A stretch of DNA of 64,000 nucleotides, taken from positions 1 through 64,000 of the forward strand of contig JAAILG010000063.1 of assembly GCA_012026655.1 (NCBI GenBank). Reading direction: 5' to 3'. This document shows, in pieces, positions 1 through 64,000 of this stretch (its first letter is position 1; each line of letters starts with the position of its first letter). Both the position numbers and the translations under genes were made by a program. The stretch is from Hydrolagus affinis (taxonomy: Eukaryota). Under the pieces are notes generated by a model that saw only the letters and a program-made list of their open reading frames with translations, did no database searches and was not told the origin of the DNA.

Positions 1-130
1 GGTAGGGACGGTGCCTGAGGAGAGGGAAAGGTTGATGGTGTCAGAAATGAGCGGGGCCAAAAGGTGGAGCTGGGTGCGGAGGAGGGGGGTGGGGATGGGG
101 TCCAGTGAGCACGTGGTGGGTTTCATGGAG
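1..130 (-). mobile_element. L2 ORF2 fragment
   Basis: Reverse strand reads MKPTTCSLDPIPTP, similar to 42880-43010. Confidence 0.7.
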
Positions 131-2094
131 GTCTCAATTTCAACGTCTCAATGATGTGATAAAGCGCTATGCCAAATGCAAGGATTACTACCAAACATGT
201 AATTACTTTTCATTGTATAAATACTGTACTGATATCAATTATCTTGTGGAGAATTTCTCAATCCAAATCACCAAGTAAAACATTTCCAAATGTCTGAGTG
301 GTTTAAAACCTTTTTGTAATTGTAAACCTTGTTGATTTGATATACAATTTTGATCTGTTTTGTTTATTCAGATTTAATCAGAATTTACAGCAAAACAGAA
401 ACATGAATCCTGCCTATCCTGCTTTTTCATCACATTAAGAATCTATTTTAAAATCTAGTACAAAAAAGTCAAACCTTTGCACATAATAGCATAAGCCTGT
501 CTTTTTCTACAAAAATGCAGTAACAACACATTACAATAATAAAAATCCTTGTATTTGGTACAGTAAATCCAGTGAGGTACTTTGTGACATGCTTCTGATG
601 CGAAGGGCCTGTATCAATTGGAAGGATTGTTATTATATAAGCACAACATATCCACATAAAATATTGTGGCCTCTTTATAAAAAACTTTTTCCATGAATTT
701 TAAGAGTGGAAGTGGAAAAATACTGCGTGTCAACAGGAGGCTGGTTGGATGGCTGAAAATGACAGTTTGTTGGGCCATCATGGGTGTGGTTTTTCATCCC
801 CTTTCTATTTGTGAATCAGCCTATAGCCCAAGCCATAGAATGCTTTGACATGGATTCACTATCTTGTTATGAATATAAATGGTATTTTGCCTGCTCAGTA
901 ATTTCACAGAAGAAGTTTAGAAGGATGAAATACAGAATGAACTTTGAAGTAAACCTAAATGCACAGCAGCATAATCTGCATCTGAAAGAAAGTTTATATT
1001 TGTTGTGTGAACCTACCCTTTCTTCTTCTTTCAAGTGTGTTTCAATCTATGATTCTTTTCAAAGCATTTTTATGTCCAATTCCCAGCATTCAGTCTTTCT
1101 ATTTATTTCTACAAATAAATGTTAGTTTTGAACCTTAGTTTGAGTTCATGATTGACCAGCTGTTCCGCGAGCAATGCAGAAAGTTACATTATTCCAGCTC
1201 AGCAAAAGGTTCATTTAGATGTGCACTTTGGTTTTTAAAAAGAGAAATAATAGTCTTTGCATTTGGTATTGTGCCTTATCAGACCAAAACACTTCACAGA
1301 GGTTTTCTGTCAAGTGCAATGATTGTGTATGTGTAGACAACATAACTTAAACTCTTTGCAAAATAAAGTGTAGCATCAGATGAGCTTTTATTCAATTTAA
1401 TATGAAAAATATTGTATGGCTACTTTGAAGAGTTGTAGGGATACTGATCAATTTCCATAAAGTGCAATAATATAATGATCCTTGCATTTTACATAGCACC
1501 TTATCATTTCATCAAGACATCTGAAAGCACAAGATTTGCTGTGAAGTGTGATAACTGTATTTGCAGGCAGGCCAACGAAGCAGCCAATTTGTGAACAGCA
1601 ATGTCCCACAAACAGCCATGAAGTAAGTGAATGACCAATTTTATCTGTAGATTATTGGCCAGACACTGGGAGAATCTCCCTTCTCTTTTCAAGTAGTACC
1701 ATGGGATTTTCATCGTTCGTTACCATTGAATGTAGATGCCAAGTGAGCATACTCACAAGAGATGTAGAAAAATTTGGGCACCAGCCATGCACTTCCTGAC
1801 AGCAAATGTGTCATTGGCAATGGACCTCGAGCATGATTTGGGTCTATTGTTCTCAGCCAAGAAAAGTGTGTGGTTTGAGATGCAAAGTAATTTTAAGAAA
1901 AACTTACATAGAATATGGCAAACAATATACAGCTGCCTACCCAAAAGTAAACTAGTGCACATGGTGTTTATTCCATTAAGGGTTATTCTGGTTAAAGGTT
2001 ATTGCTAGTGGTAAGGAACTAATGTTGTTGTGCTATAAATCGGCTATCTAGTTACACTCCTTTTTCTTGAGTCTACCACCAGCAGAGATGAAAT

Positions 2095-2300
2095 GAATAG
2101 GCTGTAACTCATCATCTCCTGCCCTCCACTCCATTTTCTCCTTTGTCTTTCTTGCCCTGCCTCCCTTTTCTCATAATCCTTAAAACCTCTCCCTCCCAAC
2201 ATCCCTGAGTTCTGACGAAGGGTAATGGCCCCGAAATGTTGACCCATTTTTGTTTCTCCATGGATGTTGCCTGACCTGCTGAGTGTTCCCAGCAATCTCT
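2095..2300 (+). mobile_element. Penelope-like 3' end fragment, same family as 39040-39245
   Basis: Shared cctctccctcccaacat..gttctgacgaagggt..gaaa..gcctgacctgctgagtgtt.ccagc. Confidence 0.8.
2206..2246 (+). ncRNA. Second, more degenerate hammerhead-like motif
   Basis: UGAGUU-CUGACGA-agggtaatggcccc-GAAAUGUU-GACCCA. Confidence 0.45.
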
Positions 2301-5173
2301 ATTTTGGTTTGAAATGCGTAGGGGTCTATTCCAATGCTACCCTGCATGAATGGTGCCATATAATCCACGTCGTTCTTGTTTATTGCCACTAAAAAGTCCC
2401 GCAACTGAAGAAAGCATGATTTAGAGTGGTTGTCTAACTTCATTTTTAATGATGGAATTGCCGTGCAAGTGAAATGTTATATCCTGAGGTCCCATCTCAC
2501 TGCTCAAGTGGACTTAAAAGTCCCATAGCACTGTTTGAAATGAGAAGGGAGTTTCTCCGGGCCAACATTCTACCAGATAAAATTGATCATTCACTTCATG
2601 GCAATTTGAAGTGCACAACTTGGTTGCCATGTTCCCTACAAAATACAGTCCCTCCACTTGACAGTATATCCTGTGTGCTTTGAGACATCATCCCACTGTG
2701 AAAGGTGCTATATCAAATGCAAGGATTATTGTTAAGTAAAGTTATTTGGCCAACACAAGTTGAAAAATGTGCGTTAAAATGTGTAAAATCTGCTTGGCTG
2801 ATATATATGAAAATATGGGGAGGAATTAGGTTATTGTGTGTTTCCATCCAGTAAAGATATATACCAACAATAAATCTGCTGTTGTCTAACTCAGGGAATA
2901 TTGTATCCAATATAGTTCTGAATAAAGCTGTCAGTGAAAGTTGAGAAGAATACTTGAGCTAATTCGAAATGCATGTAAATCATGTTGAGTTTAAATTTCC
3001 TGCTGTCACAATGCTCAGTTATGTTCTTTTTTCAGTTTTGAAAAATAATTTTGGAAGATGATTTTGTATCATGTTGTATCTTGATGTCCGAACTATATTG
3101 CTGCTTGAATAATTGCATCTGAATCTATGTATATACCCACATTTTGATTAGAAATAAATTGACCACGATTGTTAGATGTTTTCATCCTCTCTTGGGCTCA
3201 GTTTAAATATTTCTATTGGAATGCTTCTAGCACTGCTTCCTGAATTTACTGTTGAATTGTTTTCCCTTGGTATGTTTTTTTAAAAATCTCCCATGGTTCT
3301 TTAAAACCCTCAAAAGTCAGGCAGGTCTGTTTTTTAGTTTTTAAATGTGCTAATGAATGCCATGCTCAACAAGTGTTTTTTTTTATAGAGGGAATGAATG
3401 CCACAATGTGAAATAAAATTGCTGCCAAATGATTTTTTTTATTTGGAAAATTGTAGCACTTCTCTCATATGTTTTGTATGAAACTGGAAAATATTACTCC
3501 TCAGTGGAATATGTCTGTTTTAACTTTCAAATTGTAGACATTTATTGTGAAACATTCTTAACTTTGTTCATACTCTATTAATTTCTAGCCCTTTTTTTAA
3601 AATGTGTTAGTCCTTTTGCTTTTTAAAGAAATATATTGACATTTGTAAAAAGAACACCAATATTGCCCTTTTTCTTGCACTGGGGCTAACATTAATACTT
3701 GGTGTAAACTTTTAAAATATCTTTAAATCTATTTTCTCTAAAGACTGATTTAACTTCATAAAGAAAATTGCTTTATTGTTGAAGAGCATTTCTTGGAAGC
3801 CTTGTAGAATGCAAAAAGGCACTAAAGCTTCAATGCTTCGTTTGTTCCATTGTGGTTTGTATCTGAAAAATATCAGCTAGAAGCCGTATTAAGATCCAAT
3901 TCTTTTCCCCAGGCCCTGATTTTGGTTTCCCGTAGCTCTGATCTCACTTGTAGCTACTACATTATTTCACTTTCTCCATTAGCTCTTTTTATGATACCAA
4001 AGTTTCTCCTCTTTGCTATTCCATGCATAAAATATTTCAATTGCACTAAATCCTTGCTAATATTGTGCTGTCCTATAAATAGTTATTATCTTAGCATTGA
4101 AAATAATCAAAACTCCTCCAGGACTTAAAATCTATTCTATAAACATTGTCCTGCAGTATGAAGATGACTAAGCAATCTAAACAGAAATAACTGAACACAA
4201 TCTGGTATGATTTTATATCATTAAAAAGTTAAATTCAACACAATTAAAATAAAACATAATGTTACTAAAGCTATTATTCATGTTAGCTCCAGTGTAATAT
4301 ATAGTGTAACGTAGAAAGTAGGGACACTGAGCCCCTTGAGCCTATTCCACCATTCTGTAAGATCATGGCTGTACTGTACCTCAACTGCAATTACCCGCCC
4401 TTACCCCCATATCCCTTGATAACCTGAGCTAACAAATATCTATCCAGCTCAGTCTTGATAATGTGAATGGATCCAGCATCCACAGCCTTTTGGTGTGGAA
4501 ATCCAGAAAGACCCTTTGAGTGAAAAACTGCCTCCAGATTTCACTATCAGGATACAATAGTTATCGTGATTATCCAAATTGCAGGCAAAAACTGATTATG
4601 TATACCATTATACATGAAGTTGACAAATTATAAATCTGACCATGGCTGGTTAAGGTGAAATGATCTTCTATAGTTCAATAGCCTTTTAATTGAAATATTG
4701 TGGCAGTAGAGTGTGTGACAAAGGAAACGTGTTGTGCTTAAACTTTATTTTGATTGAACTCACATTCTGTGATGAACTGCACAAGAGTTTCTCCTGGTGA
4801 CCTGACCGACAATCCCCTGGAAAAAATTGTTCGTTCATTCGTTTGTAGGACATTGCTGTGCCTGATTGTGCCGCCGCGTTTGCCTACAAATACACAGTCA
4901 ATCCATTTCAGAGTAAATCCTCTGAAGAAATTTGGACGCCCTATCGACATCTAAAGCAAAGTGTAGCAAATAATGCGCTGCTTTCTAATCCATTCATTAG
5001 GCATTCTAACTGTTGCATAGTACAACAACATCAACATATAATATTTGATAGATCGTATCGTAAATTGTGAGAGTATGAATCAATTTTATTATGTCCAAGC
5101 CACAAAAATAGTTGCCAACTATCGCCTCTGGATTTGATTTATTTTTATAACGATGTTTCCGCTTGCTGCACAG

Positions 5174-5338
5174 GATGAGAATGATGAGGGAGAATGTCAT
5201 GGCAACTTTTCCATGGACCCTCAGCTGGAGAGACAAGTGGAGACCATCCGCAACTTGGTGGAGTCCTACATGTCTATCGTTAACAAGACAATCCAGGATC
5301 TCATGCCCAAGACGATCATGCATCTTATGATAAACAAT
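5174..5338 (+). CDS. DNM3: Dynamin-3 internal exon (PH-GED linker and start of GED): [55 protein letters not shown]
   Basis: cag acceptor at 5171-5173, gtgagt donor at 5339; 165 nt, phase 0/0; classic dynamin motif [27 protein letters not shown]. Confidence 0.95.
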
Positions 5339-5526
5339 GTGAGTTTTATTCTGCTTCGGTAAAACAATTAAGTAAAAGCATATTTAGATATTCAATTTTT
5401 TTTGAGTACGGGTTTTGTTTTTGATCAAAGTTTACCATAAGTCTCCAGACTGAAGGCCAAAAAATGTTTCCATCTTGTAAAATTGCTGTTGTACTGATTA
5501 ATGTGCTGGCTTTACCTTACCCTCGT

Positions 5527-5850
5527 GGAGTTCCTGTAGCTCAGTGGTTAGAGCACTCACCTTACAAGTGTGAGACCTGTGTTCGAATCCAGGCAGGTCA
5601 GGGCGAAACCTTGGGCAAGATTCCTTACTCCACACGCCTAATAATAATCCCTCCAAAAAAACTACAATAATAAATTGGTCATTTCAATCCACGACTGTTT
5701 GTGGGACACTGCTGTACACAGTTGGCTGCCGCATTTCGCCCACAAATATAGTCAATTCACAATTTACAATATATTGTGTGAAGCGCTTTGAAACATCGAT
5801 AACATGTGAAAAGCGCTATACCAAATGCAAGGATTAATATTATTATTATT
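5527..5850 (+). mobile_element. Full-length tRNA-derived SINE with Deu-like core and L2-type tail
   Basis: A box (tagctcagtgg), B box (gttcgaatcc), core tgtttgtgggac..ctgtgcgcaattggctgcc-type, tail aagcgctat..aaatgcaagg(att)n. Confidence 0.85.
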
Positions 5851-8800
5851 TATATTACCAAGACATTTGGCTGTGGGAGGAGTAGCTAAATCTCTACTAA
5901 AATGTGTTTTTCATGGACTTCCATCCTCTCCCTTTTCATTGCTCTGATACATAGAGAGTTGTGTCCCTCTACAAATGTGGGGTAAAGAGGTCAATGGCCA
6001 ACAGGTTTCGATATTTCCCCTGCAAACCAAGTTGCACTCTCAAATGATGGGGCCTAATTTGATGTGGCCTCACTATGTTAATCTTTCAGGAGCTCGTCTG
6101 ACGTCATCTTTATGAAACAGTCCAAGACATTAACTTACATGATGGACGTTAGGTAAATGGAGTGAACAAAAGTCACACAAATGTTGAAGTCTGGGTCCAG
6201 GGTGCAGAAATAACAAAACAGATTAATTCATTCAAATTGGTTGTTTCCTTTCTCTGCCTTCAAACTCTTTGAGAAGTCTGGATGACTTAAAACGTGTTGA
6301 TGGCTGTTGTATTGAATACAAGAATTATAATTAGCTACAAAGAAGCAACGTAAACTTTTCCAGAATCTGTGTTTTCACATTATGCTGAAAATCATATAGT
6401 TACCTTCTACATCACTAAGTTTTTGACAATATTTGAGGTATAGGTTATAAGCTTTGCTATTTGGATTATAAAGGTCAATGACAGAGATCAAGATGCAAGG
6501 AACTTCACAAATGCTAGACTTGAGCCACTGAAAAGCTTTTGACTCATTTTAATTGACCACAGAAATAGTGGGAGATTTTCTGAAATGTATTATTGATATA
6601 GCTCCCACCTAGCACTTCTTTCTGTGTGCACCCATATAATTGGAAATTCCTTATTACTTGTGAACATATAGGGATGAATTAATGACCATGTTGAATGTAT
6701 TTTAAAAAAAAGCACGCCTCCTCCCCTCGAACTTTGTGGGCTTTGATTATTTTTCTTTAAAAAAATTCCTCCCTGAATTATTACATGTAAAATGCTCCTT
6801 TTATATCCTATTATATATAGTGCGATTGTCGCTACCTACTTATTAATAATCCTTGCATTTGATATAGTAACTTATCACCTGAGGTTTCTAGAAAATGTAG
6901 TTACTGTATATTGGTAGGCGAATGGAGCTGCCAATTTGCTCACAACAAGTAACTATGAAATGAATGACTACTTTAAAAAAAAAATCTAGTTGATTGTTTG
7001 GTTTTGACTTTTATAAACCTATGGTAAAGGCAGCTGTAGTTTCCTTAAAATATTTAATATAAAGTGCATTCACCATTTAAGTTGGAGAATGCCTGACTGG
7101 ACACATCTCCCTTTTGCTTTCAACAAATTGATTTATTAGTTGAATGTTGAAATGTCTGAATATTGCCAGTGGGAAAAACTCCCTTTGCAATCAGGGTTGG
7201 AAAAAGGCTGCAATGTAGACTGTTTATCTTCTGCCAACTGTTGGCAAGACAGAAAATTACTTCTTATATTTTTGTCCGGTAAGGTAGTGACTACTCCACA
7301 AATAAGATTGTTAGACTTTCCTTCCCTCCTGATACAGTTATTCAATTCAAATGATGGTTAAACACGTAAATTGAGTTGTGTAGAGCCAGGAAGTAATGAA
7401 CCAAGTTTTGATAACTTTGGAGAGACCTCTTATTCAGACTAGCTCAAAGTGTGTTTAGACTTGACCATCATTTACTTCTACAACACTTTGATGCATTCAA
7501 TTTGATTGCAGATACAGACCTGAAATCACAAAGGAAGGAGTGGTATGTAAAACTACACAAGAACAAGGAATGGCATGTATCTGATGATATGTCTCATTCA
7601 TTTGGAGTGTGATAGGGGTAGAAGTAAAGAACATTCAGTAAAAGATACACCAGCATTGATCTGGGTATCAATAGATGATGAAATACATGTAAACTAGAAA
7701 CAGCGAATTTGTTTTTCTCTTACTGTAAACTTGGATTTAGAAAGAGTTTAGAAAGCTACTGTTCAATTATGGAACTAGAATTTAGTGGCATATATGTGGA
7801 TCAGACCTTTCTGAGAATATAGATAAATCCAGGACTTTAATAAGTTTTGAAACTTCAAAACCTATTGAATTTGTGGGATTATCTCAGGTGATATTATCTC
7901 AGGTGAATGCTATTCATAGCATTCAAGCTTTCTGAAGAAAATAAATCTAAATGCTCAGATGAAATTTAAGTATTGTGCATTTGAGAACCAAATGAAAACT
8001 TAGCAACTTTTGGGGTTTTCCTTGATATTTTATGCAAATCCCTATGTAGTTAATTCAACCATAACAAACATTGTGTGTCTGTGTAATGTCTGTATGAAAA
8101 GGTATTCACAGTTTGGTTTGCCGGTTCCTCTCTACTTTTTCATTTTAATGCAGATATAAATCTGAATCCTGTGCGTCCTCTATAAATGTCACTGGAGTGA
8201 ACATGATAGTCAGGTTAAATATGTATTAAATGAAAATCACACTATGTCCCTTTAAAATGCTTTGATGTCTCTCAAAGTGAGTTTACATCACAAGTTCAGT
8301 TTTAAAGCTTACCAAGTTAACATCAGTAAACAGTAAACAGTTGGCTGTTGAGTTTTAGATGAAATCATTCAAGTCTTATTGTCATACTACCGATGACTTA
8401 TTCGCAAAGTGATTCAATTTCAAAATAACATTGGCTTATTTCCTATTAACTTTCTCTCACTTTGATTACCCACCTTGATAATTAAGAGTCTTGAAAAAGT
8501 AATTGAAATCCTTGGAACAACAACAAAATACAACAAAATTACATTTATAGGGCGCCTTTCACGTCGGGAGGACGTCCCCAAATAGTGTAGACGGTGAAAC
8601 TACTGCCTGAAGTGAAGTTGAGCCATAAATGCAGACGCAGAGAGCCATCGGGATCATTTTGTTGCGTATGCTATGTCGGTAGGTGTGGTCTAGAGAACTT
8701 TGATCTGCTTCCCGATCCTCTCCAAGGTTCTTTCAACAATTCGACTTTGCTGGGATTTTGGAGTACACAAAGTCCAGCATTATGCAATTTAGTATTGACC

Positions 8801-11057
8801 ATTTGAAGAAAATATTTAGAATTTGCTAGCTCCTAAAAGCTTTTTAATTCAAAATTACTTTCTTGTTCATACAGTCACTTCCCGAGAAGACATTCTGCTT
8901 TATTTGAGTCAACATAGTCACAAAGGAAATGTTAGCTTTTCTATGCAGGTTGTGAGGGAAAACATGTAAGCGGATGAAAAAAACTATTGTTTAATTGCAG
9001 CTTGCTGCAGTCTTTGAAATTGAGATCGCCCTCTCGTCTCCCCTTCTCCCCACCACTCATCTCTGTTTTTGATATGCTTCCTCTCCGCTTTATTCATCAA
9101 GGTTTACAGATGCTTCCATTCTCTTCCTGTTATTTAATTTGAATCATTTGCTGTTATGGTCACTGCTTAAATCTTTTAAAAAAAAATAATGCACAAGACT
9201 TAGAAATATATAAAATTATAATTGGCATTAGAGAGATTGGGAAGGAAGATATCACAACCAAATGGAATCTTTTATTTTAAATTTAAGTTTATGATGTTTC
9301 CAAGCCACAGGAACCACTGGTAAGATTCTGGCATTGTTACTTTTGTCTGAAACTAGCCTGTCTTATTTCCAGGATTTTTGCATTACATTGTCGGCAAAGA
9401 TATTCTGTGCATATCATGTTGTATCCCACTAGTCATTCAAAAATTCCTAAGATAAAATTGAAAACCAAGATGAAGGTAATGCATCACTGAAAAGAGAATT
9501 TGCAGGTAAACAGACCTGTAAGGAAGTAAAGAAGGAAACTTGCCTATGGTTTCACCCCACCTGGGAATTGAACACAGGTCCTCTTGACTTACCACTACAC
9601 TACAGGACTCCCATGTAGCATAGTGGTTATTTTAGGATTACAGTAGGAAAGATAATGGTTGGAGTTAAGCAATATAGGTATAAAATAAAGTCAAACGGTT
9701 GGTGAGAGGAGAGTAATTGCTGGAGATCTGAGGAGGAGAAAGAGCTGCACTTTTTACACTATTTTACACTGAAAGTTTGAAAGGGAGGAGAAAGGCCTTT
9801 CAGAGTTGGTGAGGTGGCTACAGCATTTCCACAATGCTTCATACTTTTGGAAGTTATGGAAATAAAGCTGCCTCTGTACTCTGAGTAGTTTTACTGTTAT
9901 GTTGGGGGTTCGTGTCAGTACCACAGCGTTTGAACTGGAAACATAAACTGTCCAGATTAGGAAACCTAGGATTTCCTGAAACTGAAAACCATCTGAGGCC
10001 TAGTTTAGGTTCCCAGAATTATAATGAGGAGGTGCTGCTATCAGGTCGGTTCTCCTGATGATTCACCCATTATTTATACAAATATACAGTAGTGTGTTTC
10101 CCTTGATGAAGAGTATAACAAATGGTGACTGAAGCGAAAATACAATTAATGGAGACTGAAAATGGGGACCGGTTATCAAACTGCTTGACTTTCATGATAT
10201 TTTTCAGGTTTTTGCCAGCTCTATTTCATTTCAGGCCTGAACTTCAGTTTCCTTGTGGGCTGCATAAACTAATGCTCTGTGATTAATGAAATGATACGAC
10301 TGAGTTGGCTGGCTATAAACTAGACTCTAAGCAGCTGATTGCATGGCCCAACACTGCCAGAGAGGTCGGGTGCAGATGGAACACTCCTGTCTCACCACTA
10401 CTGGGAAGATAAAGCCGGGTTAAGCTGATTCAATTAGGTTACTTCACAAAATTGTGATTATGTTGCTACTCCCAATAGGTAGAGAATCGTAGCTGTTCAC
10501 TAACAATGCTGCATTAAACTTGAATAGTTTTTTTCCCTCATGGTTGGTGCCAATATAAACTCCCAAAAAAGGCACGGAAAGGTTACCATGAAAAACCGTG
10601 TAAGAGGACAAGGCAGACTGGACACTGGTCTTTGGAGCTACCTTTAATTTCACTGTATATATCCTAACAGGAAGTGAACTTGTAAGGCAGATAGATTGAT
10701 TATTTTTATACCCAGGCGCTTGGCAGAAAACTGATAAACTTTGCTTTTATAGAGAGCAGCTGTACAAAAATGGGCAGCTTTTGATTCAAATGTCTCGCCT
10801 CTGAATGGAATCCCTTTTCTCCACACTGTTGAGAGCTACCAGCTTCATTCGGGAACAGATTTTATCTTAACGTATTAATAAAAGAGTAAACCTATAAACA
10901 CTATAAACACAGATGACTGTATTAAGTTTGTACTTTCCACTATAAATAACTTGACAGAATGTAGATATGTGGTCCAATCTTAGATACATTGAGTGATTTG
11001 ATTTTGAATTAGACAAGTGTAACATATGACTGAAACTGCTCTCATGATGCTCCACAG

Positions 11058-11284
11058 GCTAAATATTTCATCAATGCAGAGCTTTTGGCCAGTTTGTACT
11101 CCACCGAGGACCAAAACACCTTAATGGAGGAGTCACCTGAGCAGATCCAACGTCGTGCTGAAAGTCTCCGCATGTACCATGCCGTCAAAGAAGCACTAAA
11201 TATTATTGGAGATATCAATACCAATACAGTTACCGTCCCTCTGCCACCTTCAGTGGATGGCTCTTGGTTACAATCTGGATGCAG
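11058..11284 (+). CDS. DNM3: Dynamin-3 exon (GED): [75 protein letters not shown]
   Basis: cacag acceptor, gtacta donor; 227 nt, phase 0/2; [10 protein letters not shown] fits DNM3 better than DNM1/DNM2. Confidence 0.95.
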
Positions 11285-12566
11285 GTACTACTGCTAGAAT
11301 GATTACTTTTGTGACAACTGTACGTCTGTTTGTCTCCGACTAAAACTTTCCTTTATGAACTCTGTTCATCTTTTCACATATATCATTGTAAGGGAACTCA
11401 GATTTGTGGAAGTTTTTTTTTACACTTAAGAGGAAATGAGGATAGGAATAAGTAGATTCCCATGGTTAGAAGGATGAATATAATGAGTGGATAAACTGCA
11501 GTTTTTCAGCTTAAAAGAGGAATGCCTTTGAGGGTATCCTCTAGTCTAGAGCTACATGGGATTCTTAATGGGACATAAAAACTGAACATAGAAGAATACT
11601 TGAAGATACACCACATCAATAGGATCACACAGCAAAGGTTCATAACTATGTTAAGACTAATACTAGAAAATACTTCTTCACACAGAAGTTAATTAACAAG
11701 GGGAAAATGTTACCAAAAAGGATGGTTGAGGCTAGGTCACTGAACTCTTTTAAGGAAAAGTTTGAAGTAGGCATATAGGTTATTCTGCAAAGATGAAATC
11801 AAATGAGCACAAACAAGGAAAAAAGACATTTGGCACATCAAAACCATTCTCCATTCTTTCCACACACCATTTACAATTCATTACTTCGTGGATCTTGGCT
11901 ATTTCATTTATTCTTCTGAGGAAAGGCATCTGCAGAATCTTCCTATTCTTCCAAAAGGTAAATCATATAAAAAGCTCCAGAAAATCTATCTAACTTTATA
12001 TTCTACATTATTCACTGTTGGCTAGTTAACTTTCTTGGCAACATAGCAGAAGTAGAATCATTATTTTCCACACATGATTTGGATCATGTGTTCTTATCCT
12101 AAAAATTTTCATTCTTGTTCATGTTCATCCAACTCTTTTTTCAAACAAAGCTATTAATTGACGCATCAGTAATGGTCTTGCCTAGATAAGTGTTCATGTA
12201 TATACAGATCTACTTATTCTTATTCTCATTGCTCTTAAATGTAAAGTGTGTGTGTATATATTTGAAAAAAAGTCTTGCCTGAGCTTAATGTTGTATTCAT
12301 GTCCTCCTATTCAATCATAATAGTTTAAGTTAAATAAACTGTTTGGAGCTAATATACTTTCAGCACCCTGCGAATGTATCTTCTGCCCCATGTGGATGCT
12401 CATTTAAGATCATTGCAATATAGATACAGGGCATAAAAATGCTGTTGTTCATTTATTTTGTTTACCGAAAAGAGAATAGTGTTTAATATGGTTGTGCCTC
12501 GATGTGATAAGAGAGTAACAATTCTAAAGCAAAGCATAATTAATATAGATTGTAATTTATTTGCAG

Positions 12567-12800
12567 ATCTCCACCTTCTAGTCCTACATCTCAGCGCTGG
12601 CATCCAGGGTCTGCTTATCCATCAAGCAGACCATTTGCTGGGCGAGGCCATGCCCCAGCCGTTCCTTTAGCAGGAGCTCCTCCCATCCCATCCCGCCCTG
12701 GCCCACTCCCTCCTTTCTCCAATTCCAATAGTACTGATCCATCTGGAGCTCCCCCATACATCCCTTCAAGGTCAGCACGTCCTGCTCCCAGCATCCCAAG
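12567..12800 (+). CDS. DNM3: Dynamin-3 proline-rich domain exon: [11 protein letters not shown]...[42 protein letters not shown]
   Basis: ttgcag acceptor, gtaagc donor; 234 nt, phase 2/2; open frame resembling the DNM3 PRD. Confidence 0.93.
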
Positions 12801-13117
12801 GTAAGCTGTTAACTTGAACTGTAGACACTTTTTTTCATGGCTGTGCACTCTTTCTGAATCTCAAAGTAGATTTGCAGTGCTTCCACTCATTCATTTATCC
12901 ACAGTTTTGGATAACATCAATTTATCTTGTATCTGTGCAGTAGGATAGATCAGTCAAGTAATTTTGTAAATACTGTATATAGTTAACTTTTGAGACAGGA
13001 GATGATAGGTTTATTTTGTTGGGTTCTCTAGTGCTTGAAATCATGGTTTATAACTGATGGTAATTTCAGGAGATTTTGGCTGAACGTAAAACAAATATGT
13101 AACCACTAGTATGAACT

Positions 13118-13372
13118 TAAGAACATAAGAATTAGGAGCAGGAGTAGGCCATTTGGCCTCTTGAGCCTGCCCCACCATTTTATAAGATCATGGCTGATCT
13201 TCTGACCTAACTAATTACCTGCACTATCCCCATATTTCCTAATCCCTCTATTTTTAAAAAAATCTATCAGTCTCAGCCTTGAAAATGTTCAAGGAATGAG
13301 CATCTACAGCCTTCTGGAGTAGTGAATTCCATTAATTCACTACCCTCTGAGTGAAGAAATGTTTCCTTAACT
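13118..13372 (-). mobile_element. CR1-clade LINE 3' end (relatives at about 4310-4545, 51655-52200, 55448-55620 and 61730-61860)
   Basis: aagaacataaga..ggagtaggccatt..gagcctgc..gatcatggctgatc signature. Confidence 0.7.
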
Positions 13373-16300
13373 AGAACTGGATGGTAAGGAAGGGTCAAAG
13401 TGCTTTCAGATTTCTCAAAAGAAATCAGTGTAGAAAAGCCAATTTACAGTCATTGTGCAGAAATTTCATTGGAAAATTGATTAAATTATTTGAGATGATG
13501 CACAAACAAATAATAGTAACACCAACAAATTACATTTATTTAGCGCCTTTAACTTCAGAAGGACCTGCCAAGGCCCTGGACGGTTAAGGATTTCCACCCA
13601 GGCTGGAGGTTGAAATCACATTAGATTTCATGTAGTACCTTATCACATTGTTGAGACATCTCAAAGTGCTTCGCAGGATTTACTGTATAGTATAATTACT
13701 GTGTAAATATGGTTGTTTGTTTGTGGAGGGGTGCAAGTATATTACCATCTGGGATTAATCCTAACACTGATCACTGAAAATAGTGATTTTTTGACACATC
13801 TTTATCCTGAAATTTTCCATTAAATGGAACAATTAAATAATTCCTGGGCATGATAGACCCTATCCATCAGTTTCCACCCTTCGTTCGGATCTAGGAAGAC
13901 AAGATGTTGTCTCCCCACAGGACTGAAGGGAAAATTGTCAGATGATTCAGCTCAAAATCCCGAGTTACTTTTGTTACTTCAGCACCCAGCCTGAATGGTT
14001 TGGATAGAGAGACCTATGACCCTGTTCCATCTCAGTCAACAAAAGCTAAGTAACAGGAGGGGAAAATGTATTAATAATGGGAGAGGAAATATGTGAAATC
14101 ATTTGCAGATATAAATCAAATTGTGTCAGCTAAATAATTCATGCCAATAAAGATATTTGGTACTTTAACACTATTATTAAAGGGCAACTCCACCCTATTA
14201 TTTTGAGTAATGCAAGACGTTTTATGTTGAGGTAAACAGTTGAAAAATTTAATTCCAACTCATTCATTGTTTTGAATGGCAGGCTGTTGCATTTTTAAAG
14301 AGTACCTTCTTGGGAATACAATGGCTAAGTATTTGGGGAACCCAAACACAGAAATGGTACTGAAAGACTTAGTGTTTATTGGGACAAGCAAAAATTCTAA
14401 GAGAAAAATGAGATGAATTGGTACATTAGGGGAATAGCTTTGGAAGCACGCTCAGTACTATCTTTGCTTAAGAGATGGATTGCTCGAGGGAAGAAAACTG
14501 CAAAAGGAAAATAAGCAGAAAGGAATACCCTTATAGTACATACCATTTTTAGGGAAAGTATTCATAATTGGAAGTCGCAGTCTCATTGTTTTTTCAATAA
14601 TTTAATTTAAGTATTACACCTTTTGGTGCAGTGTTGTATGAACCTAAATTTCCTTCTCCTTTGGGTAAATAGAGCACAGCTAACAGGCATAGCAGTCACC
14701 TTAACCTTTAGAAAGCACAAATGAATTACCAGATGTCTGTGCTACCAGTGGCTTTTTCGCTTTTAAAAAATGGATCTGATAGCTTTGGCTCTCAATTTTA
14801 TTCTTTAAAATATAAATTAACTTGTACATCCTTCTTACTAGTTAGAGACAGAATTGGAGCTATTGTTAGCTGAAAATTATTTGTTAACTTTAATCACACA
14901 ATTAACTATGAGTGAATAATGTGCCACACTTTTTGTTTGTGATACTGGCATGTACGGTATTTGAATCCCACTGTGTGTTTGTGTGCGCACGTGTGCGCCT
15001 ATAATGTATGCATATATACATAATTTATGTTGACTATCATGAATTGGTTTCAATTGGGCAATAGTTCCAATAAATTATATGATGTCTGGGTAGTGACTTC
15101 ATGAATCCTTGGATTCAGTTTCTATATGTTAACTCATTTTGTCGCCATTCCATATTCCAAATTCTTAGTCCAGAAGTTCTCTGTTCAATGCCTCAAAGCT
15201 TCCTATCATCAGAGATGCAGATTATTTGATGGTCCATAGAATATTGCCCCTTTCTTCCTCTTTTCCCTATCCTGCTACATTCAGAAATTATCTATGCATC
15301 CCTTTATGCTTGGATCCAGAGCCAGTTAATGATAAATGGAATTGGATTGTTCTCGGAATACATTTTGGATTCTCTTTGTAACTGTTTCAAAATGGAGCGT
15401 CCTCCAGTACTTTTAGGATTTGGTTGTTCAAGCAATCACAAGTTAAATATAAGTTGATTCCACATTCATTTCATTTCTTCAAGGTGGTGTTGCTTTTTTT
15501 AACTCCCCTCTCAATGTAGATTTGTTCGTATGAGACATTTTTGAGCCTTCAGTCTTCAACATATTGTATTAACCTCTAAATGTGAATTCCCTCAAGCCAG
15601 CATTCCAGTTACATGTACTGGAAAGTTCAAGGTCTTCAGTGTAGACACGTAGTTATTTAAACCAGGTCCTATTCCATAATTTTGTTGCCTGAGGCTATTT
15701 CACCATTCTTAATCAGTGGCTGGTGCTTAATCTGTGCCTAGAGAATAAACTCCAGACTGTAGAGATTGCGAGTTTGCAAATGTTATGCATCCAACATGCA
15801 TGAGCTTAAGTGGTGAAGAAAATTACTTTTGCTCGGGAAGTAAGGCTTTCTGCAGTGCATTATAGCTGGTGTTTTATTTCTCCACAGCTTTCAAAATTTA
15901 CAAATTCCAGCCTGGGTCAAATGCTGTTTAACTATATATACTGTACTTCAGTTTTTACTGAAAAACTTGAAACTTTTGATATTTATATTGTGTTGATTAG
16001 TGTTTGGTGCACATTTTTACTGAACACTGGGCTTTGGGTTCATTGGCTGTTGTTTCACTTACATGGTTTTTCTATAACTTTCTGCAACGTTTTCAGTGAT
16101 TTCCCCCCCCCCCATTATTTCTAAGGAATTTCTCATTTTGGTTGCTTACAATTTTACATCAGTTATTTACTGCTCAGAAACAGCCTCAAATTTAGGAACT
16201 GTTGTTGTCAAACAGCTGTTTGTACAAAGAGTTTGTGCTTTGTTTTTGAGGAACATATACAAGAGGAACTCTTTATCAAAATAAATATTTTTGAAATTAT

Positions 16301-19131
16301 TTAGTAAGTTCGTGAGGACTAGAAGCTGGATATTTTTATTTTGCATGAAGCCCGTGACCATTTGTATTGGTTCACTCAGTTATTTGTATTCGGCTCAAAG
16401 ATTTCAGATGCCCAAAGCAAGTAGACAAAAGTTAATGCTGCAGTTTGGAAACATCAGTGTTTGCATGACTCATGCTCTTGCGACTCGTGCTTTATGTGGG
16501 TGTATCCCTCCCAGCCATGCTCAGTGTAAAAAGTCTGTGTGTATTGGTGGTTTTAATTGAGGTTGTGTGCATTTTTAGAGATTTTACTCATGCCAAATTA
16601 TGTTTTTAGATTTCTCCCCTCCCATAAAAAGCAAAGGGAAACAAATACATTCAACCTTATTCAGCAGTGCCTTTGGGTATAAATCGCATGCACAAAGTTA
16701 AACATTCATTTTCTGTCTTCTTGATTAACTGTATTCCATAAGTACTGTAATTTTACTGACTTTACATAGAAAATATAGTTATAAATTTAAACAGTGCTTG
16801 CACATTCCTGTGGAACAGTTAGCAATGCTTTCCATACTTGTGTCATATGACTATCCATATGTTTTTGATAAACATTCCAGTCTGGACTGTCTTTAGTGGT
16901 TTATCCATCCCTTTAGTGATTGGTGTCTAACTTAGATTTTATCTGATGTCAGTAAGTTTATGTAATCAACAAAACTCTGGCACTAAAGCTATTCATGCAC
17001 TCACACAGAAAATAATCATTTTCAGCAAGGATTAGAGCATTCTGCGCAGATACTGCATCAGGGAAATTAATGGTAAACTTGAGGGAATAGTTTTACTAAA
17101 ATTGTACTGGTGCATCTTTATAAATGTCAACTGTGCTGTTGCAAGGTAGTTGCTCTCGAGAAGACGGACGTACAGGTATTTGATCGGCCTTACCATTGTG
17201 TGCTTTCTCCTCTTTGCCCACTCACAAAGTCATCTACCCAGCTCTGTATCAACTTAAAAAGTTACTTCCAAATGCAGCAACTACATTTAAAGATTGTTCT
17301 GTATTATTGTACTGTGAAGCAAATGTACTGCATTTGATAAAGTTACTATTGTATTCCAACTTCAGTACATTCAGTATTACTGAAAAATGTTCTGTCTCCC
17401 ATTTATTAATTAATCACTATACCTATAACGGACAATCTACAAGAATAATTAGTCTGGTGTCTGAGAAATTCTACCGTTATTTAGTATAAAAATCCCAGTG
17501 ACTAATGTTACACATCTGACAGTCTAATGGCTAAGAAAAACAAAATATATTGAGCTAGTCTCTCGTGGCCCAGCATGTGACTCTATGAATATGCTACACC
17601 ACAGAGCTGTAGGAAATGGATTCTCACTCACTGTTCCCTACAAGTCGAGTTCTAAATTTCAGCCAGGTCATCGGGGGGTGCTAACCTTACATTTCTTTAG
17701 AAGGAAAGAGACAGAATCAATGGATAAATTATCCCCCAATCTCATTTGGATGACTTCAAGCAACTTGCTTGAGGGTCATTAGCAATGGCCTTGGGTAGGT
17801 CATGCCGTTATTCTTTCTCACGTGGAAACTTTACATTATTAATGCTTGTATTTATTATGCTAAAGGCATAATAATGATGATCAAATGATAAAAATAGGGA
17901 AGCAAACAACGTAGCTCGTCTCAGTTGGAACAGCGCTAGTGTCACTAGGATCACCTTGGTGTCTGGGTTAGGGGTGGGGAGGGAATCAGTCCAGGTTGGT
18001 GCTCCAGATCATTGTCCAATAACCACTGGTGGGGAAAGTGCAAGTGTGAGCATCAGGTGAAGTCAGAATTATATTCGGCTGTTCCTCATATATTTATGAG
18101 AGTATGAATGACCACTTGAGAGGATTAATGTGGATAGACAGTCGAAGCATACCATAGTAGAAGGAAAAGGGGAATAAAATAGCTTCGGAAAGTAAGGGGC
18201 CAGATTGGCAAGAGAATAAAAGAAATGATTACAGTACTTGCGGAAGAAAATATTTAATTTAAAATGGATATTGAGCGCTGGCCATCTGCATTCATTAGTA
18301 TGCAATTATTCTACTTAAATGCATTGTATTTTTAAGTATCTATCTAACGAAGAGCTCCCTCATGAGGCATATTATAATTATTTCCATCGGTTATAATGTC
18401 ATTTTCACAATTAGATTGTAGTGAACAATTTCATTACTTCTATTGTACAGAGCTTTCAGAATGATACACACAGCAGGGTCCTTTTTCACATTCCCGTTGG
18501 TACTAAATGCAGCATTTTATATTGAGCCTCTGTATGTAATCTGGGTCTTATTTTTTGCTGTAAGGAATGTCCACCAGAATCTTTAATAAGGCAAACTGTA
18601 AAAGGACTCACAGGCAGAATAGCTCTGGTTTTGTTTTCTTGCAAGGGGAGCGTAGTAGGTCTCAAATTTATGAAGTGGCAACAAAAAGAATTGTACAAAG
18701 TTTTATTTTAAAAAAACTAAAAAAAAATGGCAGCCACGTATCTGCAATAATGCGCCTCTGGATCTGGCATTAAAGAGAACTAGGAACAAAACCTTAGTGT
18801 GTTGAAGTTATGCCAGCAGTAGAACATCTGCAGTTACTTTCCAGGGACAAGGAATCATTATAGAAACTGACAGGATGATTGTAGTTATTTTGTGTCGAAA
18901 ATAAAACTTTTTGTTTCTGAAGTCACTAAAACTTGCAAAGCTGGTTTCTGGAGAGACACTTTTAATGGATAAGGTATTTTTTGTGCCTTTGAAAAGACAT
19001 TACTCAACTTGTGTAAAGTGGGCTGGCTTTGCGTGGCATTTTAATTTTGCACGATTGAAAAGAGTAAAGTATAAAGCAGCCTACTCGCTAAGCCTGGATT
19101 AGAAAAATGTATGTATGTTGTGCTTTTGCAG

Positions 19132-19168
19132 GAGGCCCCTCACATTCCATTCAATCTTGTCGGCGTAG
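19132..19168 (+). CDS. DNM3: Candidate alternative 3' acceptor of the DNM3 last exon, giving RRPLTFHSILSA*
   Basis: tgcttttgcag acceptor 82 nt upstream of the canonical one; phase-2 join gives an RRP start like the mammalian RRPPPLAPARPFF tail variant. Confidence 0.5.
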
Positions 19169-19213
19169 GGAACCTCTACATTTAACAGTCTTTCTATTCT
19201 TGTCTTGTTCCAG

Positions 19214-19274
19214 CCGAAGACCTCCCCCTTCACTCACTCGACCCACCATAATTCGACCGCCAAAGTTGCCCTGA
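19214..19274 (+). CDS. DNM3: Dynamin-3 canonical terminal coding exon: SRRPPPSLTRPTIIRPPKLP*
   Basis: Pyrimidine tract plus ccag acceptor; matches human DNM3 SRRPPPSPTRPTIIRP; TGA at 19272-19274. Confidence 0.92.
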
Positions 19275-19543
19275 CTAAACTAACGAGGCAAAAAGCTGTG
19301 GCATGCAAATCAACTAATTCTGTTTTCTGACTTTTAACTAACGTTTGTTGTTGTACAAACAACAGAAGTCAAACCCTGCAAACAGCATGCATAAGCAAGG
19401 AAACTGTTTTAAAATGAATGACCCTCGTCAGACTTACTGTGCAGAAGTTAATATACTCAGTAACTTTCAACAAAATTTATCAGTGCTACTCAAATATTAG
19501 TTTGGTGCATTTAACCTGCATGTCCAGAGATGTTTATCTGTGC

Positions 19544-19549
19544 AATAAA
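19544..19549 (+). promoter_or_regulatory. Candidate DNM3 polyadenylation signal (others at 20851 and 22288)
   Basis: AATAAA downstream of the terminal exons. Confidence 0.4.
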
Positions 19550-21922
19550 ACCAAAAGGTTATCCATTGATGTACGTTGCTACTTTGAGGTATTTAGGTAT
19601 CTCTAATTTACTTCTTGTACACCAAAATTTTATTGCAAGTAATTGCCTGTATTTATGAAAAAAATAAGAATTACAATATAATATTTTCAAAGCTTGATAA
19701 GCAGTTTCCATATTGAAATTTGAGCTTTAGTCAACTAATTGCCAATGCTTTGTGTTTTTTCACCCATTTAAAACTATGTTTCTACATTTTTATTTCTGCC
19801 CTAAATCTTAGCAACTGATTCTTGTCTAGCTGGAAGCGCATACTTTGAGAGTTTTGCAGTCTCTTAACAACTTTCATATTCTAACCTACAAAAGCATAAT
19901 TTATTTTTGTGGCATTTTATTTTACAAAACACAACAGCTAGATAGATTTAAATGGCTATTTGTTTGCCCCGAGGAGATTTCATCCCAAACCCAAAGTAAG
20001 AGAAAGCAAGCAGCCAAATCAGTGTGTGCTACTCAGTTACATAATTATTCCTTCTGATTTAAAATATTAGTTAACTTCAGTTTGAGCAATTTTTGTATCA
20101 GAATTATGCTGTTCTCCGTAGTTCAAGAAAACAATTATGTTTCAATTACTGCCTGTGAATTATCTAATCAGTACGTCTGTATAAAAGCCACCAGTATATG
20201 TGCACACATACCACTATAATACTCGAGGAAACATTTATAAACTGGACCCTCAACTGATTCTTGATGTTCTTGGTGAAACTGCTGAAATCATCTTGTAAGA
20301 CTGTGACAAATATAAGTTGCTGAACTAAATTGATTACCATTTTGTTATGTTTTTATTAATCTTGACCAGATATACATTAGTAAGTGATAACCAAGACTGA
20401 ATTTTTTTTCCAAGAAAGTAGCCAAGTCCAAATATCAGTCAAACATGTAAAAGGAAAAAAAATAGCTTTTGCATTCTGTTCTTTTCAGGATTAAAATGAA
20501 GCAACATGTTACCAAACCTAGGGCACTGTAATATGTTTCTGAAAGTACATTGCTGGATATGCTGTGCGGTGCTCCTAATAAGAAACTAACTTGATGATAT
20601 CTTTTTCTCTTAACATATGCCTTTGAATTTCCTGCTCAAATGTTTTAATCACATTACGTTATTATAATGGCTGCCTATTGAGCTTCCTGCACCCCTTCTC
20701 CCCAAATGAATTGATTTATATTTTTGTTTTCATTTCCCAACATTTTTGAAATAAGCTGTACAAAATAGAAATCTTTTCAATACTTATGAAGAAACTAACT
20801 TTTTAAAAATAATAAGAATATTTGCGACAATCGAATTTGCCTTGATGAAAAATAAATGTGTAGATGTGAGTGTATCTGAAAAGATAATAACAGTAACTTT
20901 TGAGGCTGTGTCTAAGAATATCACACTGTATTGAGTCTCACCTTATGCTATGTAATTCGGGACTTGGAATCACACAGTCTAAACTGCTACGCCAATGCAG
21001 TACTGGGGGGGGTGTTGCATTGTCAGACATGTCCTCCTTGGGTTGAGACATTAACTGAGGTCCTATCTGCCTATTCAGCTGGACATTAAAGATCCCATGG
21101 TACTATTTGAAAGGAGATGGGAGTTGTTCCTGGAGTCCTGACCAACAGATTCCCCAAATGAAAATGGTCACTCACTTCAAAGCTGCTTGTTGGACGTGAC
21201 TAGTTGATATTACAGAGTGGTATTTTGCACTTTAATGAATAGTACATACAAGCCCTTAATAATAATAATTGATTGTGGCTTTATTATTATTCTTAAGGCT
21301 ATATAGCTAAAAATTTATCGCCTAAAATGATTTTAGTTCTCCCTGGATTGTGACTCTGCTCAAGTTAAAATTCATAGCACACTAACTCAGTCTTTCTGCG
21401 GACCTCAGAGCTGCAAAATTCCTCACCTCCTACAGTATTCCATTTTCCAACAAACAACAGGCTTTATAAAACCCAAACTTGACATTGACACTTAATTTGC
21501 CACTTGATTTAATTTATGCCGTATCAGTCATTTTTTATCATGTACTAATCAAAAGTATTTATAGTATTCTAATGTCACTGCATACCTGGAAAGCAGTAAC
21601 AGGTAAGATCTTTAAAATACAAACTACATTTTTGTAGCTAATTCTTTGTATCTGGTAATTACATTTTCAAAAGTGTTAAAGAACAATGAAGTGTAATTCA
21701 TTTTGTGATCCCTGCTTTCCTTTGCTTTACTGTGGATTGTTGATGAGCAGTGTCCTTGTCTTACCTTGCATCTGCAAAATTCATTGCATAAAGCATCTTA
21801 TCATTGTTTACATGGTGGGCCATGAGACATGCTGATATGTGGCTGGTGACATATACCCAGGCTTTTGTTTTAGGTTTATTTTTCTTCAAACTAATTTCCC
21901 CTTTTCCATTTTTTTTATATAG

Positions 21923-21962
21923 ACGTCCTGCTCCGACTATTCCCGGAAGATCTACTTCATAA
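21923..21962 (+). CDS. DNM3: Candidate distal alternative terminal exon of DNM3: RRPAPTIPGRSTS*
   Basis: ctaat branch-like motif, long pyrimidine tract and tag acceptor; phase-2 join gives a PRD-like RxxPxxP peptide; AATAAA at 22288. Confidence 0.65.
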
Positions 21963-22794
21963 AGCGACTCATTTAATTTTCCAATATTGCTTTAAAATAT
22001 TTGTATATTTTAATTATTTTTGTGTTATGCAGTTGCACTATTTTCCATGTATATAAAAGTTTAATTCTATGTTGGTAATAAACAAAACTTTTCCAATCAA
22101 TGACCCGCACTGTTTTGGATATTTGTTGTATTCCACATGTCAACAGTTCCATGGTGATCACAGTACAATAAAGAATATGCCATTCATTTGTAAGAATTCA
22201 TTCGGAGAAGCATTATTGTGCAGAATAATGGAATACCATATAATCAATAGTTCACAAAAAAATACAAAAAAGTAATTGAAGAATATTAATAAATAATACA
22301 TCAAAATATTTTATTTTCCCATGATAACAAAATCACCTGGTAATCTCTATGTTCTAATATTTTGCTATCAAAATACCATTTTATGTAAGAATAACATTTG
22401 ATTTTGACATAGTTGGTTTGAATCGTAGTGCAGTAAACTGATGATAACTCACTGGCTTAATATGTCACTGCCATATAAGTCATCACGCTGTCACAATCCC
22501 AGCTGCATTCATCTATGCATCAGCACATATGCCTAATTTGCCTCTCCAGGTAACTCATTGCTGAGTTATCGTGACTACTTTATTGAAATTACTTACCATA
22601 CGGAATAGGACCACATACTGAAGGATTCAATTGTAAGTTTGAACAATGTTTGTTTTGGGGACATGTTCGTGAAGAGAGACACTGTGATTTAGCAATTAAT
22701 TCTTCCAAGATACATTTCCCTTGGAAACCTGTTTTATCAGAATGGCTAACAATGCCTGAATTTAAAATCTCAACCTGTGTCCTTTATAGGAAAC

Positions 22795-23060
22795 TAGGGT
22801 CCATTGATATGGAAATTTTCCGATTTAGATATATCGATGGGCTTATATCGAGATATACCGACATATCAATATTTTCGGGGTTTTCGTACTGTGCATGCGG
22901 AGGTGTGCGCGCATTCAGGGGTGCGCGCGCATTCGGGGCCTATCCCCTCAGGAGGTAAATATCTCTGTGTCCCTCACACTCACTCTCACCATCTCTGTGT
23001 TTTTTCTGTCTGTGTCTCTGTGTCTCTCTCCTCTCTCACCGCCCCCCACCCCCCCCCATC

Positions 23061-23091
<31 letters not shown>

Positions 23092-23481
23092 GTATATTAT
23101 CACATCCCCCCGTCTCTCCCCCCCACCCCACCGTCNNNNNNNNNNNNNNNNNNNNNNNNNNNNNNNNNNNNNNNNNNNNNNNNNNNNNNNNNNNNNNNNN
23201 NNNNNNNNNNNNNNNNNNNNNNNNNNNNNNNNNNNTCTCCCCTCACCCCTTGTATACCTGTATATTGTATTCGAGGACTATGAATACAATATGGCGGCTT
23301 GCACCTCAGTCTGTGCATTGTGTATAGAGATGAGCATTCTGGGTCTTGTAGTTCAGTGTGCGCGCATTCCCATTTTTTCGATATATCAGCTTTTTCGATG
23401 TATTGATATTTTTTAAATGTCTATATCGGCGTATCGATATGAAAATTATATCGGATATAATCGATTTATCGCCAGACCCTA
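22795..23481. mobile_element. Non-autonomous hAT-like DNA transposon (contains N gap 23136-23235)
   Basis: TIRs TAGGGTC/GACCCTA; 8-bp TSD taggaaac (22787) and taggaagc (23482); subterminal ATCGAT/CGATAT repeats. Confidence 0.8.
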
Positions 23482-23689
23482 TAGGAAGCATATAAATAAA
23501 TGCCTAGAGCATTGTTGTGGAGATATGTAAGAAGATACCATAAACAGAGCAAATGGCAAGAATCCCTGTTTCTCTGATTTCATACAATTAAGGGATATAT
23601 TTAAGTGATTATATAATGTGACATGTAAACATTTGCTGTAGAATAGTGATGGGATTATTTTGGTTTTCCAAATGTCACTTTCAAGGTAA

Positions 23690-24045
23690 TCGATGGCCTT
23701 GCCCCTTTCTATCTCTCCAACCTGCTGACTCCTGCTGACTCCCTACCAACCTGCCTGCCCCCTCCGTTCAGGATCCGCTCCATGTCTCCCGTCCGACCCA
23801 CCCTACCATTGGTGGCCGGGCTGGCAGCCTCTCTGCCCCCACACTCTGGAACTACATCCCACAATCTCTATTCCTCGCTTCCTCCCTTGCCTCCTTCAAG
23901 GCCGGTCTCAAGGCTGTGCCTTCAGCCGCCCTTCCCTCCCCTCCCACCCACCCTGCCCTCCCCGTGCTCGGGTCCCGACTCCTGACAGTTAAGTGCCTTG
24001 GGACGTCCTCCCGACATGAAAGACGTTCTATAAATGTTGTTGCTG
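23690..24045 (+). mobile_element. L2 3' fragment
   Basis: C-rich ORF2 end, ttgggacgtcctcccgac..tataaatg tail with (GTT) repeat. Confidence 0.7.
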
Positions 24046-26646
24046 GTGTTTTTGTAAAACAATTGGATGTGGATAAAGAATAAAAAAGGAAAGTTAAGAA
24101 GTACACCTCTTGAGGGAAATAATATTGATATTTATAGAACAGAGGCCTTATTCGAGTCCAGAGATTGAAGGATCCAACAGACTCATTTGAGATAAAACAT
24201 GATATTGGATATGGTGATAAAACACTGGCACAATAAAGAGATACTATTTGCCAAGATCATAAAGAATAGATGTAAAGGGGAAAAAAAGATCCAACATGGC
24301 CATTTAAATAAACAAGCAAACTTTTCTAAACCATTTACAACAGCAGTGAAAAGGGTAATTGACACAAGTATTGATGGCAGGTTTGGCAAGGGACCACTGA
24401 CTGTCAGTCAAGAAGGACAAGAAGGACCGTAAGGGAGTTGAGATAGCAGTTTACTTTTTTTTGGAAAAAGTTACATTAGCAGCTGATAGTCGATTTCCTT
24501 ATGGTATAAAGAAGAGATGATGTCAGCGCAGAATGTTTCAGACTGATGAAGATGTGAGATGCAACAGAATTCATCATGTAAAAATACAGGATTGAAAATG
24601 TACAACAACACCAAAATTACATTTATAGAGCGCCTTTCACGTCGAGAAGACGTCCCAAGGCACTGAGTGAACTGAGTGAATCTAATGGTCAGGCTTACTA
24701 TAATAATCCTTGCATATGGCTCTTTATCATGTCATTAAAACATCTCAAAATGCTTCATAGGATTTACAGTAAAGTACTATGACTGTATTTAGAGGTGAAC
24801 GTAACAATTTGCACACGGTAATGTCCCACAAACAACCATGCAATGAATGACGAACTTTATCTGAAGGATTGTTGACTAGGGCACTGGAAGAAACTCCCTT
24901 CTTTTTTGAATAGTGCCATGGGATCATTAATATCCACCTGAACAGGCAGACGGGATATTGGTTACAAAATTCATAAGGAATTAGGACTTGCACCTTTACA
25001 AAATATCAGTCACTTTACCTACCAATCTGAAACAGCAGAATAGAATAACAGTTTATCCCAAGAAGTAGGAGGAGAGGATTTCTAAGATCAGTGTAGTTGA
25101 CTGGTTTAATATTAATTGTTAAGGGGTATTCATCAAGAGACAGATTTTAAATTGGACGTTGGAAAGAACAGTTTTCCTGAGCATAACGTCAGAGATTACA
25201 TGATTGAAATGTTAAAAAGCCTCGCCTCTCTTACACAAAGGAATTTTAGCATTGCCTTTTTGTTAGGGACATTGGTGGCAAAGAGGTTTGTCAAATCAAT
25301 AGCACCATCTGTTTAATTTCATGTTATGTCATGGTTGAATGGGAGGTTTAATAAACATGAATAGCTGCATTGTTCCTCATACTGCTGTTCTCCATGGCTG
25401 TGTGACCAGCCATAACAACATATGAGAAGAGATAAGTTATTACATCCACTTTCGATTTAGATAGTCTGTGCTGGGCTTGAATGTTGATGTGAGATGTCTG
25501 ATGAATGAGCTTTCCAAGAACAACATTTGATTCGATATCCGACTATCACTGGAACAGATCTGGTCTACCCAAATCAGGTATAATTAGTCACTGCAAAGTT
25601 TCTGAACACAGGGGCTAGATACAGCATTCTGAGATCAGCTTGAAGCCAATTATTGCTATAAAATATGACTATTTTCATTTATTGACTGTAGAAATTGGGG
25701 AAGGGTGAATAAAAATCAAACCAGCCTTTTTTTTTGCCCAGGCAAATACTTCTTTACATTCTGCCACAAACTCGATTTTAACACGGGTATATAGATCAGA
25801 GTTTAAACAATTCTGTAGTTAGTGGCAATCCAATCAACAACAACACAATTACATCTGTATAACCCCTTTAACAGATATTACTGTAATTATCCCTTAAAGC
25901 AAAACTTCATTAAAAAATATATATCTTTCAAAAGGAACTGAAAGCAGAAGCCAGCAGTTGTGGGGATTGGGTTAAATATGGAGAAAAAAAGTTAATTTTC
26001 TGAATGTGCAGTTTCTGTCGTGGCACATTCTGTAACTCTAAGAATGGTTGAGAAAAATAAATGAGTGCAGAACCAGTCTGGATTTTAATCTTAAGTAATG
26101 TTACCCAGGTTGAGATTCACCCTCGGGAGATACAATGAGAAGGAAGAAAACTGGAGGAGAAATCAGCAGTGTGTGTGTGTGTGTGTTTATATATACAGTA
26201 CTGTACTTACGGTAATGTTTGCAAGCCATGAAACGTGCAAAACCAGACACTTACAAAAAACATTACAGTGCAGTACTATTGTTGGGCTGAAAATGGGAGT
26301 TACAGATTTCAGCACTACCCCCCTCCCTCTCTCTCCCCCTGCTCCCATTTTCACCTTGCATTATTTATGTACATCCCTGCAGCCATGGCAATTTGAAGTC
26401 ACAGGAGGGAGAGAGAAAGAGCCTTATTGGAAACCAGTGGATCATGACCAGCGCTGGGTGATTTGAAAGGAGATTTATAATTATACTTTCCAACAGTGGG
26501 TGGCATGGGGACGGGTACAGTCTAAAGCACAAGTCTCTGTGCACAGAGGGAGGGGGAATGTTGCCGCTTCTGTGAGGTTTAATTAAACCTGTGTTTTAAT
26601 TAATTCCCTCCCAGGGATTGCCCCTCCCTCAAAGATAAAAAAAAAC

Positions 26647-26832
26647 ATGGAAAGGAATGAACTGGCACCAGAGACCGAGGGACAGGCGTTTGTTTGTGAT
26701 GTGGAAACTGTGGGTCAGCTGAAGGTTCCTAATGTGAGTGAAATGAACCACAAAGCCATTGAAATTCCATGCAAATGTTTGGGGCAGCCTGTCACTGCTA
26801 GAGAGAGCAGCAGGTGTAACTCACAGATGAAG
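26647..26832 (+). CDS. Candidate gene X exon 1 (MERNELAP...SQMK; alternative start ATG at 26827)
   Basis: Open frame ending AAG|gtaaga, a strong phase-0 donor. Confidence 0.45.
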
Positions 26833-26881
26833 GTAAGACAAGTAACTCGTAATACGAAATTAGCCTAGAGATTGGTATTTT

Positions 26882-26883
<2 letters not shown>

Positions 26884-26915
<32 letters not shown>
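26884..26915. repeat. Compound (TA)n(GA)n microsatellite
   Basis: Read directly. Confidence 0.9.
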
Positions 26916-27989
26916 ATCTTACATAGCTTAATAATAGTGTAACATGTCTTTGAAATGCGTTTATTCAGCAGATTGGGATTTGAGAGGTATTTGATGAGGC
27001 AAATTAGACCATAGAATACAAAACAAAAATAGTTTAGACAACAACCTGTGGTCAGCATTGACCTTATAAACTTTGAAACACCTCCGACTAGGGAGGGATT
27101 GGAGCTAGACATAAACTAAATTCCTTGGGGTAGATGGGGAGGGAGGTAGAATTATCAAACATATGGTCTACCGTTTGCCTGAAACTTACCATATTAATTA
27201 TCAAGTTGGCTAGTTTTATGGATCTCAGTTTCAGTGCTATATTATTTCTAAATATTAAAAGCACCCACCCTTCACTGCTCACAGGAAATGCCTGAACACC
27301 TTTGGGAGAATGGAAGATCATTTTAGATCAATGGCACAGATTTTAGTTTACTGGCAAGATATCCCAAAGGGAAGTCAGAATGGAGCAACCCAGCCTTGAG
27401 CAATCAACAACAACAAAATTACTCTTGCAGAGCACTTTTCACATCAGGCAGACGTCCCAAGGCGCTGGAACAGACATAACAGCAGATGAGCTGACAAGAG
27501 AGACATGCATAATATCGTTTAAAAAGCACACACTTGAGGAAAAAACTTGAGAGGGTTGTGAGGGAACTCGCTCATCACTCCAATTCTACACCCACACCAT
27601 CAAATACCGAAAAGGAGCCTGTCGAGTTAAATGCCATTTGTGAATGTTTATGGCATATTGCTTTCATTGCTGCTAATTACTGGTGGATATTGCCTTTGAG
27701 AGCGGCGCAAGAAGGTGATAACACATTCACTCCAATGTCATCTACCCATCTGCACTTGTGGACATCCCCAAAGCTAAAATCTCAGAGAGGCTGCCAGATG
27801 TGAAATGGTTTAAATGACTGTGTAACACACCATATCTGTACCATTAATAAGTTAATATTACCTGTGGAAAATCCAGCTATATGCCTGTCCGCGTTCACTG
27901 ATTTGACTTTTCTCACTTCATAACTGCGTTACCTGCTTTTCAATACATTCTATTTCAGTGTTAAAGTGTGCATCCTCTTGCCTGTGCAG

Positions 27990-28126
27990 GTGGCTGTGAT
28001 AAATATTGATAAGATTCCAGATTCACCAACAGGGTTTATTGGCAGAGCAACCAATCGCTCTATGGGCCAACCTAACTATACCTTCAGCAATCTTGGTAAA
28101 AGTCAAAGACTTCCACCACCTGAAAG
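27990..28126 (+). CDS. Candidate gene X exon 2 (VAVINIDKIPDSPTGFIGRATNRSMGQPNYTFSNLGKSQRLPPPE)
   Basis: cctcttgcctgtgcag acceptor, AG|gtacgt donor; 137 nt, phase 0/2, open. Confidence 0.55.
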
Positions 28127-28554
28127 GTACGTACAAATGTGTAGAGGAGTTGTTGGTTGAGAGTAAAAAGGCATTAAATCAAATGAAATAAATATTATTA
28201 GTATTTTTATCAGTGCCTTCTCAAACTACTTGGATGCACACTCCACCTCACGCAGTCTATCTGAAACCTCAGTGTCTTGATTGACTCTCAAGTGTCTTCT
28301 AAACCTCTTATTTGTGCTCTGATCCATTCAGCTTTTTTCCACCTCTGTAGTATTGCCTGATGACCCCACCATTACCTCTGATATACTTCAGAGGAATAAG
28401 CTTTGGAATTCATCTTTTCTCAAAGTACAATAATAGCAAATCCAAACAGTGCCTGGGAATGAACATTTTCTCCCCTTGACAGTGATACCCAGTTTTGATG
28501 AAGGCAAATCATGTAACAGAAGTAGATGTGGAATTTTTATTAAAATATTAAAGT

Positions 28555-28731
28555 AATAATAAATTGGTCATTTCAATTCATGCCTGTTTGTGGGACACTG
28601 CTGTGCGCAATTGGCTGTCACGTTTTGCCCACGAATATACAGTCAATTCACTTTATAGTATATTCTGTGAAGTGCTATGAGAGATCTAGAAGACGTGAAA
28701 AACGCTGTATCAAATGCAAGGATTATTATTA
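28555..28731 (+). mobile_element. 5'-truncated SINE copy (similar partial copies at about 29735-29850 +, 33110-33245 +, 34640-34730 -, 48290-48405 - and 59052-59255 +)
   Basis: Core and tail homology. Confidence 0.75.
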
Positions 28732-28781
28732 TGTGTACTGCCGGGCCTACGTTTTAAGTCACTTACTTTCCCCCTGTGTAG

Positions 28782-28845
28782 CTTGCTCAATCCACACACC
28801 ATTCTTCAACAGAAGGAGCCATCTGCACCCTGCCTAAAGCAATGT
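28782..28845 (+). CDS. Candidate gene X exon 3 (SLLNPHTILQQKEPSAPCLKQC)
   Basis: ctttccccctgtgtag acceptor, gtgagc donor; 64 nt, phase 2/0. Confidence 0.5.
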
Positions 28846-29237
28846 GTGAGCGACTCGTATAATTTATGGTGCCTTTCCAGTTTCCCTATTGTACCTCGTT
28901 TATGAACTTGCCTCACCTGTGTCAGGATTTGTTCCTAAAGGTGCAGCAGTGAATGGAAACTCGCCATCTGAACATTCCAGTCAAAATGACACATGTCAAC
29001 ATAAGGGCACAGAGCATTCACTCCAATATGGACTACTGCATAAGCATGTTTTGCTATTGCTGTAAGGTTTAGCCTTTTTTAAAAATACTGTATTATTACC
29101 TGTATGTAGTACATACCTTCCTTGCCGTCTTTACACAGACAGAGGTTGCGGGCTAACGTGACCACGGCCACCTCTCTCGTAGTTGAGGCTATGAAAACCC
29201 AAATAAACCAGTTAGTGATTTCTCCTTTCAAACACAG

Positions 29238-29262
29238 CACTTCAGCTCGGCTGCATCATCCG
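29238..29262 (+). CDS. Candidate gene X exon 4, a 25-nt exon (HFSSAASS)
   Basis: tttctcctttcaaacacag acceptor, CG|gtgagt donor; phase 0/1. Confidence 0.45.
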
Positions 29263-30477
29263 GTGAGTCATTTCTGTTTTATTTCGGAAAAAAGTGATCG
29301 TGCATACCTTATTGTGGCTTGGATAGCTCGAGCTCTGCATTCTAATTATTTGCGAAGCCTCACTGAATGGTTTTGGTATTTGATACTGCAAATAGGCACA
29401 GTGCCCTCTTGGGTTAGCAAAAGAGAGCTTTCAGGATCCCTCTTCCTGATTGTTATTCATTGACTTCTACTGACAACACGCGTGTGTGCTGAGTAAGGCT
29501 GTGTTGCCTGTTTTAGTGGAATATTGTGCCAACTTACACTCTCCATAAAGAATTGTCAGTTGGATGGTGTACAGATGGACTCCTGGCAACAAGTACCCAT
29601 TGCCTTAAGCGTAAAAGGGAAGAAATTGGAGGGAAGTTTATAGGAGCTTTTAAATTTTTTTTAATAAGTAAGGATCATACTCCATGCAAATGAAAGGGTT
29701 TGCCATTTGATACAAGGAGGTTTTGTGCAGTGCTAGGTTTCGTCCACAAAATATACAGTCGATTAACTTTGCAGTATATTCTGTGAAGCTCTTTGAAACT
29801 CCTCAAAGATGTGACAAGTTGCTATATCAAATTCAATGATTATGATTATTTATTGTGTGGCTCGGTTTACACAGCCATATCGTATTTCTGTTAACCAAGT
29901 ACAATAACGATTAAATCAAATGGCCCAAGGAGTCGTCTTCACCTGAACTTGTATTGTAATCTTGTGCCATCTTTCTCATAGTTAGAGATAAATTGGGATG
30001 TCGTGGCAGAGAAATTGGGGCATGTGGGGCATCCCATCCCCTATGGGGAACCATATGAATCACATTATCTGTTAGCAGTTCCTAAATACACAAAATCGTT
30101 CAACCATTGTCACCTGTGTTCCTTTTGAAGCTTGTCTGATTCAAATCAAGCTTTGAAAATTTTCAAAACAGATCAGGATACACCTACTTACGAGGTCACA
30201 TAAACCAGCCTGATTTTATATATAATCTCTACGCCCCAAACTGACTGCTACAGCAACATACTCCATCTGGTGGTTTGGAAGTTAATTGACATCTCTTCCG
30301 AGTGGAACTGAGAGCCGGATAATTCTGGGATTCAAAGTTGTGATTAGTTAGTTGGAAAACCACCAGTTAAATTTTCTTTACAGTGGTCCATTTCTATTTG
30401 TACTCTGTCGCTGTTGGTAAAAGATAGTCTTAAAATTGTAAAACAATTATCTCTTTGGACCCAGTGCTTTTCCCCAG

Positions 30478-30592
30478 GAGATGAATTAAAGCTTGAAATC
30501 TTAAGTGAAGTTCAGCAGATGAAAAAGCTAATGAGTGATAAGAAACCTCCTCATTGCCACTCCTTGGTGAAAGGCCGGCTACTGAAAGCCAG
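30478..30592 (+). CDS. Candidate gene X exon 5 (GDELKLEILSEVQQMKKLMSDKKPPHCHSLVKGRLLKA)
   Basis: cttttccccag acceptor, AG|gtaaag donor; 115 nt, phase 1/2. Confidence 0.55.
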
Positions 30593-31336
30593 GTAAAGTA
30601 CTGAGGATCAAGTACAGAACAATAAAAAGGCTATAGTGTTCAAACATTTTCCCGTAAATTATTGTTTGTTTGCCTCAAAGCGCTTCACTGAATGAGTTAG
30701 TTTGAAGTGTTATTTAATTGCATGTAGGCAAAAACAGCACCCAATCTGTACCAGCAACATTTCACCATACATTTCCATACAAGTTACATGCTTTCAAATT
30801 TCAAAAGATATGTTTGGCAAAAACAACAACAAAATTATGTTTGTATAGCTCAGGCCTGTTGCATGTTCTTTGCCTCCTGCACTCCACTATTAGCAGTCAA
30901 GTTTTCAGCCACTATGTCCCTACCTTCTGAAACTACAACTCCCTCCTTAAAATCTCTTCACTTCTCCTCCTAAAGAAAGCTTTTGGTCATCTGTGACTAT
31001 AGTCACCATCCATCAAACCCACCAAATTCCCACAGTGCCTGCAAGGTGTGGGCAATGCCTTAGCAAAGCGATTTGAAACATTACCCAACATGAAGAGCAA
31101 CAACAACTAGCATTTATATAGCACCCTTCATGCCAGGTCGTGTCTTGGACAGAGTGCTTGAAAAGCTTTGTATAAATACTTATAGATAATTAAATACTTG
31201 TGCTGTAATGCATAAGTGCAGTTGTGTGCAAATTAAAAATGGAATTTATTAAGAGATCATTAAACTTTAGTATTTTAGTTTGTCTATAATGTGTTATGAC
31301 GGTAATCTGATCATGTTTCAACTGTTTTCCTGGCAG

Positions 31337-31481
31337 ATTGAAGCCTCTCTACCCGGTGGTTGATGAAGGACCAAGTATTGCTCAATGCAGAGGCATTTTA
31401 CCAGGTTATTTCAAAGCAATTCCTAATTGGAGAGTCAGAATTGTTGAGCAAAGTTATCATATTTGCTTGCACTGTATTTAA
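31337..31481 (+). CDS. Candidate gene X terminal exon (RLKPLYPVVDEGPSIAQCRGILPGYFKAIPNW...CI*)
   Basis: tgttttcctggcag acceptor; phase-2 join open to TAA; AATAAA at 32080. Confidence 0.45.
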
Positions 31482-31950
31482 GCACTAATTGTGCAAACTT
31501 TCAATTTTGATTTGTCATAGAAATCGCAAACTGCAACCGCAACCCAAGAATCTGTATAAATACACCTTATATAGATTCTGCGAAAGAGATGCTGATGAGC
31601 CTTTACCAGATGCCCCTCTGCTGTCTGCAGAAGGTAGGGGTGAATCTTTTCCTGAATAAGATTGGCAGAGCTTCAGACGTTACTCTTGTGGTTGCAACGC
31701 TCTTTCAGATCGCGATAACATTGATGAGCGGTTACCATATTGCTGGCACTGTATTTAAGCACTGATTGTGTGAACTTTCATTTTTCAATTTTCATAGAAA
31801 TCTGAAACTACAAATCCAAAGTCAGCTGAAGAGGTTCCATGAGCAGTTTGTCAGAAATACACATTTTATAGATTCAGCGAGAGAGATGCTGATGAGCATT
31901 CACCAGGATACGGTGATGCTGAATATTTTCCGAAATAACATTGCCAAATA
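31440..31950 (+). repeat. Diverged local tandem duplication with a period of about 280 bp
   Basis: gcactgtatttaagcact.attgtg..catagaaatc..tatagattc.gcga.agagatgctgatgagc occurs twice. Confidence 0.85.
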
Positions 31951-34900
31951 AGAAAATGCTGTAAAATATATATGACAAAAGTATCTGTGCTAGATATTGT
32001 TGACTCCCATCCATTTCATTAACACTATTGTTTGAAACCTTGTAAGCCAATATAGGAAATATTCAAACCTAATATAGGAAATAAAATAACAAAGTACTGT
32101 AACTTGGATTGAGAACTGAGAGAAACAAAATATAAATTATTGTTGTGACTGTAGGAATACTATGGAGGAACACAAACACCACAGATACCCAGATGGCTAT
32201 CGTTGATCTTACATCATCATAAGCAATGTAGTTGATCAACTGATACATGTATCAGCATGTATCATGACAGATCAACCTATGTACTAAATGACAAACCAAA
32301 CCGATTGATGTACCTAATCAAAAATTCTGCATCATTTCCTACCCTGGGCAGAACAGATCAGCAAAATCAGCAGCATTACTTTGGAGAGTTGGAACAAAAA
32401 TTAACTGAAATTCAGCAATTTGTTTATTCTGTGGAGAGTCAAAATAGGAGTACTAAAAGCATGATTTCACATTTTAAGAGTATTCTGAGAATATTTTCAC
32501 GGTTATGTAACACTGCCATCTGGTGGTATTAAGGCTAAATTGAAACGTTCAAATGGGGTGAGAAAGGGTCACACACAATTCAGTAACTGTGAGCATTTTG
32601 GTAGAAACATGATTCACTTGGATGATGAGATAGACAATATGGTATTTTCCTTTGAGGATAAATTTAACTCTTATTTTAAAAAAAAAAATACATTTCACCC
32701 TAGAAGTGAAACTGGAAAGTTTTTAATTGATAATTAATTTCCTCTGGGTGTTCTTTGGCAGTGCTGTATTATCACTTAGAAAGGCACTGAAAAGGGAAAT
32801 ATATGATTTTTAAGAGAAGCCATAATACATTTAAAAAATACATTTGTGGTGTTAGAATAGAGCTCTGGGCTCTAACTTGTGTGAGGGGTGCTATATAAAT
32901 GCAAGCTGTTGTTGTAGTGACAATTGGAGGATTTTAAAACCAAAGAACTTTCCATATTTAAGGAATCAAAGTGAAATGTTTCAGTAAGAACAAAAAGCAA
33001 AATGTACAGAATATTGCTGCTAGTGTTTTAAATAATTTGATTTCACAACATTAATTAATGTGTGTTTTACAACAAGCAGCTGTTTTTTACATGTGTGATG
33101 TGCAAAATTACTGTGCTTGATTGGCTGCTCCGTTTCGCCCCCAAAATATAGTCTTTTCACTTTACAGTATATTCTGTGAAGCGCTTAGAGATGTCTCAAA
33201 GACATCATAAGGCACTATATCAAATACAAGGATTGTTATTATTACTGCCACTCAAAAGTCTTTGCTGCACTTAAAAGTATTTTACAATATTTAGCAGTGC
33301 ATTTCTTACACAATTGCAATTTTTCTTAAACATAATTGGCAATACACATTAAGACACATGGAAAAAATTAATAATAGATCAAGATTAATTTTATTTCTGG
33401 TGCTTCATTCAATACAAACCATAAAACTTAAAATAAACACCAATAAAAGAGCATTCTGCTTACATGATCAGCTGGGTCACTTGGGTCAACATTTCAGTTG
33501 TCTAGAGAATTTGTAGCCATTTCACAAACATTATTGAAGGTAGAGTACAAAACCAGTCTGCATGACAGATACAGCTTTTATGTATTTTCAGGTGTTTTGT
33601 GAGTCTATGTGTGTCTCTCTCTACGTGAGTGATCATGTCTCTGTGTTTGAATGTCTGTGAATGTGTGTTTCTATGTGGTTGTGACTATCTATGCGAGTGA
33701 ATCTCCTCCTGTCTGTTTATGTGTCTTTGCATCTATGAATGTCTCTCTGACAAATCAATCCATAAAATACTTGCAACAGATTAGTTCATTTCAAACACAT
33801 CTAGAGTTTGTTGAACCGACAGGTGTGAAGCAACTGAATTTGCTATCCCAGTGAATTTCCAAACTATCAGTTTTAGTTTCAATATTTTTGTTGTGATTGT
33901 TGTATTTTCAACTGATGCAATTTACAGGTGCTGAATTTGGTGACTATCATTACAAGACACATTAAAAGCAAAATATTTTGTTCTTTTACAATTAAATGCC
34001 TGGAACTTATATCAGATAAGATTTGGCTAATATGTTCTATGCTACCAACTCATACATCACTTATGCTTCATATCAAAAGCAGATTGAATACAAATGAGGC
34101 ACTTTATTGCAAACCCAGTTGAATACACTATGTATTGGTTTCACAGCATGTACAGTATTTAACTTTGCAGTCTCATCCCTATGTACTCAATGAGGTGCCA
34201 TGCCATTCAGTGAGGCTTGGCAAATACTGTTTTCATGTGGGAGAAAAAAAGACCGCAACGTCCCTGAACTTTTGGACCGTAGTATTTAAACGATGAAAAA
34301 TTAACTTGGGACTTCATACTGACAGGAGCTTGGAAGACTTTATTTGCCCTTTTTGAAGTCTCTTTACGGAGGGCTTTGCACTAGGTGAAGCAGACGTAAC
34401 AAACAAATTAAGTAATTATTTTCGAATACATAGTGCTGGCTACCCCTAATGACACACAAATACCTGAGAAATCTCAGTATTTATAGAAAGGAGACATAGC
34501 CTAATAATGGTGGTTAGATTTTTTTAAAAATGTTTCACAAATTTGCCAAGATATTTTTCTCCTTGCAGTCAAGGTTAATAGTATTGTACAGATCTCTGGA
34601 TGATAATCTGTTTTTTTCTTACAGCAACTCTAATGACAATACTAATCCTTACATTTGATATAGCGCCTTATCATGTCTTTGAAACATCAAGGTGCTTGAC
34701 AGAATATACTGTAAAGTGAATTGATTATCTTTTCTGATGCAGAACAATAGGGAGGTTCAGTGTGAGGGAGAAAGTTCAGTTAGTATGGGGAAATTTTAAT
34801 GCTTCAGAACAGTTTAAATCAATTTAAACAAAATTATTGCAATTAATTGCAAAATTAATATCCTCTAACATCCATGTCACCATTCATCACAATTTAGAAA

Positions 34901-36058
34901 ACAGAACCGTAGCAAATGGTTATCCGGGTACAAGGATTTCTATAATACAGTAGTAATGATGGAATTTTACAAAAAAATTCTACTTCCATTGTTAAGTACA
35001 AAGACTACATATAAATATCTTCACTTTATTAAAATTAATAATACTGAATGAATTATTTGAGAATTTAACGGAATTCATGAAAAATATTCATAGAAGAATA
35101 TTAACACAATGATTATTGGTGTGGTCACAACCAGAACCTCCCTTAAAAAGCGAATTTACAATAAAAAGGCAAAAAGGGAATAATTTATTGTTAAAGAACA
35201 TTTCATGATTAATGAATAAAACCGAGGAAAATAATGTTGAGGGAAGGAAGAATTAAAATGAATCGCAAAGGTAAGTTAATTCAACCTTCAGTAAAGTAAT
35301 CTGGACCAGTGCCATGCTCACTCTGATTAAATATTTGGAGACATCATGGATCATGGTTTTATTTTCTTTTGCTGTAAAGTCTCAAGGTTTGACCCAGAAT
35401 GTACCAGAGGATGATGTAAATGACCAGGGCAGATTAGAAATTGGGGCTGTTAAGCGCAGAGGTTCAGTTATTGTTAAGAACACGCTGTTCTATTTCTGTG
35501 TGCATAATATTGCATATTATGCTGTTAACCTTCATGCTTATATTACAAGCTAACGTTAAATTCAGGCAGATCTGGGATATCTATGTGGGAACATGGGATT
35601 TATGTTACACTGAAGTCAGAAATATTGGCGGTACAATTAATGGGGTACCTTACCCATAACAGGAGTAGTCTTAACATTAAAGCTCGTGTTTCATCTGATT
35701 AAAGAAGTTCAAGCAATCAGATCAAATGTACATCAGACTTGTAAATAGCTATGGTATGTAAACCATCTGTGTATTGCAGCTCACGGAATATAGTACTGTA
35801 CATAATCAGTATTGAGAACACAATATTTCTTCAGATTATGTAATAAGTCTTATTTTGTAACAATTTTGCAGTCTGAAAATTACTTTTGTTACTAATTTAT
35901 GTAAGGCACTAACAATCATTCATTTTTTCTCCCAAAATAGTAAACTCAGTTCAGGTGGATTTCTATTCAAAGTTTAAAAAAAAACTCTGTCCACATCAAA
36001 AGAGAATGTTGCAGTGTGTAAGCCACCTTGTGTTACAGTAATAGTCACTTCCTCAGTG

Positions 36059-36277
36059 CTACGTCCTGCTTCTGCTGTCACTGCAAAATAGACTTCTCAG
36101 CATATACACCTGAAGCACCGATACTATGAGCATCACAGTCAGATTCACTGCAGACCATAGATTTACACGTTCATAATTGCCTTCTTGCAAGTTCCGATCC
36201 CGTGCTTCGAAGGCTCGTAACATTCCCTGAATCTGGCTGCTCCTACTCAGCCTGGCTTTCACGTTGTATACAGATTG
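36059..36277 (-). CDS. TMED5: TMED5-like (p24 gamma) exon 4: QSVYNVKARLSRSSQIQGMLRAFEARDRNLQEGNYERVNLWSAVNLTVMLIVSVLQVYMLRSLFCSDSRSRT*
   Basis: LRAFEARDRN motif, transmembrane helix and cytosolic tail; tttaag acceptor; 219 nt. Confidence 0.9.
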   Translation of the reverse strand, partial: QSVYNVKARLSRSSQIQGMLRAFEARDRNLQEGNYERVNLWSAVNLTVMLIVSVLQVYMLRSLFCSDSRSRT

Positions 36278-37119
36278 CTTAAAAACACAAAAAAATACAC
36301 AAATTATAGGACAAAATGGTGGCATTAGATTAATAGTGGCAGAATTTATACCTGGTTACTTAATTTGCTTCTTAAAATATGCTATTTTGTCATTTAAAAT
36401 AATGGTCTCCCAATCATTATTATATTTCACAGGCCAGATTTTAAAGTGCATTGAACCAGAAAGGTTTCCCTCCTCAAGCTTCCCCCCTATCCCTTTTGAA
36501 AGTAAGATTATGCTTGCTAGATTAACATTTGTTCCAATACATTTCCCAGTGTGGCTAAAATAACATACTCAATTCTGAACAGGTTCTAAAATGAGGCACT
36601 GGATTATCAATGACAAATAAAATGTAACTGTCACAACTAGAAATATAATCCTTGCAAAATGCCATTGCTATTTACACAAATTTTCTAATGTGTTTATTTT
36701 TTAAGTTCACATCATGATTCTCAAAGAAACACTTATTGAAGCTGCTTCAGGCTTTTCTAATACAGTATTTATCACTTTATTTCTACTCAAATACCCTACT
36801 CATTTTCCTGTACCTAATTCTAGTCATTATTTGTATAAATTTTAAAAGAAAAACTCTTTACTCATATTTTCCCTAGTTCCAAATATGGCATTTTTCTAAT
36901 AACAGTAGAAAATTTTCTAATGAACAAATAGTCCAAAGCAAGCAGTAATTAATTGTCAGCTAGCCGTGGGACCCACAAGACCATATCAATCTGATAATAA
37001 ATACACTGACACATTTGGACTGTACAGTAGAGTACTATATATGCATTTCGATTGTTTGAAGACAGGTCAACAATCGGGTCAACTGTACTGTAGTTTATCT
37101 CAAAGCAAAATGTACTTAC

Positions 37120-37303
37120 TAGAATATCCTGTAGTCTCATATCATGCAGTTCCCCTCCTGATACAAATTCTTCCCAGCTTCCTGTTGATTCGTTATTACT
37201 TTCCATGTTATCCAGGATAATTTCAAAGAAGATGATCTTCTCAGAGAGAGAACTGAATGTGTTGTCAAAGCAGAACTTATAGTCTCCATTCTCAGTCTCC
37301 ACA
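37120..37303 (-). CDS. TMED5: TMED5-like exon 3: VETENGDYKFCFDNTFSSLSEKIIFFEIILDN...DMRLQDIL
   Basis: GOLD-domain second Cys (GDYKFCFDNTFS); ttcag acceptor, gtaagt donor; 184 nt, phase 2/0. Confidence 0.92.
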
Positions 37304-37491
37304 CTGAAAAATGCAGGTTATTTTTTAGGATAATCTTCAAATATATTTGCAAAGTAATGCAGGAAGTGAGGGAGGAAAATTAATTTCTGTTACCGTCTCA
37401 TATTGTTTTACTGCAACACTGCACTATACATGTACTGTACTGTAAACTGGTAATGGAAAAGGACTTGAATTTGTACACTGGATTTTATAAT

Positions 37492-37640
37492 GTCCTGTAC
37501 CTTAGTGGTTAGAGTACACTCCTCGCAAGCGCAAGGACTTTGGTTCAATTCCTGGGCAGGGCAAAATGTTGGACATATGTGCTTACTCCACATGCTTCTG
37601 TTCACCTAGCAGAGGTGAAGTAGGAACCTGGTTGTTAGTT
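37492..37640 (+). mobile_element. tRNA-headed SINE with a different body (ctgttcacctagcag..taggaacctgg)
   Basis: Degenerate A/B boxes followed by a non-Deu body. Confidence 0.5.
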
Positions 37641-37867
37641 GCTTTTCTGGGGGTAATAATCACTTCAAATAATTTTTTGAAAAATAATAATTTGAACATT
37701 CAACAACAACAACAAATTATTTAGCGCCCTCCACTCCAGATGGCATCTCAGAGCGCATTCAATCTACGACTGTTTGTGGGACAATGTATGCAATTGGCTG
37801 CCACGTTACACCCACAAATGTACAGTACAGTCAATCAATTATGAAAATGTGTTAAGCGTTGATTTAC

Positions 37868-37965
37868 CTGTGAATCCCATCAGCTTTCCTCCGCTCAAAC
37901 TCCAGGATGTTTCCATTTGGTGCCTCCAAATAGAAATCCACATCTAATCCTGCTCCAGCAATCAC
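37868..37965 (-). CDS. TMED5: TMED5-like exon 2: [32 protein letters not shown]
   Basis: ctag acceptor, gtaaat donor; 98 nt, phase 0/2; GAGLDVDF and RKADG motifs. Confidence 0.92.
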
Positions 37966-38099
37966 CTAGAGAGGGAAATTGGATGCGCTTAAAAGGTTGT
38001 AATTGTTGGCATTAGTGCTTTAAGGAAAAAATAAACTTAATTGGGTGTTTAATCTCTCTAAAACAAGTAAGCATTACACAATGCCATTTTACAGGGCAC

Positions 38100-39245
38100 C
38101 TTCTACCCCTCTATAAAATTCACATGGACCATCTGCGACTTGTTCCTTCTCTTCCCCGACTTCACCATTTGCATCTCGGATCATGGATGTATTTTACAAA
38201 AGCCCACCAACTCCCACAGCTATTTGGAGTACACATGTCTTCTTTTTTCCTTGACCGAGGGTTCCATTCTGGTAGACGGAGCCTTAGACGGTGTCCGCTC
38301 TATTACCTGCACCTCTGCCTTCACCCATTCCCCCTCTTCCCAGAACCTTGATAGTCCTCACCTTCCACCCCACCAGCATCAATATCCAAAGGATAATTCT
38401 CTGCCATTTCCATCACCTCCAGTGTGACCCCACCACAAAGCATATATTTCCCTCCCCTCTCAGCATTCTGAAGGGTCTGTTCACTCCCCCATCAACACCA
38501 ACAGTCGCTCCCCTTCCCCCGGCACCTTCCCATACCAGCACAGGAGGTGCAATACCTGCCCTTTCACCTCTTCCTAGACCACTGTCCAAAGAAGTTTTTA
38601 TGTGAGACAGTGTTTTACATGTACTATCACCAATGTAGTATATTGCATCCCCTGCTCACGATGCATTCTTCTCTACATTGGGGAGACCAAACGCAGATTG
38701 GGAGACCGATTTGACAGAACACCTCTGTTCTGTCCGCAAAAACGAAAACCTACCAGTTTTGTGCCATTTCAACTTTCCTTCCCACTCGCAATCTGAGCAT
38801 CCACGGTCTCCTTTGCTGTTCCAATGAACCGCAGCACAAGCTTGAGGAACAGCACCTTATCCAACTGCTAGGAACCTTACAGCCCTCTGGCCTTAATATT
38901 GATTTCAACAATTTCAGGTCGTAACAGCTCACCTCCCCCTCTTCTGCAACCATTTGATCTGCCAATTTGGCAATTTCACTCTGCTTTGTTTTCACGTTAT
39001 TAACACCTCTTTCCGGTTTTGTTTCACAACATTAACATCTCTTTTATCATCTCCTGCCTTCTATCCAATTTTCTCCTTTGTCTTCCTTGCTCTGCCTCCT
39101 CCCTCTCTGTTAAACTTAAAAGCCTCTCCCTCCCAACATGCCCCAGTTCTGACGAAGGGTCGTGGACCTGAAACGTTGACTCACTTTTCCTTTCTCCATA
39201 GATGCTGCCTGACCTGCTGAGTGTTTCCAGCGACTTCTGTTTTTG
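38100..39245 (+). mobile_element. Degenerate Penelope-like element: RT C-terminal remnant, GIY-YIG endonuclease and 3' end with a hammerhead-like motif
   Basis: KPTNSHSYL; NVVYCIPCSRCILLYIGETKRRLGDRF; CTGACGA..GAAAC at 39149-39174. Confidence 0.88.
39143..39183 (+). ncRNA. Minimal type-I hammerhead ribozyme-like motif
   Basis: Helix I AGUU/GACU, core CUGACGA, helix II GGUC/GACC, GAAA, palindromic AACGUU, predicted GUU cleavage triplet. Confidence 0.55.
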
Positions 39246-40499
39246 TTTGCCATTTTATAGGGCACTGAATCAGAGTTCACTATGAGAACAAAGAAATTTA
39301 GTAGTACAGTGCTTTCACAATTTACAACAACAAAATTACATTTGTATAGTGCTTTCATGTCGGGAGGACGTCCCAAGGTGCCAAATTTACCAATTTATTA
39401 ATATAAATCTATCGCCAAAATGTTAAATTTACATGTTACAGCACTAAACAACTGGTGAATACTAAATCCACTTGCAGACTGTAGATTGTACTGAGGTAGC
39501 AGACACATTTCTGTTCTCCACAGATGTTTCTTATTTATAATATGAGAAAATTCTGGATTAATATCCCAAGGATTATTAAATAATACAATACTATACAATG
39601 TAAAAGAATCAGAAATCAATATTTTAAAACATTTCTGAATAAATAAAATCTTAATTATATTTGAACTTTCTTCATGGTAAATTGAGATTAAAAGGTTGAA
39701 TTTATTGACTGTTGGTCCTCCTGTTTCTATACCTTAATAGTTCTATGAAATAGCTGCTAAAACTGAACAGAAGCCCTGCTCAGTACAACAACCTGCATCT
39801 ATAAAACACCCTTCACGCCGGATGGTGTCTTGAAGCAAATTTAGAGTGAAAATAACACATCTGTATGCCATGTCCACATTCATTACACCTACTGCATCCC
39901 ATTATACTTTCTAGGCATGGTTGGTTTGCACTCCCATTCCCCGAATTAGTATTTCACCATGCTTGTGTATGAAATCATTACTAATTGGGGGCACAGCAAA
40001 TGGGAACATACACTTTTTAATGCTTTTAATATAACTGAAATGCTTGAAACCCATTACTCACCATAACAACTGAGCTTCTCTACAGCTGCAATACTCAAGT
40101 GCAATGAAATACTGTATTTAAATACTGTACAGTATTTAGATTATGTTAATAAAGGTAAGCTCAGAATGGAGTTTCAGAATTATTTTGCAGATTTCAGGTA
40201 AAAATAAGATGAAAGGTTGTTTGTTGCAGGGAACACCTCCTTGCAAATTGTATTGTAAACATTTTGTTAAGAGAAAGATTTTTAAACAATGTCCTTTTTT
40301 AATTTAAAAAAAAGGGAATCTCTGACAACAAGCAAGAAGACCCAGGATAGATTCCCGGGTGGGTGGAAACCTTAGGCAAGTTTCCTTACTCCAAAATGCC
40401 CGTTAGCAGTGAGTAGGAATCCAGAAGCTAATCGATTAGCAGATTGCATTCCGGGGAAAATGGTTCGTGCATCAGCCTGGCCTGGTGATAGCAACCTCT

Positions 40500-40770
40500 G
40501 ACATGCCAATGGAGTACTGAGGTGCCATCCTTCGAATGCGACATTAAACCGAGGTCCCATCTGCCAGTTCAGGTGGATGTTAAAGATCCCGTGGCACTTT
40601 TCGAAAAGAGAAGGGAGTTTCTCTCAGTGTCCTGGCCAATATATGCAACTGCCTGCCACGCTTTACTCCTCAAAATACGCAGTCAATCCATTTTACAGTA
40701 TATTCTGTGAAGCACTTTGAGACGTCTCAACAGCGTGATAATGCTCTATATCAAATGCAAGGATTATTAA
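40500..40770 (+). mobile_element. Older Deu-domain SINE (relatives at about 1473-1715 -, 2480-2731 +, 20950-21200 +, 24700-24960 -, 41085-41310 +, 52802-53010 - and 57075-57370 +)
   Basis: gaggtcccatctgcc..ttcaggtggatgttaaagatcccgtggcac..gggagtt is typical of Deu-domain SINEs; L2-type tail. Confidence 0.7.
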
Positions 40771-41334
40771 GTGTTTAATTTCATATTCTGTGATTTGCAA
40801 AAGACCCAAAGTTTAGTGGTGGTATCTCTCTTGAGCTATTGGGTCATCTCGGTTCACTCTGACCTTTTACCATAATGGTCACAATAACCTTTTTAATTTT
40901 TAACCAGGACTCCTGACACAGAGATACCTATTATTCCTAAGAATATCTTTTCATTTTCAATTCAACTAAGTAAAAACAAACAGCTCGAAGCTTGCCATTG
41001 TAAATATTGTTTGACTCTGCGGTTTTAGTTGCTTAACCTCCAGCAGTACTGTACGTCACAACACTCCCTGAAATCTCTATTATTTGAGGTGCTGTCCTGT
41101 TCAAGTGTATGCTAAAGATCCCATGGCACTGTTCAAAAAGAGATGGGACTTTTCCCCCGGTGTCCTGATCAATAGTCCACAGATTGGAACAAATATGTAC
41201 TCAAATTGGTATCATGTGTGGGTGGCTTTAAAATATACAATCAGTACACTTTACAGTAAATCCTGTGAAGCGGTTTGAGACCTTCTAAAATGAAAAGCGC
41301 TATATCAAGTACAATACATCTATATCAAATATAA

Positions 41335-41705
41335 CAACAAGAAACTTATATTTGTAAAGCGCCTTTCATGCTGGGAGAACATCGTAAGGTGCTGGGAAGT
41401 CAGTGTTTCGGACCCGCGCTGGTGATTGGGGTCAGGGAGGATGGAGTGGGAGGGGAGGAAGGTGATCAAAAGCACGGTTGTAGAGGAAGGTCTTGAAGGC
41501 GGCAAGGGTTGGGGCGAGGTGGAGTTCCAGAGGATGTGGCAAAGCAGCTGAAAGCCCGCCCGCCGATTGTGGAGCGGGTGAGGTGGGAAGGTGAAGTAGG
41601 CTGGAGCCCTCTAAGCGGAGTGGGTGGGCAGATTGGTTGGGGGTTAGTAGGTCGGCAGAAGTTGGGCAGGAATGAGGCCATTGAGAGCTTTGAAGGTGAG
41701 GGCCA
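41335..41705 (-). mobile_element. L2 3' fragment
   Basis: TIGGRAFS-type ORF2 end and L2 tail. Confidence 0.75.
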
Positions 41706-41876
41706 CTTATTATTTTATATACAGTATAGTGCATTTCTGCTCAGGAGTACATCTCAAAGGACTGCCCACAGAGAAAAGCCTTGGATGACACAATAATAAG
41801 AATCATCTTTACATTCGATCCAGCAACTTGCCGGTCAGGAGCACGTTTCAAAGCAATTCACAGGACAACATAGGTA

Positions 41877-43760
41877 CAACAACAACTTCGATTTATATAG
41901 CGCCCTCCACGCCGGACGGCATCTCAGAGCGCTTCACAATAGCGGATCCCGGGACCGAGCCAGGGGCAGGGGTAGAAAGGTGACCAAAGGCATGGTCGAA
42001 GAGAAAGGTCTTCAGCTGGGACCTGAAGCTGAGAAAAAAGGGGGCGAGGCGAAGGTAGTGAGGAAGGGAATTCCAGATCCTCGGGGCATAGTGGCTGAAG
42101 GCACAGCCGCCGAGGGTGGAGCGGAGGATTCAGGGGACATGGAGGAGGCCAAACCTAGTGGAGCGAAGGCAACGGGAGCTGGTTTGAGGAGAGAGATCAG
42201 AGAGGTAGGGGGGTGCAGAGGAGTGGAGGGATTTGAAGACAAGGGTGAGGATCTTGAAGTCGATCCTCTCTGGGATAGTGAGCCAGTGAAGTCTGGAAAG
42301 GACTGGGGTAATGGGGAAGCGAAGTTTGGTGCGGGTGAGTATGCGGGCGGCAGAGTTTTGAATGAGTTGGATTTTATGGATAGTGGTGGAGGGGAGACCA
42401 GCGAGGAGGGCATTTGAATAGTCCATCCGTGAGGTGACGAAGGCAAGGACCAGGGTTTCAGCAGCTTTTGGGGTGAGATATTGCCGGAGACGGGCAATCC
42501 GTCGGAGGTGGAAGAAGGCGGTGCTGGTGAGGGACTGGATGTGGGGGAGTGCGGTCCCACTGAGGTGGATGACGGAGGACAGGCGGTGGAGGAGGATGTC
42601 GTGGTCGACTGTGTGGATCGCAGCGGACAGGTCTAGGAGGATAAGGAGGCAGAGGGAGCCCAGGTCGCAGTCTCTGTATAGTGGGCAGGATGGAAACTGG
42701 ACTAGAGGGGTTTGAAGAGGGAGTGGGAGAAGATGTGGGCGCAGAGTTGGTTTGCAACAACGCATTCCAGTACTTTTGAAAGGGCAGGTTAGAAATAGGG
42801 TGGTAGTGGCTAGGGTTTGAGGGATCTAGGGAGGGTTTTTTTAAGGAAGGGGGTGATGGCAGCAGTTTTGAGGGGGGCAGGGACTGATCCTGTGAAGAGG
42901 GACTGGTTGATGATATCAGATGATATCAGTGGGCAGAGGAGGGGGAGCTGGGTGAGCAGTAGGTTGGTGGGGATGGGATCGAGGCAGCAGGTGGTTGGCT
43001 TCATGGAGGTGAGAGTGCGTGAGAGGGAGGAAAGAGAGACTGGGGAGAAGGAGTGTAGGAAGGGTGTCAAGGTAGGAGCTGATGATGGGGAGGGTGAGGG
43101 GGATGGGATGAGGGTGGTAGTGGGTGACGAGAGGCAGGAGGATGACGCTGCCTGGCAGATATTGTGGATTTTGGAGGAAAAAAAAGTCCATGATCTCCTC
43201 GCATTTTACATTTGAAGTGAAGATTGAGGAGGCCTGAGGGTGTGCGCGGAGGAGGTGGTGGATGGTGGAAAAGAGGACTTTGGGGTTGTTGTTTGCCTCC
43301 AGGATAATGTTGGAATAGTAGGCCGTTTTCGCACAACACAAGGAACGGTGGTAGCTGTGGAGATGCTCGAGCCACAGTTGGTGGTGAACCGTGAGGCCAG
43401 TTTTTGTCACTTGCGCTCGAGCAGCCGGGGTTGGCATTTAAGGGTGCGGAGATGAGTGTTGTACCATGGGGAGCGGGTGGGTTTGGAGATAAGACTTGGA
43501 TTTAAGAGGGACGAGAGAGTTGAAGATGGAGGAGAGGCGATAGTGGAGCAGCTGGACAGTTGCTTCAGGATCGCTGTGGGTGGAACACCAGAGGGGTAGA
43601 AGGTCAGAGGATGTGAGGGCTTCTGTGAGGGTCTCAGGGGTGAGACTTTTCCATGGGTGGAAAAGTACAGTTGAGGGCTTGATGGAGGGGAGAGGGATGG
43701 AAGAGGAGCAGGAGACAAGAAAGTGCAGTGACTGCATTTGTTGGGCTTGACGCACAAGAT
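41877..43760 (-). mobile_element. 5'-truncated, frameshifted L2-clade LINE in TMED intron 1
   Basis: ORF2/RT fragments in several frames (CCLDPIPT, LLILLDLSAA, QLIQNSAARILTRTK..ITPVLSRLHWL); (GTT)n 3' tail near 41877. Confidence 0.9.
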
Positions 43761-44045
43761 GGAATCCTCTAGCTCGGTGGTTAGAGCACTTGCTTCACAA
43801 GCGAGCGACCTGGGTTCGATTCCCGGCAGAACAAAACCTTGGGCAAGCTTCCTTACTCCGCATGCCTAATAATAATCCCTAAAAAAACAATAATAATTTG
43901 GTCACTCAATCCATGATCGGTTGTGGAACACGGATGTGCACAATTGGCTGCCACATTTCACCCACAAATATAGTCAATTCACTTTACAGTATTTGAGACG
44001 TCTAGAAGACGCGGAAAAGCGCTATATCAAACGCAAGGATTATTG
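43761..44045 (+). mobile_element. Full-length tRNA-derived SINE, same family
   Basis: Same head, core and tail as the 5527 copy. Confidence 0.85.
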
Positions 44046-44343
44046 GAGTTAAGATTTGTGTCAGACCACAGCCGATCGAAGCAGTGCCGCCAAGCTATTC
44101 ATTTACCTTAGTGACCGATCACGTTCAGAAACCTGCTAGATTAACTGCTAGATTAACCAACGGTCTGACGTTGGTTGAGAACTATAAGGGAGTTCCACCA
44201 CCAATGCACAATGCGGAGACATCACAATCACAGCACAATACGGTACGACATCAATAAAACAATACTGTATATATATTTTCCCTGAAAGGAAAGGTCTTCT
44301 CTGTGGGAGAACAGACCCTTCCCCCCGCCGTTGTTGTCCCCAC

Positions 44344-44520
44344 CTGATACTCTATTTCCAAGGTGGCTCCTTTCCTCATAGTTTGGTAGAAACATTGCTT
44401 CTGAGCCGCCGCCAGGGTGAATGTAAAGTCACTGTCCGAGGACTGCGAGAAACCCAGAGAAACGTGCACCTGGACCAGGTCGACGAGGAGCCAGGCCAGC
44501 ATCCAGGACGCCGGTCCCAT
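44344..44520 (-). CDS. TMED5: TMED5-like exon 1: signal peptide plus DSDFTFTLAAAQKQCFYQTMRKGATLEIEYQ
   Basis: ATG at 44520 in strong context (aagATGg); CAG|gtggg donor; spliced CDS of 678 nt encodes 225 aa. Family assignment is secure; TMED5 versus another paralog is less so. Confidence 0.9.
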
Positions 44521-44599
44521 CTTCAAACGGAGGGTCAACGGCGAGAGGCTCGAGGAACCCGAGCTGTTGGGGCGAGTTGACGGAGCCGACATTCACCTC

Positions 44600-45260
44600 A
44601 CAACTTGTGCCGTAACCACGTGGGCCAATCGCACTTCAAACCATCACTCTCTCTCTCCCGCCCCCACTCACTCAGGCTCCAGATTTCATTCATTTTTGCT
44701 GTTATTGTCAATCATTTACTCATCGACGTGAGGGGGTCAAAATCTTACGATGTCGGCGGCCCGGTGCCAGGCTCTCCAGGATTTGTGGTCCGCGTCTTCT
44801 CCCAACCAACGGCCCTTTTTTTTCTTTTGACGCGAGGTCCCGTCCAGAATACGATCCCCAACAGTGACGGACGCCGCACAGTAGACAAGGCTGAGGAGAG
44901 TCGTGATTGATTGACGGGGAAAGGTAGCCAATCGCATGGAAGAATCTTCGAGATCCAAAGCCAATCAGAGGGTGAGAGTGTGGGTAATTGTGGGCGGGCC
45001 CGCCCGGTGATGCCTGGCCTCTGATTGTTACGTCAGGAGGAAAAAGAGGGAGGAGTTTAGGGCAGCAAGACGTTTGGGTGTAGAGTTGAAGCGCGCAAGC
45101 GTGTTACGTAACAACTCCCCTCCTCCCACCCCCCCACCCCCGGCTATACGTCACCAGGCGGAAGCTTTTTCAAATCGGTGATGGAGTTCCAACTCGACAG
45201 CGTGAGGCTGTAACGGTCGCGAGTGCGGCTGCGCGCGCACATTCACGGGGACTAGGAGCG
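44600..45260. promoter_or_regulatory. CpG-rich bidirectional promoter between TMED5-like (-) and SUCO (+)
   Basis: CpG-dense; CCAAT at 44625, 44928 and 44961; GC box near 44992; CRE-like TTACGTCA 45028 and TACGTCAC 45147; TTACGTAA 45104; ETS core CGGAAG 45159. Confidence 0.8.
44619..44629 (-). promoter_or_regulatory. ERSE-II element (ATTGG-N-CCACG)
   Basis: Reverse complement of cgtgggccaat is ATTGGCCCACG, an exact consensus match. Confidence 0.6.
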
Positions 45261-45460
45261 GGTTTGGGGAGGGGGGTGGTGGGTGGTGGTGGTGAGAGAG
45301 GAGGAGGAGGAGGAGGTTAGGAGAGGTTTTCTCCGTACGGGAAGCACACGGGCTTTATTCATGGAAACTCTTGTAACGAACTGAGACGCTGGTCGTGGTG
45401 GCGGGCCGGGGTAGGGGGTTAAAGGGGAAACCGGGAGTCGGTCGGGAGAAGACTACGAGG

Positions 45461-45484
45461 ATGTCCATTACTGTGAAAAGATGA
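45461..45484 (+). other. uORF MSITVKR* whose TGA overlaps the SUCO start codon (AUGA)
   Basis: ATG TCC ATT ACT GTG AAA AGA TGA; the main ATG is at 45481. Confidence 0.7.
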
Positions 45485-45533
45485 ACCAGCGGCACGTTTT
45501 ATTTGTATGTTTGATTTTCTCGGTGTTATACTG
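45481..45533 (+). CDS. SUCO: SUCO exon 1 (signal peptide MNQRHVLFVCLIFSVLYW)
   Basis: TG|gtgagt phase-2 donor; similar to the human SUCO N-terminus (..LVSCLFLCSLVW); synteny with DNM3. Confidence 0.85.
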
Positions 45534-46385
45534 GTGAGTGTTGCTCCCCAATTTACCATCTCCCTCTCGCTCTCTATTATCTATCTGTCTGTCTCTGCCT
45601 CTTCCACCAGGTGATGTCGGCTGCTCTCGCCCTGAGCCCGCTGAGTTAGGCCGGGCCTTCAAGAGCAGCGCTACCTTTTCCTCCTAACCTTCGCAGTTAG
45701 TTGCCCGTGTCGGAGCTGCTGCTGAATAAGCCTGAACTTTAGCAACGAGGAGGAAAATGTGCCCCCAGCGAGCGGCAGCGTCTTCCAGTCGCACTAACTT
45801 TAGGTGATCAGGACTTACCGGTTAGGCAAGATGAAATAAGAAGCCCTCTGCCTTTTACGCGCAGGCCAGGCAGGGTATGAAAGTGGATCAATGTTTATGC
45901 ATGATTTGTACGACGATGCCCTGTTTATCTGACTGCCTGCCTGCCCACTGTTGGCTTATTCCCAGCAGTTGCTTTCGAGATATTGTGAGCGCATTTCTTT
46001 CCATCCCGTTTTAAACTCGCGAAGGCTTTCCGTTTGTCTCTTCCCCAGGGAAATCATTCTGTCGTTCCGATCATCCTGCTTGCTCTTTAAGGCAAACTTG
46101 TTCACTAAAATGAACCTAAAACGGATAGTTTGGCAATGGGCGTACACATTTTTTTGCGCGTGAAGTTATAGTAATTATAATATTGTAGGCTAATTTTGAT
46201 TGATGTGGATTAAGAATGGGGCTCAAGTCTACCTGTCAAGTTTTTGACCAACGTCATTTGTAATCATTGTGACAATACAAAATGCNNNNNNNNNNNNNNN
46301 NNNNNNNNNNNNNNNNNNNNNNNNNNNNNNNNNNNNNNNNNNNNNNNNNNNNNNNNNNNNNNNNNNNNNNNNNNNNNNNNNNNNN

Positions 46386-46620
46386 GGTAATGTTGGAAGG
46401 AGTTCCAAAGGGTGGGGGCTGAGAGGCCCAACCGCCGTTGGTGGGCTGAGAGGAGGGTGTGGAACAGGCTGCTGAGTGGACAGGTTGATAAGGGGGTTGG
46501 CAGGTCACAGAGGTAGGGAAGGGCAAAGTCATGGAGGGCCTTGACAACGAGCATGAGGATTTTGAACTCTATCCTCTGAGGGATGGGGAGCCGGTGGAGT
46601 TGGGTGCCGGATGGGCAGGT
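46386..46620 (-). mobile_element. L2 ORF2 3' fragment
   Basis: QLHRLPIPQRIEFKILMLVVKALH. Confidence 0.75.
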
Positions 46621-49600
46621 AATATTTGATATATTACCTTGAAATGTCACAGAAACTGGAATGCCTCAGGGATTTTTACTGTGAAGTTTTTGTGGGTGCA
46701 CGCTTAATAGAATCATACAAGTTACAGAGCAGAAGGAGGTTACAGCCCATGAAACTTTTATTGCGTAAATTAACTATACAATTATTTCATGTAGTGTTTG
46801 AAGCCTAAGCAGGATTGAACGAAGACAGCCTCACTTTTTGGAATGGGTTAGCAATGTGATGTTTCTCTCTGAAGTTGAATTCCAGTTGAACTCTCATTTA
46901 CAAACACATAGAAAGCAATGAGTGGAAGGAAGTGCTGGGAATAATCCGACAGTCAGCAATGAAATGAACACCTATTTTGATATAGTTGGCAGTATAATTC
47001 CAAGCTACTGCATAAGCGCTGTCAAATTAGTATTGGAGTAGCTGTCCCTTTAACAATTATATGTACATTGTATGTGAGCATAATGGATATACCTGTGAGT
47101 AATCTAATCAAAGTTCAAATGCTGTCACAATCAATTGAGCAAAGTTTGAGCAATTTTAAAAATCCTAACCTGAGGATTGTAGCTGCCTTGTAGTTACTCC
47201 ATCTTTTAAAAAAGTTTTTGCTATTTCTGCTGTTGCTATTGGTCACTGGTATACTGCCAAGGATTGCTTGTGCATCTTTAACTGTTATGGGTATGTTAAC
47301 AATTTTAACAATGGTAACAAAATAAATGAAAATTTGAGTTGATTTATTGGAAAGTGTATTTTACTGTGCCAAACTAAAATATGTACCATAAGTAATGACT
47401 GATTAAGTAATAGCTTTGTTACTTAACAGCCCTGCTTTAGTTTGCCTTCAACTGAATCTTATATGGAGTCTGTAATAAAATCTATCGAATCGATGATTCC
47501 ACATGCCAGTGACCAAATGACAGATAACTCCTTGTCACCCTTATGAGTGAAAATAAATCTTGTCAGGAAGGCCTTAATGATACATTCTTGCTTACATTGA
47601 TAGAGAAAGTGGAGATAGTTATTTGTCTCCACCGTTTTTTTAAAAAAAGTTCTGGTTCTTGACTGTCAGTGAATTGCAGGATTCTGTCTCCTTTCCCCAC
47701 TTGCAAAATTGTCAAGGTCCATTGTAATACAAACACTTGTTTCATTTTTGTGCACTAAATACTTAAGCAAGAGTTATTTACTTTTCGTGGGCAAAAGTAA
47801 ACTGGACCATCATATTAAAATGCATATTAAAGTTGTACAAGAGAACATATGTTATGGCGAACAGTGAGATGCGATAAACTTGCTGCTGTGAATTCTGTTT
47901 GAATGCAAACAACCTGCCAATGAAGCAGTGATGACACTGACTAATTACCCAGCAATTAAAGAAAGTCATTAGATTAGAATGCTAAATAATTCTAGTTACT
48001 TTCTCCAACTTCATATCTGTCTGTATCTTCATTATGTGAATTAAGTGGTCATGAAATTGACGATCCTATTGTACATGACTGTAATTGGCTGTGTAATTTA
48101 CCATCACCGTAGATAAATTTAAAACACTGACCGGTTAAAACTTTTTTTTATAATGAACATATTGTGAAAAATATTTCCTGATTTTATAAAATTTAGAATG
48201 ACTGGTTTGTTAAACTGCATTTGGCCCGGTCATCAACAGTCAAATATTGGACCAAATTGGTCTACTCCATTAAGCACTTAAGTAATAATAATTAATAATA
48301 ATCTTTGCATTTGATATAGCACTTTTCACGTCCTCTAGACGTCTCAAAGAGCTTCATAGAATATACTGTAAAGTGAATTGACAATTGTATATTTCTGGGT
48401 GAAATGCTGACGTAAGATGCACCATTAGTGGCATGATTCATTTTATTCCATCAGAAACAAATTTTTGACAAGTCTCATGAAACCAGCCTTTTAAGTAATA
48501 ACTAATTCCAGTTAATGTAGCACCTTTCACTTCTGGAGAAAACCTCTGAATTTTTTGCACAAGGCCCTGTAAAACAGTAACTAATCTTTAGGCCACCATG
48601 ACAGCCCAGTTTGTGCACAGCAATGTCCCACTGTCTACCATGAAATCAATAATCAATTTTATCTGGAGCATTGTTGGCTAAATGACAAATCATACAAATG
48701 TAGGAATTGAACTTTAATGTGATATTTTGTTCTACAGGAAAGATTTTATAACAAATCCTTTATTTCTAATCTCTGCTGCCCCCCCCCTCCCCACCCCTGC
48801 TGAGGTAACTCGGGTTTACTGCATATCCCTTGTCACTCTGCATGCCACCATTTGTAGCCGAGCCTTTCATTGCTACTCTTCTATGCTCTGGATTTCCTGC
48901 CCTCTATCTTCGCTTTACTCTACCTATATTTACATCCTACCTTAAAACCTACCTCATGAACTACACCTTTCCCTTCTCCAGTGCTCTGATCCTGCTATTA
49001 TGAAGAGCTTCAAGCCTATATTCTTTCTAAAAGTATACCTATATAAATGTACTTAGTTAAATGCCAGGTGTTGTTAAGTTGCATTATCAGTACTCTTTAA
49101 AAATTAAAAGGGTTAATTAACTTTATTAGGAAAACTGCCAGGAGTTGAATGATCCTTTGGACTGTTTGCTAATATTGAAACATACTATTCTTGTAGGATG
49201 ACTTATGCTATTTATTACTTTAACATTCTTTTACTGTTAGGTGTACGATAAGTAGGATTTGTTATTGTTCCTCTTACATAATTGCCTCTCTCTTTGGTTA
49301 ACCTGTCAGAATATTAGCTTTGACACTAAATTCACTTTTATATGAAAATTTGTATGCCACTTGAATGAGATTCAAACGTTTTTCCTGCAGTAACACCTGA
49401 TGACCTTTACTCTTTTCAAAAGCAGTAATTGAGAATAAACTTTATTGTTGTTCTTGCGTATACTGCAAAGATAAGGTAAAAATGGGCAAAAAATCATCTC
49501 CAGGATGTGTTTTAACCATCCATGTCTGCACAGCAGATTAGAGGAAGCAACTACCAATGCTATGCTTTGACTACTAAGTGATCTTAAAGGAGCTCCAAAT

Positions 49601-52600
49601 CCCCCTGGCTACTTGCCAGTAAGCTTCTCAACCATATTCCCTAACCTTTCCACAATTACATGCTTTTGCAAAAGGCTGCTTGGTAGTTACGTCAGCTAGA
49701 GACTTCTACATGCTATCTCCAGTGTTTTCATCTTTTCTCTTTGGTTTCTTACTCCCTCTCTAATTCCTGTGGAATGAATGCTGAATTTAAAAACATCAGT
49801 TTCCTTTTATGAAGCATATAACCCTCAGGGGCATGTACAGCCAGAACAAAAACTAGCTTGAAAGCTCTCAGCGAGTCAGTTGTATGGATGGCTTTGAATT
49901 AATATTAGATTTCCTCCAATATTAGTCTTTGCTTTTTAACATTATGCAGCCTCTTGAAAATGTAATATGTTCCATCAGTATCTGTTAACTCAAAGGCAGT
50001 ATAATTTTGTATAATCGGGAATATGCTCTATATTTTTTGTTTTATCCAGTCAACTGGTTTTAAAATGTATTGTTTACTAGAGTTATATAAACACACTAGT
50101 ATTTAGTCAACAATCCCATATAAAACATTTTCTGCTGCTGCCACTTTGTGTTGGTGTTTGTGCAAGAGAAGTCTCAAATGGGGAGGGGAAAAATTGTGAT
50201 CAACCTATAGTGGGAAAGAATCTTTTGAGTATCTCAACTGTGTATTTGCTGGAGTATGGTTTCAGAGGCACCTTTTCCTCCACTGGTTTCTTCAGCTGTG
50301 AGTGTCGGCCGTCTATTCACCACCAGTGGGGCATTGTAGTTCAGGTCAATCTTTTTTTCAGCATTTCAGTGGGCATGCTTCACAGAAGAGGTCACTGGAT
50401 AGCAATCAACAGCCACATAAATTTGGCACAGAAGAAGCATTGCCTGGCCAGTTTGTCTCTTCCCTCCCATTTCTACAGTCCAGGAACAGTGAGTCCAATT
50501 GTAGCATAATGTTCTGGTGCTGCATTAACTCAGTTAGTACAAAATCTACCTGAATTGCCCACTATAGGGCAAAATGCTAAGATTGTCAATTTGTTTAATG
50601 ATACAAAAATGGACAGTTTGCATAGACAAGTTTTAAATAGGTAAAACTCTTAAGGCATTGGGTGTTCTTGGTTTACACCTTGTATTTAAATACACTGGTA
50701 GAACAAGCTTTTTTGAGTGAAGGTAAATACTGACCGGAACTAGAATCTAACCAACAGATTCACTAGTTACATGCATCTTTACACTGGAATGCACACTGGC
50801 AGACATTTGCTGCCTCTGATCTGTGGCTTTCTATCTCAAAAGCAAATGTTCCCATGCCACAATTTATTTGCGTATGTTTGGTTGCAAAAATGTGAAATGT
50901 GAATCCAGCTGGAAAGTATAGTTCAAATAATAATCACAACATGGGAGACCAACCGTAGTCTCATGGGCTGGCTTTCCTACCAAACATTTTCAGCCAGATA
51001 TATTGTTCCATAGTGTGAATGTGGACGTTGCAATGTGTCTGCTAGTTTTACTGTTTTGTACTGTGTTGTATCTCATTTTACACAGGCCTGTTGTTTGCAT
51101 ATGAAGGTTGTTGTTGTTGCAGCTTTAACAATGCCACTTTTATATTTGGCTGCTGGAAGGCAGACTACTTACCGCCTGTCGAGTTTGTTTTCCCCTTAAG
51201 GGGTACCCATGTGTACTGAGTGCGACTTTCTACAGATTAAAGGATCAAACCTGAACTACAATTCTGTGACAAAAGAATAAATTGTATTAATCCATACATA
51301 GTATTCCTCTAGCAGATGTGATTTGCTCTTCCTCTTTTCAATTCTTCTGAAGGTTTTAAAAAAAAATTATTTCTTTCTCCTGTGTTAGTTCCACAGATGC
51401 ACCCCCTGATACCTTCCCATTCAACCATAAATTTAACTACCTCAGCAAATCTAACTTGTGATTTTGTATAAATGGCTCAGGGCTCAGGGCTGCACCAGAC
51501 CCTTCCTTATGCACCCGGATATTGGCATACTTGTTTGGTCAGTCACTTAAGTGGTGTTGCACTTATGTTGATTAAAGTGTTTATGTTAAGTCATAAAGTG
51601 TGTTGGAACAGCATAATTTAATGAAGGCCTTGAGGATTTTACTTTTTTGTTTGAATAAGATAGGAACAGAAGTAGCCATTCAGCTGGTTGACCCCGTTAC
51701 AATTTTTGTATTAGATTATGCAAATCTTTTAATTTCCTTGCTTTTGCTCCCATTTCTTAATGTTCATTCATACGTAACAGGTTCACTCTTTAACCTTTTA
51801 ACATCTCAATTGATTCTGTACCTGGCCCTCTGAGGCAGTGCTTTCCACATCCTTGCAGTACTTTATGTGAAGAAATGATTTTGATATCACTCCTAATTGG
51901 CTTTGCTCATTCAGCCTATGACCCTGCTTCCTCTAGGGAGTCAGACATTGTCTTGCTTGTCAATTTCCTAATCAACCCCGATCAACCTTAACTCACTGGA
52001 ATATAACCCATGTTTACCTTGATGCTCATCATGGCTATGGACCTTTAACCCAGATTTCTTAGATGTCCCCTAATCTGGTGATTTTTGCTGGATGCTCTTT
52101 AATGCTGGTCTACACTTTCTTCATATTTTTAAATGGCTAAAACTCAACACAATACTCCAGATAAAATCTGACCAGTGCTCTGTACAATTGCAGCACCACA
52201 TCCTTTTATCCAATTTCAAAACAAGATATTTGAAATAGAATATTGAATGTTTGAAACATCAATTTTCTTTTCACTTGTGAAACTTACTTAATGTGTTTGG
52301 CTCATTCCATTTCTGCTTGTCCTGGAATAAAGTTTCTTTCAGAAAGAGCAAAATATTCAATGTAAGATTGAATATTTAGATATTGTGAGTTTCTGAGTCT
52401 GAGATACATTAAATACTTTTTTTCATTCCAATAAACTGACCAAGAGATTACTGTTGATGGGAGGCTAGATTATGGTCGAGGGTTTGATTTGTTTTTGTCT
52501 TCCTGTTAGTTACTGTACTGGCAGGAATTGTCCATCACATCAGACATTGACTTTAGCTCCATTATTCATAACTTGAATGGGCATCCTCTTGTTTGCCCTT

Positions 52601-53674
52601 TTTATATATTTAGTAGCTCCAGTAATCGGCTTTAAAACATTTGCAAATGTTTTTTATTGGTTAATTACTGGGCTTAGTTTTGTCAAATGTTTTGAATATA
52701 AAAAAATTAGCTTTTATAGCTCAGGTAATTCAAAAGTACATTTATAAAACAATGCCTGCAGGTAAAGATCGAATGATGTATTAAAATATTTAAAAACGCA
52801 TTACAATCCTTGCACTTGACTTTTCGCCCCTAAATACTTCACAGAATATACTGTATATATATATAACTATAGTGACTGTTTAATTTTTTGGTAAACACGG
52901 CTGCAAATTTGTACACAGCAATGTTCCACAAATAGCTATAGATGACCAATTTTGCTTGAGGGACTGTTGGCCAGGACACCAAGAGAAACCTTTTTTTTTG
53001 AATAGTACTTTAACTAGACAACAACTTAAAATAATTAGTACTGCAGAGGCTGTTTAATCACTATTAAAATGTTAAGGGAATTTTGGTATGGTTGCTAAAT
53101 ATCTGTCTAATCCTTAAAGCTTCATATGTGAAAAGGATTTAAAGAAGTTATTTCATCTGCACTGTATTTGGTGAACAACAATTGAGTAATTTCAGTTTCT
53201 TCCATTTGTGACTGGTATCTTGAAGCACACTTGTCACATTCTGCTGGTTTTCCAGTTATTTCAGCGTATTGCCAATAAAATTCAGGAAAAAACAATTTCT
53301 GCTGATTTGACAGGTTAAATAACATTTCATTATTTTTCCAGTAATGGTCAGGTGCATACATAGATATATAATGCTGGTAGTCAGTTGTATAAAGTACTTT
53401 TGACATGTTCTCCCGATATGTATAGCAATATATAAATTGTTGCACCAAGAACTGTTGCTCCCTATGTAATTCATCGCATGCTCAAAATGTTATTTTTTTA
53501 CTCTAAACTTCCTCTAATTTTGCCTCATACAGTATGTGGCATTTCCTACAGGCAACAATTTCAATCAACTAAAGAGATCTTGATTAACAGTTTTAATGTG
53601 TCTGCTCTCTTGTGTAGAATTTCTAGGGTAAATGGGTAAGTGCAGCTAGAATTCACTACTTATCCTATAACTGT

Positions 53675-54005
53675 TAATCCTTGCATTTGATATAGCTCTT
53701 TTCACATCTTATCGACGTCTCAAAGCGCTTCACAGAATATACTGTAAAGTGAATTGACTGTATATATTTGTGGGCGAATTGCGGCAGCCAATTGCGCACA
53801 GCAGTGTCCCACAAACAGTCGTGGATTGAAATGACCAATTTTATTATTGTGGTTTTTTTGGAGGGATTATTATTAGGCGTGTGGAGTAAGGAAACTTGCC
53901 CAAGGTTTCGCCCTGACCTGCCTGGATTCGAACACATATCTCCCCAGCTTGAGTCTCCCCAGCTTGCAAGACAAGTGCTCTAACCACTGAACCACAGGAG
54001 CTCCA
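53675..54005 (-). mobile_element. Full-length tRNA-derived SINE, same family
   Basis: Reverse complement of the 5527 copy with a short internal duplication in the head. Confidence 0.85.
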
Positions 54006-55712
54006 CTTGCATCTCAGATATATGTAACCAGAAATGCTTGCTTTTTTTTGTTAAAATTACCAACAGTATTCTATGTTCTTTCAGGACGCTGTGCAGGAGG
54101 GTTTTGATATGAAACACGCAGATCTATCTCTTGTCCTCCCCTGTTAGCATTGACTCATGGTGGGGTGTAGTTTCACAGATGCCAGCAACCCTGTGATAAC
54201 GAGCAGCACTTTGTTCATGTGTGAGCCTAAATAGTGAAAATGTTTGTGTTCAAACCTGGAATGTTACAGCTAACCCCTCTGAACCACGTTTACTTCTTCA
54301 GTGAAACTTGTGACCAATTGGAGCACTCACTACCTCTGTAATTGAGACTTAACAATAATTGAACCTAGGGCCTTTCGGATCTATGCAGCTAAGTAAATTG
54401 TGTAATTATTGAATCATGAGGAAGGTCCCCTATTTGATAAACTTTAATCAGTATGGCGGTGGAAGAGTGAGTTTTTTCTTTATCTATTTGATGGTTTGAA
54501 ATTTATGTGATGAAATATTTGCCTTGATTAATTTATTTCCAAATGGAAAATTGGTAGCAAAGGAGAGAGGAGATTGCAAAAGAAAACTGTGATTATCCCA
54601 ATATAGTTTGATGAAGAGCCGAGTGTTCTGTTGCCTCTAATCATTAATAGTACAGAAGTGATCTAGACTTCCTGGAAACTTTAAACCATAAAAATGCTTT
54701 TTAAACGTGGCATAGTGCAACTGGTGTGAAGCCTTGACAACATCTGCTGAGCTACTGTTTTCCTTGTTTCATGTTTCAGTTGCACCCAAGTCAATCTCCA
54801 ACTACAATTTTCTCCCTTGATGCAACAAAATTATATTGGTAGAGCACCTTTCACGTTGGAAGAAAGAACATAAACCTATCTTTGTGAATCTTTTAAGAAA
54901 GGCTCACAGAACTGTTGTGATTGAACCTTGGGGCTATTGTGGCACCCCTGAACTAAGTTCACTTTGTGATGAATAGGATTCACGGTTTGTCTTAGATTTA
55001 CAGTTTAGTTTTTGAGCATTTATTATTTTGTATGTATTGACTGTTACGTGGCTAATTGTTAAACCAGATACATTTTGTTAAATTTTTAATATCGAAGGTG
55101 TGGGGAAGACATGGAAGCGGAACACAACCTCCTGATGTGAAAGACACTCTATAAATGTAATTTTGTTGTTGTTGTTGTTGTTGTTAATGATACAACAATC
55201 CAGCTTTAATCCAGCTATATGTCATTTAAAAAAAAATCTTGCATCTAACCTGATCTGTATTGGTTAAGAGGTTATTATTTTTATTAAGAGCTTAAAAATA
55301 GCATCATGTTTATACTTTCTATGTGGAATTAGTCACTTTTTTACAGAAATATTTTGGCAACCTTTTGAAACCAATCCTGTATCTATTGCAAAACAATCTA
55401 ACCGTCATTCCTTGTTAATCTGTTTGATTTGTTTTCTTCTATATGTATAAGAACATAACATAAGAAGTAGGAGCCGGAGTAGGCCATTCGGACCATCGAG
55501 CCTGCCCCGCCATTCAATCATGGCCGATATTCCATTCTACCTCCAGCTACTTGCCTTATCCTCATACTCCTTAATCCCTTTATGAATGAGAAATCTATCT
55601 ATCTCTGTCTTGAATATGTCAGTTTGACTTTATTGTAGGTCACTTGCTTCTGAGTCAGAAGGTTATTGGTTGAAGCCCCACGTTAGGACTTGCAACTGCT
55701 ATATTCTTAATA

Positions 55713-56491
55713 CAGTAAAAGCCCGTTTAATACAGTAACAGCGCCTTGGGACGTCCTCCCGACGTGAAAGGCGCTCTATAAATGTAATTTGTTGTTGTTG
55801 TTGTTGTTCATACGGCACCCGCGGGACCTGGCCATTGCCGGTTAAAGCGTCTGCCGGATATTCAGGTTCTTTTAACACCATACACATCATCCACACCAGA
55901 CTAAATAATAACATAATAACAGAATACTGTATTGGTACTTATTGTTAAAACTACTCCCTTGCGCTTCTCATCTGTGATTTATAGTCCTCAATGCTGGACT
56001 GTTGAGGTTTACAGTCCAGTGATTATTTTTGCAATGGAGGATACCATGTGGGTGAAAAAAATGGCAGCGCGACTTTACTAGCAGCAAGCAGATAACCCTA
56101 GACTCTATTAGCGGCAAACCAAAATACTGTATCTGCGCGACAATGTGGCTAGGGTTATCGGCTTGCCGCTAGGAAGGCTTTAAAGTCACGCTCAGTTTTT
56201 TTCACCCGCTTGGTGTCCTCCATTTTAAAAAGAATCGCTGGACTCTAATCCTCAACCGCAGCATCATGGCTTCAAGCACAGCATCTACCAGTAAAGGTGA
56301 GAAGTGCAAGAGAGTAGTTTTAACAATAAGTACCAGTACAATATTCTGTTATCTTATCATTTATGCATTTACAAATGCTCCACTGCTGTTGTTCCGGATA
56401 CGTTCTAGTTTATCGAATGGGGACTTTTTTTGGCGCGCCGGTTATACGGAAGTGCCGGTTCATCGAGTCACGGATAAATGGGCTTCTACTG
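55713..56491. mobile_element. Tc1/mariner (pogo/Tigger-like) non-autonomous element with nested insertions
   Basis: TA-CAGTAAAAGCCCGTTTA ... TAAATGGGCTTCTACTG-TA imperfect TIRs with TA flanks. Confidence 0.65.
55991..56264. repeat. Long imperfect inverted repeat with arms of about 110-120 bp
   Basis: atgctg..gttgagg..agtccag..aatggagga..gggtgaaaaaaa..gataaccctag is mirrored on the opposite strand. Confidence 0.85.
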
Positions 56492-56492
56492 T

Positions 56493-56746
56493 AATAATCC
56501 TTGCATTTGATATAGCGCTTTTCAGTCTTCTAGATGTCTCGAAGCGCTTCACAGAATATACTGCAGAATGAATTGACTATATATGTGGGTGAAATGTGGC
56601 AGCCTCAAACAGTCATGGATTGAAATAACCAATTTTTTTTGAGGGATTATTATCAGACATGTGGTGGAAGGAAATTTGGCTAAGGTGACACTGTGCCTGA
56701 AATTGAACGCGGGTCGCTCGCTTGTAAGGCGAATGTTTTAACCACT
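56493..56746 (-). mobile_element. tRNA-derived SINE, same family, internally deleted
   Basis: Tail, core and head homology. Confidence 0.75.
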
Positions 56747-56799
56747 TTAGATTTCACTCCACTCCACTCTTGGCTGACATTCTAATGCACTCTTCGACA

Positions 56800-57067
56800 C
56801 TTTTTTTGCTGCTGCGACCCTAAATTGGCCACCAACAGGACCTCTTGACCTGTAGGGGGCGACTGAAGCAAAGCTCAGTCAAGACGATACCTCGTCTCTT
56901 TTGTGGACTCAGCGCAACTCACTAGTACGGTCTTTCATACAGATTGGTCCACTGTGTCACCTCGTGCACTTTTCAGCATTTAAAAAAAATATTATGACGA
57001 CCCTTTGCGACCCTACTGAGGACCCTCACAACCCTTTGGGGTCAGGACCCGAGGTTGGGAACCACTG
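56800..57067. mobile_element. hAT-Charlie-like element end
   Basis: gcgaccc repeats and terminal ggttgggaaccactg. Confidence 0.55.
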
Positions 57068-58397
57068 CTCTAATGCATTGTTGGGGGTGTGCTTCATTGC
57101 TAGACATGCTGCCTTTCAAATGAGCTGTTAAAAACCAAGATCCCATCTATCTGTTCAAGTGGACATTAAAGATCCAATGGGACAATTCAGAAATAGCTTC
57201 ACTTGGTGTCCTGGCCAACAATCCCTTAATAAAATTGATGGTTGACTTCATGACTGTTTGTGGGATATTGCTCTATGCATATATTGTCACATGTTACTCA
57301 CAAGAACAGATTCGCTCTACAGAATATCCCGTGAAGCTCTTCGAAAGTTCCTGTCCACATGAAAGGCAAGTGTAGAATTGCAGTGTGATCACATATGGAA
57401 ATTTGGGTGTATTCTGTGGTCTGCATCATATTTCAGTTGGAGATCATGAAATCCACAAACTGAACAGCTAACTGATCAGAGGCATGTGTTAAACCGGCCT
57501 ATTCTTTACTTCCCCATTCTTTGGTGATACAAAGGCAAATATTGTGTTACTGGGGAATTTCAAACGGGGTAGCAGTTCTGCAAACGTAATACACTTTAAA
57601 TTTTGCATACAGCAATTTAATTACCACTGCCCAGCTGAAGTTTTGCTGATGGTGTACTGCTAGTCAATTGCTTCAACTGACATCAACAACTTGCATTTAT
57701 ATAGCACCCTTCACTTTGGATAGAGATTTGGGTCAATCAATCAATCAAAACTTACATTCATATAGCGCCTTTCATATTGAGAGGACTGTACAGTTAGGTA
57801 GGGACACGAGCAGGGTGGGAGGGGTTGAGGCAGGATGAAGAAGAGTAGGAAAATTGACTATTTGTGGGTGAAACGCGGCAGCCAAATTGTGCATTTCACA
57901 GTGACAAGTTTGTACACCAAGTGAAGAAGAGGGAAGTGTCCATAGGCATGAAATTTATTAGATGGGGTTGTATTGCTAAGGTGATAGCAGGGAGTTCCAG
58001 AGGTAAGGGGTACAGTGAGCTAAGACACAGCCACTGATTTGAGAGATCAGGGGATAAACAGTAGCCCTGTGTGGCGCAAGGGCCAGAGGGGTAGGGAGGT
58101 GTTAGGGTGAGAAAATATTTGTAGGTGCGGATCTTGAAATTCTCAAAATGCAAGGATTAATATTAATACTTCAGGAGACAAAAGAATTAGTGCTGTCTTG
58201 GGTGGTTGTGTGGAGTTTGATTAGGGACGGAACAATTGGATAGATCTGAGGATAAGTTCTTGAGAAAATTCAAGAAAATGTTTTTGAAAGAATTACACAA
58301 AAACTTGCATTTCCTTTGAACAGTGATTAAAATCTTTTATTGACAATTGAGTTGTGTTGAACTACTTTAGTTCATGAAATAACGTTTATCTCCACTA

Positions 58398-59040
58398 ATA
58401 CTTCACTCCAACAGCTGCCGAAACCCAGGTGCCTTTGTCACCACTTGGANNNNNNNNNNNNNNNNNNNNNNNNNNNNNNNNNNNNNNNNNNNNNNNNNNN
58501 NNNNNNNNNNNNNNNNNNNNNNNNNNNNNNNNNNNNNNNNNNNNNNNNNNNNNNNNNNNNNNNNNNNNNNNNNNNNNNNNNNNACACAAAACTGACGCCC
58601 GCATTCTCACCCGCACCAAACTTCGCACCCCAATTATCCCAGTCCTTGTCAAACTGCACTGGCTGCCTATTACAGGGCAGATCGACTTCAAGATCTTCAA
58701 GCTTATATTTAAATCCCTCCACTCCTCTGAACCCTCCTCCCAGCAGTACCTGGTGTTTCGGCCCTTCTGAATCCAGCCTTTCCTTGTCCCCTGAATCCCC
58801 CGCTCCACCATTGGCCGTGCTTTCATTCACTACTCCCCGAAACTTTGGAACTCTCCCTCAAAACCATTGCCTCGCCCCCTCCTTTCCCATCCCGGTCATG
58901 CCTGAAGACCTTTCTCTTCAACCGTACTTACGGTCACCTTCCCTATCCACCTGGCTCAGCCTGAGGCTCCTCCATTGTGAAGCACTCTTGAGATGCTGCC
59001 TGGCGTGGAGTGCGCTATATCAATGCAAGTTGTCATCGTT
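58398..59040 (+). mobile_element. L2 3' fragment spanning an N gap
   Basis: ARILTRTKLRTPIIPVLVKLHWLPI..IDFKI; similar to the 42-kb copy. Confidence 0.85.
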
Positions 59041-59995
59041 TTAAACACTACAAACCTTGGGGAAGTTTCCTTACTCCACATGCCTGATAATAATTTCCAA
59101 TCCATGATTGTTCGTCGGATACTGTGGTGTGCAATTGGCTGCCGCATTTTGCCCACATGTATACAGTCGATTCACTTTACAGTATATTCTGTGAAGCTCT
59201 TTGAGATGTCTGGAAGATGTGAAAAGCACTATATAACATGCAAGGATTATTATTATACTATCTATTATTGTACCATGGAGTAAACAGCTATAGATTATTT
59301 TGTGAGTAACCTGATGCTCAAACCACTTCTGTCCTAGTGAATCAGGTGAAGTGAAAGATGGGAATTTGACATTCTGTATTTCTCCTTCTAGCATTTCAAA
59401 TGTCATGCTCTGTACACATGTCATATCGGATGATTGCATTTCAGCCACACAGTGTAAAACGCATTGCATTTTATTCTCTGTGGGGAGGGGGTGGCATAGT
59501 GAAATCTCAGCTGATATTGCTGAGTAATCATATTCTAAAATAAACTTTCCATTATTTAGGAATGTGAAAACGTTCCTAGTCAGCTTCATAGCTGCCACTG
59601 GTTTTGTGTGATGATCCTTTGTCGCCTGTGTTCTGACAGTTTGTCTGGTAGTGCTTAATCTATTACTGTGCTGTTCTACATTTTTGTTAGAGTTAATCTT
59701 ATAGATGCTTTTTAGGTACTACTGTAGTAGTCTATTTTAAATGCCCAGTTAGTGTAACTTTGCACCATTGTGAGTGCCCATTTTGGTGGTTTTGATCTAT
59801 TCCGTAGCATTGAATTAATTCCTCATTATTGCCTCAAATATCAAGAATGCTGTGTTGGCTGTTCTTATCCTTTAACAAAGGGCTGAAGTGTGTTACATGA
59901 CAATCATGTGGGTAAGATATTTGATGCTCCAAACTCCCAAAAGTGAACCTTATGCATTTTAGCAATGCCTTTTCAACATTGCGATGGTTTCATGA

Positions 59996-60235
59996 CTCAA
60001 AGCGCTTCACTGGATCTACTGTAAAGTGAATTGATTGTATATGTTGTGGGCGTAACGCAGCAGCCAATTGCGCACAGCCGTATCCCACAAACAGCCAAAT
60101 CCCACTGCTGTGCGCAATTGGCTGCCTTGTTTCGCCCACGTATATACAGTCAATTCACTTTACAGTATATTCTGTGAAATGCTTTGAGACGTCTAGAGAC
60201 GTGAAAAGCGCTACATCAAATGCAAGGATTATTAT
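59996..60235. repeat. Head-to-head inverted pair of SINE 3' halves
   Basis: 59996-60078 is the reverse complement of about 60107-60189. Confidence 0.85.
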
Positions 60236-61158
60236 CTCACTCAGCAAAATAGCCAAGAGAGTCTATTAAGTCTAGTGCCATGTATAGGTTATATAATCCT
60301 GGTACCATTTAAAGACTAATTCAAATCTTGTACTACTTTTACTACTGCAGACTTGATTTTAATCCTAAAATAATTTCATCAAAAGAAAGGTAAATTTACA
60401 AAGTAAATCACAAGTAATATTTGCTGATCGATTATTTGTATTTTCCTTCTCCTCTCCCACCCCACAAAACATTTTTCTTACATAGAGTACAAGAATTAAC
60501 TATCTTTAGCAGATCACAAACGTAGGTAAACTTTGTTTCTGAATTGCTGTCAGTTTGTCTTTACAAATGTCTTTTATAGTTCAAATAGCTTCAAAGGCTG
60601 CTTGTATTGGTTTAAATAAATGTTTAAAATGTGTTTGTACAGTTTACAGTAAGACATCTATGTGATTACTGGAGAGCTTGATATTTACACAGTCAACAAC
60701 AGTTTGACCAATTCAATGTGCTCTACACCTTTTATCATAATATTCATCTTGTGTCAACAAAACTTGTTGCAGTACTGTTTGCAGATGGTGAGAGATTTTT
60801 AAATTAATATTTCAAGTGACTCTTCTTCCAAGGCACAGGAGGAAACACACCCATAATTTGGCGTTAACAGCCTTACTGTTTTAAACCGCTTGCATTAACT
60901 CATTTGTAAAGAATACTTGTACTTTGGTGATATTGCACTACATTGAAGATGTATCTGTTTCCAAAACATTTAGATCCCAAACTCAGATTCTAATAAATGT
61001 TCAGAATAGCATTTGTGAATATTAATATTGGATAATTTGTCCAGGGTGATTGCTCAATTGGGTGTCAATTACCACTACTTTTCTGACGTGTGCTATATTT
61101 ATTTTCTGTTCTAGTTTGCCTGTTAACCAATACAATTTTCATTTATTTTCTTTTACAG

Positions 61159-61249
61159 GTGCCCTAGTAGGCACGTATGTTGTACTGAGCAACAGGAACG
61201 TTCCTCTATTGCAGCAAACATTGCACCAGATGACAGCTTTGAAGAAAAG
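61159..61249 (+). CDS. SUCO: SUCO exon 2 (CPSRHVCCTEQQERSSIAANIAPDDSFEEK)
   Basis: ttttcttttacag acceptor, gtgaga donor; phase 2/0; matches human LPSWRVCCKE. Confidence 0.88.
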
Positions 61250-61956
61250 GTGAGACTTACATTAAAGTAAGAAACCAAGGTGGTGGATCTGCATTGTCAA
61301 TGATGTGAAACTTCTGGCAGGGTGAGATTAAGAGTAAGCCAGCAGCCAATTGCACAGTGTCCCACAAACAGCCGAGGATTGAAATAACCATTGAAATGGA
61401 TTGAAATAAATGCTTACTGCAAGGATTGGAACAATTTCTTCTCCTCTGGTATTCTGTTTAGACCCCACTGGGGAGAATTATGCAGCAATAGAATAGAACA
61501 CCAACCTATTGGTTGTAGATGGTTGGGATGTAAGTTTAATATTTTTCTTCTTCTGCTGCTCATTGTTGCTCATTCAAAAAGTCAGTTAGTAATTTTGGAT
61601 AGTGGGATAGATCACATGACTTCATGTGTACAGCGTTACTACGTTTTATAAGCAGTTCTAGCAACTTTGACAAATTCTGCTCAATGTAGTCTTCCTATCC
61701 GTTCATGTATGGTTTCTAAAAATTAGTTAAACATAGAACTTTACAGCACAACAGGAGGCCATTCGGCCCATTGAGTCTGTGCTGGCTCTTTGAAAAGAGC
61801 TATTCAAAGTCAATTCCACTCCCTAGTTCTCCCCATAACCCCGCAAACCGGTCCTGCCCAAACATTATGATGTTTAAATACAGAAGATATTTTTACTTAA
61901 GAGTATTCTTTGACGCTGTTGCATTACATTAAACAAATCACAATTAAATTATCTAG

Positions 61957-62061
61957 CCCAAACAAGATGTGGAGATCGAATCTACAGATGTTAAACCTCC
62001 AGATGTTAGCAGTCAATTTGCAGATCCATTATTAGAAGACTATACAAAAGTTGACCAACAG
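61957..62061 (+). CDS. SUCO: Probable SUCO exon 3 (PKQDVEIESTDVKPPDVSSQFADPLLEDYTKVDQQ)
   Basis: 105 nt open frame, phase 0/0, CAG|gtaaga donor; the acceptor is A-rich and weak. Confidence 0.6.
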
Positions 62062-62560
62062 GTAAGATTGTGGAACTATGATTGCATTCTTGAACTATTC
62101 TAAAATTAAGTGCTCTAAAATCATACTTTAACAAGACATTAGTTTGCATTTGTATTGCTGAATTCAGTTCTGGACACTCCATTCCAGAGTAGCTATCACA
62201 GCCATGGAAAGGGAACACCTAATGATGCACTGGGGATAAGGGTTATTGAAGTTGAGCTTGCATAGCTAATGATAACTGAGTATCCATTAGAGGCCTTCAA
62301 AATTCCCAACACATTTTGAGAGAATAGTGAAAGATTATTGCGGCTGCTTGCTTAATTAACGATTGGAAGAAGTGCTCAGAATTCTCATTGGAAACGTTAT
62401 GGGGGCAGTTAAAAGAAATCTCAGGCAAAAAAATTATTAGTACATAGAATGCTTTGCCACAAATTGCTATTGAGGCTGAAATCATGGTGTACAAAAGAGA
62501 ATCGAATAAACATTTGAAAAATTGTATAAAGTGGTTTGAGCAAAGATTAGGATTAGAGTA

Positions 62561-63172
62561 CAGGTAGACCCCGCTTACCGAAAGGCCGGTNNNNNNNNNN
62601 NNNNNNNNNNNNNNNNNNNNNNNNNNNNNNNNNNNNNNNNNNNNNNNNNNNNNNNNNNNNNNNNNNNNNNNNNNNNNNNNNNNNNNNNNNGGGAGGTAGA
62701 GAGAAAGAGAGGGGGGGGAGGTTAGAGAGAAAGAGAGGAGGGGAAGGGGGGGGTAAAGAGAAAGGGGCGGGGTGGTAGATAGAAGGAGGGGAGGGGGGCA
62801 TAGAGAGAAAGAGAGGACTGGAGGGACGAAAGAAGTGAGTCCGGAGTCAGGAAATGCCTCGGTCCAGGTTGCGATATTTCAGTGTGGTGACTGTGAAGAC
62901 CTGGCCTGGAATAGGTAGGATTGGCGTTTTTATTCCTGCAATTTTTGTCACATTCCGGATTTGGGAACTCCGGACTTTTGGCTGCTCAATCTGTACACCG
63001 AAAATGTTAGCGCTAGGAACTGCTAGGAACTAAACAGATTTTAGCGGGGAGGCTAAAATCAGTCGGGTCTGCCGCCAAATACAGTAATACAGTTAAACTC
63101 TCGTTTAACAAAATTTTCGCTTAACGAAGGGTTTTAAAGTCCCTAACCCCTTCATTAAGCGGGGTCTATCTG
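62561..63172. mobile_element. Composite Tigger-like MITE(s) containing an N gap
   Basis: TA-CAGGTAGACCCCGCTTA ... TAAGCGGGGTCTATCTG-TA TIRs; further TIR-like ends at 62993 and 63090. Confidence 0.6.
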
Positions 63173-63622
63173 TAGTTAAGTTCAGTGGATGAACTGGGGT
63201 CTCTTTCCTACCGGTTTGCATTTCCCTAGGTGCTAGTTGTCCATTGGTACCTCTTGTATGACACTTAACCATGAGGTTAAGTTGTTTGACTTGGGGTAGA
63301 AATGGAATTGTTGCTGAGGCCTCTTTGTTCATGATCTGATCATGGGCACTACTAACTGAAGGCTGGAATCCAAGTGCATTAATGACCCATTGGTTTTTGT
63401 TTCGCGAACTACGCCCATTCCCAGTTATGTAATCTCCAGGGAGTCTAAATTGCAAGGTAACAGGATACCACCTTTGTAAATATAGTTTTCTTAGTAAAAT
63501 ACTGGTATTACGTGTTTAACAAATACTGTACTGAAGAAAACATCACAAGGTGTTTTTCAATAGCAGTTTGTTTTTCTTCAAATATTTATATAGTTAAATA
63601 ATTTTGGTTATTATTTGAACAG

Positions 63623-63768
63623 AACGTGAATTCTGAGCAGTCCAACTTTCCTGATCCTGGCCTAGAAGCTTCCATTGGCCCGGAAGATCCTCCTTCCAGT
63701 GTTGCTGCTAGTCCTGATAACATTTCCAGTTCATCTACCTCAGAGAGCTCTCCATTCTCACAGCACAG
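63623..63768 (+). CDS. SUCO: SUCO exon 4 (NVNSEQSNFPDPGLEASIGPEDPPSSVAASPDNISSSSTSESSPFSQH)
   Basis: aacag acceptor, AG|gtaacc donor; NISSSSTSE matches human ENISSSSTSEITP; gene continues beyond the window. Confidence 0.88.
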
Positions 63769-64000
63769 GTAACCTCAATGTGTATTTCATTGCCTTCTAA
63801 AAATCTGTCTCGAACCTTGAGTTTGGTCCATACCTTTAGACCTTGCTTTCCCTGCCTTAGTCATTTGTCAAGTGTTTTGTGATGGTCTTTACATTCATAA
63901 AAGTGTGGTCTATAAAAGCATGGTACCAAGTTGTACCAATGACATACCAACTTTGCACATAATGGGGAAGAAAAGATTACATCATATCTTGGATGATACT

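Follow-up and report, generated by a model that had tools for sequence, protein, structure and literature searches.

A conserved, spliced gene downstream of DNM3 in Hydrolagus affinis and its possible relation to C1orf105

The window analysed here, a 64,000-nucleotide stretch of Hydrolagus affinis contig JAAILG010000063.1, almost certainly contains a real, spliced and conserved protein-coding gene that is common to chimaeras and sharks. The initial annotation had proposed a coding gene on the plus strand after DNM3. Spliced reads, together with orthologs from six shark species and a second chimaera, bear this out; spliced reads and conserved exons in other chondrichthyans were thus both found, and the gene stands. 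It had also been called hidden, or perhaps novel. It is neither: RefSeq already annotates its Callorhinchus milii ortholog as LOC103180019, an unstudied gene. The best explanation of the data as a whole, to which we give an even chance, is a conserved chondrichthyan gene with a disordered product that may act as a motif-bearing adaptor, and which is possibly the counterpart of C1orf105.

The exon structure (Table 1) is based on stranded RNA reads of three runs (X2, X3, and X4) from one sample, whose organism is coded differently from the DNA source. Five joints, with 16-29 reads each, link the first six exons; they come from the best 15 of 46 joints, so minor isoforms may exist beside them. 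The strand assignment was controlled by a dynamin joint with the same mate orientation and by reads of opposite orientation across the TMED 3' region. In each internal exon only a single frame is free of stops, and these frames join in phase (intron phases 0,2,0,2,1,(0)), so that the chain stays open for 295 aa, or for 266 aa with the inferred sixth intron. Such a frame of 295 aa is far beyond chance: 2000 dinucleotide shuffles gave at most 160 aa, and 4220 random genomic mosaics at most 249 aa. Against C. milii, the RNA-supported pieces E1-E6 reach z 24-38. An in-frame stop precedes the first ATG, and RNA depth around the 5' end of exon 1 rises from 0 at 26311 to 1 at 26486 and 8 at 26613. 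The ATG at 26827, an alternative start in the initial annotation, is not favoured, as the start at 26647 is common to C. milii as well.

Table 1. Exons and 3' untranslated region of the gene (positions in the window; z, similarity score).
Feature	Position	Strand	Structure	RNA joints (reads)	Identity to C. milii
Exon 1	26600..26832	+	5' end approximate; ATG 26647 opens coding; 62 codons; phase 0 donor	26832>27990 (20)	34/62, start shared
Exon 2	27990..28126	+	137 nt; phase 0 to 2; RNA joints at both ends; conserved V-I-x-I-D-x-I-P block		35/45 (z 11-13 vs three sharks)
Exon 3	29139..29262	+	124 nt; phase 2 to 0; conserved INHL-x-x-S-x-FK block; supersedes exons 3 and 4 of the initial annotation	28126>29139 (25)	33/42
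Exon 4	30465..30592	+	128 nt; phase 0 to 2; best-predicted helix and start of core motif	29262>30465 (16)	35/42
Exon 5	31337..31404	+	68 nt; phase 2 to 1; core motif LKPLYPV-x-x-[ED]-x-PS-x-x-x-CR-x-IL	30592>31337 (22); 31404>31521 (29)	22/23 (z 17.5 even vs distant P0007)
Exon 6	31521..31633	+	acceptor by RNA; donor 31633 inferred		28/38
Exon 7 coding part, inferred	31798..31842	+	14 codons and TGA; yields 266-aa protein		5/14, weak (z 2.7, vs C-terminus)
3' untranslated region	31843..33920	+	end approximate; AATAAA at 32080, 33432, 33442

The sixth intron (31634-31797) has a good donor and acceptor, although its joint is absent from the 15 of 46 joints listed. Depth is 43-44 at 31539-31570, dips to 7 at 31764 and recovers to 17-20 at 31878-31932. 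Without splicing at 31633 the frame would continue to the TGA at 31763-31765 and give the 295-aa product, which may exist as a form with an unspliced last intron, in distinction to the relatives; the extension (31634-31762) has no resemblance to the C. milii protein (z 0.3). In the 3' untranslated region, stranded depth in run X2 stays at 12-20 in repeat-free bins to 33920. The AATAAA at 32080, initially taken as the signal following the gene, is present but is not the sole 3' end, RNA depth being 7-14 at 32109-32584.

We consider it most improbable that the transcript is a spliced non-coding RNA, that the gene is a pseudogene in decay or that a DNM3 read-through tail is seen here. The transcript does extend a long way 3', apparently overlapping TMED in antisense, and between the DNA source and the closely related RNA organism selection is not significant: among 40 of 90 listed differences, four coding changes are silent, four are replacing and one exchanges stop for stop, giving an omega of ~0.3-0.4 (P 0.08-0.18). 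However, the C. milii protein is 73% identical without a frameshift, and the motif is kept across the chimaera-shark split. As for read-through, depth is near zero upstream of 26300, the listed dynamin joint leads into the last exon of the dynamin gene itself, at 21923, and none of the joints listed enters the gene.

The initial annotation had assembled six exons with phases 0,2,0,1,2 into a 223-aa product. Its GT-AG sites, its open frame and the AATAAA are all in the sequence, but the transcript follows it only in part. Two of its five introns are exact (26832>27990 and 30592>31337) and the other three are absent from the joints listed; among these joints, six of its ten splice sites are used, while the acceptors 28782, 29238, and 30478 and the donor 28845 are not, RNA taking 29139 and 30465 in place of the latter two acceptors. 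The proposed last exon runs through an intron (31405-31520) that RNA removes, and the exon chain and its phases are wrong from residue 108 onward. As a main exon, 28782..28845 (+) was rejected: 25 reads skip it and it resembles none of five homologs. Its donor is the weakest, with five of nine consensus letters, and it adjoins a SINE-like repeat at 28555-28742. This exon and the read-through tail (31407-31478) show no likeness to C. milii, at z -0.6 and z -0.5 respectively, and both stay at z <=2.1 against any of the five homologs tested. That the six-exon product should be the main protein is therefore barely credible, for all its open frame and GT-AG sites, given that its exon 3 is skipped by 25 reads, its read-through of intron 5 is contradicted by 29, its private pieces lack homology, and it scores 548.5 against C. 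milii where the RNA models score 901.5-935.5. Its tail could still be a minor retained-intron form, as the read-through of intron 5 resembles the shark model P0006, which diverges at the same point. The locus illustrates clearly how an exon chain built by hand can be open and seemingly phase-conserved, yet half wrong.

The C. milii protein (XP_007893810, 275 aa) is colinear over its full length without a frameshift, with 192 of 263 aligned residues identical; exon 1 differs by two short gaps. The relatives in six named shark species (LOC144692781, LOC121289351, LOC132818491, LOC122554793, XP_072367659-61, and GCC35786.1) match at E 2e-38 to 3e-32. Their N-termini are shorter and unrelated and their tails variable, and the points at which shark isoforms part coincide exactly with the exon 3/4 and exon 5/6 junctions defined by RNA in Hydrolagus affinis. 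The gene is single-copy, all six matches to P0001 in a search of its own genome, a fragmented assembly, falling at this locus. A more distant relative, P0007 (a Logan protein of 372 aa on one 1424-base contig), matches a chondrichthyan-only profile at E 1.3e-8. It has in common with the family FKQS, SP and the block G-x-L-x-K-x-x-LKPLYPV...EGPS...CRGIL, with a core identity of 26-34%, well under the 51-55% between chimaera and shark, and its ends are longer and acidic. Word-based homolog searches with exon 2 and the last exon of the initial annotation gave no match, which is weak evidence because orthologs exist despite it. P0002, a Schistosoma repeat protein (E 4.5e-5), was discarded as a relative since the family profile gave no match to it, as was DUF3967 on exon 4 (E 0.013-0.018, below the cut-off), which is absent from all 12 full members. 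Among the matches listed, database relatives are named only 'uncharacterized' or 'hypothetical', none 'C1orf105 homolog'.

The product is basic and predicted to be mostly disordered, with three long helices and no membrane segment. The four chondrichthyan representatives have a pI of 9.1-10.3 and lack a hydrophobic segment. The AlphaFold model of the C. milii protein has pLDDT 46.9 and pTM 0.15, with helix 166-184 reaching pLDDT 76, and a second prediction gave pLDDT 0.36; with a 12-row alignment, such low values may stem from shallow depth and not from disorder. Sequence searches of the PDB returned no significant match (best E 0.23), and the ESM Atlas, searched with two shark proteins, returned no usable feature match and structures of TM <=0.30. 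Conservation is concentrated in the core motif across exons 4-5, which scores z 20-25 against all four chondrichthyan representatives. Among four representatives, C. milii residues 201-225 include 19 invariant positions out of 25, whereas stretches of 25 within the first 125 residues have 0-5. The exon 5 donor is precisely where the motif terminates, and variation among shark isoforms is confined to the part beyond it, so the core appears to be protected and the tail free. We believe that the protein probably acts through this motif. The product would likely work as a cell-type-restricted adaptor, in which the conserved C-terminal motif of ~30 residues may bind a partner.

Expression is restricted and strongly uneven between libraries: reads over the joints of the gene number 106 in X2, 2 in X3, and 4 in X4, against 2, 8, and 6 for the dynamin joint. 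The 5' end lacks a CpG island (observed/expected 0.27), and a scan for RFX X-boxes gave no excess (174 vs 168 +/- 15), hence a two-mismatch site at 26379 was not used as evidence. The gene might be used in male germ cells, with a sperm or cytoskeletal structure as the partner of its product. This is the least certain step and holds only if the link to C1orf105 holds, and we regard a germ-cell role as tentative.

The case for that link begins with position. In the window DNM3(+), the gene(+) and a TMED5-like gene(-) follow one another, and SUCO(+) lies just beyond the 64-kb window, so the C1orf105-like position fits better than the initial annotation could know. The upstream neighbour was recognised by dynamin GED exons, DNM3 being best on one exon and equal with DNM1 on the other. 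At C63:64567-89043 lies a SUN-domain gene with its domain in mid-protein, the SUCO layout; we take it to be SUCO from this layout and its signature. The order DNM3, gene, TMED5-like, SUCO places the gene in the C1orf105 slot, between DNM3 and SUCO and on the same strand as C1orf105, if human order and strand are as we presume. Published work gives Pigc, Tmed5, and Suco as neighbours of fish Dnm3 (PMC4177693) and DNM3, PIGC, C1orf105, and C1orf9 as human neighbours (PMC3573227). Here, unlike at the C1orf105 locus, a TMED gene follows and PIGC is outside the interval, the sole PIGC-family match being on another contig. Human C1orf105 and mouse 4930558K02Rik (PF15081) are likewise small, single-copy, uncharacterised and near DNM3 and SUCO.

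Within the proteins the likeness is fainter. PF15081 (DUF4548, curated cut-off 27 bits) matched none of nine exon pieces and none of 12 aligned members at E<=10, a range in which most matches with E above 0.1 are discarded by the filters of HMMER; a six-frame DUF4548 search of the own genome found nothing, its control also matching nowhere, and homolog searches brought no C1orf105 protein among their results. The invariant KARLKPLYPV stretch of the family has no evident counterpart in human C1orf105. Two of the echoes of the human protein proposed in the initial annotation fall in family-conserved blocks, but FKAI is intronic and MERNEL is absent from sharks. The intron-phase comparison suggested there was based on false exons, the real phases being those given above and not 0,2,0,1,2; the human phases, which we take to be 0,2,0,1,2,1, are compatible with them if one phase-1 intron is missing, although alignments based on the motif and on the introns disagree. 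The exon 1/2 junction block is 134 residues away from the G-P of the core motif here and presumably ~132 in human. A by-eye translation of the C1orf105 primers published in PMC7436996 (supplement file 9) and in PMC12620476 reads L-K-A-S-V-P-K-F-D and I-H-Y-R-L-P-I-L, and the former aligns with the exon 1/2 junction sequence K|V-A-V-I-N-I-D, K, V, and D being in register. According to PMC7436996, C1orf105 is specific to the male reproductive tract and without a paralog.

Whether the gene is the C1orf105 ortholog is, in our view, about evenly balanced at best. The fuller proposal, that the family is ancestral C1orf105, a germ-cell gene between DNM3 and SUCO since the jawed-vertebrate ancestor that is beyond HMM detection in amniotes and has the motif as its working core, may be true but falls a little short of that. 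A serious competitor, which we rate somewhat below an even chance, is that the gene belongs to an old family with no kinship to C1orf105. Cartilaginous fishes and at least one more distant lineage would have retained this family and mammals lost it, and C1orf105 would have arisen or landed in the same interval separately. The missing DUF4548 signal in all 12 members speaks for this view, as does the core being detectable in P0007 at so low an identity when no tetrapod protein was retrieved; the interval, moreover, is not static, as the TMED and PIGC arrangement indicates. Against it stand the same flanks and strand, the similar size and single-copy state, and the two best echoes of the human protein lying in conserved blocks; the homolog search, moreover, relies on exact five-residue words and would miss relatives at 20-25% identity.

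No literature on DUF4548, LOC103180019, NM_139240, or h1orf105 was found, and among the C1orf105 papers listed no title concerns evolution. A corrected, RNA-backed model is now available for an annotated, unstudied chondrichthyan gene, and the conserved motif of a family without a Pfam entry has been delimited. If the link to C1orf105 is true, a human testis-specific gene of unknown function would date back as far as the ancestor of jawed vertebrates, and the ~30 residues of the motif would be the first choice for mutation. In that event, the motif kept from chimaeras to P0007 would mark the working core of a candidate contraceptive target in humans that has no known function.

The + strand chain of six exons that the initial annotation had built between the dynamin and TMED genes is present in the sequence, with its GT-AG ends, phases (0,2,0,1,2), 223-aa frame and AATAAA at 32080. 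That a hand-assembled chain stays open says little for it, so this one was tested with RNA and homologs. Three raw single-cell RNA runs (X2, X3 and X4), from one sample and with the organism coded differently from the DNA run X1, were aligned twice, at 85% and at 97% likeness. At 85%, X2 gave stranded depth in exon-bearing bins with nearly empty introns (e.g. 28 at 29249 vs 0 at 29353). At 97%, five GT-AG joints in the gene, all oriented as + strand RNA, were among the 15 strongest of 46, with 31 weaker ones outside that set.

Introns of the gene spanned by RNA reads
Donor	Acceptor	Strand	X2 reads	X3 reads	X4 reads
26832	27990	+	19	0	1
28126	29139	+	23	2	0
29262	30465	+	14	0	2
30592	31337	+	22	0	0
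31404	31521	+	28	0	1

The resulting chain (26647-26832, 27990-28126, 29139-29262, 30465-30592, 31337-31404, 31521-) is open and encodes 295 aa with phases 0,2,0,2,1; frames of at least 252 aa arose in 0 of 2000 shuffles (maximum 160) and in none of 4220 random genomic mosaics (maximum 249). A further intron, 31634-31797, giving 266 aa, is suggested by splice sites, a depth dip and a weak match to the Callorhinchus milii C-terminus; its joint was absent among the 15 strongest of 46. Nine coding-frame differences among the 40 of 90 rows listed (four silent, four replacing, one stop-to-stop) lean to purifying selection, not significantly (P 0.08-0.18). The end of intron 5 and exon 6 form the unit of a tandem duplication (31440-31690 and 31720-31950, 74% over 190 bases), whose second copy supplies the acceptor of the putative exon 7 and, though beyond the stop, still matches C. 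milii residues 239-257. X1 differs from the window by a 7-base deletion at 31789, just before that acceptor, a replacing change at 29249 (exon 3) and a change at 26613 (5' region).

Homologs agree with the RNA. The first 37 residues of exon 6, used as a phmmer query, hit the annotated C. milii protein LOC103180019 (XP_007893810, 275 aa; E 2.3e-7), which follows the RNA chain (192/263 identical, score 935.5) and not the initial one (548.5), whose exon 3 and tail resembled none of the five homologs compared. By this likeness the window presumably belongs to a chimaera-like genome. From 186 candidates, its core retrieved five proteins: itself, three shark clusters (six species, all members named uncharacterized or hypothetical) and P0007, an unnamed 372-aa Logan protein. 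In sharks, isoforms begin to differ immediately past the donors of exons 3 and 5 found here. The gene is single copy in the window's own assembly. Judged by a profile built without it (E 1.3e-8), P0007 is a true relative; because its core identity is nevertheless only 26-34%, against 51-55% between chimaera and sharks, the family likely reaches beyond cartilaginous fishes.

Joint 12800>21923 of the dynamin is likewise oriented as + strand RNA and shows the reverse bias between libraries (2, 8 and 6 reads in X2, X3 and X4); the gene is therefore strongly enriched in X2. No joint from dynamin into the gene was among the 15 strongest of 46. In X2 only, + strand RNA (depth 2-20) runs on over 33520-37500, where it crosses the 3' part of the TMED gene on the minus strand; this looks like either an antisense overlap of the two tails or additional exons. 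In seven X2 reads, 26421 is joined backwards to 25833 through ten intervening purines, possibly a repeat artefact.

Upstream lie dynamin GED exons (+), downstream p24/TMED exons (-), and a SUN-domain gene laid out like SUCO runs on (+) beyond the window. Passages of PMC4177693 include Pigc, Tmed5 and Suco among fish Dnm3 neighbours, and passages of PMC3573227 place human DNM3, PIGC, C1orf105 and C1orf9 together; together with PDB ranks, they identify the dynamin as DNM3. With the flanking genes so identified, the gene occupies the C1orf105 interval.

For the last exon of the dynamin there are two candidates, 19214-19274 and 21923-21962. RNA joins 12800 to the latter (16 reads), giving a short, proline-rich ending; the former, at 19214, offers an undamaged DNM3-like ending, its joint absent among the 15 strongest of 46. 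The only PIGC-family match (L003, G000:C109424:89-274, on another small contig) is apparently intron-interrupted. In bony fish and human, PIGC adjoins DNM3 and its coding region is intronless; it may be a retrocopy that arrived there in bony vertebrates. The TMED gene (36059-44592, -) combines features of TMED5 and TMED1. Because other TMED1/5-like last exons (60-67% identity) sit elsewhere in the assembly, it may represent a distinct paralog that mammals no longer have at this locus. At its 5' end, a CpG island (44200-45500; observed/expected 0.86, GC 0.55) is likely a head-to-head promoter common to TMED and SUCO, whose first exon was not located.

Whether the gene is the C1orf105 ortholog, as first proposed, is about evenly balanced. 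Flanks, strand, size, single copy and restricted expression speak for it; a passage of PMC7436996 describes C1orf105 as male-reproductive-tract-specific and without paralog. Of the short likenesses to the human protein first proposed, two (DKIP and GPS...RGIL) lie within blocks that the family conserves, and at both places primers in the literature bear out short pieces of the human sequence; FKAI proved intronic and MERNEL is absent in sharks. The spacing between the two places is presumably similar in human. Against orthology, the intron-phase match no longer holds in the form claimed once the phases are corrected. DUF4548 matched 0 of 12 family members and nothing in the own genome, and the gene is not filed under it; no database name ties the family to C1orf105. 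The passages of PMC12620476 and PMC10298883 add no mechanism, and no literature mention was found of DUF4548, LOC103180019, NM_139240 or h1orf105, most subscription journals lying outside the search.

Four chondrichthyan proteins of the family are basic (pI 9.1-10.3) and have no hydrophobic segment. AlphaFold (pLDDT 46.9) predicts helices at 121-145, 166-184, 217-220 and 241-258, and conservation lies in short blocks, peaking at C. milii residues 197-225; Pfam, PDB and Atlas searches with family proteins gave no match. A chain that varies and is likely disordered except for one nearly invariant block would best suit an adaptor binding through that block. The gene is real, already annotated and unstudied, and its structure is now corrected; its link to C1orf105 is unproven but plausible.
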